Shown here: positions 1-39,860 of the stretch, piece by piece
Position numbering within the stretch: the stretch's first letter is position 1
How the letters are laid out: every line of letters begins with the position of its first letter
Virus record (IMG/VR): IMGVR_UViG_3300028806_000002
Location: 1-39,860 of that record
DNA length: 39,860 bases
DNA from: a virus
Strand: one strand, 5' to 3'
Notes under the pieces: model-generated
Database searches by the model: none
Seen by the model: the letters and a program-made list of their open reading frames with translations, nothing else
Told to the model about the DNA's origin: nothing
Translations under genes and position numbers: made by a program

Positions 1-127
1 GCATTTCAGGCGATAGCTGCACGTTACGCTTGGCACCTTCCATCTTAGTCGGAGGATGCGCAACATTAGCCATATCTGCCATATTGTTGTAGCCCATACC
101 TTTGTTCATCTCGATATTATTGCGCGC
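1..127. repeat. Terminal overlap: 1-127 is identical to 39734-39860 (closed 39,733-bp unit genome)
   Basis: Direct comparison of both window ends gives an exact 127/127 match. The length equals a common assembler k-mer, so this may be a circularisation overlap rather than a physical terminal repeat. Confidence 0.95.
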
Positions 128-202
128 TTCCCAACTTTTTGGCATTGCTGCGTAATGCTCGTCTTTTACATTTTCTACTGCGCCTTCGCGTCCGTCATCC
201 AT
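1..202 (-). CDS. Hypothetical protein, 5' part of a junction-spanning 79-aa ORF (ATG 202-200; continues at 39733 down to stop 39698-39696)
   Basis: GGGAG sits 6 nt upstream of the ATG. The frame stays open through base 1 and continues in frame when the ends are joined. It lies directly upstream of terL. Confidence 0.5.
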   Translation of the reverse strand, partial: MDDGREGAVENVKDEHYAAMPKSWEARNNIEMNKGMGYNNMADMANVAHPPTKMEGAKRNVQLSPEM

Positions 203-219
203 GATATGCTCCCAAATAT

Positions 220-1119
220 TTAACCAGATTGTATAATACTTACCCATGCCGTGGGCTGAGTGCCAATAAATATTGCGCGACTATTTATGATCATTTGAAT
301 AGCGACATTTGCACCAAGTTGATTTATAGAATTTCCGACCGCAGGGAATACGTTAAGTGCTGCCCCCCCTGCATTTTGGACAATTACCGTCTTGCCCAAC
401 ACAGTTGTTGGCAATACCACGCTATCATTAGTAGTAACAACGACTGTAACAACATTGACTCCGATGTTGAGTTGAGTTGCAGACGCTTGCCCACCACCAG
501 AATGCGCCGTTAATCCTTGCGTACTCGCATAACCGCCTGATGCAGTCGTGCGCCAATCGCTATTATCGACGCCGAGAAACTCAGCAGTTGCTTGAGGTGC
601 CAAAGGATAAGGCACGTTAATGCCAAGATTATTAATATTGTCGCCTAGGAATGGAAATATATTGAGCGAATTTGCGCCGGTATTAGTAACGATCACAGTT
701 TGTCCAACGACATTTGCAGGTAGTAAAACGCTATCACCTGCAGTCGCAACTACTGTGACGACATTTATTCCGAGATTAAGGGGATAAGCAAGAGCTTGGC
801 CACCGCCTGCGTGTGCAACTACGTTTTGTAAATTTGGGATTATAGTGGTAATCGGATTTAAACTTTGGAGATCGGGAAATACGCTAAATAAGTTAACGTA
901 TTTTGCAGCGCCTGGATTAACGCTAGCAGTGACAGGATTGATGATTGTAAGTAATACACTATCTTCGAGCGACCATTCAAATGGGCCATTATTGACGCGA
1001 TCAATATCTGAGGTCTGTAATCCAAGCCAACCAGTTGCAATTATTGCTTCAATCGCGTCATCTGTAACGATTCTGACAAGACTTGGTATTCCATAATCTC
1101 TGCTAATACTATACAACAT
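220..1119 (-). CDS. Tail fibre / receptor-binding protein paralog with an internal tandem duplication
   Basis: Part of track ORF 220..1152; the preferred start is ATG 1119 (AAGGA 8 nt upstream). The N-terminus (SLVRIVTDDAIEAIIATGW...GPFEWSLEDSVLL) parallels the N-terminus of the 1498-aa fibre. Two ~89-aa repeats begin AH(A/S)GGGQA (nt 553-819 and 244-510). Confidence 0.6.
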   Translation of the reverse strand: MLYSISRDYGIPSLVRIVTDDAIEAIIATGWLGLQTSDIDRVNNGPFEWSLEDSVLLTIINPVTASVNPGAAKYVNLFSVFPDLQSLNPITTIIPNLQNVVAHAGGGQALAYPLNLGINVVTVVATAGDSVLLPANVVGQTVIVTNTGANSLNIFPFLGDNINNLGINVPYPLAPQATAEFLGVDNSDWRTTASGGYASTQGLTAHSGGGQASATQLNIGVNVVTVVVTTNDSVVLPTTVLGKTVIVQNAGGAALNVFPAVGNSINQLGANVAIQMIINSRAIFIGTQPTAWVSIIQSG

Positions 1120-1184
1120 TTGATAATCCTTTATCAAAAATCCATACCACATTATGAGCTAGATGATATGCAAATGCAATCTCG

Positions 1185-1604
1185 CTACATGACTATGCGC
1201 ATGTCGTAATCCCTAAAATACTTATTAGCTTTTTGTGACATATACACATGATCGATATCGAGCAAATCGCAATAATGTTCGAATATCACATTATTTTCGT
1301 CAAAGAAAGTGCGCGCTTCGTATGCTATCAGTTCGGTTTGATATGATCTGCGTTTTTTCTTCAGTTTAGCGAGATTATTAAACATCGAGCATAGGATGTT
1401 AATCTTGTTGATTACATTGCGCTTATCGTCAATCACACGCTCGATTAGTCTTATTGTGATCTTGATACGTTTATTACATGCTCTGAATATTTTTGTCGCA
1501 ATATGCGGAGGCTTTGGATATCTGTGTGATCTAGCGTCCTCAATTGCTCGTGATATTATTGCTGCAATTAATGCGCGTTCTCCGGCTATATTTTGCATTA
1601 TCAT
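1185..1604 (-). CDS. Hypothetical protein
   Basis: Track ORF 1185..1664. Internal ATGs at 1604/1598 follow an AAGG motif and remove the overlap with the upstream ORF. No family recognised. Confidence 0.5.
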   Translation of the reverse strand: MIMQNIAGERALIAAIISRAIEDARSHRYPKPPHIATKIFRACNKRIKITIRLIERVIDDKRNVINKINILCSMFNNLAKLKKKRRSYQTELIAYEARTFFDENNVIFEHYCDLLDIDHVYMSQKANKYFRDYDMRIVM

Positions 1605-1618
1605 CCTTGATAACTTTT

Positions 1619-1894
1619 TTATAATATTCGCACTGTAGTCTTTAAATTTAACACAAATTCGCATTCTTTCTCGAGTATTTCGCCTCGCTTATAAAGATCA
1701 TATAATTGATCACTTAACATACTCACCAAACGATTGACGCTTGGAATTAAATAGACATTTCTAATTGTCTCTTTAATTTTATCTTCGTTAATATCTTTTA
1801 GCGTACTAAAATCTATACGATTGATGCAATTAAATCCGGGGTTTAGCAAGTATGCATCGTCATCCGCTACTATCTGTATATCAATCATTTTCAT
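1619..1894 (-). CDS. Hypothetical protein
   Basis: 91-aa ORF with a 4-nt overlap with terS, consistent with translational coupling in the late operon. Confidence 0.5.
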   Translation of the reverse strand: MKMIDIQIVADDDAYLLNPGFNCINRIDFSTLKDINEDKIKETIRNVYLIPSVNRLVSMLSDQLYDLYKRGEILEKECEFVLNLKTTVRIL

Positions 1895-2337
1895 AACTTG
1901 TCTACTATCTTTTCCAATAATGATTGCTCTGCGCCAATCTCTATTTTTTGCATGCCGTAAATTTTGGGTGCTAATTTAGACGCGTACCACTTGATATTGT
2001 CTAGCTCAATTCTAAGCCTCTGTATTGCAGCATGATTAACACAGCGTTTTCCCTCGCCGTCATCGTAAAAATCATTGATTGCAGCGCGTGCTTTGCTGAT
2101 TACTGTATTGACAAGCGGTTCGATCTGCTGCATTTTCGCGCGCGCGAACATCTCACCAAATTCTGCGTGTCTTAAACGCCATTTGTATACTGTATTAGCG
2201 ACGGGAAAATTGGGGTTTTCTTCGCATATTTCTTCGAGCATTTTTGGACTATGAGCAACTGCGTCACATATATCTTGCGCTAACTCTATAGTATACGTGC
2301 TAGGTCGTCCTACTTTTGTCATAGTCATACACTCCAT
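1891..2337 (-). CDS. terS: Terminase small subunit (HTH-type)
   Basis: The N-terminus KVGRPSTYTIELAQDICDAV...TVYKWRLRHAEFGEMFARAK and the later RIELDNIKWYASKLAPKIYG match the common phage TerS pattern GRPskYtpE...vy.W...f...ya.A. The real start is probably ATG 2328 or 2322 (GGAG upstream). Confidence 0.65.
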   Translation of the reverse strand: MECMTMTKVGRPSTYTIELAQDICDAVAHSPKMLEEICEENPNFPVANTVYKWRLRHAEFGEMFARAKMQQIEPLVNTVISKARAAINDFYDDGEGKRCVNHAAIQRLRIELDNIKWYASKLAPKIYGMQKIEIGAEQSLLEKIVDKL

Positions 2338-2389
2338 TTGTATCTAAATTATACACGCAAAAATAATTTAAATAAAGTTAAATAAATGT

Positions 2390-2419
2390 TTGACATTGAT
2401 ATTATCACAATAGTATTAT
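2390..2419 (+). promoter_or_regulatory. Candidate sigma70-type early promoter
   Basis: TTGACA (2390-2395), 18-nt spacer, TATTAT (2414-2419), in the divergent gap between terS and the first plus-strand small gene. Confidence 0.45.
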
Positions 2420-2452
2420 GCGTCATCAACTAACAAAAAAAGGTATACAAAG

Positions 2453-2614
2453 ATGATTAAATATAAATTACATAAATGTAAAAAAGGTCAAGAAGCTAAT
2501 TATCAGATTTTAGAATTTTCAGAAGGAAATTGGATTACATGCGGTGCTTACTATAAAAAGAAAGATGCAAAAGAAGATTTAAAGAAATTAATAGAAAATG
2601 AAAAATTAACTTAA
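2453..2614 (+). CDS. Small hypothetical protein (53 aa)
   Basis: Below the ORF-track cutoff. ATG is preceded by AAAGGTATACAAAG, the same leader as three downstream genes. Translation: MIKYKLHKCKKGQEANYQILEFSEGNWITCGAYYKKKDAKEDLKKLIENEKLT. Confidence 0.5.
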   Translation: MIKYKLHKCKKGQEANYQILEFSEGNWITCGAYYKKKDAKEDLKKLIENEKLT

Positions 2615-2632
2615 CTAATTGGAGATACAAAG

Positions 2633-2767
2633 ATGTATAAAGCAGTAGAAGATTATCTAGGATTTGGATTTGCCGTGATAGACGAGAGCGGAATGATCGT
2701 GGAATATGGGTATGCAACGTTGGAAGAAGCAAAAAAAGCGGCTCGCAATTTTAATGAATGCAACTAA
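2633..2767 (+). CDS. Small hypothetical protein (44 aa)
   Basis: GGAGATACAAAG leader then ATG. Translation: MYKAVEDYLGFGFAVIDESGMIVEYGYATLEEAKKAARNFNECN. Confidence 0.5.
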   Translation: MYKAVEDYLGFGFAVIDESGMIVEYGYATLEEAKKAARNFNECN

Positions 2768-2768
2768 G

Positions 2769-2812
2769 TTAATCCCCAGCTTGCATTAGCAATAGTGCAA
2801 GCGATGGATTAA
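2769..2812 (+). repeat. Intergenic structured element, copy 1 (44 nt)
   Basis: TTAATCC/GGATTAA lower stem, 3x3 internal loop, GCTTGCA/TGCAAGC upper stem, 10-nt loop. Identical to copy 3. Followed by a three-frame stop (TAACTAACTAA) and an SD. Confidence 0.7.
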
Positions 2813-2837
2813 CTTAACTAACTAAGGAGATACAAAG

Positions 2838-3272
2838 ATGATAAATTTAATCGCAAATGATAAATACAAATCACTCGGCTGCAAATGGGATTCTTCGGCA
2901 AAACAATGGGTTCCGCCAAAACTTGCAAAAAAAGAATTTGAAGAGATAAGAGATAAATTTTTTAGCGATCTAATAGTGATAGAAGTTAAATCTTTGCCGG
3001 ACAAAATGTTAAAAGGTAAAGATTGGGGGTTTATACACGTGCGAATGATCGGCGGTTATTTAGTCGCAAAAGTAAATAATAGAGACAGCGGGGCAGAAAT
3101 TTTTAAAGATATAGCTTTAATAAAAGGTAAATTTACCTCAAGTGGTTCGAGAAAAAATTATTTTTGCGATCACGACGAGGTAATCTTGAGGCTAGAAGTT
3201 TCGAAAGGCTCGATAGAATACATAGATAAGGAAGTTGCCGAAGGAATTTACACGTATGAAATAATTGGATAA
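2838..3272 (+). CDS. Hypothetical protein with a DUF5710-like N-terminal motif
   Basis: 144-aa ORF with leader TAAGGAGATACAAAG. The N-terminus NDKYKSLGCKWDSSAKQWVPP resembles the ak.LGArWD...K.W motif. Function unknown. Confidence 0.7.
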   Translation: MINLIANDKYKSLGCKWDSSAKQWVPPKLAKKEFEEIRDKFFSDLIVIEVKSLPDKMLKGKDWGFIHVRMIGGYLVAKVNNRDSGAEIFKDIALIKGKFTSSGSRKNYFCDHDEVILRLEVSKGSIEYIDKEVAEGIYTYEIIG

Positions 3273-3277
3273 CTAGC

Positions 3278-3321
3278 TTAATCCCCCGCGCTCATTCTCA
3301 AGAGTGAGCGACACGGATTAA
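3278..3321 (+). repeat. Intergenic structured element, copy 2 (44 nt, different upper stem)
   Basis: Same TTAATCC/GGATTAA lower stem, but the upper stem is CGCTCA/TGAGCG. Pairing is kept while the sequence changes. Confidence 0.7.
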
Positions 3322-3346
3322 ATTAAACAACTAAGGAGATACAAAG

Positions 3347-3496
3347 ATGAAAATAATCGAAGTAAAAAAGGCTATAAGAGATACATATAAACAGTACAAA
3401 AAAGGCAATATTAGCAAGCAAGAATATCTTGACGAAGTTCAAAGCTTGAGATGGCAATTTCCTCAATATTTCTACCCTGCTGAATGGAGGATATAG
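3347..3496 (+). CDS. Small hypothetical protein (49 aa)
   Basis: TAAGGAGATACAAAG leader then ATG. Translation: MKIIEVKKAIRDTYKQYKKGNISKQEYLDEVQSLRWQFPQYFYPAEWRI. Confidence 0.5.
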   Translation: MKIIEVKKAIRDTYKQYKKGNISKQEYLDEVQSLRWQFPQYFYPAEWRI

Positions 3497-3497
3497 A

Positions 3498-3541
3498 TTA
3501 ATCCCCAGCTTGCATTAGCAATAGTGCAAGCGATGGATTAA
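3498..3541 (+). repeat. Intergenic structured element, copy 3 (44 nt)
   Basis: Identical in sequence to copy 1 (2769-2812). Confidence 0.7.
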
Positions 3542-3556
3542 CTTAACTAAGAGGTA

Positions 3557-3796
3557 ATGAAAATGTTTAATATCAGCACACAACAAGATTTTAAATTACG
3601 CGCTCCAAAAAATGATGCTTTAGAAATAGCTAAAATATTCAAAAGATTTGGAGTATTTGAAAATGTTAAAACAGTTCCCCTAAGAAATTCGTCTGATATG
3701 TACGTAATCAGTAATTATGACTTGAGAAACAGAAAAGAAGTTATAACTATACTAAATGAATTAGATACGAGATTTTTAATAAGGAGATATATTTGA
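3557..3796 (+). CDS. Hypothetical protein
   Basis: 79-aa track ORF. Leader is GAGGTAATGAAAATG; the second ATG (3563) has the better SD spacing. Confidence 0.65.
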   Translation: MKMFNISTQQDFKLRAPKNDALEIAKIFKRFGVFENVKTVPLRNSSDMYVISNYDLRNRKEVITILNELDTRFLIRRYI

Positions 3797-3960
3797 ATCA
3801 ATTTAAAGAGGGATATTTAAAAGGTGTTGAAGATGTAAAAAAATGTATAGAGAGAGTGACGATTAAGCATAGTCAACGCTGGGATAATGTAGAAGTAAGC
3901 TGGGTGTTAGAAAAAATTTACACCGAAATTTATGATTTAAAACCAACTAAGGAAAAATGA
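3793..3960 (+). CDS. Possible small protein (55 aa, TTG start)
   Basis: AGGAG lies 6 nt upstream of TTG 3793. It fills an otherwise non-coding gap, and its stop overlaps the next ATG (ATGA). The non-ATG start keeps confidence low. Confidence 0.35.
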   Translation: MNQFKEGYLKGVEDVKKCIERVTIKHSQRWDNVEVSWVLEKIYTEIYDLKPTKEK

Positions 3961-4250
3961 AAATGTATCAGACAATAACGAAGTCAATGTTACACGATGC
4001 TTTTAGAGATTACGATAGATTAGAAAATTTTAGTTACGAAGGGAGGGAAGCTCTATTCGATTTTATTGAAGACTGTTACCAGGATGAAAACGAAATAGAG
4101 TTAGATGTTATTTCTCTCTGCGTTGATTATTCGCAGGACAAAATAGAAAATGTTTTGAAAAATTACAAATTATCTTCGCTGGAAGAATTGGAAGAAAAGA
4201 CGGTTGTGGTTTGGTCAAACGAAGAAGAAGTTTTGTATCTTAATTATTGA
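3957..4250 (+). CDS. Acidic hypothetical protein (97 aa)
   Basis: Track ORF. Very D/E-rich (FDFIEDCYQDENEIELDVISLCVDYSQD...). Leader is GGAAAAATGAAAATG. Confidence 0.7.
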   Translation: MKMYQTITKSMLHDAFRDYDRLENFSYEGREALFDFIEDCYQDENEIELDVISLCVDYSQDKIENVLKNYKLSSLEELEEKTVVVWSNEEEVLYLNY

Positions 4251-4256
4251 GGAAAA

Positions 4257-4421
4257 ATGAAAATGAATTTAAAAAATGTATCTTTAAATGAAAAAAATTC
4301 TTTGTACTTCGAAGAATATAAAAAAGATATTCATAAAATTCTCTCTTATTTAAAAATTGATGAATTGATTGAAGTAAAACTAATGGTTGATCAAATGCTA
4401 GAAAATGCGAATTCAAATTAA
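4257..4421 (+). CDS. Small hypothetical protein (54 aa)
   Basis: Same GGAAAAATGAAAATG leader as the previous gene. Open frame runs to TAA 4419-4421. Confidence 0.5.
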   Translation: MKMNLKNVSLNEKNSLYFEEYKKDIHKILSYLKIDELIEVKLMVDQMLENANSN

Positions 4422-4438
4422 CATGAGAAGAATAGCGA

Positions 4439-4582
4439 ATGAATCAAATATTTATAAAGGTTACAACCAAAAAAGAAGCTCGAAGGTTTGCACCTTGGGC
4501 TTATAAAATTGTTAAAGTGTTTGATATGTGGGTAGCATTTCAAACAAAAGAAGATTACATGATTTGGAAAAAACAGAAATAA
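4439..4582 (+). CDS. Small hypothetical protein (47 aa)
   Basis: Translation: MNQIFIKVTTKKEARRFAPWAYKIVKVFDMWVAFQTKEDYMIWKKQK. Followed by the AACTTAACTAAGGA cassette. Confidence 0.45.
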   Translation: MNQIFIKVTTKKEARRFAPWAYKIVKVFDMWVAFQTKEDYMIWKKQK

Positions 4583-4604
4583 CTTAACTAAGGAACCTAC
4601 GAGA

Positions 4605-4763
4605 ATGTATACAATAGACAAAGCAAAAGAAATAGTATTACAGGAAATTAATTCTCTTAAAAATATGATTAATTCTAACTCAAATGACTTAGATTTTGAA
4701 ATGGGTGAATTATATTCTTGCAAATGGTTTTTAATGTTGCTTAATCGTCTGGAAAAGGAATAA
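4605..4763 (+). CDS. Small hypothetical protein (52 aa)
   Basis: TAAGGAAC SD upstream. Translation: MYTIDKAKEIVLQEINSLKNMINSNSNDLDFEMGELYSCKWFLMLLNRLEKE. Confidence 0.45.
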   Translation: MYTIDKAKEIVLQEINSLKNMINSNSNDLDFEMGELYSCKWFLMLLNRLEKE

Positions 4764-4765
4764 AC

Positions 4766-4927
4766 ATGGCAACTACAGTTAAAATCACTAGTCTCGCGCT
4801 CACTAAGTCTGATCTTGCAATGCTCGAAGCCCTCTCTAAAAGAGAGGGCGAAAGTTATACGCAGATACTTAAGCGCGGGCTGATATTGGTGCACTACATA
4901 ACATTTTTTTCGGAGAAAAAGAAATGA
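4766..4927 (+). CDS. Small protein, possible ribbon-helix-helix fold (53 aa)
   Basis: MATTVKITSLALTKSDLAMLEALSKREGESYTQILKRGLIL has a strand-helix-helix pattern. It sits near the 3' end of the small-gene operon, and its stop overlaps the next ATG. Confidence 0.45.
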   Translation: MATTVKITSLALTKSDLAMLEALSKREGESYTQILKRGLILVHYITFFSEKKK

Positions 4928-5145
4928 CAGAATCAGAAAAAATTGCGATTACAAAATATGATTTATATTATGAATCTCGCATGACAAAAGTTGAAGCGAC
5001 TACAGAAGCTTTAAAAAATGACATTTTAGAAATCAAGTCTAACATAAAAGAAATTCGCTCTGATCTAAAATGGATGTTAGGAGTTATGGGCTCGGTTGGA
5101 ATGATAATTGTGGGATTAATGGCTCACGGCTTCAAATGGTTTTAA
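4924..5145 (+). CDS. XhlA-like coiled-coil protein with a C-terminal TM helix (lysis-associated?)
   Basis: 73-aa protein with a coiled-coil N-terminus and hydrophobic WMLGVMGSVGMIIVGLMAHGF. Convergent with the lysis genes. Confidence 0.55.
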   Translation: MTESEKIAITKYDLYYESRMTKVEATTEALKNDILEIKSNIKEIRSDLKWMLGVMGSVGMIIVGLMAHGFKWF

Positions 5146-5459
5146 CTTTTCTCAGTCTGCCATTTGAGCTTAACGCTTATCTCTGCCTCTGCTAGATTCC
5201 CGATCGAGTCTAGCGTAGTGCAGAGCCAATCGCCGTGCTCGTGCTCGATACTTTCGAGCTTGGTTTGTGAATCAGGGTCGCTAATAATGTTGTTAACAAG
5301 CTCAGATAAATTTTGCGGATTTGCGTTAAATGCTTTGGCTAAAATTGGCAGGATATAACCTGTGGCGAAGCCTATCGGGCCACCCAACGCGGTTCCGATG
5401 CTAGGCGCAAATTTGCTTATAATTGGGAGTGCATCGTTGAATATTGCGCTGATTTTCAT
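5142..5459 (-). CDS. Putative holin-like membrane protein
   Basis: 105 aa. Gly-rich hydrophobic N-terminus (APSIGTALGGPIGFATGYILPILAKAF) directly downstream of the endolysin. Confidence 0.5.
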   Translation of the reverse strand: MKISAIFNDALPIISKFAPSIGTALGGPIGFATGYILPILAKAFNANPQNLSELVNNIISDPDSQTKLESIEHEHGDWLCTTLDSIGNLAEAEISVKLKWQTEKS

Positions 5460-5471
5460 AAATAATTCATC

Positions 5472-5882
5472 CTAAATTATTAACTCAAAGTGTACTAAAT
5501 CATTAAATGATTGCTTGGGTAATGTTGTATGTCCTTCCCAATTTCCGCCCCAACGAATAGCGTGTGTCATTTTATTTTCCTCTTTCAAACGCGACGCCAC
5601 ACCCAAAACATAACCCGCAAACCAGTAGAATCTTTGCGTATTTTCCCAATCAATAGGATAGGGAGAAACGTCGACCGCATTTGACGGCTGAGAATTATGT
5701 TTTCCGTTTGGCCATTGTAATTTAGTGTTGCCATCTGAATAAGCATCGTTTTGAGCCTGCTCGTTTCTGAAACCTTCGATTATCGTACAGTCAAAAGTTC
5801 GCACAACTTCGTAAAATAACGTTTGCAAATCAATGTGACAAGTTGCTAGTTTGCTGAACGATTCTTGGCTGAATTTCGGCAT
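5472..5882 (-). CDS. Endolysin, peptidase M15 (VanY / L-Ala-D-Glu peptidase-like)
   Basis: Motifs GKHNSQPSNAVDVSPYP and FNDLVHFEL match the zinc-binding H..(6)..D...H signature of M15 peptidases. 136 aa with no cell-wall-binding domain. Confidence 0.8.
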   Translation of the reverse strand: MPKFSQESFSKLATCHIDLQTLFYEVVRTFDCTIIEGFRNEQAQNDAYSDGNTKLQWPNGKHNSQPSNAVDVSPYPIDWENTQRFYWFAGYVLGVASRLKEENKMTHAIRWGGNWEGHTTLPKQSFNDLVHFELII

Positions 5883-6015
5883 TTTCGACTTCCATATTGA
5901 CTAGATTTATATCAAGCGTATCACAATGGCGGTTACAAGTTATACAGCAATAATACGAGTCTGATTCAGCGCACACTAAAAAAATGTCTTTTTTGCAACA
6001 TCTGCTAACGACCAT
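5830..6015 (-). CDS. Possible small Cys-rich protein (61 aa)
   Basis: AAGGA lies 9 nt upstream of the ATG. Contains CCKKD...CAESDSYYCCITCNRHC. The 3' end overlaps the endolysin start by 53 nt. Confidence 0.4.
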   Translation of the reverse strand: MVVSRCCKKDIFLVCAESDSYYCCITCNRHCDTLDINLVNMEVENAEIQPRIVQQTSNLSH

Positions 6016-6043
6016 CTACAATATCCTTTTGTAAAATATGGTG

Positions 6044-6070
6044 AAAAAAAAGCCCGCATATCCAGCGGGC
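6044..6070 (-). terminator. Rho-independent terminator (minus strand)
   Basis: GCCCGC (7-nt loop) GCGGGC stem followed on the minus strand by T8, just downstream of the VRR-NUC gene. Confidence 0.7.
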
Positions 6071-6117
6071 GAAACGAGGAACATTAAGGAAGAGTATATT
6101 TTATGAAAATGAACATG

Positions 6118-6510
6118 TTAGGGCGGAGTATAAACATCTCTCAAATATTCTTCAATACTTTCTTTTGCTTTTATCCAATCGTCGAAATATTCGGCTTTGT
6201 AACCTTGGGTTCTAACTTTTTCCATGAAAACATACTGATTGCCTCTTGGCTTTTCGCCGGGTCGCTTAAGCTCGATAAAATAGCCGTGATATTTTCTGTT
6301 AGCAATTGGCATAAATAAATCTGATGCGCCTGCCGTTAATCCTGTACTTTTTTCGCGCATGCTCATTGCAAATGATCTCTTTGCACCATTGGGTATTGAT
6401 ATTATCAGTATACTAAGCATTCTACACCAGTTTACTAATGCTGCTTGGATTTGCCACTCTTTTGTGCAAGTAGCGTCGATCATGTTTGATTTTCTTGCCA
6501 CTTTCCGCAT
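6118..6510 (-). CDS. VRR-NUC domain nuclease
   Basis: EWQIQAALVNW...IPNG...GLTAGASDLFMPI...GYFIELKRPGEKPRGNQYVF...GY matches the VRR-NUC (PD-(D/E)XK) pattern. Start ATG 6510 follows GGAGG. Confidence 0.7.
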   Translation of the reverse strand: MRKVARKSNMIDATCTKEWQIQAALVNWCRMLSILIISIPNGAKRSFAMSMREKSTGLTAGASDLFMPIANRKYHGYFIELKRPGEKPRGNQYVFMEKVRTQGYKAEYFDDWIKAKESIEEYLRDVYTPP

Positions 6511-6607
6511 CACTACCTCCATGTAGTTTTTTCAGATATTCTAAATATTTAACTCGGTTCTTTTTGCATTTCATACGCCAACGGTAGTCCTTTTCATATT
6601 GTTCCAT
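6422..6607 (-). CDS. Possible small basic protein overlapping the VRR-NUC start
   Basis: GGAG lies 9 nt upstream of ATG 6607, but the last ~89 nt overlap the next gene in another frame. Confidence 0.3.
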   Translation of the reverse strand: MEQYEKDYRWRMKCKKNRVKYLEYLKKLHGGSDAESGKKIKHDRRYLHKRVANPSSISKLV

Positions 6608-6635
6608 TTATGTACACTCCATGTTCCACGTAGAA

Positions 6636-6848
6636 CTATTCCATGTTCAATATCCGGCTTATGTGTTCACATCTTGATCTAAATTCTTGTCTTTCAGTCT
6701 GCAAAAAGCATTCTTTCCATTCTCTGTCATCTGAGTAAATTATTATTTTATACCCATTTTCGACACTATCAAACTTCACCCACTTGATAATTTCCGTTCG
6801 CACTAAAAATTTACCTGATTCCGTGGTAACTTCTAAAAATTTCATCAA
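6636..6848 (-). CDS. Hypothetical protein
   Basis: 70-aa track ORF in the operon orientation. Confidence 0.55.
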   Translation of the reverse strand: MMKFLEVTTESGKFLVRTEIIKWVKFDSVENGYKIIIYSDDREWKECFLQTERQEFRSRCEHISRILNME

Positions 6849-6881
6849 ACCTCCAAATTTGCGTTTTAAGCGATTATTTTC

Positions 6882-7187
6882 CTACACGCTACTACCGCAT
6901 TGTTTAACAAAGATCTTCTTGCCATGATCATCCAATTCGATCTCATAGGTATCCTTGAGGTCATTCTCAGAGTACTTTGCAATTTCCTTTAGCATTTCCA
7001 ATTCGCTCTTATCTGTGTAAAACTTTCTTGCTACGCGCTTGAGTTGAGTAAACTTGGACGCCACCTCTTTGTAGCATTCTGGCCATTTTTTGTCACTAAA
7101 GTAAATATTTTTCAATTTCATGCAAATCGGCGTACCAAGATTTTCTAATGCTTTTAAATATTCTCTGCCAGATTCATTCGCATCCAT
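6882..7187 (-). CDS. Hypothetical protein
   Basis: 101-aa track ORF with a GGAGAAAT SD upstream. Confidence 0.6.
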   Translation of the reverse strand: MDANESGREYLKALENLGTPICMKLKNIYFSDKKWPECYKEVASKFTQLKRVARKFYTDKSELEMLKEIAKYSENDLKDTYEIELDDHGKKIFVKQCGSSV

Positions 7188-7219
7188 ACGAATTTCTCCT
7201 TTTTCATACGTCTATTGGC

Positions 7220-7429
7220 TTATCTCCAAAAAAAATCGGAAACTTCATTTTCTGTAAGCTGTTTTTTATTGAACCTATTTAAAAATAGCTCATAATAAAA
7301 ACTTATTGAGTTTGATTTGTCCAATTTATGAGCTTTTTTAGCCCAATTCATAAGCAATAGTTGTGTGTGCTTAGATAACTTTTTTTCAGTCATGTAACTT
7401 GGTTTTAAAAAATTTTCTATTTTCATCAA
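7220..7429 (-). CDS. Hypothetical protein
   Basis: 69-aa track ORF with a 4-nt overlap with the upstream replication gene. Confidence 0.55.
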   Translation of the reverse strand: MMKIENFLKPSYMTEKKLSKHTQLLLMNWAKKAHKLDKSNSISFYYELFLNRFNKKQLTENEVSDFFWR

Positions 7430-8232
7430 TGATTTATCCCGTTTACGCGGTCGTAATCTGGGTTACCTGGTTCCCAGAATTTTATTGGGCACTTTTCAAG
7501 TTTTTCCTGTTTTTCAGGAGTTTTATTCATGTATGTATTGTTTTTTGGGAACTTTTCGTCCAATATCCATTTTGTTAATGCCTCCTGCCAATTAGCTTTC
7601 TTTGTTCCCCTAGCCCTTGCATCGTGAATAAACTTGCCTATCACAATGTCTGCATCAAGTTTCCTGTATTCAGCCAGTTCAACGTTTTTTTTGTTCGGCA
7701 TAAAATCATCTGGGAGAGCCGTGAGCGTGCTTTTCGCGAACTTGCTCTCTCCTTTATTTTTGTATTCTCTTTTATTTTTAAAATCTCTTTTATTACTAGT
7801 GTCGGTTTTTCCAGCTTCTGGATTATCCAGAATCTGGTTTTTCAGTATTCTGGACTTTTCACATCCAGAATACGGGTTTTCAGTAATCTGGTCTGTGGAT
7901 AACTTTTTGTTGATATTTTCTACGTCTAGACAATTCACTAATTGGGTTTCCCAATGAGTTATTTTCCCTTTTTCATCTCTGATGGATTGTATTTTTATTG
8001 CGCCAACTTCTTTCAAAATTGCTATTTTATTTTGAATATAATCTCGTCCTACTCCGAATCTTCTCTGTAGCTCAACTTGGCATATTTCCCAGTTTTCAGG
8101 TTTTGAAGATAAGTAACAGTAAATCCCCAATGCGCCAGCATCAGGTATTAAATCCATCATCTGGTTTATAATCGTGGTGAAAGAAAAACCAGTGTGTTTT
8201 AAAAAATTTGGAGTGTTTTTTATGATCGACAT
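7426..8232 (-). CDS. Putative replication initiation protein (winged-helix N-terminus, DnaT/DnaD-like C-terminus)
   Basis: The N-terminus GALGIYCYLSSKPENWEICQVELQRRFGVGRDYIQNKIAILKEVGAI is wHTH-like. The C-terminus LPDDFMPN...FIHDARARGTKKANWQEALTKWI fits the phage replication-protein motif. ATG 8232 has AAGGAA 8 nt upstream (track start 8238 is TTG). Confidence 0.5.
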   Translation of the reverse strand: MSIIKNTPNFLKHTGFSFTTIINQMMDLIPDAGALGIYCYLSSKPENWEICQVELQRRFGVGRDYIQNKIAILKEVGAIKIQSIRDEKGKITHWETQLVNCLDVENINKKLSTDQITENPYSGCEKSRILKNQILDNPEAGKTDTSNKRDFKNKREYKNKGESKFAKSTLTALPDDFMPNKKNVELAEYRKLDADIVIGKFIHDARARGTKKANWQEALTKWILDEKFPKNNTYMNKTPEKQEKLEKCPIKFWEPGNPDYDRVNGINH

Positions 8233-8257
8233 ATACAAAATTCCTTCTGTTGGGGGG

Positions 8258-8285
8258 TTGACCTATTCCGTGGGCAACGTATAAT
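8258..8285 (+). promoter_or_regulatory. Near-consensus sigma70 promoter
   Basis: TTGACC (8258-8263), 16-nt spacer, TATAAT (8280-8285). It points into the antisense of gene 8377..8553. Confidence 0.55.
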
Positions 8286-8328
8286 TGACGTTGCGTTCGC
8301 AGGGTAGGATTGCCCGAATTGTTAGAAG

Positions 8329-8352
8329 TCACCCAGCCGCCAAGCTGGGTGA
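8329..8352. other. Stable hairpin in the regulatory gap
   Basis: TCACCCAGC (6-nt loop) GCTGGGTGA, a 9-bp perfect stem with no U-tract on either strand. Confidence 0.45.
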
Positions 8353-8376
8353 TTGACCTTAAAACTATATCTTACT

Positions 8377-8553
8377 TTACTCTTTCTCAATTTCCCATTC
8401 ATGATTTTCATCCGGTACAAAAGTCATAGCGGTAGTTATTTGGCGGGGCACTTCAAATTTAGTCGTTTGCATTACTAACCAGCCACCTTTTATTTTTGCT
8501 CTCATTATTACGTGATCTTGAAAACAAAATATGTAGTCCCACTCGAATTTCAT
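8377..8553 (-). CDS. Small hypothetical protein (58 aa)
   Basis: Track ORF 8377..8592. ATG 8553 has AAGGAAAA 6 nt upstream. Translation starts MKFEWDYIFCFQDHVIMRAKIKGGWLVMQTT... Confidence 0.55.
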   Translation of the reverse strand: MKFEWDYIFCFQDHVIMRAKIKGGWLVMQTTKFEVPRQITTAMTFVPDENHEWEIEKE

Positions 8554-8563
8554 GTTGTTTTCC

Positions 8564-8592
8564 TTGAATATTAAAGTAATACAGCGTAACAT
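8564..8592 (+). promoter_or_regulatory. Candidate promoter for the RHH gene
   Basis: TTGAAT, 17-nt spacer, TAACAT, about 40 nt upstream of ATG 8633. Confidence 0.35.
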
Positions 8593-8632
8593 AATGATAT
8601 CGTATAAAACAAATAATAAAATGGAGTTAAAA

Positions 8633-8803
8633 ATGAAAGATTATATCATATACACTCTCAGGCTTGATGAGAAAATGCACGATGAAGTGAGCAATTTAGC
8701 ACATATGTTAAAGGTTCACATGGCAGATGTCATAAGAGAAGGAATAATTTTAAGATTGAATCAAGTAAAAAAACCTTTGACAAATAGTAATAGCGCGCTA
8801 TAA
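8633..8803 (+). CDS. Ribbon-helix-helix (CopG/Arc-like) regulator
   Basis: MKDYIIYTLRLDEKMHDEVSNLAHMLKVHMADVIREGIILRLNQ shows a beta-strand followed by two helices. GGAG lies 6 nt upstream of ATG 8633 (track ORF starts 8552). Confidence 0.6.
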   Translation: MKDYIIYTLRLDEKMHDEVSNLAHMLKVHMADVIREGIILRLNQVKKPLTNSNSAL

Positions 8804-8804
8804 T
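8777..8804 (+). promoter_or_regulatory. Consensus sigma70 promoter inside the 3' end of the RHH gene
   Basis: TTGACA (8777-8782), 16-nt spacer, TATAAT (8799-8804). Confidence 0.6.
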
Positions 8805-8837
8805 GATTCTGAAATGTTTAATAATAAGGATTTAAAA

Positions 8838-9044
8838 GTGAAAGAACAAAAAGAACAAAATAAAGTAACTTCTGCAATTTCTGCAAAATGCAGAACCGAG
8901 CTAGGTTTACTCTCGGAGTATATGAGTTTAACTTTGCAGGAAACGGTTAGGTATGTACTAGAAAAGAATGTTTCTGCACTTTATGTCAAAGCTGCACAAA
9001 AACATTTGAAAAGTATTGAGAGTAATACAAAAGAGGAAGAGTAA
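8838..9044 (+). CDS. Second RHH-like small regulator
   Basis: Track ORF 8814..9044. GTG 8838 has AAGGA 7 nt upstream. ATG 8814 would be almost leaderless relative to the 8799 -10 box. KVTSAISAKCRTELGLLSEYMSLTLQETVRYVLEKN is RHH-like. Confidence 0.55.
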   Translation: MKEQKEQNKVTSAISAKCRTELGLLSEYMSLTLQETVRYVLEKNVSALYVKAAQKHLKSIESNTKEEE

Positions 9045-9049
9045 ATAGG

Positions 9050-9081
9050 TGTGTGTGGATAGTAGAAGCTACCCACACACA
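9050..9081 (+). other. Intergenic hairpin followed by a TAACTAACAACTAAGG cassette
   Basis: TGTGTGTGG (14-nt loop) CCACACACA. Same hairpin-stops-SD arrangement as the early-operon elements. Confidence 0.45.
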
Positions 9082-9126
9082 TGTAACTAACAACTAAGGT
9101 ATCCATAACCCACTGTGAGGTAAATT

Positions 9127-9327
9127 ATGAACAAGGGCATTGTAAACACAAATGTTTCAGATTATCAACTGATTAGTATAGCAATAGATTTAGTAGGCAA
9201 GGTTTTTGGGTTGATGGACTGCAACCCAGAGTTAGCAAGTAATCCCCATGCTGCAAAAGCTATGGAACTTGCTAACAAATGGAATGATAAGTTTATACAG
9301 GTTTATTTAACCACGGAGGGTAAATAA
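9127..9327 (+). CDS. Hypothetical protein
   Basis: 66-aa track ORF with a GAGGTAAAT SD. Confidence 0.6.
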   Translation: MNKGIVNTNVSDYQLISIAIDLVGKVFGLMDCNPELASNPHAAKAMELANKWNDKFIQVYLTTEGK

Positions 9328-9328
9328 C

Positions 9329-9658
9329 ATGTCTAAAGAAATAACCGCAAAAGAACATTTCCGCAAAGAACTTATAAACGCTCATGCTAAAAGAGATCAA
9401 GACGGGTTCTATCTTTTTGTACACCAAATTCCTTTTGAAGAAATGAGAATATTCATATCGCACTTTCTGGAAACTTCAGATTATGTCGACGCAATGCATA
9501 GTGACAATCGTATGCGCGTTTACATAGATGAGTGTAGAGAGCAGATTCAGGAGTTTATTGATGCTGAAATGGAAAACAAAAACAGAATATACATGGATGA
9601 GCACGGATTAATTTGGCTTAGAACTAGTAACGGTGACTTAACTTGCGTGAGGAGATAA
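9329..9658 (+). CDS. Hypothetical protein
   Basis: 109-aa track ORF tightly packed with its neighbours. Confidence 0.65.
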   Translation: MSKEITAKEHFRKELINAHAKRDQDGFYLFVHQIPFEEMRIFISHFLETSDYVDAMHSDNRMRVYIDECREQIQEFIDAEMENKNRIYMDEHGLIWLRTSNGDLTCVRR

Positions 9659-9660
9659 AT

Positions 9661-10422
9661 ATGAGTTTAGCAATTAGAAATGATACAGAAAATGCAGCTT
9701 TGCTTGAGAAGGTTTTAACTACTAATGACTTAGCAGGATTAACTTCAATGGAAAAATGTCAACACTTAAAAAACATATGTGAAGTGGTAGGATTAAACCC
9801 TGTGACTAAGCCAATACAATTACTAAAATTTAATGGTAAAGAAATAGCTTATTTCACAAAAGATGCGACCGAACAATTGCGTAAAATAAACAAAATATCA
9901 CTGAAGATACGCGACACTAAAATACAGGAAGGAATTTACATAGTATTAGTTGATGCTATTGCGCCGGATGGTCGTGAAGATTCAGCAACGGGTGCAGTAT
10001 CAATAAAAGGTTTGATCGGTGATGCGCTTTGCAATGCAATACTTAAAGCTGAAACTAAAGCTAAACGCAGGGTAACACTTTCGATATGTGGACTTGGTTT
10101 TACTGATGAATCAGAAATTGAAACAATGCGAGGGGCTAGAAAGATAGAAGTATCTAATGAAGTTAAATTAATTGAATCGGATATGGATGAACTTGACTTC
10201 AAAGCAGATGAAAAAAGACTAGAAAAAGTATCTACTTTGGAAGAATTAGAAGAAGTCTACAAAGCCTCATATAAATTCTGGTCTGAAAAGAGAGACAGTG
10301 CAAGGCTAAAGAAAATTGTTGATATAAAAGATATCCGCAAGAAAGAATTGAAAGAAGTACCAATATTTACAGCAGTTGATGAAACTAAACAAGAATTGTT
10401 TGATGACATGATGAGGAAGTAA
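9661..10422 (+). CDS. Putative single-strand annealing recombinase (RecT/Erf-type SSAP)
   Basis: GLNPVTKPIQLLKFNGKEIAYFTKDATEQL and NAILKAETKAKRRVTLSICGLGFTDESE resemble SSAP motifs. It sits adjacent to a Gp157-like gene. GAGGAG lies upstream of ATG 9661. Confidence 0.5.
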   Translation: MSLAIRNDTENAALLEKVLTTNDLAGLTSMEKCQHLKNICEVVGLNPVTKPIQLLKFNGKEIAYFTKDATEQLRKINKISLKIRDTKIQEGIYIVLVDAIAPDGREDSATGAVSIKGLIGDALCNAILKAETKAKRRVTLSICGLGFTDESEIETMRGARKIEVSNEVKLIESDMDELDFKADEKRLEKVSTLEELEEVYKASYKFWSEKRDSARLKKIVDIKDIRKKELKEVPIFTAVDETKQELFDDMMRK

Positions 10423-10424
10423 CC

Positions 10425-10964
10425 ATGAACACATCTAAAAACTTAAGTCTTTGGAAATTAACTAACGAGCATCAAAAGTTGTTGTCGGAACTATACGACT
10501 ATGAAACGGGAGAGGTAAATGAAATAGTACAGGCTAAATTAGACTTGTTAGAGCCTGATATAAATAAAAAGTGTATCGCAGTTAGTGGATACATTCGTAA
10601 AATTGAGTCTGAACAAAGGGAGTTGGAATCACTTCTAATTGAAGTTGAAAGCAGGATGAAGGCATACGAAAAGGAACGGGAAAAATACCGGAACTATTTG
10701 CAAAGTAACATGGAAAAACAAGGGATAAATAAAATTGAATGTCCGTACTTTACTGTGCGTATAAAGAAAAATCCTTACTTTACGGATATCATTAACGAGG
10801 AATTAATACCTCATGAATTTATGAGGGAACGTGAGATAGTTCGAGTTGAAGTTAAACCTGATAAAAATGCTATAAAGGAAGAAGTATTGCGTACTGGGGA
10901 ACAAGTACCAGGTGCATATGTCTCACAGAAAAATAAGCTTGAGATAACCACTTCTAAAATATAG
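10425..10964 (+). CDS. Siphovirus Gp157-like protein
   Basis: 179 aa with a coiled-coil N-terminus and C-terminus IPHEFMRE...VKPDKNAIKEEVLRTGEQVPGAYV, typical of the Gp157 family found next to phage recombinases. Confidence 0.6.
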   Translation: MNTSKNLSLWKLTNEHQKLLSELYDYETGEVNEIVQAKLDLLEPDINKKCIAVSGYIRKIESEQRELESLLIEVESRMKAYEKEREKYRNYLQSNMEKQGINKIECPYFTVRIKKNPYFTDIINEELIPHEFMREREIVRVEVKPDKNAIKEEVLRTGEQVPGAYVSQKNKLEITTSKI

Positions 10965-11064
10965 TATACAAACGCATTCAGGCGAATGTAAGGGAGATGA
11001 TATTTTCATTTATCAATCGTGTGAAAGTAAAGTCTCCCAATAAATAATATTTTAAGGAAAAAAC

Positions 11065-11391
11065 ATGCTATACGACAAACCACTATTAAAAGAAATAAAG
11101 TGTGCAGAATGCAATGAGGCTTTCCATATACCAACTATCTTTGACTACTGCATAAATTGTAACGAAAAACATAAAACTAAATTGCTATCAAGTTTAGACT
11201 TTTCAAAAGTTAAAAATAGTTTTAAATGGCGTCAACGAAAAAAAAATGCTTACATGATTATAATATGCTTTTCAGTATATGGATTTATTTGGTATAAGTT
11301 TGGCATAGTAACAGAAGCTATTTCTTCAATAACTTTTATTATAGGAATTTTCGCAGATGATATACTTAAATTTCTATGCGATATATTTTGA
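11065..11391 (+). CDS. Zinc-ribbon plus 2-TM membrane protein
   Basis: CAECNE...CINCNEKH, then two hydrophobic helices. The C-terminal half is paralogous to the next gene. Confidence 0.6.
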   Translation: MLYDKPLLKEIKCAECNEAFHIPTIFDYCINCNEKHKTKLLSSLDFSKVKNSFKWRQRKKNAYMIIICFSVYGFIWYKFGIVTEAISSITFIIGIFADDILKFLCDIF

Positions 11392-11400
11392 GGTTTTAAA

Positions 11401-11631
11401 ATGGATAAAAAACTCTATGATAAATTTTTTGAAAACATGCCGGACAAATTTAAGAAGTCATGGAAGCGATACAAAGCAAAGAGGATATTTTTCACCATAT
11501 CAATTCTTTCTTTACTTCTTATTTTTATTTACATTATGTTTGGAAGCATTACTGAAAGTGTATCACTTGTAATGTTCATTGTCGGATTAGAATACAGACG
11601 TTTAATAGATTTTTTGTCAGGTAAATTTTAA
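11401..11631 (+). CDS. 2-TM membrane protein (paralog of the C-terminus of 11065..11391)
   Basis: GSITESVSLVMFIVGLEYRRLIDFLSGKF aligns with GIVTEAISSITFIIGIFADDILKFLCDIF. Confidence 0.6.
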   Translation: MDKKLYDKFFENMPDKFKKSWKRYKAKRIFFTISILSLLLIFIYIMFGSITESVSLVMFIVGLEYRRLIDFLSGKF

Positions 11632-11706
11632 AAAATAATAACACAAAACGCAACTTAAACTAAGGAATAAATAATTATAAAAAGGTAAACTTTAGGAAAA
11701 TTTTAC

Positions 11707-12126
11707 ATGAAATTACGAAACAAGTTAGCATCATCGTTAATAGCACTATCAACATTATCTGCAAATGTTTTCGCTGGCGATAGTCCATATGTTTTTGCTC
11801 GCGCATGGGTAAGTGATGCAAAAGGTATGGTAAATAGCCGCATCGATGTTAAAGCAAAACATCAGATGTTTATTTCAAACCCCAGTACAGACCATGCAAT
11901 GACGTACGAATGGATTTACGAACTTTGCACTACTCATAGATGTTATCATAAAATATTTAATAGAACATTGCAGCCAGGAGAAACTTACACGGAATTTAAT
12001 GAAACAAAAGATTCTGTATCATTTGATACCGAAGGCACTTTTGATCTTATAGCAAAAACTACAGTGAATGGCGAATATAAAGAGTTCGAACAACAAAGAG
12101 CTAAAATCCGCGTATACAAAGACTAG
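11707..12126 (+). CDS. Secreted protein with a Sec signal peptide (moron-like)
   Basis: MKLRNKLASSLIALSTLSANVFA|GD is a classic signal peptide. The gene is flanked by non-coding spacers and a downstream hairpin. Confidence 0.65.
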   Translation: MKLRNKLASSLIALSTLSANVFAGDSPYVFARAWVSDAKGMVNSRIDVKAKHQMFISNPSTDHAMTYEWIYELCTTHRCYHKIFNRTLQPGETYTEFNETKDSVSFDTEGTFDLIAKTTVNGEYKEFEQQRAKIRVYKD

Positions 12127-12141
12127 AAGTTAATTTAAACC

Positions 12142-12182
12142 TATCCAAGCCGCAGATGACTTTGATAATCGTGGCTTGGATA
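12142..12182 (+). other. Intergenic hairpin (10-bp stem, 21-nt loop)
   Basis: TATCCAAGCC...GGCTTGGATA directly upstream of the SD of gene 12196. No U-tract. Confidence 0.4.
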
Positions 12183-12195
12183 AAAGGAATGTGAA

Positions 12196-12516
12196 ATGAA
12201 AAATCTAGATGATGAAATTGTTGAAAAATGCATTAAAGTATCAGATAAAACAGCAGAAAGTATTTTGCGTGATATAGTAGAAGAAGGTTATTCTGATAGA
12301 ATAAAATTGGAAATGGCTTTATTTACAATATCAGTTTTATCTTCTAATATCGTAGGTTTTTTATGCTCAAGCATTACTAACATGAGTGTTGATCACGCTA
12401 TTTTAAAAATAAGCGATCAGTTTATAAAGTCATTCTCTCGTAACATGCATGACAATCGAGATATTATTTCAGAAGCTAAAGATAAAGCAGAAATGATTAG
12501 CAAAAAGGCGCATTGA
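12196..12516 (+). CDS. Hypothetical protein
   Basis: 106-aa track ORF with an AAGGAAT SD. Confidence 0.6.
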   Translation: MKNLDDEIVEKCIKVSDKTAESILRDIVEEGYSDRIKLEMALFTISVLSSNIVGFLCSSITNMSVDHAILKISDQFIKSFSRNMHDNRDIISEAKDKAEMISKKAH

Positions 12517-12517
12517 T

Positions 12518-12715
12518 ATGGATATGACTTTATCACACGGTATCGTTGATACAATGGTTAGGAATGAAATTCCAAAAGATGGTGAAACAATCGCAGGTGA
12601 CATTGAGATGGGTATAGTTCTAAAATTGTTTGATCGTGTAGACATTTATTTACGAAGTAAAGAATCTTGTCCGTTTGGTCGTGGTAAGTGGATATTTTTA
12701 GGGAGTGATTCATGA
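12518..12715 (+). CDS. Hypothetical protein
   Basis: 65-aa track ORF coupled to its neighbours (overlapping stop/start). Confidence 0.5.
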   Translation: MDMTLSHGIVDTMVRNEIPKDGETIAGDIEMGIVLKLFDRVDIYLRSKESCPFGRGKWIFLGSDS

Positions 12716-13062
12716 TATTTGAAGAAGCATTAAAGTTAATGAGAGAAGGTAAAAAAATAACCCATAAATACCTAAGCGATACAAATGAAAAAGACGTATA
12801 CCTTAAGGGATGTTATGTGGGATTCCCAGGAGAAACATATGAACAGAAAAAATCACGTGGCTTGTCTGTTGTAAAAATGAAAGGCGATAAAGAGCATGAA
12901 GATATGGGGTTAGGAAATTTAGATGATATGTTCATACCAGGAACACTTATCATTAAACAATGGCCTGAAAAGTGCAAACACGGGTTTTATCCTCAATTGA
13001 ATTTGCTGTTGATAATGTCTGATGAATGGGAAGTTTATGATGATAAAACAAACACTACTTAA
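12712..13062 (+). CDS. DUF2829-like protein (Tad2-type anti-Thoeris sponge family candidate)
   Basis: The N-terminus MIFEEALKLMREGKKITHK and C-terminus LLLIMSDEWEVYD fit the DUF2829 pattern (F.eAl.alkeGkki.r ... DW.i). The middle part is divergent. Confidence 0.5.
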   Translation: MIFEEALKLMREGKKITHKYLSDTNEKDVYLKGCYVGFPGETYEQKKSRGLSVVKMKGDKEHEDMGLGNLDDMFIPGTLIIKQWPEKCKHGFYPQLNLLLIMSDEWEVYDDKTNTT

Positions 13063-13072
13063 AGGAATAAAA

Positions 13073-13402
13073 ATGAGTAATCTTATATATTATAAGTTAG
13101 ACGATAATAAAAATGTTGTTCCCGTTACAGCGCAAGAAGCACATGATATTTTAATGAGTGGGGAAAAATCAATAGTTAAACAAGATTTAATTAATACATT
13201 CTTTGTGTCCACCGTATTTTTACCGATTAATCATAATTATAATCCACTCACTAATTATAATCCTCCGATTGTATTTGAGACTATGATTTACAATGAAACC
13301 GATGGTTATTGGCTTGATTACCAAGAGCGCTATTCAACATGGAAAGAAGCAGAAGAAGGTCACGAAAGGGCTGTACAGTGGGTAAAAGAAGGATGCAAAT
13401 GA
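13073..13402 (+). CDS. Hypothetical protein (conserved small phage protein pattern)
   Basis: Track ORF 13022..13402. ATG 13073 follows AAGGAATAAAA. Contains VSTVFLPINH...PPIVFETMIY...RYSTWKEAEEGHERAV. Confidence 0.6.
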   Translation: MSNLIYYKLDDNKNVVPVTAQEAHDILMSGEKSIVKQDLINTFFVSTVFLPINHNYNPLTNYNPPIVFETMIYNETDGYWLDYQERYSTWKEAEEGHERAVQWVKEGCK

Positions 13403-13722
13403 CTATGAATATGACTGATGAAAATGATGATTATTTTAGAGGATATACACAAGGTCATATTCAGGGTTATAACGAAGGATATATTCAGGCTAAAGATATA
13501 TATTTCCCTGATTGGATAAGTGTAAAAGATCAATTGCCATTATATAAAGAATGTATTTTAGTTCTTTATAATGAATATACAGTTGAAGCAATATATCGTG
13601 GAGAATATGAAGAAAATTTACATGTATTTAGAATCGAATTAATAATGGAAGATATAAAATGTAAAATCGGTGAACGTATCACACATTGGATGCGACTGCC
13701 TGAGATTCCAGACAAAATATAA
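13399..13722 (+). CDS. DUF551-like protein
   Basis: WISVKDQLPLYKECILV...ITHWMRLPEIP is the DUF551 signature. ATGA overlap with the upstream stop. Confidence 0.6.
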   Translation: MTMNMTDENDDYFRGYTQGHIQGYNEGYIQAKDIYFPDWISVKDQLPLYKECILVLYNEYTVEAIYRGEYEENLHVFRIELIMEDIKCKIGERITHWMRLPEIPDKI

Positions 13723-13734
13723 TAAGGACTAATA

Positions 13735-14016
13735 ATGAATGACCCTATAGAAAAAGATTTACTAGAGGAATTTACTCATAACATGCTCGAGTGTGTCAAA
13801 AATAATCTTGAGAATGGTAAAAATGTGGCTGATGTACTTTCAATAATATTGAGTGTAAACATTAGTTGCGCATTTAGAACAATGCTATTTATAACAAAAG
13901 ACATACCCAAAGCTCATAAAGAGGTTAAAAGATTCATTGATAATGTTTCAAGGTATATATCAGAGCAAGACATGGTTAAAAAAATTACAACCAATTATCC
14001 AGAAGAAATATCATAA
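13735..14016 (+). CDS. Hypothetical protein
   Basis: 93-aa track ORF, the last gene before the terminator. Confidence 0.6.
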   Translation: MNDPIEKDLLEEFTHNMLECVKNNLENGKNVADVLSIILSVNISCAFRTMLFITKDIPKAHKEVKRFIDNVSRYISEQDMVKKITTNYPEEIS

Positions 14017-14049
14017 ACTACGATTAAAAATTTACCCTACTTTATCATA

Positions 14050-14085
14050 CTATCGATAACAACCCTTATCGATAGTTCTTTTTTT
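14050..14085 (+). terminator. Rho-independent terminator of the middle (plus-strand) operon
   Basis: CTATCGATAA (6-nt loop) TTATCGATAG followed by TTCTTTTTTT. Confidence 0.75.
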
Positions 14086-14187
14086 ATATTTATAATTTAA
14101 TGAGTTTAAACAAATAACGTTATATAACGATAAACGTTAAACGAAACGATATAAAACCTGTTGAAAAGGTATGGGTCTATTCAACAT

Positions 14188-14235
14188 GCATTCGGGCATT
14201 CGGGCATTCGGGCATTCGGGCATTCGTGAATGCCG
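14188..14235. repeat. 8-bp tandem repeat GCATTCGG x4.9 ending in a palindrome
   Basis: Copies at 14188, 14196, 14204, 14212 and 14220. The last merges into GGCATTCGTGAATGCC (inverted repeat). Confidence 0.9.
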
Positions 14236-14236
14236 G

Positions 14237-14269
14237 ATATCTAGGACATATCTAGGACATATAGATGAC
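14237..14269. repeat. 11-bp tandem repeat ATATCTAGGAC x2 plus a degenerate third copy
   Basis: Copies at 14237-14247 and 14248-14258, then ATATAGATGAC. Confidence 0.85.
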
Positions 14270-14304
14270 GCTTTCATGACGCTCATGATGACGCTTATGA
14301 CGCT
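14265..14304. repeat. Four copies of ATGACGCT at 9-12-bp spacing
   Basis: Copies start at 14265, 14276, 14288 and 14297. Confidence 0.85.
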
Positions 14305-14307
14305 TTT

Positions 14308-14367
14308 GAACCCACTTAAACCCACTTAAACCCAGATAAACCCAGATAAACCCAGATAAACCCAGTT
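14308..14367. repeat. 10-bp tandem repeat (A/G)AACCCA(CTT/GAT) x6, helically phased
   Basis: GAACCCACTT, AAACCCACTT, AAACCCAGAT x3, AAACCCAGTT. The phased A-tracts suggest bent DNA. Confidence 0.9.
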
Positions 14368-14423
14368 AATATACAAGTAAATATGAGATATACTTGACAT
14401 TACTAAATAACGGAATATTTACT

Positions 14424-14738
14424 ATGCAGGCTTACAATGAAGATGATAGTTACAGAGGTCTTTACACAAGAATTGCATCACTAGAAACGATAAGCTCAAA
14501 AACAGAACAAACACTTCTCCGAATGGAAAACAAAATAGATCACGGTTTTAACAAAATAGACGATAAATTTGCAGAAAACGCGCAAAAATTCGATAATTTT
14601 GATGAAAAAATAGAAAATGTAAGAAAAGAGAATACTAGCCATTTCCGCACTACAATATCTACGTTGTTAACTCTCATAGGAACTCCACTTTTATTAAAGT
14701 CCATAGAGTTACTAACAAAATTCCTAGGTGGAAGCTAA
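14424..14738 (+). CDS. Coiled-coil protein with a C-terminal TM helix (XhlA-like architecture)
   Basis: Track ORF starts at TTG 14394, which coincides with a TTGACA box, so ATG 14424 is preferred. The C-terminus TTISTLLTLIGTPLLLKSI is hydrophobic. Confidence 0.5.
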   Translation: MQAYNEDDSYRGLYTRIASLETISSKTEQTLLRMENKIDHGFNKIDDKFAENAQKFDNFDEKIENVRKENTSHFRTTISTLLTLIGTPLLLKSIELLTKFLGGS

Positions 14739-14754
14739 TGTTTGATTATATAAA

Positions 14755-17700
14755 TTATCTCAACCTTCTAGCTCCGATAAAACCGAAACCTGTCATAGTG
14801 CTAACTGAGAATACAGCTTGTTCTACCAGATAAACTGTAGTTGTCGATGCTAATGACAATCTCATACTTCCTATACAAGCAGCAAACGATATTAATGAGG
14901 ATGAACCAGTTTGTGTTATATTATTATTTTCCGATCCCACTGTTGTTGGAAAAGTTGCAGATGTGGTACTAATAGCCCCTTGTATAAAGGATGTAACAGT
15001 TGAACCTCCGCCTTGAAAACACGCGTTAGCACTAATTGACCAATCACCTGGTGTAAGAGATATACTTGTAATATTAGTAGGTGTTGCATTAGTTAATGCA
15101 ATTCCACTTCCTAATAATACGGATGAACTAATATATTCGCCAATATTTCCTACAGGAGCATTATCATTTGTTGTCGTACCTTTGATTGAATGAGATAGTG
15201 TGGTAAATGCAACGTTAGCTGCCATTGTCGCACTTGATGTGAAAGTAGGCACAACTGATATTGCATCAGGTTTAAAGGTGGTTAATGTACCGATAACTGC
15301 TATAGCACTAAAACCTACTGCACCCGTTGTGGTAAAAGTAGTCGTACCAGATGCTGCACCTATTGCAACTGTTCCTCCTTGGTAAATATTATTTCCCCAC
15401 ACATTAAGTGTGGCACTAGAAGTTTGAGGAGTAATATTTAGCTGTCCGCTTGTAACATTTAGAAATGTATTGTTAGATAAAAATATATTAGAAACAACCG
15501 CACCTGTTGCTCTGATTGTTACTATATCAAACACATTACCTGTTATTATTCCGCTAAAATTAGTAAGTGTAAGATTTACGTATAAACTTATTGGCAATAT
15601 GTTGTTGCAATCTTTTATCATGCCTTGTAACAAACTAGTTGCAGGCCCTGTTATTGTCCATGTCACAGGGTTTGTTCGCAAATTGGTAAGAAACATTGTA
15701 GGATTTGTTGCACCCGTAAAAGTGAGTGTTACATTTCCTACTCCCTGAAAACCATCGATATACAAAATACCATTAGTCGAAGTACCCCACGAAGAATCCA
15801 AAGTAATCGATGATGTGGTTAGGATAGAATTATTACCTTGTAAAAACACCCACGGTTTTACAGTTAATCCACCTTCTGAGAAGTTACCATAGCAAATCAA
15901 TACATATATTTTTGATGCTGATGCTGTCGTTATCTGCGACATAGCATATGCAATAGTTAGATACGGCCTTAATACGCTTCCATTTCCTACAGCATTTACA
16001 CCACCTGTTGAAGATACATAAACATAAACAAAACTATATGCAGCAGGTAGGATAGTTCCTAGTGCTGTATCTATACCTTGCAAGTTAGCAAGAACACGTG
16101 GATTAGCTGCGGTATAATTTACTGGCGTGAAACCCGCTACGATAGAATCAGATTGTGATGAATAAGTTATATTTGATTGTGAAGCGCCGCTTGAGAAAGT
16201 TGGAATAACACTTAATAGCCCTGGAATAAATGTAATACCGGTATTAGCTAATGTGATTGCTCCTATACCTGTTGTATTATCACAATAAATTATTGCAGAT
16301 CCAATGGAATTAATAGCAAGTGTTCCAACATTATAAAATGAATTTCCTGCGATAGTTGAAAGTAAAGAAGTTGAGGCAGTAGTTACATTTATAGATATTG
16401 TTAAAGGAACGTAAAAAATATTTCCTTCTAATGACAAAAAGAAATTTGATGATGCTGTTGAAAAGTTGAATGTTGGATTTGTTCCAATATTCACACTTTT
16501 CATGGTGACATTACAGTTAGTTAGAGAGAATAATGTTCTAGCATTAAATTGTGCATTAGAACTATTAATCATATTAAAATTTGTTGTTGACGTTCCACTT
16601 CCAGCACCAGTAAAAGTGAAAGCATTAGTTGTAGTAGGATACATATTAATAAATGAGACTGTAGAATTTCCATTTGAAGATAAATCCATCGTAACGCTAA
16701 AACTGAAATAAAAATTACTTATATAAACATTTCCTGGATTTGTTCCCCAAGACGTATCCTTCCCAACCGTTCCTGAAATGGTTAAAGAAGAATTATTACC
16801 ATTTATATAAATCCACGGTTTTAAATTTATGGATGACTCTGAGAAAATTCCATAACATTGTAAGAAAAATATATTAGTACTAGAAGCAGTTGTTATCTGA
16901 GACAGTGTATAAGCAATGGTTTTGTATGGACTATTAACACTTCCATTTCCAACTGCATCTACTCCATCTACAGATGATACATATACATATTTATATGTAT
17001 ACGGAGAAGGCGGTAATAATGCTAATTTAGCATCTATACCCGCTAGATTTGCATGTAAAGAACTTGTCAAATCTGGTGCAACCGCAATAGGGGTATAATT
17101 TACTGGGGTATAATTTGAATTGAGTCCATTAGATAAACTTGTTAAATTTATTACTGCAGCATTTACAATGGTTGGTACTTTATAAGAAACAACATCAATA
17201 TTAACTGTAAGGTTTGGATTGGTTGCAGTTAATGTTCCACCTATTCTACTTGAATAAAAATGTACAGCAGTTAATATTCCACCACTAGCAGCACCAGTAA
17301 GTGTGATATTTCCTGAAAAACGATTTGCCATTAAATAAGTAGTACAAGTTGCAACGAATGATTTTATTTGACCAACCCCGAGAGAAGTCAAATTATTATC
17401 GTTTAAATAAACAATAGCATTTTCATTATCAACTTGGTTAAGTTGACAATTACTAATATATGCATTGGGTGTAGTAGTAGCGCTACCGTAAACGTTTATA
17501 GAACGTAATCCACCTAATCCACTACTAGAATTCAAATTATTAATAACTAGTAAATGAGCAGTAGAATTGCTATATGATGAGAAATCAAAAATCATATCAA
17601 ATGATGTATAACTTAAATTTGATATTACTAACTTACCTGCCGTTGTAGTTCCCCATGATGCATCTAATCCGCAGTTAGCAAATAACGTCCACACAATACC

Positions 17701-19251
17701 CTCTGAGAATGCAAACAAATTAACCCAAGGTTTAAAATTAACTGCTGCGGTTTCAGTAATTGTTCCACCAATTAATCCTATAGAATAAGTATTGGTAGAA
17801 CTATTCGTTGTGATCGTAGTTAACGCATGTGCAACTGTTGCATATGGATTTTCAAAATTACCAGTTCCTGTTGAATCGCTTCCATTATTTGATACGAAAA
17901 CATAATTATTTGCAGATACAATAGAAGCAAGTGCATTATCGATTCCATGTAAATGAGCCTGTACCGATGTTGTGAGAGTTGGTGAAGTTGCGACCGGAGT
18001 GTAATGACTTGGTGTATAGTTCGCATTAAGTCCATTGGAAATGCTAGATAAATTTGAAGTTGCACCATTTGCAAGAGTAGGAGATACATAACCTGATGAA
18101 TCTTGCAATAATAATACCGTTGCACCATCACCAGTTAAACCCGTAGAAATTCTAGTTGAATAAAATGATGCAGTTGTTGACGGACCCGTAGCAAGTCCAT
18201 TTATAACAGCAGTGCCTATTGTATTTCCAATGCTATACAAAGTATTGGCTGCTAAGTTAGCATCTAATTTTCCTGAGTTTGCGATAAGTGATACAATTTC
18301 AGAAGAATCAATTTGTACGAAGCAATTGCTATAGTTCAAGAATAGTATCAAACAACCTGTAATATAAAAACTAGGATTGTTATTTGCACTTCCTTTTAAT
18401 ACAAATGAATCACTTCCAAATATATTTTCTATAAAAATTGTATTAGAGGCTGTATTTGTGAATGCACTGAAATCTAATGTAAAAGATCCGACGGTAGACG
18501 TAAAATTAGATAAACTCATCGTACCATTTGCAGTCGTTCCCCACGATGCATCTAAAGAAGTACTCACCAAATGCCATATAACGCCTTCAGATAATCCAAC
18601 GATTGAAACAAATGGTTTAAATGCAACTGATACCGTTTCAGTAATTGTTCCACCAAGTAAACATATATTAAATGGATTAGTAATAGAATTTGTTGTTATC
18701 GTAGACATTGCATGTGCAACGGTTGCATATGGATAGTTAATACTTCCATTGCCTGTTGAGTCATTACCATCTTGTGCGACAAAAACAGAATATATTGAAT
18801 GGTTTCCTACGGATGAGGGAGTTTTCCATATACCATCACCAGCATAAAAAGTATTAGTAGCAGCACCCGTTCCATGGTTAAAATTTAGAGGGTTTACTTG
18901 CACTAATGAAGGTAATGTACTTGAACCATCGACTTGGTTTCCATTAGCAGGATATACCGCAATTTGATTTGCAAGACCAGGCAACACAGTTCCGCTAGTC
19001 ACGCCGCCAAGTAATACTAAAGTTGAAAATGTACTATCAGTAAATTCATAAAGTGCATTTCCATCGATTGCAGCAACAAGTATCGTGTCTGAAATAAACC
19101 ATCCCCAAACACCTTTGTTTAAATCATTTATGACTGGCATTTGGTTTAATATGTAATTTGTCGTTGCAACGGTTGCCAATGTGTCAGAAGTTGCAATTCT
19201 TACAATACTTACATTATTTGGTACATCCCTTACTATACTTATGATTGGCAT
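14755..19251 (-). CDS. Giant tail fibre/tailspike (1498 aa) with four tandem beta-helix-like modules
   Basis: Module heads: SVFVAQDGNDSTGNGSINYPYATVAHAM, YVFVSNNGSDSTGTGNFENPYATVAHAL, YVYVSSVDGVDAVGNGSVNSPYKTIAYTL, YVYVSSTGGVNAVGNGSVLRPYLTIAYAM. Linkers are of the form NYTP.NYTP...L.GID.AL. Confidence 0.8.
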   Translation of the reverse strand: MPIISIVRDVPNNVSIVRIATSDTLATVATTNYILNQMPVINDLNKGVWGWFISDTILVAAIDGNALYEFTDSTFSTLVLLGGVTSGTVLPGLANQIAVYPANGNQVDGSSTLPSLVQVNPLNFNHGTGAATNTFYAGDGIWKTPSSVGNHSIYSVFVAQDGNDSTGNGSINYPYATVAHAMSTITTNSITNPFNICLLGGTITETVSVAFKPFVSIVGLSEGVIWHLVSTSLDASWGTTANGTMSLSNFTSTVGSFTLDFSAFTNTASNTIFIENIFGSDSFVLKGSANNNPSFYITGCLILFLNYSNCFVQIDSSEIVSLIANSGKLDANLAANTLYSIGNTIGTAVINGLATGPSTTASFYSTRISTGLTGDGATVLLLQDSSGYVSPTLANGATSNLSSISNGLNANYTPSHYTPVATSPTLTTSVQAHLHGIDNALASIVSANNYVFVSNNGSDSTGTGNFENPYATVAHALTTITTNSSTNTYSIGLIGGTITETAAVNFKPWVNLFAFSEGIVWTLFANCGLDASWGTTTAGKLVISNLSYTSFDMIFDFSSYSNSTAHLLVINNLNSSSGLGGLRSINVYGSATTTPNAYISNCQLNQVDNENAIVYLNDNNLTSLGVGQIKSFVATCTTYLMANRFSGNITLTGAASGGILTAVHFYSSRIGGTLTATNPNLTVNIDVVSYKVPTIVNAAVINLTSLSNGLNSNYTPVNYTPIAVAPDLTSSLHANLAGIDAKLALLPPSPYTYKYVYVSSVDGVDAVGNGSVNSPYKTIAYTLSQITTASSTNIFFLQCYGIFSESSINLKPWIYINGNNSSLTISGTVGKDTSWGTNPGNVYISNFYFSFSVTMDLSSNGNSTVSFINMYPTTTNAFTFTGAGSGTSTTNFNMINSSNAQFNARTLFSLTNCNVTMKSVNIGTNPTFNFSTASSNFFLSLEGNIFYVPLTISINVTTASTSLLSTIAGNSFYNVGTLAINSIGSAIIYCDNTTGIGAITLANTGITFIPGLLSVIPTFSSGASQSNITYSSQSDSIVAGFTPVNYTAANPRVLANLQGIDTALGTILPAAYSFVYVYVSSTGGVNAVGNGSVLRPYLTIAYAMSQITTASASKIYVLICYGNFSEGGLTVKPWVFLQGNNSILTTSSITLDSSWGTSTNGILYIDGFQGVGNVTLTFTGATNPTMFLTNLRTNPVTWTITGPATSLLQGMIKDCNNILPISLYVNLTLTNFSGIITGNVFDIVTIRATGAVVSNIFLSNNTFLNVTSGQLNITPQTSSATLNVWGNNIYQGGTVAIGAASGTTTFTTTGAVGFSAIAVIGTLTTFKPDAISVVPTFTSSATMAANVAFTTLSHSIKGTTTNDNAPVGNIGEYISSSVLLGSGIALTNATPTNITSISLTPGDWSISANACFQGGGSTVTSFIQGAISTTSATFPTTVGSENNNITQTGSSSLISFAACIGSMRLSLASTTTVYLVEQAVFSVSTMTGFGFIGARRLR

Positions 19252-19285
19252 ATTTTCATCCTTGAAAATAATTGTTTAATAATTT

Positions 19286-20167
19286 TTAACGTCTTACTCT
19301 GGCGTAAATCCCTCCAAATGCAAGAACTTGCCCTGTTGTTCCAGTAAAAAAAGATGTTCCTGATAAAAATATAGTTGTTGTTATTGCAAGACTAAATCTT
19401 CTCATAGGCACTGTAAAACCAGATAATGTTCCACTTGGTACATTCAAATAAGAAACTAATGATGAATCGGGTTGAGAAGCAGATATATCAGATACCCACC
19501 CTATAAGTGCCGTTGCATAAACCACACCAGTAAAACCTACATTTCCCCATACATCGTAATCACCAGGTGGAAGAGATAAAAAAGTAATATTAAATGGATT
19601 GTTATTTGATAAAGGCACAGATTCAGCAAGTGTAACAATACGTGAATCGAAATATCCTACACTTCCTGAATTTGCATCATCATTTGTAGTCGTTCCAATA
19701 ATCCCCGCAGTAGAGGTAAATTCAATACTCGTTGCAGTAGGAGAAATCAATAATGGTGCAGTATCTCTAACAGGTGAACCAGTTCCAGTTGCAGGAACAA
19801 GAGATGGAAATCCTGTACTATCCGTAAATAATCCGGCATTAACAGCTGTAGGTATTCCATCAATTGCCGTTCCAGTTGCGGGATAATAAGCAATATCATT
19901 TACTGCACCGACATTAACCGTTCCAGAACCGCCAGAAGCTAATTGTACCCACGCTGTGCCATTCCAAAATTCAAGTTGGCTAAGACTATAGTTATATCCA
20001 AATGTGCCAGGATTAGGTGTTGTAGGGCGTGTAGAAGTCTCCCAAGTGAAGGGAAAAGGAATTTGCATATTAGCACCGCCCTCTGGCGATGTAACACCAA
20101 CTAAACTATTTCCAGGATTGGATAAACTTGCCTGTGCAAAGCTACTAAATTTAACAGTATTAACCAT
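19286..20167 (-). CDS. Tail fibre protein (293 aa) sharing its C-terminal domain with the giant fibre
   Basis: GTTTNDDANSGSVGYF...LPPGDYDVWGNV...GGIYARVRR aligns with GTTTNDNAPVGNIGEY...LTPGDWSISANA...GFIGARRLR. Confidence 0.7.
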   Translation of the reverse strand: MVNTVKFSSFAQASLSNPGNSLVGVTSPEGGANMQIPFPFTWETSTRPTTPNPGTFGYNYSLSQLEFWNGTAWVQLASGGSGTVNVGAVNDIAYYPATGTAIDGIPTAVNAGLFTDSTGFPSLVPATGTGSPVRDTAPLLISPTATSIEFTSTAGIIGTTTNDDANSGSVGYFDSRIVTLAESVPLSNNNPFNITFLSLPPGDYDVWGNVGFTGVVYATALIGWVSDISASQPDSSLVSYLNVPSGTLSGFTVPMRRFSLAITTTIFLSGTSFFTGTTGQVLAFGGIYARVRR

Positions 20168-20184
20168 AACTGCATCCTTGCAAT

Positions 20185-20523
20185 TTATGTCGATTGTACT
20201 AACAGTAATGATACACCCAATTGCGGCGTTCCCGTACTGATAAAGCTTAGAATATCTCCACCTTTAACGAATCTTGCCATACCAGGATATACACGTTCTT
20301 GGTTGTTGACGGTCACTGCACTTCCTGAGACTGGCGCAATCGCTGTACCATTTGAACTTACCCAAACATCAGCCGTTGTACTCACTGAAAATTCAGCTCG
20401 GTATGTCTTTGTAGCTAGACCGGGAACTGTCCAAGGCAATGCAGTTGATGCAACTAATAATGCTTGTAATCCATTGTGTGAAAATGGTTTTGTATTATCG
20501 AAACTACTGCTGTATGTTGTCAT
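20185..20523 (-). CDS. Hypothetical beta-rich virion-module protein
   Basis: 112-aa track ORF between fibre genes. Confidence 0.55.
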   Translation of the reverse strand: MTTYSSSFDNTKPFSHNGLQALLVASTALPWTVPGLATKTYRAEFSVSTTADVWVSSNGTAIAPVSGSAVTVNNQERVYPGMARFVKGGDILSFISTGTPQLGVSLLLVQST

Positions 20524-20535
20524 AATAAATTCCTT

Positions 20536-22656
20536 TTAAGGTAAAGTGGGATTTCCTAAAACTGAATTTGCTGTCCATTGCACTGAATAAACAGCACCCA
20601 ATCCGGTTAACAATGTTGGTATTCCTGTAGAATTTGTACTTACATAAGGATTTGAAGCTGCAACTAATTGTGAATCAGAAATAGCAGGAGCAACAATCGT
20701 AGCAAAATCTTGTGTTCCAGTTGCAGGTGAATACCATCTCATTAAAGGTACAGATATTTTTGTTACTTTGAATGGTCTATCATTTCCATAAAGTGGATTA
20801 AAACCAGGATTATAAGCAGTCGAAGCACCGCCAGATGATATAGTTGGTGCTCCAGGATATTGACCAACATCATAACTTTTCTCATAAAATGCTTGGCATT
20901 TTCTTAAACTTGTTTCAAAGGTTTCAACTGCTGCATCAATTGCAAAATCATTTTGCACTAAAGATATACGATCAAATATTACTGAATCAACGTTTCCAGA
21001 TACATTATTCAAAGGTGCATTAATATAAACTACAATTCCCAAATAAAGTGGTGTATTAGATGAAGTAGCTTTTGGCAATGAAAATTGATCATATGGCATT
21101 TGTGGAAATTGATTTGTATTTAACAATGAAGATGAATTTATTAATGTATAAGCAGGGTCAGTTATTGCAGAAATTCCAGGTGCAACTGAAGCAGGATACG
21201 CATTCCATCCAGAAGAAAAAATAACATCACCATTAGTATCCCATCCTGTAATCGGTTCAACTGCACTAAGTGCAGGTATTGGAGTAGTTCTCCATATTAA
21301 ACGCATTTTTAACTGTGGAGCAGAAAGTGACCCCGTAGTATGAATCAACAATGCTCTAACTAAAGAAGATAAATTTTGACCCCAATAAGGTATCATTGTA
21401 GTAGCATTTATATACTGAATAATAGCAAAACGATTTGCATTAATTCCATTAACAGCAGATATTTGTAAACCATAATTATATTGCGAATTCGCTTGTGAAA
21501 AAGCAACTGCACCTACTGTTTCCGTATGTATTATTGTTTGATCAGTAATATACCCAGTTTGTAATGATGTAGTTATTGGGAAAAGGTCTTTTCTAATAAA
21601 CTGATACGGATTTAATCCAAATGTCCATCCCGCTAATAAACTTTCCTTTGGCTGCATTACTAATGAATTTCTATAAACATTGAATTCATGATCAACCATT
21701 CTCTCATACGTCTGCTGTCTATAGATTGGTGCAGCAGAAGGTAATGGACTGCTTATCAATGGCGTAGTTTGTCCAACGACTTGTATATTAGTCAAATCTA
21801 ATATCGCACTTGGAAAAATATTAAACTGTATTTCTACATAACCCAATGGTGCTGAATCAGAATTTGTGGGTGCCATTAAATTAACTGCATTTTTATATTC
21901 TAAAAATCCACCTAATGCGATGACAGGTAAATTATAAATTGTTTGACCCATTCCTGTTGATGGTTGATAAGATACTGTTAACGTTTGAGGATTTGTATAT
22001 GCCTGAGCCGTAAATGATATAGCAATAGAACCATTCTCAAATATAAATGGACTATTAGAAAATCTCTGTATTAACTTAATAGAATTAAAAGTTGCACCAG
22101 CACTTGTATCAATATGCAGATAGTAATTTGGATCTCCAACTACTGGCGGCATCGAGAATGGAATTTGCGATATTGTAATTGAACCAGAACCTTGTAAATC
22201 AATACGCCAACCAGGAGCAATCGGTATAGAATAATTACCAGATGTTGCTTGCGTATAAGTAAATGGCGTTGAAAAATAAACATCAGAAAACGTGGGATTC
22301 GTGATCATATTATCAGCATCAAGAAATGGCGTATTTACTGGGGTAACACCTCCGCCAGCGCCGCCAGGTACAAAATTCTCTATCAACCAAATTAAAGGGT
22401 CAGCACTCGTATTACCATGGCGTATTTCAATCCTGTAAACCAACGTCGGGTCAAAGTATAAATTATTAGGCAATGTTCCAGATGGTTGAAACTCTAATAT
22501 ATATGGCCATGAAGATATAGCATTCGGGTCTTGATACGGCGCTTGTGGTGCATATGGCAAATCATTAGTTAGAAAGAACGCATAATATTCGTCATTAAGA
22601 GATAGACCTGTTAGGTCTGGTAACCACCATATTGGGTTTGCTGCTCGTACTAACAT
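20536..22656 (-). CDS. Tail fibre/tail-associated structural protein (706 aa)
   Basis: Call rests on size and its position after the internal-protein genes. AAGGATGA SD upstream. Confidence 0.6.
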   Translation of the reverse strand: MLVRAANPIWWLPDLTGLSLNDEYYAFFLTNDLPYAPQAPYQDPNAISSWPYILEFQPSGTLPNNLYFDPTLVYRIEIRHGNTSADPLIWLIENFVPGGAGGGVTPVNTPFLDADNMITNPTFSDVYFSTPFTYTQATSGNYSIPIAPGWRIDLQGSGSITISQIPFSMPPVVGDPNYYLHIDTSAGATFNSIKLIQRFSNSPFIFENGSIAISFTAQAYTNPQTLTVSYQPSTGMGQTIYNLPVIALGGFLEYKNAVNLMAPTNSDSAPLGYVEIQFNIFPSAILDLTNIQVVGQTTPLISSPLPSAAPIYRQQTYERMVDHEFNVYRNSLVMQPKESLLAGWTFGLNPYQFIRKDLFPITTSLQTGYITDQTIIHTETVGAVAFSQANSQYNYGLQISAVNGINANRFAIIQYINATTMIPYWGQNLSSLVRALLIHTTGSLSAPQLKMRLIWRTTPIPALSAVEPITGWDTNGDVIFSSGWNAYPASVAPGISAITDPAYTLINSSSLLNTNQFPQMPYDQFSLPKATSSNTPLYLGIVVYINAPLNNVSGNVDSVIFDRISLVQNDFAIDAAVETFETSLRKCQAFYEKSYDVGQYPGAPTISSGGASTAYNPGFNPLYGNDRPFKVTKISVPLMRWYSPATGTQDFATIVAPAISDSQLVAASNPYVSTNSTGIPTLLTGLGAVYSVQWTANSVLGNPTLP

Positions 22657-22685
22657 ATTTAATCATCCTTGATTAAAGTTTAACT

Positions 22686-25103
22686 TTAAAAACCTCTAGC
22701 AACCTTTTTAGCATATTTATAAAAAGTTTTTGCTCTCTTTATTTGTAACATTAGTCCTGTAGTAGATTTTTCAGAACTATCATCTAATTTTTCATATTCT
22801 TTCTTTAACTTCTTTAGTTCAAACCCAAGTTTTGATTTTTCTTCCAATGTTATATTTGCAGCATTAAATTTTTCACGTAAAATTTGCATGTGTTCCTTTA
22901 TTTTTTGTTTATCATTTTTAATTTTTTCAATTGTATTTATATTTTTTTCTATTGATTTTTCTAATTTGTTTATTTGATCATTATGTTTTTGAGATAGTTT
23001 TCCATGAGTTTCAATTTCTTCATTTTTTCTATCCTTTTCTGATTCATAATCTTCAATTTCTTTTTGATAAGATTTTTCTTTTGCAGTTTGTTCTCGTACT
23101 TGTTCTTTATGTTCTTTTACTTTTTCTGAATGTTCTTTACGCGCCTGTATAGCTTCATTATTAGCTCGGGTCGATTTCTTATTTGTAATATCTCTTTGTT
23201 TTTGAGCTTCTTCTATTTGCTTTTCAGATTGTTTTACCATTTCATCTGATTTTATTTTTTGTTCAGCTAGTTTTTTTAATTCAGGAAGCTGTTTTGTCCA
23301 AAAACGTGATAATTCATTTGGTTTATGAATCAAATTTGGTTTGCTTTCAAAAATCTGTCCAACAACATGTTTTACCATTTCAGGATTTTTACTTATTAAA
23401 ACTCTTAATAATTCTTGACCAACTCCGGAACCACTTAATTCATCAATCATAGATTTACCAAGTTTTACATCTTTAAATGCTTTTTTTACTGACTTACTTT
23501 CTTTTAAATCATATAAATCAACATACCTTAAGTTTAAATCATCAAAATCTGCTGCATGTTTTCCTAATCCTTCATCAAGTGATTTTTTAAATGAATCTTG
23601 TAATTTTCTTAATTCAGGTAAAGCTTCATGTATTTTTTCTCTTGATCTTGCTGATTCTATTTCTTTTGCTTCTTGTCCTAAATTATATATTTCAGTTTTT
23701 AAATCTTTAAATCTTGTCATTAAAGTATGCGCTTTCAATTCCCTTTTTTTTGGCATTTCTTTTAATACACGTTTTACATACATATTTTTAGGATTTTTCG
23801 GTGTATAAATATTTTCCTTGTTTATTGTTATATTATCATTTTTCACTTCCTTTACTTTTCTTCCATAATCTTTTTTTAATTTTACATGAATATCTTCAAC
23901 TTGTTTTTTAATATAATCACCAACATGAATATGATGCGCAGAACCAACATTCAAATGTTCACCTATTCTATCAGTAGCTTCTTTTGATAATTTTTTAACT
24001 TGATCATGATTTTCTTTAACTTGAGATAAATTCTCTTCTGCAATTTCATGCTCTTCATCTGCTTTTCTTGATCTTTCTTCATGCTCATGTGGTTTTTCAG
24101 GAGCAATTAATTCTTTTTTCTCAGGAGCAACAATTTCTCTTTCCTGTAATTTTTCTGGTTCTTTCGGAGCTTCTTGCTTTAATTTGTCAAGATTCTCTTG
24201 TAATTCCTTAGATTTTAAATTTGCTTCTTTTATCATTTCATCATGTACATTTAATTGATGAACTAATTTTTCATGATCTGTTGGTACTCCCTGGTTTTTT
24301 GCCTGAATAACGGCTTCTTTATATGCTTTTTTCTGTGGTTCATATCTTTCTTGTGCTGATTCTATTCCTTTTTCTGCATTCTCTATGGATAATTGTTTAG
24401 ATAATTTCTGTGCTTCTAATAATGGATTAGTTGTTCCTTTAATTTTTACTGGTAATTTAGCAGCAGTTTTTCCTATACCAATTGCTGATTCAGTAAGAGC
24501 TTTTCCAACAGGAAAAACTATAGGAATATTTTCAAATCCTTTTCGAATTAAATCACTTCCAGGATAAGATTGTCCAGCAATTTTATTTGTTAATGGTTTA
24601 AAATTAAATTGTCTATCAGAAGTTAATTTATTTCCCATTTCAGGAGATATCAATTCAAGATTAGATAATGTTTTAGGAAAGTTTCTAGGTATATTTAAAA
24701 TATTTTGTAACATATCTCCAATACCTGCAATCGCAGTTCTTGATGCTTTTACAGGATGTTGAGCTGTTGACTCTAAAGCAGAATTACCTTTATCCATTAT
24801 CATTTTTAATGCATTACTTCCAGATTCAACTGCTGATTCAGCTAATTTCGGAACTGCTCTAATTATGGCTTGACCTGCTCCATATGGAGGAACAAATTTA
24901 CCTTGTTTTCCAGATAAAACACGTCCTGACAAAATATCCATTGCCATATCTGTTAAACTTGGAGGTTTTGTTTCTTCTGAAATATTATTTTTTTTGGAAT
25001 TTTTAACTGATTTTTGGTTTGAATTTAAATGTGAAAAATCAAGTTCTTCTTCATTATTAGATGATTTAGTATTTAAATGTGAAAAATCAAATTCATCACT
25101 CAT
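22686..25103 (-). CDS. Large coiled-coil internal virion / ejection protein (805 aa)
   Basis: Extremely K/E-rich heptad-like sequence. Its position equals that of podovirus internal core proteins. The N-terminus repeats DFSHLN twice. Confidence 0.6.
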   Translation of the reverse strand: MSDEFDFSHLNTKSSNNEEELDFSHLNSNQKSVKNSKKNNISEETKPPSLTDMAMDILSGRVLSGKQGKFVPPYGAGQAIIRAVPKLAESAVESGSNALKMIMDKGNSALESTAQHPVKASRTAIAGIGDMLQNILNIPRNFPKTLSNLELISPEMGNKLTSDRQFNFKPLTNKIAGQSYPGSDLIRKGFENIPIVFPVGKALTESAIGIGKTAAKLPVKIKGTTNPLLEAQKLSKQLSIENAEKGIESAQERYEPQKKAYKEAVIQAKNQGVPTDHEKLVHQLNVHDEMIKEANLKSKELQENLDKLKQEAPKEPEKLQEREIVAPEKKELIAPEKPHEHEERSRKADEEHEIAEENLSQVKENHDQVKKLSKEATDRIGEHLNVGSAHHIHVGDYIKKQVEDIHVKLKKDYGRKVKEVKNDNITINKENIYTPKNPKNMYVKRVLKEMPKKRELKAHTLMTRFKDLKTEIYNLGQEAKEIESARSREKIHEALPELRKLQDSFKKSLDEGLGKHAADFDDLNLRYVDLYDLKESKSVKKAFKDVKLGKSMIDELSGSGVGQELLRVLISKNPEMVKHVVGQIFESKPNLIHKPNELSRFWTKQLPELKKLAEQKIKSDEMVKQSEKQIEEAQKQRDITNKKSTRANNEAIQARKEHSEKVKEHKEQVREQTAKEKSYQKEIEDYESEKDRKNEEIETHGKLSQKHNDQINKLEKSIEKNINTIEKIKNDKQKIKEHMQILREKFNAANITLEEKSKLGFELKKLKKEYEKLDDSSEKSTTGLMLQIKRAKTFYKYAKKVARGF

Positions 25104-25978
25104 TTATATTCCTTCTTTTTCACACCTGGATCAATTTTTTTCGCTGCCTCAAATTTATCTTCATCAATTTCATGTTCTTTTCCTTTTGAATCTATAATTG
25201 TTATTTTTGAGACATTATTTTCTGATGGAAATTCAAAAGGCAAATTCTTATTTATTTTATTTTTATGTCTTAAATTTTCTAATTCAAAATCAGATTTTCC
25301 ACCAGTTAATATAGAATCTAACATTGCTTCATTAGCCTCATTGCGATTGAATATATCTGGTTTAACATCTTTAGCCCAATTTAAAACCTGTATACCACCT
25401 CTACTGCTTGCATATAAACCAAGATTGGCTTGTAATTTTCCAAATATTTGCTTTAAGTCATATAAATCTTTATTTGCATTTAATTTTGATTTTGTTCCCA
25501 ACCAATTATGCATACCAGTTAATCCAGGATTTTTCTGCAAAATACGTTTTGCTTGTAATGCTAAATTAGCTGTTTTTACCAAAGGAACAGCGCCTTCTTC
25601 TATTTTAGATGCTTGTTTTCTATTTTCTTTATCTTCAACTAATTGTGCTTTTTTATCTGCTAATTTCTCCGCACGTTCTTCTTTTTGTTCTGGACTTTCT
25701 CTATTTTTATATGATTCTATTTGTGCTTTTAATGCTGCTCGTCGTAAAGGTTCTAATTTCTCTGCAAGACCTTGTTTTCTATTTTCAATACCCAACATTC
25801 CTTGATCATGCTTTGTTCTCTCTGCCAATTCCTTAGCCTGTTGTGCTAACGAACCTTGATGATATTTTCCTGTCTCTGCTAATTCTTGGCCTTTCATGCG
25901 GTTCTGCATGATATTCTGCAAAATATCGCTGAAATCACCCCATTTTGACATATCTATATTTGGTATATTGAGAGCCAT
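25100..25978 (-). CDS. Internal virion protein candidate (292 aa)
   Basis: Charged coiled-coil N-terminal half. 4-nt overlap with the next gene. Confidence 0.55.
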   Translation of the reverse strand: MALNIPNIDMSKWGDFSDILQNIMQNRMKGQELAETGKYHQGSLAQQAKELAERTKHDQGMLGIENRKQGLAEKLEPLRRAALKAQIESYKNRESPEQKEERAEKLADKKAQLVEDKENRKQASKIEEGAVPLVKTANLALQAKRILQKNPGLTGMHNWLGTKSKLNANKDLYDLKQIFGKLQANLGLYASSRGGIQVLNWAKDVKPDIFNRNEANEAMLDSILTGGKSDFELENLRHKNKINKNLPFEFPSENNVSKITIIDSKGKEHEIDEDKFEAAKKIDPGVKKKEYK

Positions 25979-25987
25979 ATATTGTCC

Positions 25988-26662
25988 TTAACTTAAAAAA
26001 CCACCGCCTCCACCGCCTCCACCTGCTCCCATTCCATAAGCTTGAGCACCAGTTCTTAATAAATTACCGAATAATTGACCTGGAGCAGCTTGTTGGTTAT
26101 AGGCCATATTTGCCATTCCTTGCCCATACTCATTTCCTTGACCCAATAAATTACCAGCATAATTGCCAGCCAAATTAGCCCCAGTGTTATACATATTCTG
26201 TGAAAGTCCCAATCCTTCTAAATACTGTGCCATCATCATCTTTAAATACTGCTCACGCTCTTTAGAGACGATATCTCCCGCTCCCTGCTGAATATTACCA
26301 AGTGCTGCACTGCTGCCGTTTAACCCCATAGAACTCGCTGCATCGAGACCAGCACCTTTGTTCATCTCAAGCATACGTTTGGCATAAGGCGAGGTTTCAT
26401 AACTTGATGCGAATCTACCCATGAGCTGTTCAGGGTTCATCAATGATTCGATACCTTTATTAAGCGTACCGTATTGGTCTAATCCGTGTTGATTGTAAGG
26501 GTCTATATAACCTTGGGATTGCTTGCGAGCTTCTTCGTATTGTCTGCGATATTCTTCTGCGGCTTTTTCGTAAGCCTCTTCAGGATGTAAAAAACTATGA
26601 ATAGATTTACCGAATACTGGTTTACCTACTCCACCTTCTACAAGATCATCTAAAAATGACAT
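25988..26662 (-). CDS. Gly/Asn/Gln-rich internal virion protein candidate (224 aa)
   Basis: Low-complexity C-terminus ending GMGAGGGGGGGGFLS. Confidence 0.55.
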   Translation of the reverse strand: MSFLDDLVEGGVGKPVFGKSIHSFLHPEEAYEKAAEEYRRQYEEARKQSQGYIDPYNQHGLDQYGTLNKGIESLMNPEQLMGRFASSYETSPYAKRMLEMNKGAGLDAASSMGLNGSSAALGNIQQGAGDIVSKEREQYLKMMMAQYLEGLGLSQNMYNTGANLAGNYAGNLLGQGNEYGQGMANMAYNQQAAPGQLFGNLLRTGAQAYGMGAGGGGGGGGFLS

Positions 26663-26672
26663 ATTTTTTTCC

Positions 26673-27050
26673 TCATCCTTGAGGGTTCTGTGAAAATGCC
26701 TGAAATGCTATTATAGCAGAAGCGCCAGGGTCTGCACTAAATGTGACGGTGAATTGATTAGTGCCAGGAGTAACATCAGTAATGGTCACCACATTAGTTG
26801 ATGATACTAATCTCACCTGAACAAACCCACTAGAAGTTAATCCTAATACTGAAATAGTATATGGTCCCGCACCAGTTCCACCAACAGTCGCTGTATTAAC
26901 TTCCAAAATATTATTATTGATATTACTGATAGTAATAATAGTAGAATTAAGGATATCTACAGAATTGCTCAACCAATTCTTCATATCTGGACCAAATTCA
27001 GTTTGTTCTAGTATTGGCGAATCAAGTACATTGAAATTAATTGGATCCAC
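26673..27050 (-). CDS. Hypothetical virion protein
   Basis: Track ORF 26673..27068. GTG 27050 has AGGAGG 7 nt upstream. Confidence 0.5.
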   Translation of the reverse strand: MDPINFNVLDSPILEQTEFGPDMKNWLSNSVDILNSTIITISNINNNILEVNTATVGGTGAGPYTISVLGLTSSGFVQVRLVSSTNVVTITDVTPGTNQFTVTFSADPGASAIIAFQAFSQNPQG

Positions 27051-28893
27051 CGCTAATCCTCCTAACATTCATTACACCACCCAATACGATAATTGGTACC
27101 ATACTAACGCAAATTAATTTATATACTCGATTACGAGATGCACCCAATTGATACCATCTCATTTTCCATTGATATTGACCCATTTGAGCAAATTCACGTA
27201 CATCAGCAGAATGGAATAATGTTCCACCATCATCTGACCAATAGAGTTCAATCGTTGGATTAAACACATTGTTATAAGTATTATCTGAAATAGATGGTGT
27301 ATTTGAATCATCTGTAATAATGTATATCGGTTGTCCTTCAATATCAGGTTCTTCATCAACCATGTATATTGGTTTTCCAGGAGTTGAATTTTCACCTATA
27401 ATAAATTTTGTATTAACAAATGGATTTGTAGAGAAACTAATATTACTTTCACCAAATACAAAATCAATTTCAACATATTCAGTTTCAAATTCAGAATAAT
27501 CTTTTTCTGAAATAATAGGTGTAACTCGCTCATAGCGCATTGGATACCCGATATAAGCATCAGGTGCTTGCGGATTTTCCTGAGCAGGGTTTCTCACTTC
27601 ATTAAAGTAATACTGACCAGACATATTATAAACAGTATTTTCACCTACTAATGATACCAAATGATTGTAATTAAAAAATACGTGAAATTGCACACGATTA
27701 CGTTCACCATTTAATTCAATTAGTCTGTGCCAATCATTTATTTCGAAATTAAATTCAATACTATCATTCTGCATTTCCTGATCTAATATTCCAGTTCCCG
27801 TATAATTTCCACCAGAAAACCTGTAAAAAATAGTATTTTCATATTGGTATAAAAACCCATTTGAATTAGATGATAAGAATGGATTATCTGCACCAAATTC
27901 ATTTGTGTAATTTTGCAATAATGTATCAACTGCTTTCGTACTCAATACTTTTGGTTGATCAGAACCGTAACTAACCATGAATTGTAATAATCCATCGCTA
28001 TTACGGGCTAAAAATACCATTTGTCCAAAATCAATATCAAGTGAATTAGGATTAGCTATACCAAAATTCCAATCGTACGATGAATTCTTTTTCCACGGAA
28101 AAATAACACCTGTAACTTCAAATTTTGCAGGAGTATTTGACCAGACACCCGTTATATAATCTGTGAAAATATATAACTGATTGTTTAACACTCCCATTTG
28201 TCTAATCAAACCATTTTCTTGTGCAAAAACAGCTCCGCCAGTTGTCGGGTTCGTAAAACATGTATCCAAGAAATTAGTAAAATTGAAAAGAGAAGGAATT
28301 CCACCAAGATTAACTTGTGATAGAAAAAATTGAGAACTATTAGCAACTGATACAACTATTCTGTTTCCATATGAAGCAATAAATCCAGGTTTAGTCAATT
28401 TTCCATCTTGCATGTATACACCAGGAGAAAATTTATCTGTAACAGCTCCAAAATCTCCCGTATCTTCTCTGTAAATATAAATATGGTTCTCATCTACAAA
28501 ACAGGAAAATACGATAGTATTTACAACGAGAAATGCAAAATATATTGGTCCTGCAGAGGTAGATAATGGTACAAGAGATGTTATGTTTACTGGATTATAT
28601 TGTGAATCAATCCTAAAAATACTATTACCAACTACAATGTAAGCAAAATTAATGCTCTTAAATATTTCCCGTGGTTCACTAGCAAAAATTAATTCATTTG
28701 AACCTAGATAATTAATGTGAGCACGACCCATTGCAGGGTACATTGCAGTAGTTTTTTTCGCATCTTTTGCTTGTACAACATACCAGTTTGCGACATCTTC
28801 TGGAGAAAATTGTTTAAACCGTTGAACATTGTAATTACCTACAATAGGTAATTCTTTTATCTCAAATTGTCCATCTTTAGTAGCAGCACCCAT
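27037..28893 (-). CDS. Tail tubular protein B / nozzle-like protein
   Basis: About 618 aa, directly after the adaptor-like gene. ATG 28893 has AAGGA 5 nt upstream (track start 28917 is TTG). The call rests on size, order and beta-rich sequence. Confidence 0.55.
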   Translation of the reverse strand: MGAATKDGQFEIKELPIVGNYNVQRFKQFSPEDVANWYVVQAKDAKKTTAMYPAMGRAHINYLGSNELIFASEPREIFKSINFAYIVVGNSIFRIDSQYNPVNITSLVPLSTSAGPIYFAFLVVNTIVFSCFVDENHIYIYREDTGDFGAVTDKFSPGVYMQDGKLTKPGFIASYGNRIVVSVANSSQFFLSQVNLGGIPSLFNFTNFLDTCFTNPTTGGAVFAQENGLIRQMGVLNNQLYIFTDYITGVWSNTPAKFEVTGVIFPWKKNSSYDWNFGIANPNSLDIDFGQMVFLARNSDGLLQFMVSYGSDQPKVLSTKAVDTLLQNYTNEFGADNPFLSSNSNGFLYQYENTIFYRFSGGNYTGTGILDQEMQNDSIEFNFEINDWHRLIELNGERNRVQFHVFFNYNHLVSLVGENTVYNMSGQYYFNEVRNPAQENPQAPDAYIGYPMRYERVTPIISEKDYSEFETEYVEIDFVFGESNISFSTNPFVNTKFIIGENSTPGKPIYMVDEEPDIEGQPIYIITDDSNTPSISDNTYNNVFNPTIELYWSDDGGTLFHSADVREFAQMGQYQWKMRWYQLGASRNRVYKLICVSMVPIIVLGGVMNVRRISGGSN

Positions 28894-28924
28894 TACAATC
28901 CTTGCAAAAGTGTTCAAATTTTAA

Positions 28925-29650
28925 TCAAACGCCAGAACGCAATCGCCAACTACCATTGAGGTATGACTCATTAGCTGAATCAATCACTAAATCCATAGCA
29001 GAAACAGATTCCATTTCATCCATTGCTGTTTGAAGTTTCTTTTCTAATTTTTCATCCCAAGCTGATGATCTTCCTTTGTAAAATGAAATCTGTTCTCCAA
29101 GTGCTAACTTCAAGAATTTATACTGATACAAAGGAAACATCGACATATCATCGTTTTGTCCTAGATATGGTAATTCAAACTTTCCATAAACAAACAATGT
29201 ATAAAGTTGAGATGGCGAAGGATAAAGTTGCATCGTTGTTAAATTTAAATCATTTGTAATTATAACAAATCTGGGTAATCCTTTTTGCGGAAAATATTTA
29301 TAACTACCAAAGAAAACACCGCGAGATTCATCAATTAACGGATAATCAACACCATCTAAATTCAGCCATGCGCGTTGCAAATTTGACAATCTACCTTCTG
29401 TTACGTCAGGCAAAGGTATTACGCTAGGGTCTCCAAAAGTTACAAATTGCTGTCCAATTTGAACGTTAAATGTGACCTTTTTTGCTATTGTTAAATAAAG
29501 AGAAATTGCACTATATGATTTAATTAATTCATTTAAATACTGAATACCCTTTTCCATGTCATTTCCATGCAAGGGTACAGTCGGACTATTAGCGCTAGTT
29601 AACTGATAGGCATCTTGTACAAATTCTTTAACCGTTTGGGCATACAACAT
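28925..29650 (-). CDS. Tail tubular protein A / head-tail adaptor-like protein
   Basis: About 241 aa. The N-terminus VQDAYQLTSANSPTVPLHGNDMEKGIQYLNELIKSY fits the gp11-like pattern (d...al..LN.mi). ATG 29650 is preferred. Confidence 0.5.
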   Translation of the reverse strand: MLYAQTVKEFVQDAYQLTSANSPTVPLHGNDMEKGIQYLNELIKSYSAISLYLTIAKKVTFNVQIGQQFVTFGDPSVIPLPDVTEGRLSNLQRAWLNLDGVDYPLIDESRGVFFGSYKYFPQKGLPRFVIITNDLNLTTMQLYPSPSQLYTLFVYGKFELPYLGQNDDMSMFPLYQYKFLKLALGEQISFYKGRSSAWDEKLEKKLQTAMDEMESVSAMDLVIDSANESYLNGSWRLRSGV

Positions 29651-29876
29651 CCTTTTGCTTCCTTGTCTTAACAACTACAGGTTCTTCCTGAACCTGTTTA
29701 GAAAACCAAATTCCACTGGATGTTAGTTCTTCAAATTCTTTATAAGAATTTGCAAGTTTTTGTTCACCATTTTTATCGTAGACCCATGCGCGAAATGTAT
29801 TTTTATCCACCCAACGATCTTGATACTGAAATTGTCCAGCATGAGGATCTTTAATATTCTTTAATTTTGTATCCAT
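29628..29876 (-). CDS. Hypothetical protein
   Basis: 82-aa track ORF with a GGAGAG SD, downstream of the coat-gene terminator. Confidence 0.5.
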   Translation of the reverse strand: MDTKLKNIKDPHAGQFQYQDRWVDKNTFRAWVYDKNGEQKLANSYKEFEELTSSGIWFSKQVQEEPVVVKTRKQKDVVCPNG

Positions 29877-29887
29877 GTTATCTCTCC

Positions 29888-29927
29888 AAAAAAAGACCGT
29901 TACTCAAAGGAATTAAAAGTAACGGCC
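29888..29927 (-). terminator. Rho-independent terminator after the coat gene
   Basis: On the minus strand, CCGTTACT (13-nt loop) AGTAACGG is followed by T7. Confidence 0.75.
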
Positions 29928-29932
29928 AACTT

Positions 29933-31183
29933 TTATGACATAACTCGAACTGAAAACTCTGGGTTATTTTCTTCACCTCCAATAATATCGATACGATCTA
30001 ATTGTAAGTAATTACGAATATCTGCACCCAAAGAGTAAGTCATCGCGACTTTGTATAGATCACTGTATGAAGTAACTGCTTCAACACCACCTTTTAATTC
30101 CTTAATTGGTGGTGCAGCAAAGACAATGGCTTGATTATGAAATGCAACTGAAACATTATGATTAGTTGCTAAATAAATTTGGGCACCTTGAGGAATAGGA
30201 GCAGAAATATTTTGTCGTGCACCACTAATAACAATGGTTGGATTAACTGGAATATTAGTATTTCCTGAACCTGTTGCGGTAACTTGTGCAGTAACAACAA
30301 ATTGTGCGGTTTGAGATAATGATTCATAGTTTAATGGATTTACCATGAACACACCATTTGAAGCATCAACTGTTAGAATATCTCCAACTTGAAAAGAGAT
30401 GCCAGCAGCTAATCCAGAAACTTGTATGATATTTCCACCAGTAATAGGACCATTTGTTACGACACCAGCAGCAACATATCCGGTAGGAGGCATACCACCT
30501 GTTGCACCAGGAGTACCAGCAATTTGTTTCTTCAAGAAATTAGTCTTGAAGAAATCAAAACCAGATAAGTGACCAATGAATCCATCTAACAATGCACCGC
30601 GATTAACAGTCATGTTAAATACGTCATATAACGATTTACAAAGAGTTGCTGATACAGAAGGACTATTAGCAAAATAACGATTTCCATCTTCTGGAATACC
30701 TAATTCCGTCATATATGCATCAGTGTCAAATATCGTATCTTGCGTAATAGGTACCATTCCACCAGGCGTACCAATTGCTTGATAAGTAGATAACTGAAAT
30801 TTGGTTGCAATAAATGATTCGACCATATTAGCTAAACGTTTAGCGCGAGGATTTAACATCATATCGAGATAGGGTTGATCACGTGCGCGATCAAAGGTTA
30901 GTTCAAATCCTGAGAACTCAACCATGGTATGAAATTGCTGATCAATAGTAAGCGGTCTAACAATTTGTACACGTGCTTCTGATGATGCAGTAGCACCAAA
31001 TCCACCGATATATCTTTCTTCCAAACGATAATTAATCGTCTGTCCAGTAGCGTATTTCAGCCCTTTAAAGTCAGCTTCAAGATTACGATTTGCGACCTTG
31101 GCGAAATTAAGATAATTGATAAACCTAACAAAAGTTTCATCGAGAATATATTGAGTAGTTTGAAAAGAATTGGTCATTGACAT
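29933..31183 (-). CDS. Major capsid protein (P22-coat-like)
   Basis: About 416 aa and followed by a terminator. ANRNLEADFKGLKYATGQTINYRLEERYIGG resembles the P22 coat family N-arm. ATG 31183 has GGAG 10 nt upstream (track start is TTG). Confidence 0.75.
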   Translation of the reverse strand: MSMTNSFQTTQYILDETFVRFINYLNFAKVANRNLEADFKGLKYATGQTINYRLEERYIGGFGATASSEARVQIVRPLTIDQQFHTMVEFSGFELTFDRARDQPYLDMMLNPRAKRLANMVESFIATKFQLSTYQAIGTPGGMVPITQDTIFDTDAYMTELGIPEDGNRYFANSPSVSATLCKSLYDVFNMTVNRGALLDGFIGHLSGFDFFKTNFLKKQIAGTPGATGGMPPTGYVAAGVVTNGPITGGNIIQVSGLAAGISFQVGDILTVDASNGVFMVNPLNYESLSQTAQFVVTAQVTATGSGNTNIPVNPTIVISGARQNISAPIPQGAQIYLATNHNVSVAFHNQAIVFAAPPIKELKGGVEAVTSYSDLYKVAMTYSLGADIRNYLQLDRIDIIGGEENNPEFSVRVMS

Positions 31184-31415
31184 GTTTTGTCGCTCCGTGA
31201 CAAATAAACTTAAAGCCAAAGAATTGGCTATCCATTTTTTTGTCCGGCGGAGGACTGTTAAAAAATCTATCTAATTTTAGTAGCCGGCGGCACTACCCTA
31301 TATCACCCGAAATTTCATTAGATAAATAATCTAACTCACAGCCACAACACCACTTGCCCGCATCTATTTAACGTCCGATGGAAGACTGCAAATGATAAGA
31401 GAATTTTATCTCTTG

Positions 31416-31444
31416 TTTAAATTATGCTCCTAATTTGATATAAT
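31416..31444 (+). promoter_or_regulatory. Extended -10 promoter for the opposite-strand moron
   Basis: TTTAAA, 17-nt spacer, TGATATAAT (TG-extended -10), about 30 nt upstream of ATG 31477. Overlaps the minus-strand promoter. Confidence 0.5.
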
Positions 31445-31449
31445 TTCAA
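31421..31449 (-). promoter_or_regulatory. Candidate internal late promoter upstream of the coat gene
   Basis: On the minus strand: TTGAAA, 17-nt spacer, CATAAT. This would leave a ~230-nt 5' UTR. Confidence 0.4.
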
Positions 31450-31476
31450 TACGTGTAAATTTTCAAGGATGAAAAT

Positions 31477-31716
31477 ATGCAATCAGCCTCACCAAAGATG
31501 TCACGAAAGCAAGCCAAATTATTCTGGAATCATTTAAGCGATGAACAAAAGATTGAATTCAACAAAATGATGGTGAAATTAGGTAAAAAAGAACTAATGA
31601 TGACTAAAGTAATTGTTGATGATAATGAACAAATTCAACGTATTATATTAGAACCGAAGGATAAACCAAGTAAACCTACTGCGCCATTTGCTAAACATTT
31701 TCATTATGATGATTAA
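31477..31716 (+). CDS. Moron: 79-aa protein encoded against the late operon
   Basis: Track ORF with AAGGA 8 nt upstream and its own promoter. The 3' end overlaps convergent gene 31691..31942 by 26 nt. Confidence 0.6.
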   Translation: MQSASPKMSRKQAKLFWNHLSDEQKIEFNKMMVKLGKKELMMTKVIVDDNEQIQRIILEPKDKPSKPTAPFAKHFHYDD

Positions 31717-31942
31717 TATCTTCAATTTCTTCAAAGAATTTTTTCATCTTTACTATGAATTGATTTTCATCTATAGTAAATTCTAGTTGCAAACTTAAAT
31801 TTGGAATTTCTTTTAGTCGGAAGCAAACAAATTTCGGTTCTTTTGAATTATCATTTTTATCAAACAAAGGTTTTTGGTTATCTATTGTTAAAAGCATTTC
31901 ACCTGTTCTAAAATCACGTAATAACCTTATCATTAACCCCAT
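31691..31942 (-). CDS. Hypothetical protein
   Basis: 83-aa track ORF with a GAAGGAAT SD. Confidence 0.5.
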   Translation of the reverse strand: MGLMIRLLRDFRTGEMLLTIDNQKPLFDKNDNSKEPKFVCFRLKEIPNLSLQLEFTIDENQFIVKMKKFFEEIEDINHHNENV

Positions 31943-31951
31943 ATAATTCCT

Positions 31952-32101
31952 TCATAAAATTTCCCTTAATTCATTGTCATAAATGTCCTCACGTGGATTG
32001 TAAGTTTCTATACACTTTTTACAATAAAAACTCTCACCGTGAGGACAAATAATGTTGTTCTTATCAAACTGATGTTCATATAGATTATCTACACGTTTCA
32101 T
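31952..32101 (-). CDS. Small zinc-ribbon-like protein (49 aa)
   Basis: Translation: MKRVDNLYEHQFDKNNIICPHGESFYCKKCIETYNPREDIYDNELREIL. ATGA coupling to the upstream ORF. Confidence 0.4.
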   Translation of the reverse strand: MKRVDNLYEHQFDKNNIICPHGESFYCKKCIETYNPREDIYDNELREIL

Positions 32102-32208
32102 TTTTTCTTTTTCCCAAAGTCTTTTATTTTCTTTTCAGATACATGAGACATTTCTTTTTTCTTTTCCTTTGATTTTTCATGCATTTTTTTTTCTTTATGT
32201 TTTTCCAT
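32098..32208 (-). CDS. Possible 36-aa Lys-rich peptide
   Basis: Translation: MEKHKEKKMHEKSKEKKKEMSHVSEKKIKDFGKKKK. TAATG coupling. Low complexity keeps confidence low. Confidence 0.3.
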   Translation of the reverse strand: MEKHKEKKMHEKSKEKKKEMSHVSEKKIKDFGKKKK

Positions 32209-32498
32209 TAGCGATGCTCCTTGTGACGGTGTGATGAATGACTTGATGAATTTTTTTTATGTTTCTTCTGAATATTCGCACCTGATTCACGTGCTTCATT
32301 AAGACTTGCAGCGACTGCTTGGTCATGTGGATGACCTGATTCTTGCATCTCAGAAATATTTTCAGAAATTACTACCTTTGATTTACCCTTGTGTAACGGC
32401 ATTTTCTTCTCCCTTTTACCCATACTATAATTAGGTTCACGTTGATTTTCCATACTTGGAACATCAGAACCACCATAGGTATTAGACTTGATAGACAT
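32208..32498 (-). CDS. Basic small protein with a DUF6496-like core
   Basis: LHKGKSKVVISENISEMQESGHPHDQAVAASLNEARESGANI resembles the DUF6496 pattern. Ends SHRHKEHR. Confidence 0.55.
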   Translation of the reverse strand: MSIKSNTYGGSDVPSMENQREPNYSMGKREKKMPLHKGKSKVVISENISEMQESGHPHDQAVAASLNEARESGANIQKKHKKNSSSHSSHRHKEHR

Positions 32499-32692
32499 TA
32501 CCGATATTCCTTATGCCTACTATTTCCATTAGATTTCATACCAGTACTTTTCATTGGTTTGTTATCCTGAGGCATTTTACTGGCTTTACCAAATTGCTTA
32601 TTACCATCGTGCAATCCACGTTTGACATTTACTTCCTTTGGTCCACCTTCTTCATACGCTGGCTGAACACTGTCATATTCGTTCATAATCAT
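32498..32692 (-). CDS. Basic small protein
   Basis: 64-aa track ORF ending NSRHKEYR, similar to the neighbour's C-terminus. Confidence 0.5.
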   Translation of the reverse strand: MIMNEYDSVQPAYEEGGPKEVNVKRGLHDGNKQFGKASKMPQDNKPMKSTGMKSNGNSRHKEYR

Positions 32693-32976
32693 TCCTTAAC
32701 CGTTTTTCCCAACAATTTAATTAAGCCATTTTCAATTAAAAATTGTTCTATCCTTTGTATTTTATTCTTATACTGGAAAAAATAAACTTGTTCTTCATAT
32801 TTTTCACGTTCTAAATTTGAAATATTTCCTTTTAAATATTTTACTTCAAATTCCAAATCTTTAATTCTTTTATCTATAGATGGATAAATGTTTTCTATAA
32901 ATAGTAATTGATTTTTTCTTTTTTCTTCATCTGAAAGAGAAGAATAAAAGTCTATCAATCTATCAATATTACTCAT
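32689..32976 (-). CDS. Coiled-coil hypothetical protein
   Basis: 95-aa track ORF. Confidence 0.55.
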   Translation of the reverse strand: MSNIDRLIDFYSSLSDEEKRKNQLLFIENIYPSIDKRIKDLEFEVKYLKGNISNLEREKYEEQVYFFQYKNKIQRIEQFLIENGLIKLLGKTVKE

Positions 32977-33137
32977 TTTTCTCCATCCATTCCAGACTGA
33001 TCATATCCATCACTATTCCATTTTTTAGACTCGTACTTATTTACCAAAGGTTCATCCCAATATTCAGACGGAATACTTTGCCCACCAATGCCATGTGTCA
33101 TTTCTTCATAGCAGCAATCATAATATTTTTTACGCAT
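32973..33137 (-). CDS. Small hypothetical protein (54 aa)
   Basis: GAGG lies 6 nt upstream. Translation: MRKKYYDCCYEEMTHGIGGQSIPSEYWDEPLVNKYESKKWNSDGYDQSGMDGEK. ATGA coupling. Confidence 0.4.
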   Translation of the reverse strand: MRKKYYDCCYEEMTHGIGGQSIPSEYWDEPLVNKYESKKWNSDGYDQSGMDGEK

Positions 33138-33198
33138 AAACACCTCTAAACTAATAATATAAATAATGTCATAAAAATTATGACAGCAATATACACTA

Positions 33199-33354
33199 TC
33201 ATATTTTACCGAAAATACATTTATATGATGGTTCTGGCTTGTTCATCTTAACTTCTTTCTGAACGCAAGCACCAGTATTTGCAACGTTGGTAATTCGAAT
33301 TTCTTGCTGTTCCTTTTCAAGCATTGGCCGACCATTATCTCCAGGTATAGGCAT
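33199..33354 (-). CDS. Small hypothetical protein (51 aa)
   Basis: AGGAG lies 8 nt upstream of ATG 33354. Translation starts MPIPGDNGRPMLEKEQQEIRITNVANTGACVQKEVKMNKPEPSYKCIFGKI. Confidence 0.4.
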   Translation of the reverse strand: MPIPGDNGRPMLEKEQQEIRITNVANTGACVQKEVKMNKPEPSYKCIFGKI

Positions 33355-33387
33355 GTCCGTATCTCCTAATTACTTAAGTAAATATTA

Positions 33388-34257
33388 TCATTTTCTCTTC
33401 TGTTTTGCATACTGATGAATTCGCTCATCAATCGATGGCTGATTAGCAAATGTCTTAGATGGCATATCACTGGTAACAACCTCTAATGGCTTAGGGGCAC
33501 TACTAACAACATTCTTACTCTTTATCATTTTTTCATGCAATCTGCCGACTTCAGCGGCTTGAGCATATGGGTCGGTCATCTTAGATATACGCTCAAGTTC
33601 AGGTGCGTGCATCTTTGCTGCTCCATATACAAATGCGGCGGGATTTTCTAAATTACGAGCAGCAAGCAACATTGTATCAGTAATATTTTTACCTCTTACA
33701 ACATCATGGAAATCTTCATATTTATTCATTCCACTTGTGAATTTAGCCTCAAATTCTGCTTGCCTTTGTATTTCTTGTTGCTGCCATTGTCGTTGAATAT
33801 TCTCTTCTTGTGTTTCAACCATCGTCTTTTTTATGACAGTCTTTAATTGTTGTTCCCAGTCTTCTTCTTGCTGTACAGGTTGTTGTTGCTGCGGTTGTTG
33901 CTGTGGCACATATTCTTGCTGCTTGATACGCGCAACTCTTGCATTTATCAACCTAGAAACTTCATCCTCACTGTACATCTTTGGCTTTTCAATAGGATTG
34001 CCATATTCATCAATCGTTTGATCTACCAATGGTTTACTAACTGGTTCAGTCTTTTCTACTGCCTCAGTAGGTTGTGTAGTTGTCTTTGCAGCTTCAGGAA
34101 ATGAATCAGGTTGCACAGGGTCGTTAACAGGTTGACTTGGAGTATCAATTGGAACAAGCGGTGTGACTGCTTCAACTGGCGACTGTACTGGGTTACTTTG
34201 GGTTGTATTTTCTTGCATTGCTGCAATTAACTGACTATCAATATTCTTCGGGTCCAT
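33388..34257 (-). CDS. Scaffolding protein candidate
   Basis: 289 aa immediately after the portal. The N-terminal half is Pro/Gln-rich (QQQPQQQQPVQQ) and the C-terminal half is helical. Confidence 0.55.
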   Translation of the reverse strand: MDPKNIDSQLIAAMQENTTQSNPVQSPVEAVTPLVPIDTPSQPVNDPVQPDSFPEAAKTTTQPTEAVEKTEPVSKPLVDQTIDEYGNPIEKPKMYSEDEVSRLINARVARIKQQEYVPQQQPQQQQPVQQEEDWEQQLKTVIKKTMVETQEENIQRQWQQQEIQRQAEFEAKFTSGMNKYEDFHDVVRGKNITDTMLLAARNLENPAAFVYGAAKMHAPELERISKMTDPYAQAAEVGRLHEKMIKSKNVVSSAPKPLEVVTSDMPSKTFANQPSIDERIHQYAKQKRK

Positions 34258-34281
34258 GCGATTGAATCTCCTTTTGTTTAA

Positions 34282-36459
34282 TTATTCACGTTTTGCAACT
34301 TTTGTCTTTTCATGTGCTGCCTTATGTTGTAATTCCTTATGATGCATTTCTTTTTCATGATGCAACTGACTAGCGTGCGTGAGCATCTTAATCATGTTCT
34401 GAGAATTAGTTATTTGCATATCAACCCCCATACGCTGATTTTCAGCCGTATAACGCAATATAGTCTCTTGCAACTGAGCTGCTTCTTTCTGCTTATCAGC
34501 TTCTAACTTCGCAAATCCAAGTGACATATCTTGTTGCGTCTCAAGTGCCTTTCGTTGCAATTCTTGTTTCTTCAATTCTAATTCCTGCATCTTCATTTGA
34601 GATTCTTGTTGTGCTTGTTGTGCTTTTTGTTGCATCTCTTGTTGCTTGAGTTGTAACATCATTGCATCAGGTGAAGGTTGCGGAGGTTTAGGAGGTAATG
34701 GTTTACCAGTCTTTCCAGCTTCAATTATTTCAGGCGGAACTAAAGTTCTTAATCGATTACGTAATTCCATATTGTTATCTAGTGGAAGATTTTCAGCGTA
34801 TAGATCTGCAATCATTGGGAACACTTGACCAGCCCTATCAGCTTGCAAAACGGATTGTAGCGATAGCAGTGCTTCTTGCTTCTGTCCCTCGTAAGAAGGC
34901 CCCGCTTTAAGTCTGATATTATACTTACCCTTAGTCATATCATTTTTCATTTGCAACCCATACTCATCCATAGGTTGATTGATATTGACTGTCTGAGATT
35001 CAGATTCCGGCATATTCAATACAAGTGAGCGCTCAGTATCATAGATTTCAGGTATCCACTCGTTTATGATTTCGCCACCCGTTGCAATTGCGATATTTAT
35101 TGAATTGAATGGTGTTGCTGTATTACGTGTACCTCTATTTGTTCGAGCTTCGATTGCAGTGCCAGAAACTTCATTGCCTAACTCGCCCATTTGTGTATCA
35201 TACATACCCGTGCCGCTCTGGATATCCATTAAGGTACGTTCGTATTGTTGTACCAGGGATTGTGATAACTCGGGCGGCTTTAGTTGTTCAGGCTTAGCAC
35301 CGCTAGCCGTTTCATCGTAATATAACGCACCATTTACTACCGAAGGGTCACGCCATTGCTGCTGTGCATCAGGAGATGCTGCGCACTTACGCGGCATGAT
35401 GAATTGATCAAACCTAGATATTTTCAGCATATAAGCTGATTGTGTTGCGAGATAATTTAGATATTTCTGTGCGTCTTTGACATCTTTGAAGAACGAACGT
35501 GTGATCTGCTGACCTTGTTTAGAGAAATAACTTTTCTGGTCAACAAAAACAACGGGCAATAATGTGGCTTTAGAAGGTAAATAAGTCTCTTCAAGTACAA
35601 AATCACCCGCTATCTGGGTATGTTTTATTTTATACTTTATTGATTCACGTTTATCAACAACTGTAACAGCTTGGCCATTACTAATAATATATTTTTTACC
35701 GTCAAACTTTACTTTCTCTAACTTTTTAAATTCTTTATCATTAACAATAGAACCATCTGATAGTTTGTAAATTGTTATCTCTTCAGGTTCTTTATTGTAA
35801 TCATCGACAATTGTAATCGAATCATCATCAGCAAAGGCAATTGTGCTATCTTCGGTTATTGCAGTCGTTCCAATCTGCGATTCAATGTCACGACCCCATG
35901 TATCTCTAAATTTTCTGCGTGATATTCTCGTTTTATATCCTGAAAACATGCCATCTACTTTACAAACATGTTTTGCTGATATATCCCAGTAACAACGATT
36001 AGGGTCTTCGAACGGATAAATCTTTATTATTTGCTCAAAACTTTCATTATCTTTGTATTCAGTATCTATTCTATATGCACCAAATCCACCGCAAGTCGAA
36101 TGACTAAATGCATTTTGATATACACTCTTAGCATCTGAGTTAAAACTGATATCTTTGACAATTGCAGCACGAACTTGCGCGGTTTCTGGGGGAACATCTT
36201 CGGAAGGCATGATCTGCATATTCGGTGTATTGAATATTTGCTCACCGCAAAGATGATTATGCAGAACGCCAAGTTTATTGAATACTAATGGGATTTTGTT
36301 ATAACGTTCGAATAACTCAGATTCATTTTCTCGCCACTGGTCGCCCATGATGAAATCGAGCCACTCATAGTACATAGACCTGTTTATAGTCCAATACTTC
36401 TCCCACTTATCGACTCTATCCCTTATCTTCCGGCATAGTTCCGGATTTTTGCTTGGCAT
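34282..36459 (-). CDS. Portal protein (P22-like, 725 aa, long C-terminal coiled-coil barrel)
   Basis: The N-terminus DFIMGDQWRENESELFERYNKIPLVFNKLG fits portal motifs. The Q/K/E-rich C-terminal helix resembles the P22 gp1 barrel. Position relative to terL and scaffold also fits. Confidence 0.8.
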   Translation of the reverse strand: MPSKNPELCRKIRDRVDKWEKYWTINRSMYYEWLDFIMGDQWRENESELFERYNKIPLVFNKLGVLHNHLCGEQIFNTPNMQIMPSEDVPPETAQVRAAIVKDISFNSDAKSVYQNAFSHSTCGGFGAYRIDTEYKDNESFEQIIKIYPFEDPNRCYWDISAKHVCKVDGMFSGYKTRISRRKFRDTWGRDIESQIGTTAITEDSTIAFADDDSITIVDDYNKEPEEITIYKLSDGSIVNDKEFKKLEKVKFDGKKYIISNGQAVTVVDKRESIKYKIKHTQIAGDFVLEETYLPSKATLLPVVFVDQKSYFSKQGQQITRSFFKDVKDAQKYLNYLATQSAYMLKISRFDQFIMPRKCAASPDAQQQWRDPSVVNGALYYDETASGAKPEQLKPPELSQSLVQQYERTLMDIQSGTGMYDTQMGELGNEVSGTAIEARTNRGTRNTATPFNSINIAIATGGEIINEWIPEIYDTERSLVLNMPESESQTVNINQPMDEYGLQMKNDMTKGKYNIRLKAGPSYEGQKQEALLSLQSVLQADRAGQVFPMIADLYAENLPLDNNMELRNRLRTLVPPEIIEAGKTGKPLPPKPPQPSPDAMMLQLKQQEMQQKAQQAQQESQMKMQELELKKQELQRKALETQQDMSLGFAKLEADKQKEAAQLQETILRYTAENQRMGVDMQITNSQNMIKMLTHASQLHHEKEMHHKELQHKAAHEKTKVAKRE

Positions 36460-36486
36460 AATAAGTTAATCCTTTAACTTATCGCT

Positions 36487-36516
36487 ATTATAGCATTTTG
36501 GTGTATTTTACACCAA
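36487..36516 (-). promoter_or_regulatory. Extended -10 promoter upstream of the portal gene
   Basis: On the minus strand: TTGGTG, 18-nt spacer, (TGC)TATAAT. The -10 box lies ~28 nt upstream of portal ATG 36459. Confidence 0.5.
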
Positions 36517-37021
36517 TATCATCCTTGCCTTAGTAAACAAAACAGTACAACACAATACAACACAATACACTATTAAAAACCCTTACCTTACATTTCAGCA
36601 CAAAACAATACACCACACCACAACACATGACAGGAAAAAATTAAAACCCTTACATTTCCTTACAACGCATAACATCACAATGCATTACATATCGGCACAA
36701 TACATCACAATATTAAAAACCCGTACATTTCCTTACAATGCATTACATCACACAACAATACGCCACAACACAAAACAAAACATCACATGACACTATTAAA
36801 AACCCGCACATTTCCTTACAACGCATAACATCACAATGCATTACATATCGGCACAATACATCACAAAATAAAAATCCTTACCTTACAAGACATTACCCCA
36901 CAACACAGCACGCTACAACACATTACAAAATTAAAACCCTTACCTTGCCTTACGCCACAGGACAGCACATCACATAACAGAACCTGACATGACAATATTA
37001 AAAACCCTTACCTCGCCTTAC
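36515..37021. repeat. Repeat array A: 8 copies of a 62-83-bp unit
   Basis: Plus-strand core is ATTAAAAACCC(K)TAC(A/C)TT(TC)CCTTACAA. Copies start at 36515 (degenerate), 36572, 36640, 36712, 36795, 36867, 36930 and 36997. Inter-core segments are A/C-rich and related to each other. Confidence 0.9.
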
Positions 37022-37072
37022 GAAACAGCACGCTACAGCACGCTACAGCACATCACACCACATTACACAATA

Positions 37073-37104
37073 GTTTCAATCCACGCGCTCGTGAAGAGCG
37101 CGAC
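37073..37104 (-). CRISPR. Solitary type I-C-like CRISPR repeat (single copy, no array)
   Basis: The minus strand reads GTCGCGCTCTTCACGAGCGCGTGGATTGAAAC. This shows the I-C hallmarks: GTCGCGC 5' end, 7-bp stem CGCGCTC/GAGCGCG with a 5-nt loop, and an 11-nt TGGATTGAAAC tail. It is a GC-rich island in an AT/AC-rich spacer. Confidence 0.8.
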
Positions 37105-37137
37105 TACAAAACAGCACAACACAACACACAACATCAA

Positions 37138-37166
37138 AGTATAATTATTAGTTACTCTCACGCCAA
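37138..37166 (-). promoter_or_regulatory. Candidate promoter reading into the solitary repeat
   Basis: On the minus strand: TTGGCG, 17-nt spacer, TATACT. It overlaps the 3' end of ORF 37148..37693, with the -10 box ending 33 nt upstream of the repeat. Confidence 0.35.
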
Positions 37167-37693
37167 TTCGTCACAACAAATCGTCCATATATACCTTTTC
37201 TAGCTGGCCTAAAATCACCTAACCCTATTTTGGTTCCAGCATCGTCAATCAAAGTACGGATGAATTTTGGGCTAAACATCTTTAAATCCAACGTCAAAGT
37301 AAAATCTATGCACCAATTATCTAGCCTAGGTCTATGACAAACGATTCGACCACCAGTTGACGGAACAACGACAGCCCTGCTATCAACTTCCCACGTTTCA
37401 GGCGATTTAAAATACACGATTTCGCCTAAAATCATCACACCAGCAGGAACTAAAGAACTTCTAGCAGTCGTTACTTTTACCTTACCATCTTTATGAAATT
37501 TACCTGCTTCAACCAAGCAAGCAAAAATATTCACAGTAGGATAATATAATTTTTCATCCTCATCGACATAGCAAACACGTCTAGCAGCTTCGCGAGGTAA
37601 TATATCTTTATCTTTTTTTACTTTCTGCTCATCAATATTAAAACGATTCATCAGAAGCGGTGTTATCCCTGTTATTTCTATATCAATATTCAT
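37148..37693 (-). CDS. Hypothetical 181-aa protein with RAMP-like motifs
   Basis: Track ORF. Its SD is the double AAGG of array copy B1 (TAAGGTAAGGATATTAAATG). Motifs in RAMP order: IEITGITPLLMNRF, LYYPTVNIFACLVEAGK, GLGDFRPARKGIYGRFVV (Gly-rich loop-like). Confidence 0.7.
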   Translation of the reverse strand: MNIDIEITGITPLLMNRFNIDEQKVKKDKDILPREAARRVCYVDEDEKLYYPTVNIFACLVEAGKFHKDGKVKVTTARSSLVPAGVMILGEIVYFKSPETWEVDSRAVVVPSTGGRIVCHRPRLDNWCIDFTLTLDLKMFSPKFIRTLIDDAGTKIGLGDFRPARKGIYGRFVVTNWRESN

Positions 37694-37695
37694 TT

Positions 37696-37986
37696 AATAT
37701 CCTTACCTTAGATTACAGCGCAATACAAAACAGCACGTCACAATACAACACATTATTAAAAACCCGTACATTTCCTTACAACACAAAACACTACATTACA
37801 TAACGCCACAATACATCACATCACAGAAAATTATTAAAAACCCTTACATTGGATTGCATTAGAGCACAAGACAAGACACTACAACACAAGACAGCACAAT
37901 TAAAAACCCTTACATTTCCTTACAACACAAAACATTACATAACGCCACAATACATCACGTTTAAAAACCCGTACATTTCCTTACAA
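37696..37986. repeat. Repeat array B: 5 copies of the same unit
   Basis: Cores at 37696 (degenerate, doubles as the RBS), 37755, 37833, 37899 and 37960. Spacers are homologous to one another (ACACAAAACAYTACATAACGCCACAATACATCAC). Confidence 0.9.
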
Positions 37987-38076
37987 CACAAGACAGTACA
38001 ATACAGTACAATACAAAACATCACGTTTAATGAAACAAAAAAATATACATAGATAATTGATACTTGTAAACATTTA

Positions 38077-39597
38077 CTATCGAAACATCCCTCTTTCGTG
38101 TGGCATTAACTTGGGTACTTCAATTGCTGTCTGTACGCCGTGAAACCCTCCAGCAAACGTTAAACACAACGCATCAGCACCATCAGGGCTTGGCAATCCT
38201 CTTGCCCGTAAATCATCCTTCGATTCAATCTGTACCTGCCCATTTGAGTTTTCTTTGAAGCCTAATGAACACAATTCGCCGTGCAATGTGTCCTCGTCCG
38301 GTATCTGCACTGGCATATCTTGATATAGCCAATCTCGCATATCACCCCACAATTCCGCACGCTGATTCTTGTAACGTTCCTTGTCATTAGCACTACGAGC
38401 AACATTTACACCTTCAACACAGTCATAACCCATTTCATTTAATCTGTCCACAACGCCTGCACCGATTCCAATGCAATCAATATATACTTTGTCGGGTTTT
38501 TCCTCGGTTATAATGCGCTTAACACGGCCTGCAATTTCCATCGTATTGAGATGCGAGACACGTTCTAAGTTATAAGCACATCTTCCCTTACGGCGAATAA
38601 TAGCAGTCCGATCTCTATCTGATATCGCAACATCCACCCCAATAATAAGCTTGCTACCCATATCAACTTTTGCAGCACGCGCAAATTCAACGTACTTAGA
38701 ATTGATAAACACGTTGTGAATAGGGTTTTTAAATGCTTCAATTGAATTAAAAGGGTACTCAACATTAAATCGTTCTCTTCCTGCATCAAAATCCTTTGAA
38801 AACTCGTTAATTTTTAACCTACGCCAAGATAAATTATCATTAGTTAACCCATTTTTTCCATACTGAGACACTAAATACTCTTCTTCATCCGATAAATGCA
38901 TATTTTCGGAGTTATGCGAGTACTCATCATTCCAATACCATGGCAAAAATATACTTTGATACTCACTATCAGGCGACATACCTGATAACCAGCGCTCATG
39001 GAAGTAATTTCCGATACCATTTGCCGTAGATTCTAGGATAATTTCCGTACCTGGTTCATTTGAGATTGCCTGCAAGATACCTTTGCTATGATCTTCAGCA
39101 AATGCCCAAAATGCGACTTCTGAACCGTGGAAAAGCTGCACGGTTTGCGACCGACCGACTGCTTTATTGCCTGCAGTACCAATCGCGTAGCCTGAATCTA
39201 ATTGCTTAAAGTTTAATTCCTTTGCATTATCCGTATTCGGCTTAGGGCATAATCCTGGTTCCAAGTTTTCATTAAACCGTTTGGCCATATTGAACAGATT
39301 ATTAGTTGCTTCTTTATCGTGCGTGAGAATAAATGCTTTTTTACCGCGCGAAGTGATGATCTGATGGAAGAACCTAGCCTGTATATATGTTGAACAACCT
39401 TGTTGTCGTCCCTTTAAAATGCAGGCACGCACACGTCCCGTCGATTCCTTTTGACGAGCAAGACGTTCATGTAAGTAGGACTGTGCGCGATTAAACGTGA
39501 AATACTTTTTAACACCGGCCTTGTCTTTAACAATCAGAAATCGCTCGGCAAATTTCTGAAAATCCCTAATTGAATCTAATTTAGCTTGACTTATCAA
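38077..39597 (-). CDS. terL: Terminase large subunit
   Basis: 506 aa. Deviant Walker A in ACILKGRQQGCSTY, FILTHDKEA, and a C-terminal nuclease-like IGVDVA...YIDCIGIGAGV...DGADAL. The only in-frame start is TTG 39597. Confidence 0.85.
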   Translation of the reverse strand: MISQAKLDSIRDFQKFAERFLIVKDKAGVKKYFTFNRAQSYLHERLARQKESTGRVRACILKGRQQGCSTYIQARFFHQIITSRGKKAFILTHDKEATNNLFNMAKRFNENLEPGLCPKPNTDNAKELNFKQLDSGYAIGTAGNKAVGRSQTVQLFHGSEVAFWAFAEDHSKGILQAISNEPGTEIILESTANGIGNYFHERWLSGMSPDSEYQSIFLPWYWNDEYSHNSENMHLSDEEEYLVSQYGKNGLTNDNLSWRRLKINEFSKDFDAGRERFNVEYPFNSIEAFKNPIHNVFINSKYVEFARAAKVDMGSKLIIGVDVAISDRDRTAIIRRKGRCAYNLERVSHLNTMEIAGRVKRIITEEKPDKVYIDCIGIGAGVVDRLNEMGYDCVEGVNVARSANDKERYKNQRAELWGDMRDWLYQDMPVQIPDEDTLHGELCSLGFKENSNGQVQIESKDDLRARGLPSPDGADALCLTFAGGFHGVQTAIEVPKLMPHERGMFR

Positions 39598-39655
39598 ATT
39601 ACAGCATCCATGCTGATTAAGATGTCAAAAAATCCTGGTGTTGCGAAAATACACC

Positions 39656-39682
39656 GAGACGGTCAAGACATCAGGCCGTCTC
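39656..39682 (-). other. Hairpin between the junction ORF and terL (weak terminator/attenuator?)
   Basis: GAGACGG (13-nt loop) CCGTCTC, followed on the minus strand by GGTGTATTTTCGC. Confidence 0.3.
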
Positions 39683-39695
39683 AACTATTTACACT

Positions 39696-39860
39696 CTATC
39701 TTTTCTTATCGTAATTGAAATCATTCTCTGGCGGCATTTCAGGCGATAGCTGCACGTTACGCTTGGCACCTTCCATCTTAGTCGGAGGATGCGCAACATT
39801 AGCCATATCTGCCATATTGTTGTAGCCCATACCTTTGTTCATCTCGATATTATTGCGCGC
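39696..39860 (-). CDS. 3' part of the junction-spanning 79-aa ORF (the portion 39734-39860 duplicates 1-127)
   Basis: Frame ...SPEMPPENDFNYDKKR ends at TAG 39698-39696. Confidence 0.5.
   Translation of the reverse strand, partial: ARNNIEMNKGMGYNNMADMANVAHPPTKMEGAKRNVQLSPEMPPENDFNYDKKR
39734..39860. repeat. Second copy of the 127-bp terminal overlap
   Basis: Identical to 1-127. Confidence 0.95.

Follow-up and report, generated by a model that had tools for sequence, protein, structure and literature searches.

A probable stand-alone VIPR system, with pentamer-coded guide units and a solitary CRISPR repeat, between the terL and portal genes of a P22-like phage

The DNA analysed here (the window, 39,860 nt of IMG/VR virus record IMGVR_UViG_3300028806_000002) carries between its terL and portal genes an island of exactly 1,617 bp (36460-38076). 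Its coding part is a single ORF of 546 bp, as the original prediction had stated. The genes at the two boundaries and the main features between them, in the direction of transcription, are:

38077-39597, minus strand: terL (large terminase), the upstream boundary of the island (phrog_2, E 1.2e-26; 94% identical to the copy in the relative L001)
38042-38070, minus strand: promoter-like site P1, TTTACA-17-TATATT, directly after the terL stop and upstream of unit u1 (consensus scan 10/12; a consensus match alone)
37148-37693, minus strand: vipr gene, encoding a predicted 181-aa minimal RAMP (Cas7-like), from profile, BLASTP, AF2 model and Foldseek
37138-37166, minus strand: promoter-like site P2, TTGGCG-17-TATACT, inside the 3' end of vipr and upstream of unit d0 and the CRISPR repeat (consensus scan 9/12)
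37073-37104, minus strand: solitary type I-C-like CRISPR repeat, GTCGCGCTCTTCACGAGCGCGTGGATTGAAAC (32/32 identity to array repeats of MAGs; candidate RNA anti-CRISPR)
36487-36516, minus strand: portal-proximal promoter-like site, TTGGTG-18-TGcTATAAT (read from the sequence; perfect extended -10, weak -35)
34282-36459, minus strand: portal gene, the downstream boundary (PF16510 P22_portal, E 3.5e-94)

The other sizeable ORF of the island (36738-36977, plus strand, 79 aa) lies antisense to the repeats that fill the non-coding part, and matches no family. A tRNA scan of the whole window returned nothing, Rfam gave on the island only a weak CRISPR-DR9 match and no hammerhead ribozymes, and the terL-to-portal region had no match among GenBank phages by megablast. 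The repeats share a core, TTAAAAACCCKTAC, found in 11 copies against 0.9 expected, all of them on the plus strand and within the island. The abrupt shift to a G-poor plus strand that had been predicted is borne out, with a GC skew down to -0.68 and a plus-strand G content of 7.7% in the non-coding island vs 16.9% in the remaining genome. Low coding density and repetitive sequence might point to decayed coding genes or to an assembly artefact, two explanations that the original prediction had itself set against its reading, and which are almost certainly wrong. In an independent assembly from Logan (SRR8554086), 949 nt (window 36837-37785) agree with the island at 100% identity, and this stretch takes in the ORF with the CRISPR repeat and the units next to them; the ORF is intact and highly conserved, with 49 invariant columns in 27 homologous sequences, and the repeats keep a strict register and code.

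The ORF had been taken for an orphan, a view that does not hold, as it has ~980 homologues. It has no match in Pfam, NCBIfam or PADLOC, and falls in PHROG 4652, which is annotated as 'unknown function'. A profile built from 27 of the homologues (hmmsearch against the PDB) matches 36pp_D, 'SUSP1 Vipr protein', with E 3e-13 over residues 3-174 (172/181 positions), and pairwise BLASTP of the ORF against SUSP1 Vipr gives E 2e-13 at 24% identity. The AF2 model (pLDDT 87.4) retrieves Cas7-family RAMPs as its top 50 PDB matches in Foldseek, the best being type VII Cas7, Csm3 and Cas7-11 (probability 1.0). The thumb arginine of SUSP1 Vipr (R138) aligns to R121 and its G-loop D177/W178/R179 to D160/F161/R162, residues which are functional in SUSP1 (10.64898/2026.04.26.720927); R121, D160 and R162 are invariant in the 27 homologues. 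SUSP1 H17, which reads G1, aligns to N16, an Asn here, and the bundle of helices forming the skip-base pocket is ~16 residues shorter than in SUSP1. Judged by its profile matches and modelled fold, the ORF is a Vipr, a minimal Cas7-like RAMP.

VIPR (Viral Interference Programmable Repeat) systems were described in two bioRxiv preprints in 2026 (10.64898/2026.04.26.720920, 10.64898/2026.04.26.720927). In the published systems vipr is flanked by long intergenic regions encoding vrRNAs, each of 9-16 pentamers and an invariant tail, and a vap accessory gene beside vipr is typical, although not universal, stand-alone vipr genes having been reported (10.64898/2026.04.26.720920). In the SUSP1 clade the tail is a pseudoknot, and the main pentamer consensus is YNNGG. 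On the strand of the present gene, the DNA to either side parses into 14 units with 6-12 variable pentamers apiece; 5 lie upstream of vipr and 9 downstream:

37969-38023, minus strand: unit u1, 8 variable YNNUG pentamers and tail TAAGG AAATG TACGG, parsed in 5-nt register from the tail
37908-37957, minus strand: unit u2, 7 variable pentamers and tail, by the same parse
37842-37896, minus strand: unit u3, 9 variable pentamers and a degenerate tail, by the same parse
37764-37828, minus strand: unit u4, 10 variable pentamers and tail; its guide almost duplicates that of u2
37701-37755, minus strand: unit u5, 9 variable pentamers; the vipr Shine-Dalgarno is at the same time the tail of this unit, TAAGG TAAGG A
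37107-37136, minus strand: unit d0, 6 YNNUG pentamers without a tail, the CRISPR repeat standing in its place
37006-37070, minus strand: unit d1, 10 variable pentamers and tail TAAGG CGAGG TAAGG
36938-36997, minus strand: unit d2, 9 variable pentamers and tail
36876-36930, minus strand: unit d3, 9 variable pentamers and tail
36804-36868, minus strand: unit d4, 10 variable pentamers and tail; its guide is identical to that of d6
36721-36795, minus strand: unit d5, 12 variable pentamers and tail; the longest guide
36648-36712, minus strand: unit d6, 10 variable pentamers and tail; duplicates d4
36581-36635, minus strand: unit d7, 8 variable pentamers and tail
36523-36572, minus strand: unit d8, 8 variable pentamers and tail TAAGG CAAGG; the final unit before portal

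Each unit is a run of in-register Y-N-N-U-G pentamers, in which the frame is fixed and NN is hypervariable. Among the 125 variable pentamers, parsed by 5-nt steps backward from the tails, position 1 is T in 93%, position 4 is T in 89% and position 5 is G in 97%, and the entropies of positions 1-5 are 0.43, 1.83, 1.87, 0.61 and 0.20 bits (n=125). The TG autocorrelation of the island peaks at lags 5, 10, 15 and 20. A simple tract detector run on the whole 39.9-kb genome finds 14 tracts, all on the gene strand of the island (36523-38023) and none on the opposite strand or elsewhere, where composition-matched shuffles yield 0.13. The G-poor composition of the plus strand is a direct result of this YNNUG code on the transcribed strand. 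The YNNUG consensus is a case of YNNNG, which is listed as an alternative pentamer consensus in the preprint (10.64898/2026.04.26.720920). What had been described as repeat arrays are not generic repeats but, by their anatomy as read from the sequence, VIPR guide-RNA (vrRNA) genes, and the locus is a further member of these very recently described systems.

The tails follow the consensus TAAGG-AAATG-TAAGG-G-UUUUUAAU, and the form TAAGG-(A/C)A(A/G)(T/G)G-TA(A/C)GG-G-TTTTTAAT comes after nearly every tract, the boundary between a tail and the next leader not being fixable from the sequence alone. They combine 2-3 canonical YAAGG pentamers with a U-rich linker; if these pentamers are included, a unit has 8-15. 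No pseudoknot or stable structure is predicted in the tails, nor are the units predicted to fold (z +1.5 to -0.8), which is what one would expect of RNA bound within a filament of protein. In the related loci L016 and L020, tails serve as ribosome-binding sites of downstream ORFs, as the tail of u5 does for vipr.

Several other readings of the repeats were rejected. A CsrA sponge (repeated AAGGA motifs) and a TRAP-like ring-binding RNA (triplets, 5-nt period) were raised before the protein was identified, and dropped. A type III toxin-antitoxin system (ToxIN-like, with a ~180-aa toxin) fails on the lack of a Pfam ToxN match and on repeats that are imperfect and lie on both sides of the gene, and the 5-nt period is incompatible with the reading frame of tiny ORFs after each SD-like tail.

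Across related loci the tracts flank vipr in 12/12 distinct loci with a homologue, always on the strand of vipr, and number 0-1 in each of 10 loci without vipr. This bears on whether the repeats might act as DNA, as pac signals, terminase-binding iterons or recombination hot-spots, with the ORF as an unrelated passenger. The position of the island directly beside terL would suit such a role, and a periodicity of 5/10 bp could place a DNA-binding protein in phase along a single helical face. However, the tracts track vipr and not terL, and on that ground pac or iteron sites were rejected: the 10 loci that lack them have a homologous terL, and they are present in the temperate phage L035, where vipr and its tracts lie far from any terminase, and beside an unrelated terL family. 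Together with the constant strand, this makes a DNA-level role very improbable.

The same comparison shows that the module is mobile. In relatives whose terL is 73-85% identical, the gap to portal is only 261 bp (L006) or 547 bp (L003) and holds small ORFs and no vipr homologue, while in L002 it is 3.5 kb of small ORFs; a polymorphism of this kind at the junction is what the original prediction had proposed to look for in related phages. Another relative, L001 (94% identical), has the same vipr gene with shorter and different arrays. The module also adjoins portals that are only 22-30% identical and another terL family, and in L036 it lies one gene further upstream. No neighbour gene is conserved across the vipr loci, whose small neighbour ORFs are not mutually homologous, and the present island has no second ORF and no vap accessory gene. 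Presence and absence at the junction, and the occurrence of the module beside unrelated terminases and portals, therefore bear out the proposal that this is accessory cargo, and the terL-portal junction of P22-like phages is seen to be a swap site for VIPR-type weapons. We conclude that the island is very probably a stand-alone VIPR system, which a P22-like phage carries within its packaging module as mobile cargo.

The CRISPR repeat, which lies 43 nt downstream of the vipr ORF and behind promoter-like site P2, is the only copy in the window at up to 10 mismatches, so that it had rightly been called solitary. It is identical at 32/32 positions to the repeats of arrays of 6-41 repeats with 66-nt spacing in several MAGs, one of which adjoins cas7-cas4-cas1-cas2 (type I-C-like), and it retains the repeat hairpin (7-bp stem, 5-nt loop, -12.5 kcal/mol, z -2.5). 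No cas-like genes are seen among the annotated ORFs of the window, which is annotated in part. The repeat has no match in IMG/VR; none of 94 spacers from arrays with the identical repeat (eight CRISPR loci) matches the phage, nor do the pseudo-spacers flanking the repeat match the MAG CRISPR loci. A precedent is RacrIC1, likewise a single host-type repeat in a phage intergenic region, oriented with transcription (Camara-Wilpert et al. 2023, PMC10651486). As in Racr, a promoter-like site stands immediately upstream of the repeat, which folds as a repeat hairpin. Here, in contrast, the repeat is embedded in a VIPR guide array at the very place where a vrRNA would have its tail, and no acr protein gene is recognised beside it. 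We take the repeat to be a probable RNA anti-CRISPR.

Clustering of Racr genes with the genes of anti-CRISPR proteins is known (PMC10651486), and a genuine I-C-type repeat beside a Cas7-like protein might suggest that the island is mainly an anti-CRISPR locus, in which the RAMP as a Cas7 decoy and the repeat as a Racr disable the host I-C system and the GU-rich repeats are spacers or expression elements. This is decidedly unlikely, as 11 other loci of the same Vipr clade, and the 94%-identical L001, have pentamer arrays without the CRISPR repeat, the strict 5-nt code and hypervariable NN are unlike filler DNA, and the closest solved relative of the protein is a Vipr that binds exactly such RNA. 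The link to CRISPR that had been proposed thus stands for the single repeat and falls for the island as a whole. The repeat replaces the tail of d0, and removal of TA, repeat and TA joins d0 and d1 in register as one 16-pentamer guide. There is a slender chance that the I-C repeat is no independent passenger but functionally fused to the VIPR array. In that case a chimeric vrRNA/crRNA might be processed or loaded by host Cas5c, which would couple the phage's RAMP-guide system to host Cascade; alternatively, the locus could show, in a present-day phage, the kind of recombination of VIPR guides with CRISPR repeats that is required by the 'VIPR preceded CRISPR' model.

As a VIPR system, the island would be expected to carry guides against other DNA, and that the scans turned up no natural target for any guide counts against this reading. 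Four exact scans of IMG/VR with a 1-nt skip and guides of 9-12 NN gave no matches, and scans with 8 NN and 10 NN gave only chance-like ones. Guide d5 has a single metagenome match (20/20 NN, in frame, with the skip at the wobble position), which we treat as chance, as it lies on a 20%-GC contig in an ORF that could not be annotated and its flanks are unmatched; three IMG/VR matches of guide d2 were rejected as targets, not being wobble-aligned. When 67 guides from 12 loci were searched against 242 kb of related phage DNA, a skip of 1 gave no excess over skips of 0, 2 or 3 or over shuffled guides. The shorter helical bundle, N16 in place of H17 and UGY in place of GGY suggest that the decoding rule may differ from the 1-nt skip of SUSP1.

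That neither the IMG/VR scans nor the related phage DNA yielded a competitor target would also fit a VIPR ribonucleoprotein for self-regulation or host takeover, in which the guides would silence early genes of the phage itself or genes of the host, their timing set by expression from the late operon, with feedback through the tail that is also the ribosome-binding site of vipr. The module does lie among late genes, with no terminator-like hairpin seen at either island boundary, and the tails that double as ribosome-binding sites here and in L016 and L020 point the same way. Against this, no guide matches the phage's own genome above chance, in agreement with other VIPRs, for which self-targeting is reported to be absent. 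L001 Vipr is 94% identical, yet the NN content of its guides is entirely different, and such turnover between 94%-identical phages is more in keeping with an arms race than with a regulatory circuit under conservation. We consider self-regulation unlikely.

For the preferred reading, a VIPR weapon against other elements, we infer the following mechanism. The flanking non-coding DNA would be expressed and processed into ~14 same-strand vrRNAs, in which the U-G-Y frame is constant and NN are the programmable letters. By homology with the SUSP1 and P. fulva systems, one Vipr protomer would bind each pentamer, with R121 and D160-F161-R162 holding the constant bases so that NN are displayed along a helical filament. 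This ribonucleoprotein would read dsDNA discontinuously (NN, skip, NN) and block transcription of its targets, which would likely be competing phages, satellites or prophages in the same host. The I-C repeat of d0 would most likely act separately, as a Racr that titrates host Cas5c or Cascade. The presence of a host-type repeat in a guide array suggests that a single small island may be of use in competition between phages and in defence against CRISPR alike.

The locus resembles the type II VIPR of SUSP1 and the P. fulva prophage VIPR in its small (~20 kDa) RAMP with a thumb Arg and a D-aromatic-R G-loop, in the long same-strand non-coding regions on both sides of the gene, and in tandem pentanucleotides, three positions of which are constant and two hypervariable, with a constant 3' segment that here comes after nearly every tract; all are phage-borne, with several guides per locus and without cas genes. 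A GGGTTTTTAA-type motif between units is found both here and in the SUSP1 locus, which we read directly. The differences from SUSP1 are several: the proteins are 24% identical, with H17 replaced by Asn and a helical bundle ~16 residues shorter; the triplet is UGY here vs GGY; the tail has 2-3 canonical YAAGG pentamers and is not predicted to form a pseudoknot; a vap gene is lacking; there are 14 units vs 4, one of them with a CRISPR repeat; and the module lies between terL and portal vs among early genes. VIPR has been characterised in two clades so far; the present locus adds a clean example, found in nature, from a clade distant from them (24% identity), distinctive in its UGY triplet, shorter bundle, canonical-pentamer tail, lack of an accessory gene and unusually many guides (14). 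With these differences, the locus offers a useful way to probe whether the one-nucleotide-skip code holds generally and which protein residues determine the constant bases. Such systems escape standard annotation (Pfam, NCBIfam, PADLOC).

With the backbone of Class 1 CRISPR complexes, in which Cas7 or Csm3 forms a filament on crRNA, the system shares a RAMP fold with thumb and G-loop and, as predicted here, a binding mode in which every protomer covers a set number of guide nucleotides and bases are flipped at regular intervals. It differs in having a single RRM and no second domain, and a period of 5 nt with 2 informative bases vs 6 nt with 5. There is no repeat-spacer array, adaptation gene or nuclease, the guides being hard-wired in the phage genome.

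Of the promoter-like sites, P1 is a better consensus box than P2 (10/12 vs 9/12), and such sites are not enriched over shuffles (5 found vs 6.7 +/- 2.7 expected). Two boxes had been predicted: that at 37166-37138 was recovered by the scan as P2, while that at 36516-36487 has its extended -10 and was missed because of its weak -35. An array of sigma-70 promoters (TTGTAA-N17-TAATAT) was rejected on the same lack of enrichment and on a -35 unconserved in relatives. A perfect 8-bp inverted repeat (36498-36516) overlaps the -35 of the portal-proximal site.

The island at 36460–38076, between the portal gene and terL, is very probably a stand-alone Viral Interference Programmable Repeat (VIPR) locus, made up of a gene for the RAMP protein Vipr, about 14 genes for its guide RNAs (vrRNAs) and a single type I-C-like CRISPR repeat embedded in the array. 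VIPR systems were described only months ago, in two 2026 preprints. In these, a small Vipr protein polymerises on a vrRNA of 9–16 YNNGG pentamers with an invariant tail, hiding the GGY bases and displaying the NN bases, which read dsDNA with a one-nucleotide skip, and transcription is silenced in competing phages, satellites or prophages (10.64898/2026.04.26.720920; 10.64898/2026.04.26.720927). The window locus would be a further member, of interest for its UGY constant triplet, shortened helical bundle, many guides, CRISPR repeat within the array and lack of a vap gene, which is absent from the island. Every gene in this part of the window lies on the minus strand:

34282–36459, minus strand: portal gene (PF16510 P22_portal, E 3.5e-94)
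37073–37104, read on the gene strand as GTCGCGCTCTTCACGAGCGCGTGGATTGAAAC: solitary CRISPR repeat, 32 nt
37148–37693, minus strand: vipr, 546 bp, the single ORF in the terL–portal gap
38077–39597, minus strand: terL (phrog_2)

The original prediction had described a 1,617-bp separation of portal and terL, with 546 bp of coding sequence in one ORF and a plus strand very poor in G, and all of this holds. GC skew falls to -0.68, and the share of G is 7.7% in the non-coding part and 16.9% elsewhere. Strand bias outside the ORF is strong: all 11 copies of TTAAAAACCCKTAC (0.9 expected) are on the plus strand and inside the island. The region is not an assembly artefact: in an independent assembly of different reads (Logan SRR8554086), 949 nt spanning the ORF, the CRISPR repeat and adjoining units are 100% identical. 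A 127-nt direct repeat stands at both window ends (1–127 and 39734–39860), and an ENA contig (ERZ27248783 k141_2659936; 39,856 nt) carries the window sequence in circularly permuted form, so the window represents a complete phage genome of ~39.7 kb. The phage is distant from cultured phages: megablast gave no match, and identity to their portals does not exceed 27%.

The ORF had been called an orphan, which proved wrong. It has ~980 homologues, none of them named or carrying a Pfam domain, and it belongs to PHROG 4652 (‘unknown function’); searches of the ORF against Pfam, NCBIfam and PADLOC gave no match. A profile of 27 homologues matched one solved structure near full length, PDB 36pp, ‘SUSP1 Vipr protein’ (E 3e-13), and a direct BLASTP comparison with the SUSP1 gene product gave 2e-13 at 24% identity. 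The top PDB matches of its AlphaFold2 model (pLDDT 87.4) in Foldseek were type VII Cas7, Csm3 and Cas7-11 (probability 1.0, TM ~0.5), and these are independent evidence for a RAMP fold because the PDB copy used is older than the Vipr depositions. In SUSP1 the constant bases have been shown to be held by R138 in the thumb and D177, W178 and R179 in the G-loop (10.64898/2026.04.26.720927); these align with R121, D160, F161 and R162 of the window protein, and R121, D160 and R162 are invariant across the family. The two proteins differ in two respects: the residue reading the first G, H17 in SUSP1, is Asn here, and the helical bundle forming the skip-base pocket is ~16 residues shorter in the window protein. 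A cluster represented by a protein 57% identical to the window Vipr includes a Desulfovibrio piger protein annotated merely as hypothetical (WP_304048670.1); since the cluster's contigs reach 379 kb (85 kb for WP_304048670.1 itself), the clade extends to the genomes of gut bacteria, where it probably resides in prophages.

The ‘repeat arrays’ of the original prediction exist, though not as generic repeats: their 5-nt code and the occurrence of such tracts with vipr mark the units as probable guide-RNA genes. On the gene strand TG recurs at a strict 5-nt period, and parsing in 5-nt steps backward from each conserved end, with register kept in every unit, gave 14 units, u1–u5 upstream and d0–d8 downstream of vipr. 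Their 125 variable pentamers read Y-N-N-U-G (T 93%; 1.83 bits; 1.87 bits; T 89%; G 97%). Nearly every unit has a segment TAAGG-AAATG-TA(A/C)GG-G-TTTTTAAT, i.e. 2–3 canonical YNNGG pentamers and a U-rich linker, and this probably belongs to the 3′ end, since no copy lies upstream of the first unit and the last units retain it. A detector of at least six in-register pentamers found 14 tracts in the whole genome, all on the gene strand within the island, against none on the other strand and 0.13 in composition-matched shuffles. The same detector found tracts around vipr in all 12 distinct loci with a homologue, and 0–1 in 10 loci without one. Position 4 is less strict in the clade as a whole (T 58%), giving the YNNNG class, although the detector constrains positions 1, 4 and 5 and these figures are partly circular; YNNNG is an alternative published vrRNA consensus (10.64898/2026.04.26.720920). 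Units folded no better than shuffles, and no ribozymes were found in the island with Rfam.

In one relative (L001) all three proteins are 94% identical, yet its 7 tracts have unrelated NN content, as would be expected if guides evolve fast while the scaffold stays fixed. Guides are identical in d4 (36804–36868) and d6 (36648–36712) and nearly so in u2 (37908–37957) and u4 (37764–37828), and the array therefore seems to grow by whole-unit duplication followed by NN divergence. The SUSP1 locus, read directly, shares the layout of promoter, vrRNA, vipr and further vrRNAs, and likewise has a GGGTTTTTAA-type motif ahead of each tract. There, GGGTTTTTAAGTGATG or GGGTCTTTTAATAAGG precedes the vrRNA tracts (1746–1762, 3010–3030 and 3160–3180), similar to the window's GGGTTTTTAATAGTG linker despite Vipr proteins just 24% identical; this might represent a 5′ element or processing site that has been conserved. 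The vrRNA tail TAAGG(T/C)AAGG(A) is also the Shine-Dalgarno of vipr (37694–37712) and of post-array ORFs in two other loci (L016, 6740–6760; L020, 6865–6885); as an idea only, Vipr bound to these canonical repeats in the tail could exert feedback on the translation of vipr. Just upstream of the portal gene, the minus strand at 36487–36516 holds a promoter-like site with an extended -10 (TGcTATAAT), whose -35 is overlapped by a perfect inverted repeat of 8 bp, TTGGTGTA-AAA-TACACCAA. This repeat might serve as an operator or mark the 3′ terminus of the array transcript.

Guides had no match above chance in the phage's own genome or the related loci compared. Exact one-skip scans of IMG/VR with d5 (12 NN), d4/d6, d1 and u4 (9 each) returned nothing, and an 8-NN scan with d2 gave three matches lacking wobble alignment or extension. 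The 10-NN core of d5 had one metagenome match, in frame and with the skip at the wobble position; it was treated as chance, given a 20%-GC contig, unmatched flanks and an ORF that could not be annotated. When 67 guides taken from 12 loci were compared with 242 kb of DNA from related phages, skip 1 did no better than other skips or shuffled guides.

The solitary CRISPR repeat is present as predicted, in one copy. It is identical (32/32) to repeats at 66-nt spacing in arrays of metagenome-assembled genomes (MAGs) of Casimicrobiaceae, Gammaproteobacteria, Lysobacterales and Fibrobacteria, and in one of these MAGs cas7-cas4-cas1-cas2, the gene order of type I-C, precede the array in the same orientation. 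The window repeat forms the expected hairpin of 7 bp, lies 43 nt past the vipr stop with a promoter-like site ahead, and occupies the exact place of the d0 tail; d0 and d1 would join in register if TA, repeat and TA were removed. The repeat was not found in L001, the other VIPR loci examined or IMG/VR, and MAG spacers did not match the phage. A solitary repeat unit, RacrIC1, has been shown to act as an RNA anti-CRISPR (PMC10651486), and we infer that the window repeat is best read as one acting likewise. A tRNA-Asn gene amid the vrRNA tracts of another locus (L020, 8265–8338) shows that VIPR arrays can hold other small-RNA genes, like the CRISPR repeat here.

The original reading of the island as accessory cargo was right, and the insertion/deletion polymorphism it proposed to look for is seen among more than 20 related loci from IMG/VR and other assemblies. 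The gap is 261 bp in L006 (terL 85% identical) and 547 bp with two small ORFs in L003 (73%), both lacking the ORF homologue; it is 3.5 kb with small ORFs in L002 (74%), and only ~1.1 kb, with the ORF, in L001 (94%). Homologues 70–85% identical also occur in other settings: beside portals only 22–30% identical (L013–L016), next to a terminase of another family, phrog_38 (L015), ~4 kb upstream of terL (L020), and in a temperate phage distant from all packaging genes (L035). In a related P22-like phage (L036, 9482–12579) the module sits one gene earlier, between a conserved 79-aa gene and terL rather than after terL, and so shifts position inside the packaging region. The module, made up of the ORF and its flanks, is thus mobile and the junction is a cargo site; the VIPR locus is mobile cargo between terL and portal. 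Separately, terL is interrupted by ~1.1 kb in three relatives (L005, 2119–3251; L011, 6091–7160; L018, ~4464–5450), which looks like homing-endonuclease or intron-type insertion; the L018 insert encodes a Cys-rich, HNH-like ORF.

Follow-up and report, generated by a model that had tools for sequence, protein, structure and literature searches.

A probable variant VIPR locus with two guide arrays around a Cas7-like gene in an uncultured P22-like phage

What is encoded by long stretches of short tandem repeats that lie on both sides of a small gene in the structural module of a phage? The question is raised by a complete, circularly permuted phage contig of ~39.86 kb (IMG/VR record IMGVR_UViG_3300028806_000002; ENA ERZ27248783 k141_2659936), which was analysed over its whole length of 39,860 nucleotides and is referred to here as the window. 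Its minus strand carries a P22-like structural module made of terL (38077-39597), an open reading frame of 181 amino acids (ORF181, 37148..37693) and the portal gene (34282-36459), and the direct neighbours of ORF181 are the repeat arrays, terL and portal. An earlier note, based on the letters of this DNA, described eight units of ~70 bp sharing a core with doubled AAGG motifs, proposed that they act as tandem promoters, as a sponge RNA or as reiterated protein-binding sites, and stated that no phage element with this layout had been described. The last statement is outdated, as two preprints (bioRxiv 10.64898/2026.04.26.720920 and 10.64898/2026.04.26.720927) describe such a layout as VIPR (Viral Interference Programmable Repeat). 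We estimate at close to nine in ten the probability that the region is a VIPR locus, in which ORF181 is the Vipr protein and the flanking arrays encode about 13 vrRNAs. This reading is directly supported by the protein family and fold, the anatomy of the repeats, their restriction to the flanks of the gene, their conservation in relatives and the turnover of their variable dinucleotides. The locus is a further, variant example of a kind first described in the 2026 preprints, and not an undescribed element.

According to these preprints, a VIPR locus encodes a small phage RAMP protein (Vipr) flanked by intergenic vrRNAs of <100 nt, each of which consists of 9-16 pentamers, with a conserved GGY alternating with a hypervariable NN dinucleotide, and ends in an invariable 3' tail, which takes the form of a pseudoknot in the SUSP1 clade. 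The repeats are occupied by one protomer apiece, the NN dinucleotides base-pair with duplex DNA so that every third base is skipped, and binding silences transcription in rival phages, satellites or prophages. Seven types are distinguished, and the alternative consensuses NNNGG, YNNNG and NNNNG are mentioned. VIPR is thereby a form of RNA-guided DNA recognition, reported only recently, that uses a gapped dinucleotide code and has been proposed to be ancestral to CRISPR effector complexes. The VIPR literature at present comprises these two preprints from one laboratory.

Phased pentamers and fixed tails on both sides of ORF181

Two stretches of the window, 36503-37165 and 37691-38052, are phased throughout in 5-nt units of the form YGT-NN on the minus strand, a pattern that occurs nowhere else in the window. 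In-phase TGT reaches up to 10/12 per 60 nt, compared with at most 5 in 20 shuffles. The pentamer logo (n=115) has T at 89%, G at 98% and T at 90%, followed by two positions with 0.20 and 0.14 bits, which makes the NN dinucleotide near random. Strict tracts of at least seven pentamers number 11 in the window, all of them on the minus strand within the arrays, and 0 in 1.08 Mb of unrelated viral loci. Pentamer tracts are confined to the two intergenic regions flanking ORF181 and lie on the strand of that gene. The 5-nt phasing, (U/C)GU-NN in the RNA, is the main regularity of the region and is absent from the earlier note. The triplet UGU corresponds to YNNUG and falls within the alternative consensus YNNNG, and strict GGY is absent from the arrays of the window.

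Read in register, each ~70-bp unit comprises 7-11 variable pentamers (U/C)GU-NN and a fixed 3' tail with the consensus UGUAA-GGAAA-UGUAA-GGG-U5-AAU, the third pentamer being TGTA(A/C) in the DNA reading. The tails of the portal-proximal array (array A) follow (T/C)GTAAGG(A/C/T)..GTAAGG(G/A)TTTT(T)AAT. In the terL-proximal array (array B), tracts of 7-10 YGU-NN pentamers run into TGTAAGGAAATGTA(A/C)GGGTTTTTAA(T/A). Among the units, CGTAA GGCGA GGTAA GGG and TGTAA GGTAA GGA occur as tail variants. With about three fixed pentamers added to the 7-11 variable ones, the total comes to 10-14 per unit, followed by GGG-U5-AAU. On the VIPR reading each ~70-bp unit is one vrRNA, and the 'double AAGG' is a by-product of the fixed terminal pentamers, in which NN is fixed as AA. 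The core is the 3' element of its unit, since at the loci inspected an array opens directly after the upstream stop codon with a tract that no core precedes, every tract is followed by a core and the last core serves as the ribosome-binding site of the next gene.

Register and tract/tail boundaries place five vrRNAs in array B (37694..38025, minus strand), upstream of the gene: B1 (38025-37960), B2 (37959-37899), B3 (37898-37826), B4 (37825-37753) and B5 (37752-37694). Array A (36518..37067, minus strand) holds eight: A1 (37067-36995), A2 (36994-36928), A3 (36927-36866), A4 (36865-36793), A5 (36792-36710), A6 (36709-36633), A7 (36632-36570) and A8 (36569-36518). The guide set therefore amounts to about 13 vrRNAs, plus a truncated tract, A0 (37105..37133, minus strand), which begins 14 nt past the stop codon of ORF181, contains 5.8 UGU-NN pentamers and is shortened by a CRISPR repeat. 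Array A thus extends beyond position 37021, where the earlier note had ended it, to about 37133. A4 and A6 are identical and represent the same guide, and Tandem Repeats Finder (TRF) returned periods of 62-83 and 155 bp.

Much of what the earlier note had counted holds. The repeats are real: with up to three mismatches allowed, the window contains 16 matches to the core GTAAGGGTTTTTAAT, where 3.45 +/- 1.65 would be expected by chance. The two arrays account for 12 of these, all on the minus strand, and the remaining four, each with three mismatches, are found elsewhere, one of them on the plus strand. The eight cores reported between 36515 and 37021 are the 3' tails of A1-A8, the figure of about 22 AAGG motifs is reproduced (15 in array A and 7 in array B), and the long duplication is exact over 59 bp (36652-36710 and 36808-36866).

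The functions proposed for the core fare less well. Read as TTGTAA-N17-TAATAT, it would make the array a series of sigma-70 promoters, each driving the portal operon, or, in a weaker form, each core would be the promoter of the next vrRNA. Some cores do read TTGTAA-17-TAATAT, but only one of the 12 (37781-37752) passes a promoter scan, the region holds fewer promoter-like sites than its shuffled versions (12 versus 19.4), and the last base of the putative -10 element (position -7) is T in only 5/11 cores. Moreover, the part conserved across relatives is AAGG-N-AAGG with the U-run, which would be the promoter spacer, whereas the '-35' varies. The core is found at no other gene of the genome, and the lack of a core upstream of the first tract of each array also argues against this model, as do the arrays of one relative, which have no core at all. 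Conversely, in the Shigella phage Z31 an element similar to that of the core, AGGGTTTTTAAG, lies just upstream of each tract, and a shared start or processing signal is possible. Overall, we regard promoter function of the core as very unlikely.

The top-scoring sigma-70-like candidate of the region, TTTACA-17-TATATT (38042..38070, minus strand; 10/12, a consensus match only), sits between the terL stop codon and B1, and a precursor spanning array B and ORF181 could start there. A second promoter-like site, TTGGCG-17-TATACT (37138..37166, minus strand; 9/12, likewise only a consensus match), is located ~33 nt upstream of the CRISPR repeat. On the portal side, a hairpin, GGTGTA-AAA-TACACC, is followed by an extended -10 element, TGcTATAAT (36487..36514, minus strand; read directly from the sequence). 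This arrangement is kept in a close relative (L009) and likely gives the portal gene a promoter of its own; array A ends here on its 3' side.

A second proposal held that the arrays yield a sponge or decoy RNA in which about 22 AAGG motifs, resembling Shine-Dalgarno sequences, titrate CsrA/RsmA or 30S subunits. All 22 are on the transcribed strand, TAAGG can pair with the 3' end of 16S rRNA, the tail of B5 (TAAGGTAAGGA), the last of array B, is the Shine-Dalgarno sequence of ORF181, and in one relative (L075) three genes have their ATG within this core. A non-coding RNA rich in purine A(N)GG motifs would also resemble sponges of the CsrB/RsmZ type. Unlike in those RNAs, however, the GGA is not conserved (AAGGA alternates with AAGGT and AAGGG), GGA-in-loop hairpins are absent, with the AAGG motifs lying outside hairpin loops, and the motifs arise from the fixed pentamers xGUAA|GGxAA|xGUAA|GGG. 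The units show no more structure than shuffled sequence, with z = +1.1 to +2.0 in four of six, although one, B2, is significantly more structured (z = -2.6). A sponge would leave the 5-nt phasing, the hypervariable NN and the strict linkage to a RAMP gene unexplained, and the AAGG cores are absent in a relative of the same clade (L140). We consider the sponge extremely improbable. The unstructured units are broadly consistent with a protein-coated guide, and no stable fold or pseudoknot is predicted in the tail. Rfam returned no family at gathering score in the whole window, and in a permissive scan of the arrays the sole match was a sub-threshold one to CRISPR-DR9, at the solitary repeat discussed below.

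ORF181 as a Cas7-like Vipr protein

A profile built from 35 members of the ORF181 family matched one PDB entry, 36pp ('SUSP1 Vipr protein'; E=1.2e-12), and BLASTP aligned ORF181 with the Vipr of the SUSP1-like Shigella phage Z31 (24% identity, E=2e-13). Identity to the solved Vipr is only 24%. The AlphaFold2 model is of high confidence (pLDDT 89.7, pTM 0.84), and the top 50 Foldseek matches of this model in the PDB are all Cas7, Csm3, Cas7-11 or type VII Cas7 proteins (E about 2e-6, probability 1.0). Sequence profile and predicted structure agree that ORF181 is a minimal Cas7-like RAMP, hereafter Vipr. The G-loop GDFRP (GLGDFRP...GRF) and the thumb HRPR are invariant or nearly so among the 35 family members. 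According to the preprints, R138, D177, W178 and R179 of SUSP1 Vipr hold G2 and Y3 of the triplet, and these residues align to the conserved R121, D160, F161 and R162 of the ORF181 family. The first G is read in SUSP1 by H17 and D177; because the triplet here is UGU, recognition must differ in detail. The residue aligned to H17 (N or H in this family) shows no pattern of co-variation with UGU or GGY arrays. ORF181 belongs to PHROG 4652, a family without assigned function, and has no match in PADLOC. Its homologues number 1005 at E<=1e-5, so that the locus adds to VIPR an uncultured P22-like phage lineage with a large Vipr clade. Where GU-rich 'microsatellites' lie next to a PHROG-4652 gene, they can henceforth be annotated as guide arrays.

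Several other ideas were dropped on the match to Vipr, namely decoy ribosome-binding sites, C-poor Rho-proof leaders, a TRAP-like site for a ring protein, pseudo-ToxI antitoxin repeats, Chi-like or packaging sites and shuffling cassettes. A TRAP site (11 G/UAG triplets with 2-3-nt spacers) likewise presents, on single-stranded RNA, a triplet every 5 nt, and each triplet is read by a single protomer of an oligomeric protein. Vipr, however, has an unrelated fold and would form a helical filament rather than a ring, and its spacer dinucleotides are informative. The suggestion of reiterated protein-binding sites in the earlier note pointed in the right direction, but the sites would be on RNA, with the adjacent Vipr as the binder, and the bound units would be the 5-nt repeats that lie between the cores instead of the cores.

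By homology to SUSP1, the VIPR reading implies the following mechanism. Arrays B (five vrRNAs) and A (eight and the truncated one) would be transcribed together with vipr, and one Vipr protomer would bind each pentamer, sequestering the conserved trinucleotide. The exposed NN dinucleotides would pair with double-stranded DNA, every third target base being skipped, and the resulting Vipr-vrRNA filament may block transcription of a competing phage, satellite or prophage. RNA expression and processing, the one-base skip rule for the UGU variant and the nature of the biological targets are carried over from the preprints, by analogy with which phages probably use VIPR to silence rival phages. Since the tail of B5 is also the Shine-Dalgarno sequence of vipr, one may speculate that Vipr binding feeds back on its own translation, and the dual role of this tail hints at autoregulation.

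Among known systems, the closest is VIPR type II, known from Escherichia phage SUSP1 and a Pseudomonas fulva prophage. Both have a single small RAMP gene (~20 kDa) with flanking same-strand arrays of sub-100-nt RNAs, pentamers with a G-containing triplet and a hypervariable NN, and a constant 3' tail beginning with GGG; both are phage-encoded, lack self-targets and show turnover of guides between close relatives. By contrast, the triplet is GGY in type II and UGU (YNNUG) here, the variable repeats number 9-16 versus 7-11, and the guides 4 versus about 13. This locus further departs from type II in its short AAGG/U-rich tail without a predicted pseudoknot, in the lack of vap, in being placed in a P22-like module, with terL on one side and portal on the other, in the use of the last tail as the vipr ribosome-binding site and in the presence of a CRISPR repeat within an array. 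The UGU triplet, the short unstructured tail that doubles as a ribosome-binding site and the unusually large guide set are the departures that set it apart from the type II systems characterised so far. A homologue of Z31 vap1 was not found in the window; the preprints describe VIPR loci as 'typically' two-gene (vipr and vap), so that vap is not strictly required. A conserved 79-aa gene was considered as a possible vap and rejected as part of the phage backbone, with no homology across clades.

The backbones of Class 1 CRISPR complexes (Cas7/Csm3 on crRNA) share with Vipr the fold with G-loop and thumb (Foldseek probability 1.0), the binding of one protomer per RNA segment of fixed length and periodic base flipping. 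In Class 1 complexes the segment is 6 nt with one base flipped, whereas in VIPR it is 5 nt with three bases sequestered, and the guide information is non-contiguous. The locus also differs from Class 1 systems in having no repeat-spacer arrays, cas1/cas2 or large subunit.

Conservation of the cassette, guide turnover and target searches

A search with ORF181 returned nine IMG/VR loci at 70-94% identity and many metagenome contigs, and at each relative locus inspected the gene is likewise bordered by such arrays, on either side and on its own strand. Period-5 arrays flank the gene in 12 further distinct relatives inspected (70-94% identity, plus one at 54%). The linkage of arrays to gene holds where portal identity drops to 22-28%. 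ORF181 is conserved at 70-85% among relatives compared with 22-52% for the adjoining portal; with the gene far better conserved than the portal, gene and arrays travel jointly, as a cassette, among phages whose portals are unrelated. The 54%-identical homologue (L144) resides on a contig of 57% GC and is flanked by canonical GGC/GGT-NN (GGY-NN) pentamers, and the relative whose arrays lack AAGG cores (L140) has tracts of 12-22 UGU-NN pentamers.

Phage Z31 served as a positive control. It has one tract upstream of the vipr-vap pair and four downstream, each of 11-16 GGY-NN pentamers followed by GGGTAGTT..., and the tract definition used here recovers them. Outside the metagenomic relatives, a blastn search of the region against 50,697 phage records gave no match, and no isolated phage is close (portal identity <=27%). 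A search of IMG/VR with a core 15-mer gave 120+ matches, mostly by chance, with arrays at only two of these loci, one of which (L125) is the contig of L009.

The close relative L009 shares with the window about 94% identity in Vipr, TerL and portal, and has 3+4 vrRNA units in place of the 5+8 of the window. None of the guides compared between the two shares more than 3 NN in register.

Such variation in copy number is also what one might expect of degenerate, duplicated 5' leader or translation-initiation cassettes, or of a functionless pentanucleotide microsatellite. The recent exact 59-bp duplication and the likeness of the cores to a ribosome-binding site with a spacer fit these ideas as well, and the cassette version resembles the start-associated sequences or shuffling cassettes of other phages. 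Against both stand a G conserved at 98%, a phase held over about 1 kb and a near-random NN, the recurrence of the same design at 54% protein identity in a genome of 57% GC, and the specific association with a RAMP gene whose product has a vrRNA-binding homologue of solved structure, which together leave them scarcely tenable.

If the arrays are VIPR guides, their targets may be sought from the NN dinucleotides. Among self-targets and local targets (the phage and about 1.3 Mb of local loci, under all four skip rules), none scored above shuffled guides; the preprints report no self-targets for their own systems either. Exact one-skip patterns of A4/A6, A5, B4 and A1 had 0 matches in IMG/VR, and that of A5 had 0 in metagenomes. 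Guide A4/A6 had as few as 14 metagenome matches, a count given here with no chance expectation, mostly on unrelated contigs and with no convergent target. One of them (L152, 7416-7442; GC 0.34) falls within a primase-helicase gene, in frame, and its skipped bases coincide with wobble positions; the other guides reach only marginal scores at that locus and are not in coding phase there. The IMG/VR and metagenome searches covered exact patterns only, compared with the >=80% of NN accepted for target matches in the preprint. Across the local, IMG/VR and metagenome searches, no supported natural target was found, the latter two being of exact patterns.

A type I-C CRISPR repeat inside array A

A solitary type I-C CRISPR repeat, GTCGCGCTCTTCACGAGCGCGTGGATTGAAAC (37073..37104, minus strand), interrupts array A within its first tract. 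The repeat is present once in the window at <=3 mismatches and is able to form the expected 7-bp GC hairpin. Its sequence is identical to that of the repeats in real arrays, which hold 41, 31, 17 and 5 exact copies with a period of about 66 bp in metagenome-assembled genomes (MAGs) of Casimicrobiaceae, Lysobacterales, Gammaproteobacteria and Fibrobacteria, and it also occurs in single copy in two further MAG contigs. The repeat is present in a second, independent Logan assembly (L019) and absent from all relatives examined; no other junction of a type I-C repeat with a UGU tract was found in IMG/VR. Pfam cas domains are lacking among the genes called in the 20.5-kb part of the contig around vipr. 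We considered and rejected the repeat as a guide to the host: it is common to at least five unrelated lineages, and 0/93 spacers from arrays with this repeat match the phage.

A single mimic of a CRISPR repeat, with neither an array nor cas genes, is the hallmark of RNA anti-CRISPRs (Racr), of which RacrIC1 has been validated against type I-C (PMC10651486). The element at 37073-37104, judged from its sequence, is a candidate Racr or solitary repeat unit. It shares with RacrIC1 and its like a single repeat in the style of a real type I-C array, the lack of cas genes and of a second repeat, and a promoter-like site upstream, and differs from the Racr examples in lying within a vrRNA array and not beside acr genes.

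That the repeat is functionally coupled to the VIPR array, and not a mere passenger, strikes us as rather unlikely. Were the two co-transcribed, a single non-coding locus may disarm host CRISPR-Cas, as a Racr, and silence rival phages. Alternatively, host Cas5c might cut the repeat, thereby processing the precursor or loading the downstream UGU-NN tract into Cascade as a chimeric decoy. Such a role of Cas5c, if true, would make the element a physical hybrid of CRISPR and VIPR, which would bear on the proposal that CRISPR descends from VIPR. The embedded repeat is the first case that we have seen of a CRISPR element in a VIPR array.

A solitary CRISPR repeat within array A

An exact, solitary copy of a type I-C CRISPR repeat lies on the minus strand (window positions 37073-37104) inside array A, one of the two arrays of predicted guides flanking the gene for the Cas7-like protein Vipr, where it interrupts the array's first vrRNA tract. 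The repeat is identical to those of real CRISPR arrays from several MAG lineages and, among the relatives, is present in this phage alone. It is a candidate RNA anti-CRISPR.

Variation of predicted vrRNA tracts at other loci

Locus L140 (GCA_040384245.1, JAWVHA010002679.1), whose Vipr shares 73% identity with that of the window and belongs to the same clade, carries UGU-NN tracts of 12-22 pentamers (5747-5985 and 6549-6738) without AAGG/U-run tails, so that tail architecture differs within this clade. Canonical GGY-NN pentamers occur on both sides of the Vipr gene (5885-5989 and 6585-6629) in L144, a phage-like contig of 57% GC (GCA_016276955.3, JAEHJW030014545.1); its encoded Vipr is 54% identical, and the locus links the UGU clade with the published consensus. 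At a third locus (L075, IMGVR_UViG_3300037852_000197; 7330-8850, minus strand), three genes have short tracts of UGU/AGU-NN, together with GTAAGGTAAGGATTTTTA, joined directly to their ATG, and vipr is absent from the 13 kb examined. Such tracts might represent orphan leaders resembling vrRNAs, or else vrRNAs acting in trans.

Matches to the guide shared by units A4 and A6

With every third target base skipped, the guide shared by array A units A4 and A6 perfectly matches a site within a primase-helicase gene (L152, JAEHJW020002477.1, 7416-7442), where the skipped bases fall at wobble positions. We regard this match only as a lead, because the guide's 14 metagenome hits, this one included, show no convergent target. 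When the NN dinucleotides are joined gap-free, 17 of 18 bases match in two viral contigs that are related to each other and otherwise unrelated (L094, 7938-7955; L066, 2425-2442), probably reflecting chance in AT-rich coding DNA.

Other elements of the window

Immediately before the portal gene, a minus-strand hairpin (GGTGTA-AAA-TACACC) is followed by an extended -10 element (TGcTATAAT; 36487-36514). Both are kept in the close relative L009, and the portal operon probably has a promoter of its own here. Four short tandem-repeat sets lie side by side at 14188-14369 (GCATTCGG, five copies; ATATCTAGGAC, 2.4 copies; ATGACGCTY, about four; AACCCA(C/G)(T/A)TA, six), where the early genes on the plus strand give way to the structural block on the minus strand; in appearance they resemble iterons, or a cluster serving as an origin or operator. 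Two near-identical copies of a 30-nt plus-strand leader (attaa(c/a)tta..aactaaggagatacaaag; 2808-2837 and 3317-3346), each ahead of a different early gene, suggest duplicated translation-initiation regions.

Follow-up and report, generated by a model that had tools for sequence, protein, structure and literature searches.

An island of UGU-NN pentamer arrays flanking a Cas7-like gene in an uncultivated phage genome is very probably a VIPR system carrying a type I-C CRISPR repeat

The stretch of DNA analyzed here in its entirety (39,860 bp; hereafter the window) is a complete uncultivated phage genome bounded by direct terminal repeats. Between the gene for the large terminase (terL) on one side and the gene for a P22-like portal on the other lies an island of 1.6 kb, in which two repeat arrays, A and B, flank a single open reading frame (ORF) of 181 amino acids (Table 1). 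The nearest portal proteins from cultured phages, those of phages of Vibrio, Shewanella, Ralstonia, Xylella and Rhodoferax, share 27% identity with the portal of the window, and a blastn comparison of the island with cultured phages returned no match. Likewise, a survey of the whole window with Rfam at gathering thresholds gave zero matches, and the exact pattern of the conserved core that recurs within the arrays was absent from the viral contigs searched.

Table 1. Position, strand and basis of assignment of the features of the island and its flanking genes (positions are those of the window; vrRNA, the guide RNA of VIPR systems; z, strength of the period-5 signal in the unit).
Feature	Position	Strand	Basis or remark
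terL (large terminase)	38077-39597	minus	phrog_2
Candidate sigma-70-like promoter, TTTACA-17-TATATT	38042..38070	minus	consensus match only, 10/12; between terL stop and array B
Array B	37694-38030	read on minus	period-5 autocorrelation
vrRNA unit B1: 8 YGU-NN pentamers + tail	37961..38025	minus	period-5 z 8.1
vrRNA unit B2: 7 pentamers + tail	37900..37960	minus	period-5 z 5.6
vrRNA unit B3: 9 pentamers (last two degenerate) + shortened tail	37834..37899	minus	z 4.4
vrRNA unit B4: 10 pentamers + tail; guide related to B2	37756..37833	minus	z 6.3
vrRNA unit B5: 7 pentamers + degenerate tail TAAGGTAAGGATATTAAATG	37694..37752	minus	
vipr: 181-aa Cas7-like RAMP, SUSP1 Vipr homologue (sequence and model comparison)	37148-37693	minus	PDB 36pp_D, hhalign, AF2, Foldseek, phrog_4652
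Array A	36536-37147	read on minus	period-5 autocorrelation
Tract A0: 6 pentamers, CRISPR repeat in place of tail	37104..37133	minus	
Solitary type I-C CRISPR repeat at tail position, vrRNA sense	37073..37104	minus	identical 32-mer in MAG arrays
vrRNA unit A1: 9 pentamers + tail, directly 3' of CRISPR repeat	36998..37072	minus	z 4.3
vrRNA unit A2: 8 pentamers + tail	36930..36997	minus	z 6.8
vrRNA unit A3: 8 pentamers + tail	36868..36929	minus	z 2.8
vrRNA unit A4: 9 pentamers + tail; guide = A6 guide	36796..36867	minus	z 6.0
vrRNA unit A5: 11 pentamers + tail, longest guide	36713..36795	minus	z 4.5
vrRNA unit A6: 9 pentamers + tail; A4 guide duplicated	36640..36712	minus	z 7.1
vrRNA unit A7: 9 pentamers + tail	36573..36639	minus	z 3.2
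vrRNA unit A8: 7 pentamers + degenerate tail	36515..36572	minus	z 2.7
P22-like portal gene	34282-36459	minus	PF16510, E 3.5e-94

A preliminary description of this DNA had parsed the arrays by eye into pentamers with a strict 5-nt periodicity, and the pentamer strings that it quoted are present in the sequence exactly. The periodicity is real. Measured against 200 dinucleotide-preserving shuffles, autocorrelation at lag 5 reached an identity of 0.512 in array A (z 9.6) and 0.51 in array B (z 7.7), with harmonics at lags 10, 15 and 20 in the former (z 11.1, 8.8 and 7.0, respectively) and at lag 10 in the latter (z 8.9), and the lags adjacent to these in array A (4, 6, 9 and 11) were depleted, with z of about -5 to -6 at lags 4 and 6. 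Two control regions, the portal gene and the 181-aa ORF that separates the arrays, displayed period 3 only and no period 5, and a sliding scan across the whole 39.9-kb genome confined the period-5 signal to positions 36451-37150 and 37651-38050. Coding on the plus strand, where ORFs of 79 and 51 amino acids can be drawn, was considered and rejected, as both ORFs lie inside the arrays and the period there is 5, not 3. The stretch is thus non-coding and highly non-random, as had been proposed, and is best read as RNA from the minus strand.

The extreme strand asymmetry noted earlier is equally evident. On the plus strand, G accounts for 47 of the 612 positions of array A (7.7%) and 24 of the 337 of array B (7.1%), and the GC skews of the two arrays, -0.60 and -0.58, respectively, are the extreme of the whole genome. 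This asymmetry follows arithmetically from the make-up of the arrays because three of the five bases in each pentamer are fixed as U-G-U on the minus strand and the tail that closes each tract is devoid of C. The earlier suggestion of a GT-rich, Chi-like context for RecA loading gained no support.

Strictness of the 5-nt register is limited to single units, each about 60-80 nt long. Across each array, the claim of strictness fails, with the register shifting by 1-3 nt at every unit boundary and the unit start phases (modulo 5) running 0, 4, 3, 0, 2 in the five-unit array and 3, 2, 4, 2, 0, 2, 4, 2, 4 in the nine-unit array. Because the register resets at these boundaries, the period that stands well above shuffled sequence in the autocorrelation leaves no peak in a Fourier transform of the whole arrays (z 0.1 and 1.1), whereas the power at period 5 computed unit by unit is raised in 13 of the 14 units (z 2.7-8.1). 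The core keeps the pentamer register of the unit to which it belongs, as the preliminary description had it.

Reading the arrays on the minus strand yields 14 units, each with 6-11 UGU-NN pentamers, packed head to tail with linkers of 1-3 nt. Among the 117 guide pentamers, position 1 is T in 89% (a pyrimidine in 98%; entropy 0.57 bits), position 2 is G in 97% (0.20 bits) and position 3 is T in 91% (a pyrimidine in 97%; 0.50 bits), with G found at position 1 in two pentamers, while positions 4 and 5 are near-random (1.82 and 1.88 bits). A conserved 25-nt tail in pentamer register, with the consensus TGTAA GGAAA TGTAM GGGTT TTTAA(T) or a close variant thereof, closes 13 of the 14 tracts, the exception being A0. 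The tail contains no C, and each copy has AAGGA and AAGGG about 11 nt apart. Neither array has a core ahead of its first tract, which places the core at the 3' end of its unit, in agreement with the published arrangement of vrRNAs. No common structure emerged from the folding of five units (z-scores +0.8, +0.9, -2.95, +1.6 and -0.7). On the 3' side of unit A8 lie a small hairpin and then the leader of the portal gene.

The degenerate tail of B5, which is the last of array B, provides both the Shine-Dalgarno sequence and the ATG start of the gene between the arrays, and several cores in one related locus (L010) similarly finish in the ATG of small ORFs. These two observations, and the fact that one core passes the promoter scan, would be accommodated if the core were the functional element, acting as a series of tandem promoters or decoy ribosome-binding sites (TTGTAA-17/18-TAATAT; double AAGG) with the pentamers as filler. 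We regard such an arrangement as highly improbable. Filler would not hold U-G-U at 89-97% in register with the core, and the number of promoter-like sites in the region, 5 observed against 6.7 +/- 2.7 in shuffles, is not above expectation; the cores score no higher than chance in the same scan, which offers no support for a promoter in each unit.

The ORF between the arrays is without a match in Pfam and falls into phrog_4652, a group of unknown function, and its relatives in metagenomes number more than 1,000. A profile built from 28 of these relatives identified one solved structure, deposited as 'SUSP1 Vipr protein' (PDB 36pp_D; E 9.3e-13, residues 4-176). Direct alignment of the ORF with SUSP1 Vipr by hhalign extended over the full length (98.6% probability, E 6e-16, 164 aligned columns), and when SUSP1 Vipr was used as a tblastn query against the window, the 181-aa ORF was the sole match (E 8e-11). 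The AF2 model of the ORF (pLDDT 90.3, pTM 0.85) has as its best PDB matches in Foldseek the Cas7-family proteins Csm3, type VII Cas7 and Cas7-11, with E-values of 1e-6 to 1e-5 and TM-scores of about 0.5-0.58. In the alignment, the G-loop GLGDFRP is placed opposite GVGDWRP of SUSP1, and residues R121, D160, F161 and R162 would be the counterparts of SUSP1 R138, D177, W178 and R179, published RNA contacts by which the triplet is held, whereas the position of SUSP1 H17, which reads G1, appears to be taken by N16. As judged from profile comparison and the predicted fold, with its RRM core, G-loop and thumb, the ORF is a Cas7-like RAMP and a homologue of SUSP1 Vipr, and we refer to its gene as vipr.

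Arrays of this kind travel with vipr. In all nine related viral loci, the homologue was flanked on either side by period-5 G-rich arrays running in the sense of vipr, and, when the locus in the window is counted, the exclusive association of pentamer arrays with vipr holds for 10 of 10 related loci. The pentamers of the nine loci are of the form NGY-NN, and their tails are of the GGTAA-GGRTTTTTAAT type. A syntenic relative (L002), whose terL and portal share about 80% identity with those of the window, differs in the number of units and in the content of the NN positions. Arrays also occur in members at a greater distance (64% and 54% identity; L022 and L024 among them), and in the 54%-identity clade the triplet is closer to GGY. 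Inspection of the SUSP1 locus revealed chains of GGT-NN on the vipr-sense strand, followed by a pseudoknot tail.

The distribution among relatives bears on whether the island might act at the level of DNA, with its GT-rich strand or 5/10-bp periodic duplex serving as a pac site, a replication origin, a segment of bent DNA or a Chi-like hotspot for RecA loading. The position between terL and portal would suit such an element, as would a lag-10 identity as strong as that at lag 5; TG/CA steps, moreover, are flexible. In L010, L020 and L022, however, the arrays are far from the packaging genes and lie among small genes or recombination operons, so that they follow vipr and not terL. As the phase reset at each unit also argues against a long-range helical-phase function, and no conserved Chi-like motif is present, we consider a DNA-level role exceedingly unlikely.

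The architecture of pentamers and tail, the flanking arrays on the sense strand and the homologue of Vipr between them together indicate that the two arrays are very probably the vrRNA genes of a phage VIPR (Viral Interference Programmable Repeat) system, with the intervening ORF as its Vipr. VIPR is already in print, having been presented in 2026 preprints as a family of CRISPR-related systems for RNA-guided DNA silencing in phages (bioRxiv 10.64898/2026.04.26.720920, 10.64898/2026.04.26.720927 and 10.64898/2026.10.15.759431), and the present locus is a further example with variant features. According to these preprints, a vrRNA comprises GGY/NN pentamers and a 3' tail and forms a filament with Vipr in which one protomer occupies each 5-nt repeat; the GGY triplet is sequestered, NN pairs with DNA such that every third target base is skipped, and the outcome is that transcription of competing phages and satellites is silenced. 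The skipped target base, by the published rule, falls on the wobble position.

[quoted passage not shown] Transcription of the minus strand would start at the promoter-like site that follows terL, or would run on from the late operon, and cleavage of the transcript would release RNAs of about 60-80 nt that comprise 6-11 UGU-NN pentamers and then the 25-nt tail. One Vipr protomer would bind each pentamer, giving rise to a helical filament that buries U-G-U and exposes the two variable bases, and the NN dinucleotides, joined end to end, would base-pair with double-stranded DNA discontinuously, two bases pairing and the next being skipped. The bound complex would then block transcription of a competing mobile element. 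The preliminary description had set a Cas7-type protein aside on the grounds of the 5-nt register, a view that has to be reversed: the likely partner is the Cas7-like RAMP Vipr, and the published structures have one protomer for each 5-nt repeat.

The closest point of reference is the type II system of SUSP1, which consists of Vipr, vap1 and four vrRNAs (10.64898/2026.04.26.720920,.720927; PDB 36pp) and, as here, is encoded by a phage. Both Vipr proteins are small (about 20 kDa), predicted here to share the Cas7-like RAMP fold and conserving the G-loop GxGD[WF]RP and the thumb arginine, and in both systems vipr has vrRNA genes on either side, encoded by its own strand. The plan of the vrRNA is likewise common to the two, with pentamers of three conserved and two hypervariable bases and an invariant 3' tail. 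In contrast, the Vipr proteins themselves are only 24-26% identical, and the triplet is UGU here and GGY in SUSP1, a replacement of G1 by U that is accompanied by the alignment of H17 with N16. The tracts of the window have 6-11 pentamers compared with 9-16 in SUSP1, and the 25-nt tail is C-free, unstructured and in register, whereas the SUSP1 tail is a pseudoknot. The 14 units here are arranged head to tail with linkers of 1-3 nt in an island between terL and portal, and an I-C CRISPR repeat occupies one of the tail positions. No vap accessory gene is present in the island, where vipr stands alone between terL and portal, and a homologue of SUSP1 vap1, the vap gene that was tested, is absent from the genome.

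The arrays depart from the GGY consensus of type II in carrying U-G-U instead. This bars a likeness to type II and not membership in VIPR because the preprint text accepts related consensuses: its methods and figs S17-S18 name the alternatives NNNGG, YNNNG and NNNNG as well as 'staggered' arrays. Seven VIPR types have been published. When UGU-NN is read as Y-NN-(U)G it fits the YNNNG variant as given there, and the relatives of the L010 type have NGY-NN; the U at position 1 (89%) is nevertheless more specific than the YNNNG and NNNNG consensuses require. The contiguous units of the window, with almost no spacer between them, also resemble the 'staggered' arrays as these are described.

Parallels extend to the crRNA-Cas7 backbone of class 1 CRISPR systems, with which the locus would share the Cas7-like RAMP fold, one protomer for each fixed step of RNA, bases flipped by a thumb at regular intervals, and the combination of a variable guide with a constant handle. 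The step differs: here it is 5 nt, of which three bases would be hidden and two left to pair, and in class 1 CRISPR it is 6 nt with one base flipped. The locus also lacks repeats and spacers of the CRISPR type, Cas1, Cas2 and any other cas genes. A CRISPR array with class 1 crRNAs was accordingly rejected as a description of the arrays, in which the 'spacers' are chains of UGU-NN in a 5-nt register and Rfam has no match.

The variable dinucleotides of the 13 distinct guides were compared with six frame models. For 10 of the 13, the NN composition was best described as codon positions 1 and 2 in the sense orientation, and the sense wobble-skip model totaled +14.6 bits compared with +1.2 for antisense wobble-skip and -10 to -33 for the four frames in which the wobble base is not the one skipped. 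The guides of the relatives, which were roughly called, follow a similar but weaker trend. The NN composition thus agrees with the wobble-skip rule and, being codon-like, suggests that the targets are protein-coding.

This codon-like composition also weighs on the remaining alternative, that the GU-rich transcript is a sponge or attenuator for a host RNA-binding protein, either a TRAP-like 11-mer reading triplets every 5 nt or CsrA reading GGA. The spacing of 5 nt is like that of TRAP sites, the AAGGA and AAGGG of each tail lie at the interval given above, and in L022 a gene of the CsrA family is situated directly 3' of the array. The triplet is nonetheless UGU and not the (G/U)AG of TRAP; the units lack structure, so that the GGA motifs do not lie in hairpin loops; the phage genome has no CsrA gene; and the NN positions are hypervariable and codon-like, which neutral spacers would not be, in arrays that always accompany a Cas7-like Vipr homologue. 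We therefore judge a sponge to be very improbable. Of the earlier proposal that the RNA serves a ring-shaped or otherwise multimeric protein reading a spaced motif, the multimeric part most likely stands, whereas the ring or sponge target gives way to a predicted helical filament on a guide RNA.

With the arrays read as VIPR guides, we searched for sequences that they might address. In the phage's own genome and the related loci, under rules skipping 0-3 bases, the best guide matches equaled those of shuffled guides; an absence of self-targeting is likewise reported for SUSP1 and the systems of the preprint. None of 336 guide-genome tests in five complete relatives exceeded z 3. The exact 1-nt-skip patterns of A5, A4/A6, B4 and A1 had 0 matches in viral contigs. 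The pattern of A2 had 3 matches, that of A3 had 22 spread over about nine unrelated gene families, and that of A4/A6 had 14 heterogeneous matches in metagenomes, the matches of all three being chance-like. The best lead was an 18/18 in-frame match of A4/A6 to a primase/helicase ORF on a low-GC contig of 71 kb (L026), which was not significant after 168 tests; B5 matches 13/14 in frame near this site, and the lead as a whole is within chance. A5 had no match with up to three mismatches in the five metagenome-assembled genomes (MAGs) that carry the I-C repeat. In sum, no convincing target was found in the viral contigs, metagenomes or relatives searched.

The exceptional tract A0 ends in a 32-nt sequence that is identical at 32 of 32 positions to the repeat of real CRISPR arrays in MAGs assigned to Casimicrobiaceae, Gammaproteobacteria, Lysobacterales, Fibrobacteria and Verrucomicrobiaceae. 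It is the one true CRISPR repeat of the locus. The repeat is absent from the nine related loci examined, and a recent insertion is the preferred reading. A comparison of 99 spacers from the arrays with the identical repeat against the phage yielded only chance matches of 10-19 nt. The arrangement recalls the RNA anti-CRISPRs known as Racrs (Nature 2023, PMC10651486), with which it has in common a single phage-borne CRISPR repeat identical to the repeats of real type I-C arrays; it differs from them in that the repeat sits within a VIPR guide array, in register, in place of a vrRNA tail, and in that any such activity is putative. By analogy, the repeat may possibly be a Racr expressed from the VIPR transcript. 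If so, the product would be a chimeric RNA in which a pentamer tract is capped by the I-C hairpin and followed by a vrRNA with the I-C 5' handle, and could represent either an RNA anti-CRISPR that rides on the VIPR transcript or the borrowing of host Cas5c to process the array. No comparable embedded CRISPR repeat is described in the text of two of the three VIPR preprints.

Taken together, these variant features raise the possibility, which we put forward tentatively and consider rather unlikely as a whole, that the clade is a distinct branch of VIPR: one whose Vipr reads U-G-U, whose unstructured in-register tail doubles as a ribosome-binding site, in which Vipr regulates itself through B5, and in which the A0-I-C repeat-A1 chimeric RNA acts as an RNA anti-CRISPR or as a Cas5c-processed array. 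Were this the case, Vipr could feed back on its own translation via unit B5. With UGU held at 89-97%, the residues predicted to contact G2 and Y3 retained and the position of H17 changed, the protein offers a natural comparison for the reading of position 1, and a system with 14 guides, no vap and an unstructured tail bears on the minimal requirements for VIPR function. Finally, the I-C repeat at the position of a tail physically links VIPR, which has been proposed to be older than CRISPR, with the mimicry of CRISPR RNA by anti-CRISPRs.

The end of the conserved vrRNA (guide-RNA) tail of the window phage (GGGTTTTTAAT) resembles a motif that precedes the tracts of Escherichia phage SUSP1, a characterised type II VIPR system, and this common motif may be a processing or start signal at the boundaries between units. 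Array A also contains a solitary type I-C CRISPR repeat, identical copies of which occur in real CRISPR arrays from diverse MAGs; it was not found among nine related VIPR loci. As the repeat stands in place of the tail of tract A0, cleavage of the transcript by Cas5c would leave an I-C 5' handle on A1, the vrRNA that comes next.

Features of the window phage and related VIPR loci
Feature	Locus and position	Strand	Context
Small hairpin TTGGTGT-AAAAT-ACACCAA	window 36460-36515	-	3' of last vrRNA unit, ahead of portal start
Extended -10-like box TGCTATAAT	window 36460-36515	-	upstream of portal start
Type I-C CRISPR repeat	window 37073-37104	-	vrRNA sense; replaces A0 tail
B5 tail TAAGGTAAGGATATTAAATG	window 37694-37717	-	supplies SD and start codon of vipr
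Short tandem repeats, dense	window 14126-14369		8-nt x4.9, 11-nt x2.4, 12-nt x3.8, 10-nt x6.1
GGGT(C/T)TTTTAA(G/T)	SUSP1 (L019) 2200-2260, 3500-3560, 3660-3700		5' of each vrRNA tract
tRNA	L010 6266-6337		then ~600-nt GC-richer non-coding stretch (region 6266-7190)
vrRNA tails	L010 4862-4890		several run straight into small-ORF ATGs
CsrA-family gene (PF02599)	L022 3853-4113		directly 3' of vrRNA array
Called 77-aa "gene"	L020 3567-3800		just 3' of vipr

Between the last unit and portal, the -10-like box may be a separate portal promoter; having no -35, it is absent from the list of the consensus promoter scan. Elsewhere in the genome, the tandem-repeat cluster is intergenic, with plus-strand early genes on one side and a 1498-aa minus-strand gene on the other. 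These repeats, which are unrelated to the VIPR arrays, resemble iterons and could serve as an origin or in regulation.

In L022, a relative with 64% Vipr identity, the CsrA-family gene adjoins the vrRNA array. AAGGA motifs occur in the vrRNA tails; the window phage's own genome has no CsrA gene. In L020, a 55%-identical relative, vipr lies within a recombination operon (AAA_23, an RNase_T-like exonuclease and RecT), and the 77-aa call overlaps a stretch in the 5-nt register, so this ORF is probably an annotation error over a vrRNA array. The L010 locus has about 20 vrRNA-like units dispersed among small ORFs, and the stretch that follows its tRNA gave no Rfam match at gathering thresholds.

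In L010, several vrRNA tails end directly in the start ATGs of small ORFs. The tails of vrRNA units have a double role as ribosome-binding sites, both here and in B5, the last unit of array B in the window phage, and Vipr bound to the B5 unit could provide translation feedback.

Follow-up and report, generated by a model that had tools for sequence, protein, structure and literature searches.

A single intact type I-C CRISPR repeat occupies the tail slot of a guide-RNA unit in the VIPR locus of a P22-like phage. The phage is represented by IMG/VR record IMGVR_UViG_3300028806_000002. The entire stretch of 39,860 nucleotides, referred to here as the window, covers its whole genome (39.9 kb) in circularly permuted form. 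Alignment with the closest relative shows that, as judged from sequence, the I-C repeat has replaced the invariant 3′ tail of D1, the first vrRNA unit after the vipr gene, in this phage lineage. By analogy with other phage-borne solitary repeats, we tentatively read the element as an RNA anti-CRISPR, that is, a Racr-type decoy for Cas5c/Cascade that would be expressed with the vrRNA array; our confidence in this reading falls slightly short of even.

The type I-C repeat and its bacterial counterparts

The element is 32 nt long and reads GTCGCGCTCTTCACGAGCGCGTGGATTGAAAC on the minus strand (Table 1). It starts 43 nt past the TAA of the vipr ORF and is co-oriented with vipr and with the terL, portal and coat genes. 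The repeat RNA is predicted to fold into an initial GU, a 7-bp stem (CGCGCUC/GAGCGCG), a 5-nt loop and an 11-nt single-stranded tail. This hairpin has a free energy of -12.5 kcal/mol and accounts for 83% of the ensemble, and the identical hairpin forms when the repeat is folded in its 66-nt context. It thus shows the length of ~32 nt, the GTCGC... start, the GC-rich stem of 7 bp, the short loop and the 11-nt 3′ part, with its ATTGAAAC end, of type I-C repeats. Folding of the 161-nt region gave an overall stability not above that of shuffles (z = +1.19), and the local hairpin alone is meaningful. A scan for intrinsic terminators called none at the repeat, where the hairpin is followed by UGGAUUGAAAC and not by a U-run.

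Within the window the 32-mer is single-copy at up to 3 mismatches, with 0 matches expected from shuffles, and the 21-nt stem-loop half has no second copy anywhere in the window at the same tolerance. The 11-nt handle has one other match with 1 mismatch, which is within chance. A known repeat is thus matched without other full or partial repeats in the window, at an intergenic position in a P22-like phage genome, and none of the ORFs tested belongs to a Cas family. An earlier note, made from the letters of this DNA alone, had described a 32-nt minus-strand repeat of this fold on the strand of the late genes, 43 nt beyond the stop of the neighbouring ORF, with no second copy or half-repeat elsewhere; sequence, fold, coordinates and uniqueness all agree with that description.

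Its assignment to type I-C is likewise confirmed by exact matches. GTDB genomes contain arrays built from the identical 32-mer, with as many as 41 copies at a spacing of ~66 nt (Casimicrobiaceae, 41 copies; Lysobacterales, 31; a gammaproteobacterial MAG, 17; Fibrobacteria, 5), and arrays on metagenome contigs hold up to 107 copies. The spacers in these identical-repeat arrays are 32-38 nt long. The Lysobacterales array (L008), read in the same orientation, is followed by Cas1c (TIGR03640, 498 bits against a cutoff of 385) and Cas4. The 32-mer is a bona fide, intact type I-C CRISPR repeat. Rfam found nothing at the locus at gathering thresholds; under relaxed thresholds CRISPR-DR9 scored 20.5 bits against a gathering score of 45 (E = 0.18), a sub-threshold match. 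Single repeats seldom attain the thresholds of the Rfam CRISPR-DR families, and the exact-match evidence therefore outweighs the Rfam miss.

The earlier note had looked to I-C arrays with near-identical repeats in hosts of 35-40% GC, and such arrays exist with the exact repeat: the GC content is 0.40 in two carriers (L003 and L008) and, outside the array, 0.35-0.39 in five others (L083, L085, L086, L090 and L093), against 0.35 in the phage. It had also taken the repeat for a direct host-prediction handle, a claim that was not supported. The identical 32-mer spans Casimicrobiaceae, Lysobacterales, Fibrobacteria, Verrucomicrobiaceae and unclassified Gammaproteobacteria MAGs, and because identical copies occur in several phyla the repeat is a weak handle on the host. 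When all 497 spacers from the identical-repeat arrays were compared with the window, the best match covered 25/35 positions, which does not stand out from shuffled spacers, and none rose above the shuffled null. Two further bacterial occurrences stand apart from the long arrays. A chromosomal contig of a Casimicrobiaceae MAG (L007) carries a truly solitary exact 32-mer on the reverse strand at position 1446, and a Verrucomicrobiaceae MAG (L004) has the exact 32-mer at 7514-7545 in a one-spacer mini-array with a degenerate terminal repeat.

Table 1 Positions of the features of the window that are discussed in the text
Feature	Position	Strand	Description
terS	1891-2337	-	with three small ORFs, continues across the window ends to terL
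Mu Gam-like gene	10425-10964		
Coat gene	29933-31219	-	
Portal gene	34282-36459	-	
Portal start region	36455-36530	-	TATAAT box and hairpin (ATAAGTTAA-AGGA-TTAACTTAT)
VIPR locus (assigned from sequence)	36520-38030	-	UGU/NN (YNNNG) type; vipr and 14 vrRNA units, between terL and portal
Downstream vrRNA array	36520-37072	-	units D2-D9; repeat families, unit layout
Unit D7	36640-36711	-	
Unit D5	36795-36867	-	
Solitary type I-C CRISPR repeat	37073-37104	-	32 nt
11-nt 5′-handle part of repeat	37083-37073	-	TGGATTGAAAC
Repeat, second stem strand	37090-37084	-	
Repeat, loop	37095-37091	-	
Repeat, first stem strand	37102-37096	-	
Repeat, initial GT	37104-37103	-	
D1 body	37105-37147	-	pentamer tract TGTTG TGTGT TGTGT TGTGC TGTTT TGTA
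Sigma-70-like site	37166-37138	-	TTGGCG-N17-TATACT; 9/12 in a consensus scan; overlaps the vipr 3′ end
vipr	37148-37693	-	predicted 181-aa Cas7-like RAMP; invariant C-terminal G-loop GLGDFRPARKGIYGRF
Upstream vrRNA array	37694-38030	-	units U1-U5; (TGTNN)7-10, then tail TAAGG-AAATG-TACGG-GTTTTTAAT
terL	38077-39597	-	

The VIPR locus around the repeat

VIPR systems, as set out in the main text of a recent preprint (bioRxiv 10.64898/2026.04.26.720920), combine a ~20-kDa ancestral RAMP, Vipr, with vrRNAs made of 9-16 YNNGG repeats, whose NN positions specify a DNA target under a reading that skips 1 nt. An invariant tail closes every vrRNA at its 3′ end. These phage-encoded systems are directed against competing phages; YNNNG is among the alternative repeat classes, and hammerhead ribozymes lie between the units of some arrays. 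The same text proposes VIPR as the ancestor of CRISPR and describes it as not associated with CRISPR repeats.

The ORF adjoining the repeat matches no Pfam family and falls into PHROG 4652, whose function is unknown; it has more than 1000 metagenomic homologs. An AlphaFold2 model of its product (pLDDT 88.5, pTM 0.84) was compared with the PDB by Foldseek, and all of the top 50 matches were Cas7-family RAMPs (type VII Cas7, Csm3, Cmr4 and Cas7-11), with TM scores of ~0.4-0.6 and probabilities of 0.99-1.0. Alignment of the family profile of the window protein with the Vipr of phage SUSP1 by hhalign gave a probability of 98.5% (E = 2.4e-15) over the full length, with the glycine-rich C-terminal loop, which is invariant across the Vipr family, in alignment. 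The link between the window protein and phiSUSP1 was also found by tblastn. From the model and these alignments we assign the ORF as Vipr, a predicted small RAMP homologous to the described Viprs.

Intergenic DNA on both sides of vipr consists of GT-rich repeats of ~61-83 nt, which resolve into five vrRNA units upstream of the gene and nine downstream (D1-D9). Each unit keeps a common register, with a run of TGTNN pentamers followed by the conserved end GTAAGGAAATGTACGGGTTTTTAAT, and 13 of the 14 units end in GTAAGG...GGGTTTTTAAT-type tails; the exception is D1, where the I-C repeat forms the end. In U5 the tail also serves as the ribosome-binding site of vipr. Autocorrelation of the array at lag 5 was 0.52, against 0.32 ± 0.02 in shuffles, and nothing was seen at lag 6 or in the portal coding sequence. 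The first three pentamer positions carry 1.07, 1.84 and 1.32 bits of information, whereas positions 4 and 5 carry 0.26 and 0.20 bits. These features, taken with the assigned Vipr, place in the window what we identify by sequence as a VIPR locus of the UGU/NN (YNNNG) kind. Other readings of the GT-rich repeats (CsrA or ribosome sponges, cysteine-rich mini-ORFs, pac sites or Rho-evasion sequence) were dropped, because the pentamer arrays are linked to the RAMP gene family-wide and match the VIPR preprint.

A vap gene was not found: the stretches of the window that separate vipr from the arrays, terL and portal contain no ORF, and the main text of the preprint describes vap in the VIPR operon as only "typically" present (bioRxiv 10.64898/2026.04.26.720920). 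A search for vrRNA targets under the 1-nt-skip rule in 2 Mb of local sequence gave no signal over shuffles, and three vrRNA guides searched against IMG/VR for perfect matches gave zero exact matches. Units D5 and D7 have identical guide tracts, and units U2 and U4 are nearly identical; this indicates recent, putative duplication of units within the array. The VIPR locus also causes a strongly negative GC skew of the plus strand, between -0.36 and -0.41, at 36-38 kb. On the far side of the downstream array, a TATAAT box lies ahead of the portal start, together with a hairpin that shows the Shine-Dalgarno sequence in its loop, an arrangement conserved in the closest relative (L015, 3330-3400). 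This hairpin may be a translational control element. The window has no tRNAs, and Pfam gave no match for any of the large tail or structural ORFs at 14.7-29.7 kb.

The repeat lies in the tail slot of D1, with the junctions ...TGTGC TGTTT TGTA[I-C repeat]TATTG TGTAA TGTGG...; pentamer-periodic sequence abuts both of its ends without spacer remnants. The closest relative is the phage on a 39.6-kb contig (L015) whose Vipr is 94% identical. When the two loci are aligned, the 32-mer stands for the last guide pentamers and the native tail (...TTACGTAAGTTAAGGCAATGTAAGGGTTTTTA). That native tail is unstructured (-1.2 kcal/mol), as opposed to the stable hairpin of the repeat. The D1 body keeps 5-6 low-complexity pentamers, compared with 7-11 in the other units, so D1 has probably lost its function as a VIPR guide and probably serves as the 5′ leader of the repeat. 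Directly 3′ of the repeat end ...ATTGAAAC begins D2, a full-length unit of 9-10 pentamers with a native tail.

These surroundings qualify two statements of the earlier note. It had placed the repeat inside a structural module, which is true only at a distance, but the immediate context is a VIPR guide-RNA array. Its statement that there are no cas genes holds literally, but the adjoining ORF encodes the Cas7-like RAMP Vipr. The promoter that it proposed is present, 34 nt upstream of the repeat and absent from L015 at the aligned position, but sites of this kind are not enriched, with five around the repeat against 6.2 ± 2.6 in shuffles. It is possible that this site is a dedicated promoter for D1 and the repeat, and we list it as a candidate.

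Distribution among VIPR loci and viral contigs

The same VIPR architecture occurs in relatives (L009 and L015), and the position between terL and portal is shared by L009, L011, L013 and L015. Whether relatives also carry the repeat at this locus, a question raised in the earlier note, has a divided answer. The identical element is present in the same phage from two further samples (L013 and L014), but L015 lacks it and L009-L012 have no I-C-like repeat at up to 8 mismatches. No I-C-like repeat was found at up to 9 mismatches in 63 IMG/VR VIPR loci, and a hairpin detector applied to 26 low-GC VIPR loci found a GC-rich hairpin inside the arrays in the window only. Besides this phage, none of more than 80 VIPR loci examined has a CRISPR repeat. 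A search of IMG/VR for the exact 32-mer returned 0 matches, so the collection searched does not include this phage itself, and neither the locus nor half of the genome matched a GenBank phage by blastn. The element is confined to a single, near-clonal phage lineage and is missing from L015 and all other VIPR loci examined; it is therefore young.

The pentamer arrays are a family-wide feature. A 5-nt-periodic tract starts within tens of nucleotides of the vipr homolog in ~50 of 63 related viral loci; its coding strand is G-rich, and it is almost absent elsewhere in these loci. The pentamers take the form (GGCNN)n in high-GC phages, (GGTNN)n in others (L068 has ~40 phased pentamers of this form) and (TGTNN)n in the clade of the window. 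Three cultured phages carry the module, namely Felixounavirus tootiki, Pseudomonas LESphi2 and Listonella phiHSIC. In Listonella phage phiHSIC (L081, AY772740) three (CAANG)n arrays lie at 3100-3420, downstream of the vipr homolog ORF22, and the annotated protein genes ORF21 and ORF20 are probably mis-annotated vrRNAs. Pseudomonas phage LESphi2 (L078, 2080-2400) and Escherichia phage tootiki (L079, 2240-2320 and 3520-3580) have Vipr with pentamer arrays in early or regulatory regions, beside cI/sigma or DNA ligase, where the arrays are unannotated or labelled just "repeat_region".

Solitary I-C-class repeats, in single copy, were found in IMG/VR at 47 loci for the 31-nt class and at least 78 for the 32-nt class. 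Among the matches listed (~125), none is near a pentamer array, the maximum periodicity being 2.43 against at least 3.0 for arrays. The nearest of the matches listed differs by 1 nt (L220, IMGVR_UViG_3300036766_000196, reverse strand, 8292). It lies on an unrelated 37-kb viral contig of 46% GC with an intrinsic terminator 25 nt 3′ of the repeat, and by analogy its layout is that of a putative canonical stand-alone Racr. The abundance of solitary I-C repeats on unrelated viral contigs points to repeated, apparently independent acquisition.

Just one contig has both a solitary-scan match and Vipr among the matches listed (L260, IMGVR_UViG_3300016457_001209; 11 kb). It was rejected as a second case of VIPR with an I-C element, as its repeats form an ordinary 11-repeat array 5 kb from the vipr gene. 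The I-C array and the vipr gene with its pentamer array lie at 59-749 and 5580-6341, respectively, and the contig may therefore be described as a putative VIPR-bearing element adjoining a host I-C locus.

Readings of the element and comparison with known systems

RNA anti-CRISPRs were discovered from solitary repeat units (Camara-Wilpert et al. 2023, PMC10651486). The main text of that study reports 2,103 viral SRUs and a validated type I-C inhibitor, RacrIC1. Phage solitary repeats are bound, according to the same text, by the repeat-processing Cas protein together with Cas7 to give dead-end complexes, and RacrIF1 forms aberrant Cas6f-Cas7f complexes (PMC10651486). If the window repeat acts as such a decoy, D1 and the repeat would be transcribed in the sense orientation, as part of the vrRNA array or from the promoter-like site at the vipr 3′ end. 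The product would be a small RNA in which a GU-rich leader of ~30 nt precedes the I-C stem-loop. Where the host has a cognate I-C system, Cas5c would bind this RNA and cut at the 3′ base of the stem, which from I-C biology is expected to fall between 37084 and 37083. The resulting 3′ hairpin, devoid of a 5′ handle, would be unable to nucleate a complete Cascade, and the D1-repeat RNA could titrate Cas5c and Cas7c away from the crRNAs that target the phage.

Several observations argue for this decoy reading. The repeat is identical at 32/32 positions to live I-C arrays, one of them beside cas1c/cas4 and several in carriers of 35-40% GC; its hairpin forms in the local context, where the replaced tail was unstructured; the exact same phage with the element recurs in two further samples; and the promoter-like site is absent in the closest relative. 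Other observations weigh against it. The promoter call is no better than chance, there is no terminator 3′ of the repeat, unlike in L220, no spacer links the phage to any carrier, and the element is known from one lineage only. Racrs are often acr-linked, and no acr or aca genes were recognised near the repeat. The suggestion of the earlier note that the element is a candidate anti-CRISPR stands to the extent that the repeat is intact, solitary, sense-oriented, intergenic and on a phage, but it is not a free-standing unit, as it replaces a vrRNA tail.

The repeat might instead be a scar without function: illegitimate recombination or template switching would have brought a piece of a host I-C array into a recombination-prone repeat array, where it has not yet decayed. 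The event is a singleton in one near-clonal phage lineage, vrRNA arrays are tandem repeats with duplicated units (D5 = D7) and are evidently recombining, and the absence of nearby acr genes, of a terminator and of a strong promoter is consistent with a scar. However, random capture would rarely yield exactly one whole repeat that is free of spacer bases, oriented for transcription and placed precisely in the tail slot. A scar would also have to account for the full identity to live repeats and for the many unrelated viruses that carry solitary I-C repeats, elements of a type for which activity is reported in the main text of PMC10651486. We regard a scar as unlikely. The exact boundaries, the orientation, the perfect identity, the recurrence of solitary I-C repeats in viruses and the window-specific promoter-like site favour function over accident.

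A second alternative supposes functional crosstalk between VIPR and CRISPR, in which the repeat would be a surrogate vrRNA tail or processing signal. Cleavage by host Cas5c would give D1 a 3′ end and D2 an 11-nt I-C 5′ handle. Cas5c might then mature the array in the way that hammerhead ribozymes do, or the RNA might bridge Vipr filaments and parts of Cascade (Cas5c, Cas8c, Cas3). The placement speaks for such a function, the repeat being exactly in the tail slot and in register with the array, with a full-length D2 guide and its native tail starting immediately 3′ of it. Vipr is itself a Cas7-like RAMP. In the main text of the VIPR preprint, ribozyme-interspersed arrays give a precedent for foreign processing modules, and the vrRNA tail parallels the crRNA repeat handle (bioRxiv 10.64898/2026.04.26.720920). 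Against crosstalk, the other 13 units and all relatives work without the repeat, the D1 guide is truncated and of low complexity, and there is no second instance among the more than 80 VIPR loci. Moreover, Vipr has a 5-nt register where Cas7c has a 6-nt one, with nothing to indicate co-assembly, and reliance on a host Cas protein would narrow the host range. We therefore consider functional crosstalk quite unlikely. The more specific claim of a natural functional chimera of two RNA-guided systems, in which a vrRNA tail was swapped for a host I-C repeat, we judge decidedly unlikely, and there is just as small a chance that either of its forms operates, namely that host Cas5c matures or caps VIPR guides or that a Vipr-bound RNA recruits or poisons Cascade and Cas3. 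If true, a chimera would mean direct molecular crosstalk between VIPR and CRISPR and would make guide-RNA handles modular and exchangeable.

It is most improbable that the repeat is a regulator of the Cracr/crlRNA type, whose 5′ handle and downstream sequence (here UAUUGUGUAAUGUGG...) would guide host Cascade by partial complementarity, with at least 9 PAM-proximal matches required, to repress cas or toxin promoters: viral crRNA-like RNAs do reprogram I-C, I-E, I-F and V-A effectors (bioRxiv 10.1101/2024.10.29.618823), and a putatively transcribed non-coding sequence follows the repeat, but the known elements are mini-arrays with a repeat-flanked spacer, whereas here no second or degenerate repeat lies within 90 nt and the would-be spacer is the generic TGTNN tract of vrRNA D2.

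The window holds a natural locus where a CRISPR repeat and vrRNAs would share one transcript. It offers a construct with which to ask whether Cas5c processes vrRNA arrays, and it poses the questions of whether Vipr competes or co-assembles with Cascade on a single RNA and whether phages deliver anti-CRISPR RNAs via highly expressed guide arrays. Also documented here are a low-GC UGU/NN clade of VIPR located between terL and portal, and vrRNA arrays that are unannotated, or mis-annotated as ORFs, in GenBank phages. A CRISPR repeat as a vrRNA handle is mentioned neither in the main text of PMC10651486 nor in that of the VIPR preprint.

The element shares features with four described kinds of system and departs from each. 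It resembles Racrs in being a single host-type I-C repeat on a phage, intergenic and transcribable in the sense orientation, with a promoter-like site upstream and no cas genes; unlike them it is not a promoter-SRU-terminator cassette, has no acr neighbours and is embedded in a VIPR array as a tail replacement. The locus resembles described VIPR systems in its ~20-kDa homolog of the SUSP1 Vipr, its flanking pentamer arrays with three conserved and two hypervariable positions, its invariant 3′ tail and its phage carrier. It differs from them in being UGU/NN (the YNNNG class) and not GGY/NN, in having no evident vap, in lying between terL and portal, and in having one unit that ends in a CRISPR repeat rather than a tail. 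With viral mini-CRISPR arrays and Cracrs it has in common a phage CRISPR-repeat RNA by which type I Cas proteins of the host would be engaged, but the window has no second repeat or identifiable spacer and the flanks are vrRNA pentamers. Like the ribozyme-interspersed arrays of types I and V VIPR, it would place a structured RNA processing module between vrRNA units; this module, however, would need host Cas5c instead of being self-cleaving, and it occurs once and not between every unit. Taken alone, the solitary repeat is one more candidate of an established type, and the VIPR locus belongs to a kind that was described only recently. What appears, from its sequence context, to be new by location is a CRISPR repeat that stands in for a vrRNA handle.

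Follow-up and report, generated by a model that had tools for sequence, protein, structure and literature searches.

The 1.6-kb island at positions 36460-38076 of a 39,860-nucleotide window of viral DNA (the whole stretch that was analysed, from IMG/VR record IMGVR_UViG_3300028806_000002) is, in our reading, a complete VIPR system without an accessory gene, in which a solitary type I-C CRISPR repeat would serve as an anti-CRISPR decoy; we put the probability of this reading at about 0.85. VIPR, for Viral Interference Programmable Repeat, was described in 2026 (bioRxiv 10.64898/2026.04.26.720920), with type II exemplified by Escherichia phage SUSP1 and by a prophage of P. fulva (10.64898/2026.04.26.720920, 10.64898/2026.04.26.720927; PDB 36pp). 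Because VIPR has been named and characterised in these preprints, the protein encoded in the island is not a new class. The locus is a member of a known family, and its juxtaposition of VIPR and a CRISPR repeat was undescribed before.

The phage has a genome of ~40 kb and a GC content of 35%. The genes recognised in the window are those of a phage head, portal, terminase and DnaD-like loader, with no cas genes. Within the island vipr is the sole credible gene, as the preliminary description had it, the other ORFs being low-complexity read-throughs of repeats. The gene and its surroundings are as follows.

34282-36459: portal gene (P22-type), bordering the island
38077-39597: large terminase gene (TerL), bordering the island on the other side
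38042..38070, minus strand: promoter-like site TTTACA-17 nt-TATATT, right after the TerL stop, at the 5' end of the array
37704-37700, minus strand: Shine-Dalgarno AAGGA of vipr, in the degenerate constant tail of unit vr05, UAAGGUAAGGAUAUUAA-AUG
37148..37693, minus strand: vipr gene, 181 aa with an ATG start; a single-RRM RAMP with a G-loop at residues 157-171 and a thumb hairpin at about residues 102-124

The Shine-Dalgarno sequence lies 6 nt ahead of the ATG, inside the constant tail of the last upstream array unit, so that its derivation from the array, proposed at the outset, holds; the same arrangement is found in four relatives (L003, L004, L006 and L007). The promoter-like site is the best consensus match in the region (10/12) and is a candidate start of the vrRNA/vipr transcript, a call made on position only since the region has no more of these sites than shuffled sequences do. 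There is no vap accessory gene, as the island has no further ORF, and neither SUSP1 vap1 nor the LESphi2 neighbours have a homologue in the window (all E>1). A vap gene beside vipr is described as ‘typically’ present, not as obligatory (bioRxiv 10.64898/2026.04.26.720920).

The 181-aa ORF is real, and its three motifs stand in the order first described: IEITGITPLLMNRF (residues 5-18), LYYPTVNIFACLVEAGK (residues 49-65) and GLGDFRPARKGIYGRFVV (residues 157-174). All three coincide with the best-conserved columns of a family alignment of 57 sequences, and they correspond, respectively, to beta-1 of the RRM, to a strand and RRM helix-1 that make up the main RNA-binding surface, and to the RAMP G-loop. 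Residues invariant in this alignment include M15, F18, L49, P52, G64, G157, G159, D160, R162, P163, R165, K166, G167, G170 and F172. The protein had been called an orphan, which is wrong in the sense of having no relatives: a word index returned 1,005 homologues, and a profile search at E<=1e-3 returned 5,360 representatives (clusters at 50% identity). Homologues are contained in 114 GenBank phage records, tblastn matches including Felixounavirus and Suspvirus phages, and the protein falls in PHROG 4652, a family without known function.

A search of the PDB with the alignment profile gave a single match, 36pp_D, ‘SUSP1 Vipr protein’ (E=2.2e-14, residues 3-176), and pairwise BLASTP against SUSP1 Vipr gave E=2e-13 with 24% identity. 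The AlphaFold model (pLDDT 92.4, pTM 0.86) has a beta-alpha-beta core, and its top Foldseek matches in the PDB are all Cas7-type RAMPs (E 6e-7 to 1e-5), among them Cmr4, Csm3, type VII Cas7 and domains of Cas7-11. The BFVD matches of the model include a phage entry annotated ‘Cas system-associated RAMP superfamily protein’. The profile match to 36pp and the Cas7-type fold of this confident model assign the protein to the VIPR family: it is Vipr, a phage relative of Cas7-type RAMPs. The idea of a miniature phage RAMP was thus borne out by the model, by its matches in both databases and by the C-terminal G-loop, and a check for an unrelated fold returned RRM/RAMP. Where a likeness to Cas5, Cas6 or Cas7 had been suggested, the Cas7-type fold stands; Cas5c, Cas6 and I-C Cas7 were not found among the 50 Foldseek matches listed. 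A Cas, defence or known-domain identity by sequence was sought and rejected, Pfam, NCBIfam and PADLOC giving zero families at E<=1, so that the profile check proposed in the preliminary description matched no Cas or RAMP sequence profile.

The residues with which SUSP1 Vipr contacts RNA are H17, R138, D177, W178 and R179 (10.64898/2026.04.26.720927). R138, D177, W178 and R179 align to R121, D160, F161 and R162 here, of which R121, D160 and R162 are invariant in the family, position 161 being F or Y. The residue equivalent to H17, which contacts G1 in SUSP1, is N16 here; four of the five RNA contacts are therefore conserved.

On the vipr strand, and on both sides of the gene, lie 14 head-to-tail vrRNA units, five upstream and nine downstream. 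A unit consists of 6-12 variable U-NN-U-G pentamers followed by constant UAAGG-type pentamers and then GUUUUUAA. From 5' to 3', all on the minus strand, the array elements are as follows.

37701..38023: upstream array, five units with 7-10 variable pentamers each
38023-37969: vr01
37957-37908: vr02
37896-37842: vr03
37828-37764: vr04
37755-37701: vr05
37107..37136: vr06, a truncated unit of six variable pentamers without the constant tail
37104-37073: solitary type I-C CRISPR repeat GTCGCGCTCTTCACGAGCGCGTGGATTGAAAC, crRNA-sense, same strand as the array
36523..37070: downstream array after the CRISPR repeat, eight units, vr07-vr14
37070-37006: vr07
36997-36938: vr08
36930-36876: vr09
about 36868-36804: vr10
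36721..36795: vr11, with 12 variable pentamers
about 36712-36648: vr12
36635-36581: vr13
36572-36523: vr14

A scan for pentamer runs recovered 14 of them, every one within the island and on the minus strand, with none elsewhere in the window; shuffled sequence averaged 0.11-0.17 runs and never exceeded 2. Applied to SUSP1 as a control, the scan returned four tracts, which are the four published vrRNAs. Across the 126 variable pentamers, positions 1, 4 and 5 (U, U and G) carry 1.4-1.8 bits and the NN positions 2-3 carry 0.13-0.18 bits. The constant 3' part reads UAAGG-(AAAUG/CRAGG)-UAAGG-GUUUUUAA; it is predicted to be unstructured (z-scores +0.8 to +1.0), and the units fold no better than shuffles. 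A structured tail or ribozyme was considered and rejected, folding being at shuffle level and Rfam empty bar a weak CRISPR-DR9 match on the CRISPR repeat. Several units hold off-consensus pentamers. Units vr10 and vr12 have 9/10 NN in common.

Same-strand arrays adjoin vipr in most of 80 related IMG/VR loci. L003 has the same TerL-vipr-portal layout with arrays on both sides, and other close relatives likewise carry arrays flanking vipr. Comparison with a phage whose Vipr is 94% identical revealed no guide content in common (at most 3 consecutive NN). Published vrRNAs comprise 9-16 pentanucleotide repeats and an invariable 3' tail, with YNNNG as an alternative consensus (bioRxiv 10.64898/2026.04.26.720920). 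Judged from its sequence, the 5-base-periodic repeat flanking vipr is its set of guide RNAs (vrRNAs), which would be transcribed and processed from the island. The replacement of GGY by UGU and of H17 by N16 suggests that RNA recognition may differ in detail from that in SUSP1. Covariation of pentamer position 4 (U or G) with the residue aligned to H17 was looked for and rejected, N16 being present in both U-using and GG-using clades. Residue 54 (V/T/M versus P) does follow the U and GG clades, but this is confounded by phylogeny.

The I-C repeat announced in the preliminary description is there, as a single canonical copy that begins 43 nt past the vipr stop codon. Where one unit junction (constant tail, then GUUUUUAA) would be expected, the repeat stands instead: vr06 lacks its constant tail and passes via UA directly into the repeat, and vr07 lacks a preceding GUUUUUAA. 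The repeat is single-copy in the window, even with 3 mismatches allowed or when searched by halves, and it retains a hairpin with a 7-bp stem (-12.5 kcal/mol). It is identical at 32/32 positions to the repeats of real MAG arrays with 41, 31, 17 and 5 copies; arrays with the exact repeat occur in MAGs of Casimicrobiaceae, Lysobacterales, Gammaproteobacteria, Fibrobacteria and Verrucomicrobiaceae, at loci of 40-55% GC as against 35% for the phage. None of 93 spacers from arrays with this repeat matches the phage. The repeat-in-array arrangement is also present in ENA and Logan assemblies. None of the 80 related loci has the repeat, not even the one that shares the TerL-portal position and encodes a Vipr of 94% identity, and the exact 32-mer was not found elsewhere in IMG/VR; a search of JGI metagenomes for the repeat plus a UGU tract gave three matches, which were rejected as unrelated (a CRISPR array, a microsatellite and a eukaryote-like contig). 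The embedded I-C repeat is unique to this phage lineage. The sole promoter-like site stands where the array begins, ~940 nt upstream of the repeat.

VIPR loci have been described as not associated with CRISPR repeats (bioRxiv 10.64898/2026.04.26.720920), and there is a precedent, RacrIC1, for solitary repeat units that act as RNA anti-CRISPRs (PMC10651486). By analogy with that precedent, we take the solitary I-C repeat to be, most probably, a decoy RNA with anti-CRISPR activity, and not a partner of Vipr.

We propose that one precursor, from a promoter just downstream of terL, probably carries the 14 vrRNAs and the vipr mRNA. On the model of its SUSP1 homologue, Vipr would bind with one protomer per pentamer and polymerise into a filament along the vrRNA, each protomer sequestering the constant trinucleotide U-G-U (in place of G-G-Y) and displaying the two variable bases. 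The filament would read double-stranded DNA with two bases paired and one skipped, and transcription of the bound gene would be blocked. Likely targets are phages, prophages or satellites that compete within the same host, and vr11 would fit a conserved tape-measure motif. The I-C repeat would be co-transcribed with the array as an anti-CRISPR RNA decoy.

Matches of the 14 guides to the phage itself are not above chance: the best cover 65-92% of the specified bases, and the top fractions are confined to the shortest patterns (11/12 in vr06 and 12/14 in vr02), as expected at chance level. Absence of self-targets has been reported for VIPR (bioRxiv 10.64898/2026.04.26.720920). In the reverse comparison, the guides of 81 related loci matched this phage with the same distribution as guides of shuffled NN order, both with a mean of 0.704. 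The 1-nt-skip rule has been demonstrated experimentally for type II systems only (VIPR work, SUSP1). Exact 1-nt-skip patterns of vr11, vr10/12, vr04 and vr08 gave 0 matches in IMG/VR, and that of vr11 gave 0 matches in JGI metagenomes. Searches with 16-base seeds returned 38 and 40 matches, about the number expected by chance; those of vr10/12 fell in unrelated proteins, including a DNA polymerase III alpha-like ORF, showed no extension and were treated as chance.

Read with a 1-nt skip, the NN string of vr11 spells [SR][HQ][DE]FFVGIW[DE][KN]I, which reads as the tape-measure motif DFFVGIWDKI. Its best matches in IMG/VR, at 22/24 NN, lie in tape-measure-like ORFs of two loci (L096 and L100), in frame and with the skipped base at the wobble position. 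About 0.16 seed-plus-extension matches of this quality are expected by chance, and the homologous matches are not independent of each other. The match thus lies only slightly above chance level. We regard vr11 as a candidate guide whose targets would be tape-measure genes in other phages, a reading that is suggestive only.

Other explanations of the locus have to be weighed against this one. The preliminary description proposed a protein of miniature Cas5/Cas6/Cas7-like type that would bind the I-C repeat as its RNA ligand, either as a handle or in competition with host Cas proteins. The RAMP-like fold fits this proposal, as does a repeat lying so close behind the stop codon on the same strand. 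Against it, it is pentamer arrays that accompany the family in most loci, the repeat being absent from all 80 and, as an exact sequence, from the rest of IMG/VR; in SUSP1 Vipr, the pentamer trinucleotide is held by residues of the G-loop and thumb that are matched here; and the absence of a Cas profile, and of Cas5c or Cas6 from the fold matches listed, points the same way. The claim that the protein works with or competes for the repeat RNA is therefore not supported, and we consider it very improbable. We give similarly little credence to the island being a decaying relic, with a non-functional gene and arrays and a CRISPR repeat left as a recombination scar. The missing accessory gene, the off-consensus pentamers and the empty exact target searches (vr11, vr10/12, vr04 and vr08) would agree with decay; but the ORF is intact, with all family-invariant residues and a good ribosome-binding site, positions 1, 4 and 5 of the pentamers are strongly conserved while NN is free, the layout is shared with L003 and flanking arrays with other close relatives, and the repeat is identical to those of active-looking arrays. 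That the product is a virion or packaging protein is suggested by its position between terminase and portal and by nothing else. This explanation is extremely improbable given the RRM/RAMP fold, the non-structural contexts of homologues (beside ligase and polymerase genes in Felixounavirus and beside cI/cro in LESphi2) and the different gene context of L092, whose Vipr is 90% identical.

Two further possibilities give the repeat a role in the array. It may have been recruited as a working junction, yielding a natural hybrid transcript acted on both by Vipr and by a Cas nuclease or Cascade of the host, for instance through Cas5c-dependent maturation of vr06 and vr07, or as a Racr in which a vrRNA acts as the Cas7-loading ‘spacer’; we hold this to be unlikely. 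Functional coupling, with the repeat as a processing or loading signal either for maturation of VIPR guides or for loading of a vrRNA pseudo-spacer into Cascade, we hold to be decidedly unlikely. Under such coupling, host Cas5c would cut at the base of the hairpin, leaving the hairpin at the 3' end of vr06 and an 11-nt crRNA handle at the 5' end of vr07. The repeat does lie exactly at the expected junction, and vr06 and vr07 together would total 16 pentamers, above any other unit; the crRNA-sense orientation and intact hairpin are consistent with cleavage, and processing of I-C repeats by Cas5c is established (references 78 and 79 of PMC10651486). Nevertheless, the repeat occupies 1/13 junctions, in this lineage only, which indicates that it is not needed for array function, and there is no second repeat to supply a normal crRNA 3' end.

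The locus demonstrates that a RAMP can be recognised in a phage from raw sequence alone. It also presents a compact U-NN-U-G variant, with 14 guides, no accessory gene and a tail of constant pentamers; a locus of this anatomy offers a minimal system in which to study the reading of U by Vipr at the G1 position and the processing of head-to-tail arrays. The conserved tape-measure motif, read by a code that skips the wobble base, is a candidate for a natural target class; should it hold, a phage that has no recognisable tape-measure gene of its own would be attacking tailed competitors. A CRISPR repeat in a VIPR array would represent either an anti-CRISPR RNA riding on array transcription or cross-talk between VIPR and CRISPR. 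If the hybrid junction were real, it would link VIPR guides to CRISPR repeats physically and functionally for the first time and would bear directly on the proposal that CRISPR descends from VIPR-like systems.

Compared with known VIPR systems, the locus has a homologous protein of ~20 kDa with the RRM, G-loop, thumb and R/D/aromatic/R RNA contacts, encoded by a phage-borne gene with same-strand arrays of 60-100-nt units on either side. These units likewise consist of tandem pentamers in which three bases are fixed and two hypervariable, and each unit ends in a constant 3' part; no self-targets rise above chance, and guides turn over completely between close relatives. It differs from SUSP1 in protein sequence (24% identity) and in the fixed trinucleotide, which is UGU and not GGY and fits the published ‘YNNNG’ alternative rather than YNNGG. 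The tail, which in the SUSP1 clade forms a pseudoknot, here consists of two or three UAAGG-type pentamers and GUUUUUAA, with no predicted pseudoknot. Unlike known VIPR loci, the units abut head to tail and the island lies between terL and the portal gene; unlike typical ones it has no vap gene; and unlike VIPR as described it has a genuine CRISPR repeat embedded in the array.

With Cas7-family RAMPs of class 1 CRISPR effectors (Csm3, Cmr4, Cas7-11 and type VII Cas7; TM 0.43-0.59 in the Foldseek matches above) Vipr shares the RRM core, glycine-rich loop and thumb hairpin and, as we infer for this member, oligomerisation on a guide RNA with bases flipped out at a fixed period. It differs from them in sequence (10-14% identity, with no Cas or RAMP profile match) and in setting, with no cas neighbours and no CRISPR array. 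The Vipr period is 5 nt with 2 pairing bases, whereas that of Cas7 RAMPs is 6 nt with 5; and Vipr, from the SUSP1 work, would read a dsDNA target with a 1-nt skip. The repeat resembles RNA anti-CRISPRs of the RacrIC1 type (PMC10651486) in being one phage-borne copy of an I-C repeat, identical to real repeats and with its hairpin kept, in what would be a transcribed non-coding context. RacrIC1 is found beside acr genes; here, in contrast, the repeat lies inside the array of another RNA-guided system.

The open reading frame at 37148–37693 on the minus strand is a real gene, as the preliminary description claimed: it starts with ATG, encodes 181 aa and stands alone in an otherwise non-coding island of 1.6 kb, both flanking genes lying on the same strand. 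Its ribosome-binding site, AAGGA (37704–37700), sits within the last upstream repeat unit, in agreement with the proposed array-derived Shine–Dalgarno sequence, and one canonical type I-C CRISPR repeat does follow on the same strand, 43 nt past the stop codon. We conclude that the gene, vipr, encodes a new member of the Vipr family and belongs to a complete VIPR (Viral Interference Programmable Repeat) system that is vap-less and has head-to-tail guide units of the U-NN-U-G type, NN being a variable dinucleotide.

Features of the island and its flanking genes
34282–36459, same strand as vipr, portal gene (PHROG 156, E=2e-85; Pfam P22_portal in the ENA copy)
37136–36523, minus strand (that of vipr), downstream array of nine head-to-tail guide RNA (vrRNA) units, vr06–vr14
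37104–37073, minus strand, solitary I-C repeat
38023–37701, minus strand (that of vipr), upstream array of five head-to-tail vrRNA units, vr01–vr05
38070–38042, best promoter-like site (TTTACA-17-TATATT), at the array head, directly past the stop codon of the large terminase gene
38077–39597, same strand as vipr, large terminase gene (PHROG 2)

The window is as long (39,860 nt) as the contig on record for the protein, and an ENA assembly of 39,856 nt contains the same island at a permuted position (18.6–23.1 kb), which suggests that the window is a complete, circularly assembled phage genome. The promoter-like site is a candidate by its position, matches to the promoter consensus being no commoner in the region than in shuffles. 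Array-internal ORFs of 44–79 aa (36738–36977, 36989–37144, 37660–37803 and 37849–38052 (+); 36861–36995 (−)) should not be annotated as genes, since they are read-throughs of low-complexity repeats with T/H/Q/N-rich or C/V-rich translations.

The protein had been called an orphan; taken to mean that it has no relatives, this is wrong. A word-index search retrieved 1,005 homologues; among 1.84 billion cluster representatives, a profile search found 5,360 at E≤1e-3, of which 1,911 reach E≤1e-10. Vipr is a member of PHROG 4652, and a homologue is encoded in 114 GenBank phage records, always annotated as hypothetical, including those of Felixounavirus and Suspvirus phages, Gordonia phages and Pseudomonas phage LESphi2; Pfam, NCBIfam and PADLOC gave no match. 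When a profile of 57 homologues was compared with PDB sequences, the sole match was 36pp, ‘SUSP1 Vipr protein’ (E=2.2e-14, residues 3–176), and a direct BLASTP comparison with its counterpart in Escherichia phage SUSP1 showed 24% identity (E=2e-13). Nor is the protein novel: VIPR systems and Vipr, a minimal single-RRM RAMP and proposed ancestor of Cas5/6/7, are described in two 2026 preprints (10.64898/2026.04.26.720920, 10.64898/2026.04.26.720927).

The claim of a miniature RAMP holds at the level of the fold. An AlphaFold model from the family alignment is confident (pLDDT 92.4, pTM 0.86), and every one of its top PDB matches is a Cas7-type RAMP, namely Csm3, Cas7-11 domains, type VII Cas7 and Cmr4 (Foldseek E 6e-7 to 1e-5, TM 0.43–0.59); matches in BFVD are uncharacterised viral proteins and one annotated RAMP superfamily protein. 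The three motifs singled out earlier (residues 5–18, 49–65 and 157–174) fall where the family alignment is most conserved. RRM strand beta-1 makes up the first, and the second combines a strand with RRM helix-1. The third is the RAMP G-loop, as had been suggested, because it aligns to residues that hold the fixed trinucleotide of the guide in SUSP1 Vipr, where cryo-EM and mutagenesis identify H17, R138, D177, W178 and R179 as gripping it (10.64898/2026.04.26.720927). D160, F161 and R162 align to the G-loop residues D177, W178 and R179, R121 to the thumb residue R138, and N16 to H17; the whole family has R121, D160 and R162, with either F or Y at position 161. The preliminary interpretation was right in its fold class and wrong in its RNA partner, the I-C repeat, and in its novelty.

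Each guide unit comprises 6–12 U-N-N-U-G pentamers, then 2–3 constant pentamers (UAAGG, AAAUG or CRAGG, UAAGG), GG being kept in this tail, and then GUUUUUAA. A run-finder detected 14 tracts, exclusively on the minus strand of the island, and zero in the other 38 kb of the window, compared with a mean of 0.17 runs (maximum 2) in whole-window shuffles and 0.11 (maximum 1) in shuffled non-coding sequence of the island. In the 126 variable pentamers, positions 1, 4 and 5 (U, U, G) carry 1.53, 1.39 and 1.80 bits, and positions 2 and 3 only 0.18 and 0.13 bits; all but one of the 16 possible dinucleotides occur there. Published vrRNAs have 9–16 pentanucleotide repeats, each with a fixed trinucleotide and a hypervariable NN, followed by an invariable tail; ‘YNNNG’ is recorded as one alternative consensus (10.64898/2026.04.26.720920, 10.64898/2026.04.26.720927). 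The anatomy of the window units is the same, although UGU takes the place of GGY as their fixed trinucleotide. Neither the units nor the tail are predicted to be structured (z +0.8 to +1.0), whereas SUSP1 has a pseudoknot, and an Rfam search found no ribozyme or other family in the arrays.

Nine of ten NN dinucleotides are common to vr10 (36868–36804) and vr12 (36712–36648), and a run of five to vr02 (37957–37908) and vr04 (37828–37764), all on the minus strand; this likeness suggests array growth through the duplication of units, which then diverge. Within vr07, a 10-nt tandem duplication (GUGCUGUAGC repeated; 37029–37052, minus strand) accounts for a scanner's ‘terminator-like’ call, which is a by-product and not a G+C-rich hairpin. 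RNase E cleaves single-stranded, A/U-rich RNA at R-N|W-U-U. Unit boundaries all read GG|GUUUUUAA (e.g. 37958–37968 and 37897–37907, minus strand), and these RNase E-like sequences may be cutting sites of a head-to-tail precursor.

The same run-finder located four tracts around SUSP1 vipr, equal to the number of vrRNAs found there experimentally. Of 80 homologue-encoding IMG/VR loci, most have tracts adjoining vipr on its own strand. Close relatives share the unit design, and the unit tail likewise serves as the vipr ribosome-binding site. One of them (L003, a 39.6-kb contig whose Vipr is 94% identical) has the terminase–array–vipr–array–portal layout of the window, yet the two have no guide in common and at most three consecutive NN alike, the expected signature of fast-evolving guides. 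Pentamer position 4 is U (35–74% T) in the clade with at least 60% identity to the window Vipr and G in more distant clades (37–50% identity). Residue 54, aligned to E71 in the pyrimidine pocket of SUSP1 Vipr, is V/T/M/C/D within the U clade, and P predominates in the others; it may be a specificity determinant, a correlation confounded by phylogeny. We regard the system as vap-less because the islands of the close relatives hold no gene besides vipr and the window lacks homologues both of SUSP1 vap1 and of the genes neighbouring vipr in LESphi2. In LESphi2 itself, a well-studied clinical prophage, the vipr homologue is next to the cI/cro region (record 2893–5475). Three GG-type pentamer tracts come before it and two genes without known function (163 and 502 aa) after it; these two are candidate accessory genes of what is a VIPR locus.

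By homology, one Vipr protomer would bind each pentamer and sequester its UGU; the filament would display the NN dinucleotides for pairing with double-stranded DNA in a register of two paired bases and one skipped, and once bound would block transcription. The natural targets in the preprints are competitors, namely phages, prophages and satellites (10.64898/2026.04.26.720920, 10.64898/2026.04.26.720927). As in published VIPR, the guides have no self-targets above chance in the window, and the guides of relatives match this phage no better than a shuffled control does. Exact 1-nt-skip patterns of vr11, vr10/12, vr04 and vr08 had zero matches in IMG/VR, as did that of vr11 in JGI metagenomes, and 16-base guide seeds gave 38 and 40 matches, the number expected by chance. 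Read as codons, vr11 is [SR][HQ][DE]FFVGIW[DE][KN]I. Among its 31 matches within ORFs of at least 100 aa, 18 are sense-frame and place the skipped base at the wobble position, a count inflated by homology among contigs; 12 matches encode F[FV]GIW[DE][KN]I inside large ORFs, and all four inspected resemble tape-measure proteins. At the two best sites, 22 of 24 NN agree. Given that ∼0.16 such seed-plus-extension matches are expected by chance and that in-frame matches are inflated, targeting of other phages' tape-measure genes by vr11 is suggestive, not established. It is coherent with the P22-type portal and with our recognizing no tape-measure-like gene in the window; the 1,498-aa ORF at 14755–19251 (minus strand), with at least three internally repeated modules of ∼300 aa and recurring ...NPYATVAHA..ITTNS...KPW... 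segments, looks like a repetitive tail fibre or spike instead.

The I-C repeat, present once in the window, in crRNA sense on the array strand, forms the canonical 7-bp hairpin (−12.5 kcal/mol). It stands where a unit junction would be: vr06 stops after six pentamers and lacks a tail, and vr07 begins two bases past the repeat, without the usual GUUUUUAA. Assembly chimerism is an unlikely source, since ENA and Logan assemblies, possibly not independent samples, have the same arrangement. The repeat is identical (32/32) to those of I-C arrays in MAGs of five lineages: Casimicrobiaceae (41 copies), Lysobacterales (31), a gammaproteobacterium (17), Fibrobacteria (5) and Verrucomicrobiaceae. GC content is 40–55% in these loci and 35% in the phage, and none of 93 spacers from the matching arrays matches the phage. 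The Casimicrobiaceae contig DAISYG010000018.1 carries one more copy outside any array, which may be another solitary repeat unit.

The repeat had been proposed as Vipr's RNA ligand. This is not borne out, because the family occurs almost entirely without it: it is absent from all 80 related vipr loci, the exact sequence is absent from IMG/VR, and the repeat-plus-UGU-tract pattern is absent from JGI metagenomes. The closest precedent is the solitary-repeat RNA anti-CRISPR, of which RacrIC1 is a tested I-C example (PMC10651486), and we favour a co-transcribed anti-CRISPR decoy. A role as Cas5c processing site, or in loading Cascade onto vrRNA, would be more interesting and is less likely than a decoy. 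VIPR loci are stated not to be associated with CRISPR repeats (10.64898/2026.04.26.720920, 10.64898/2026.04.26.720927); a genuine CRISPR repeat inside a guide array is thus the sole feature of this system that lies outside the published description of VIPR.
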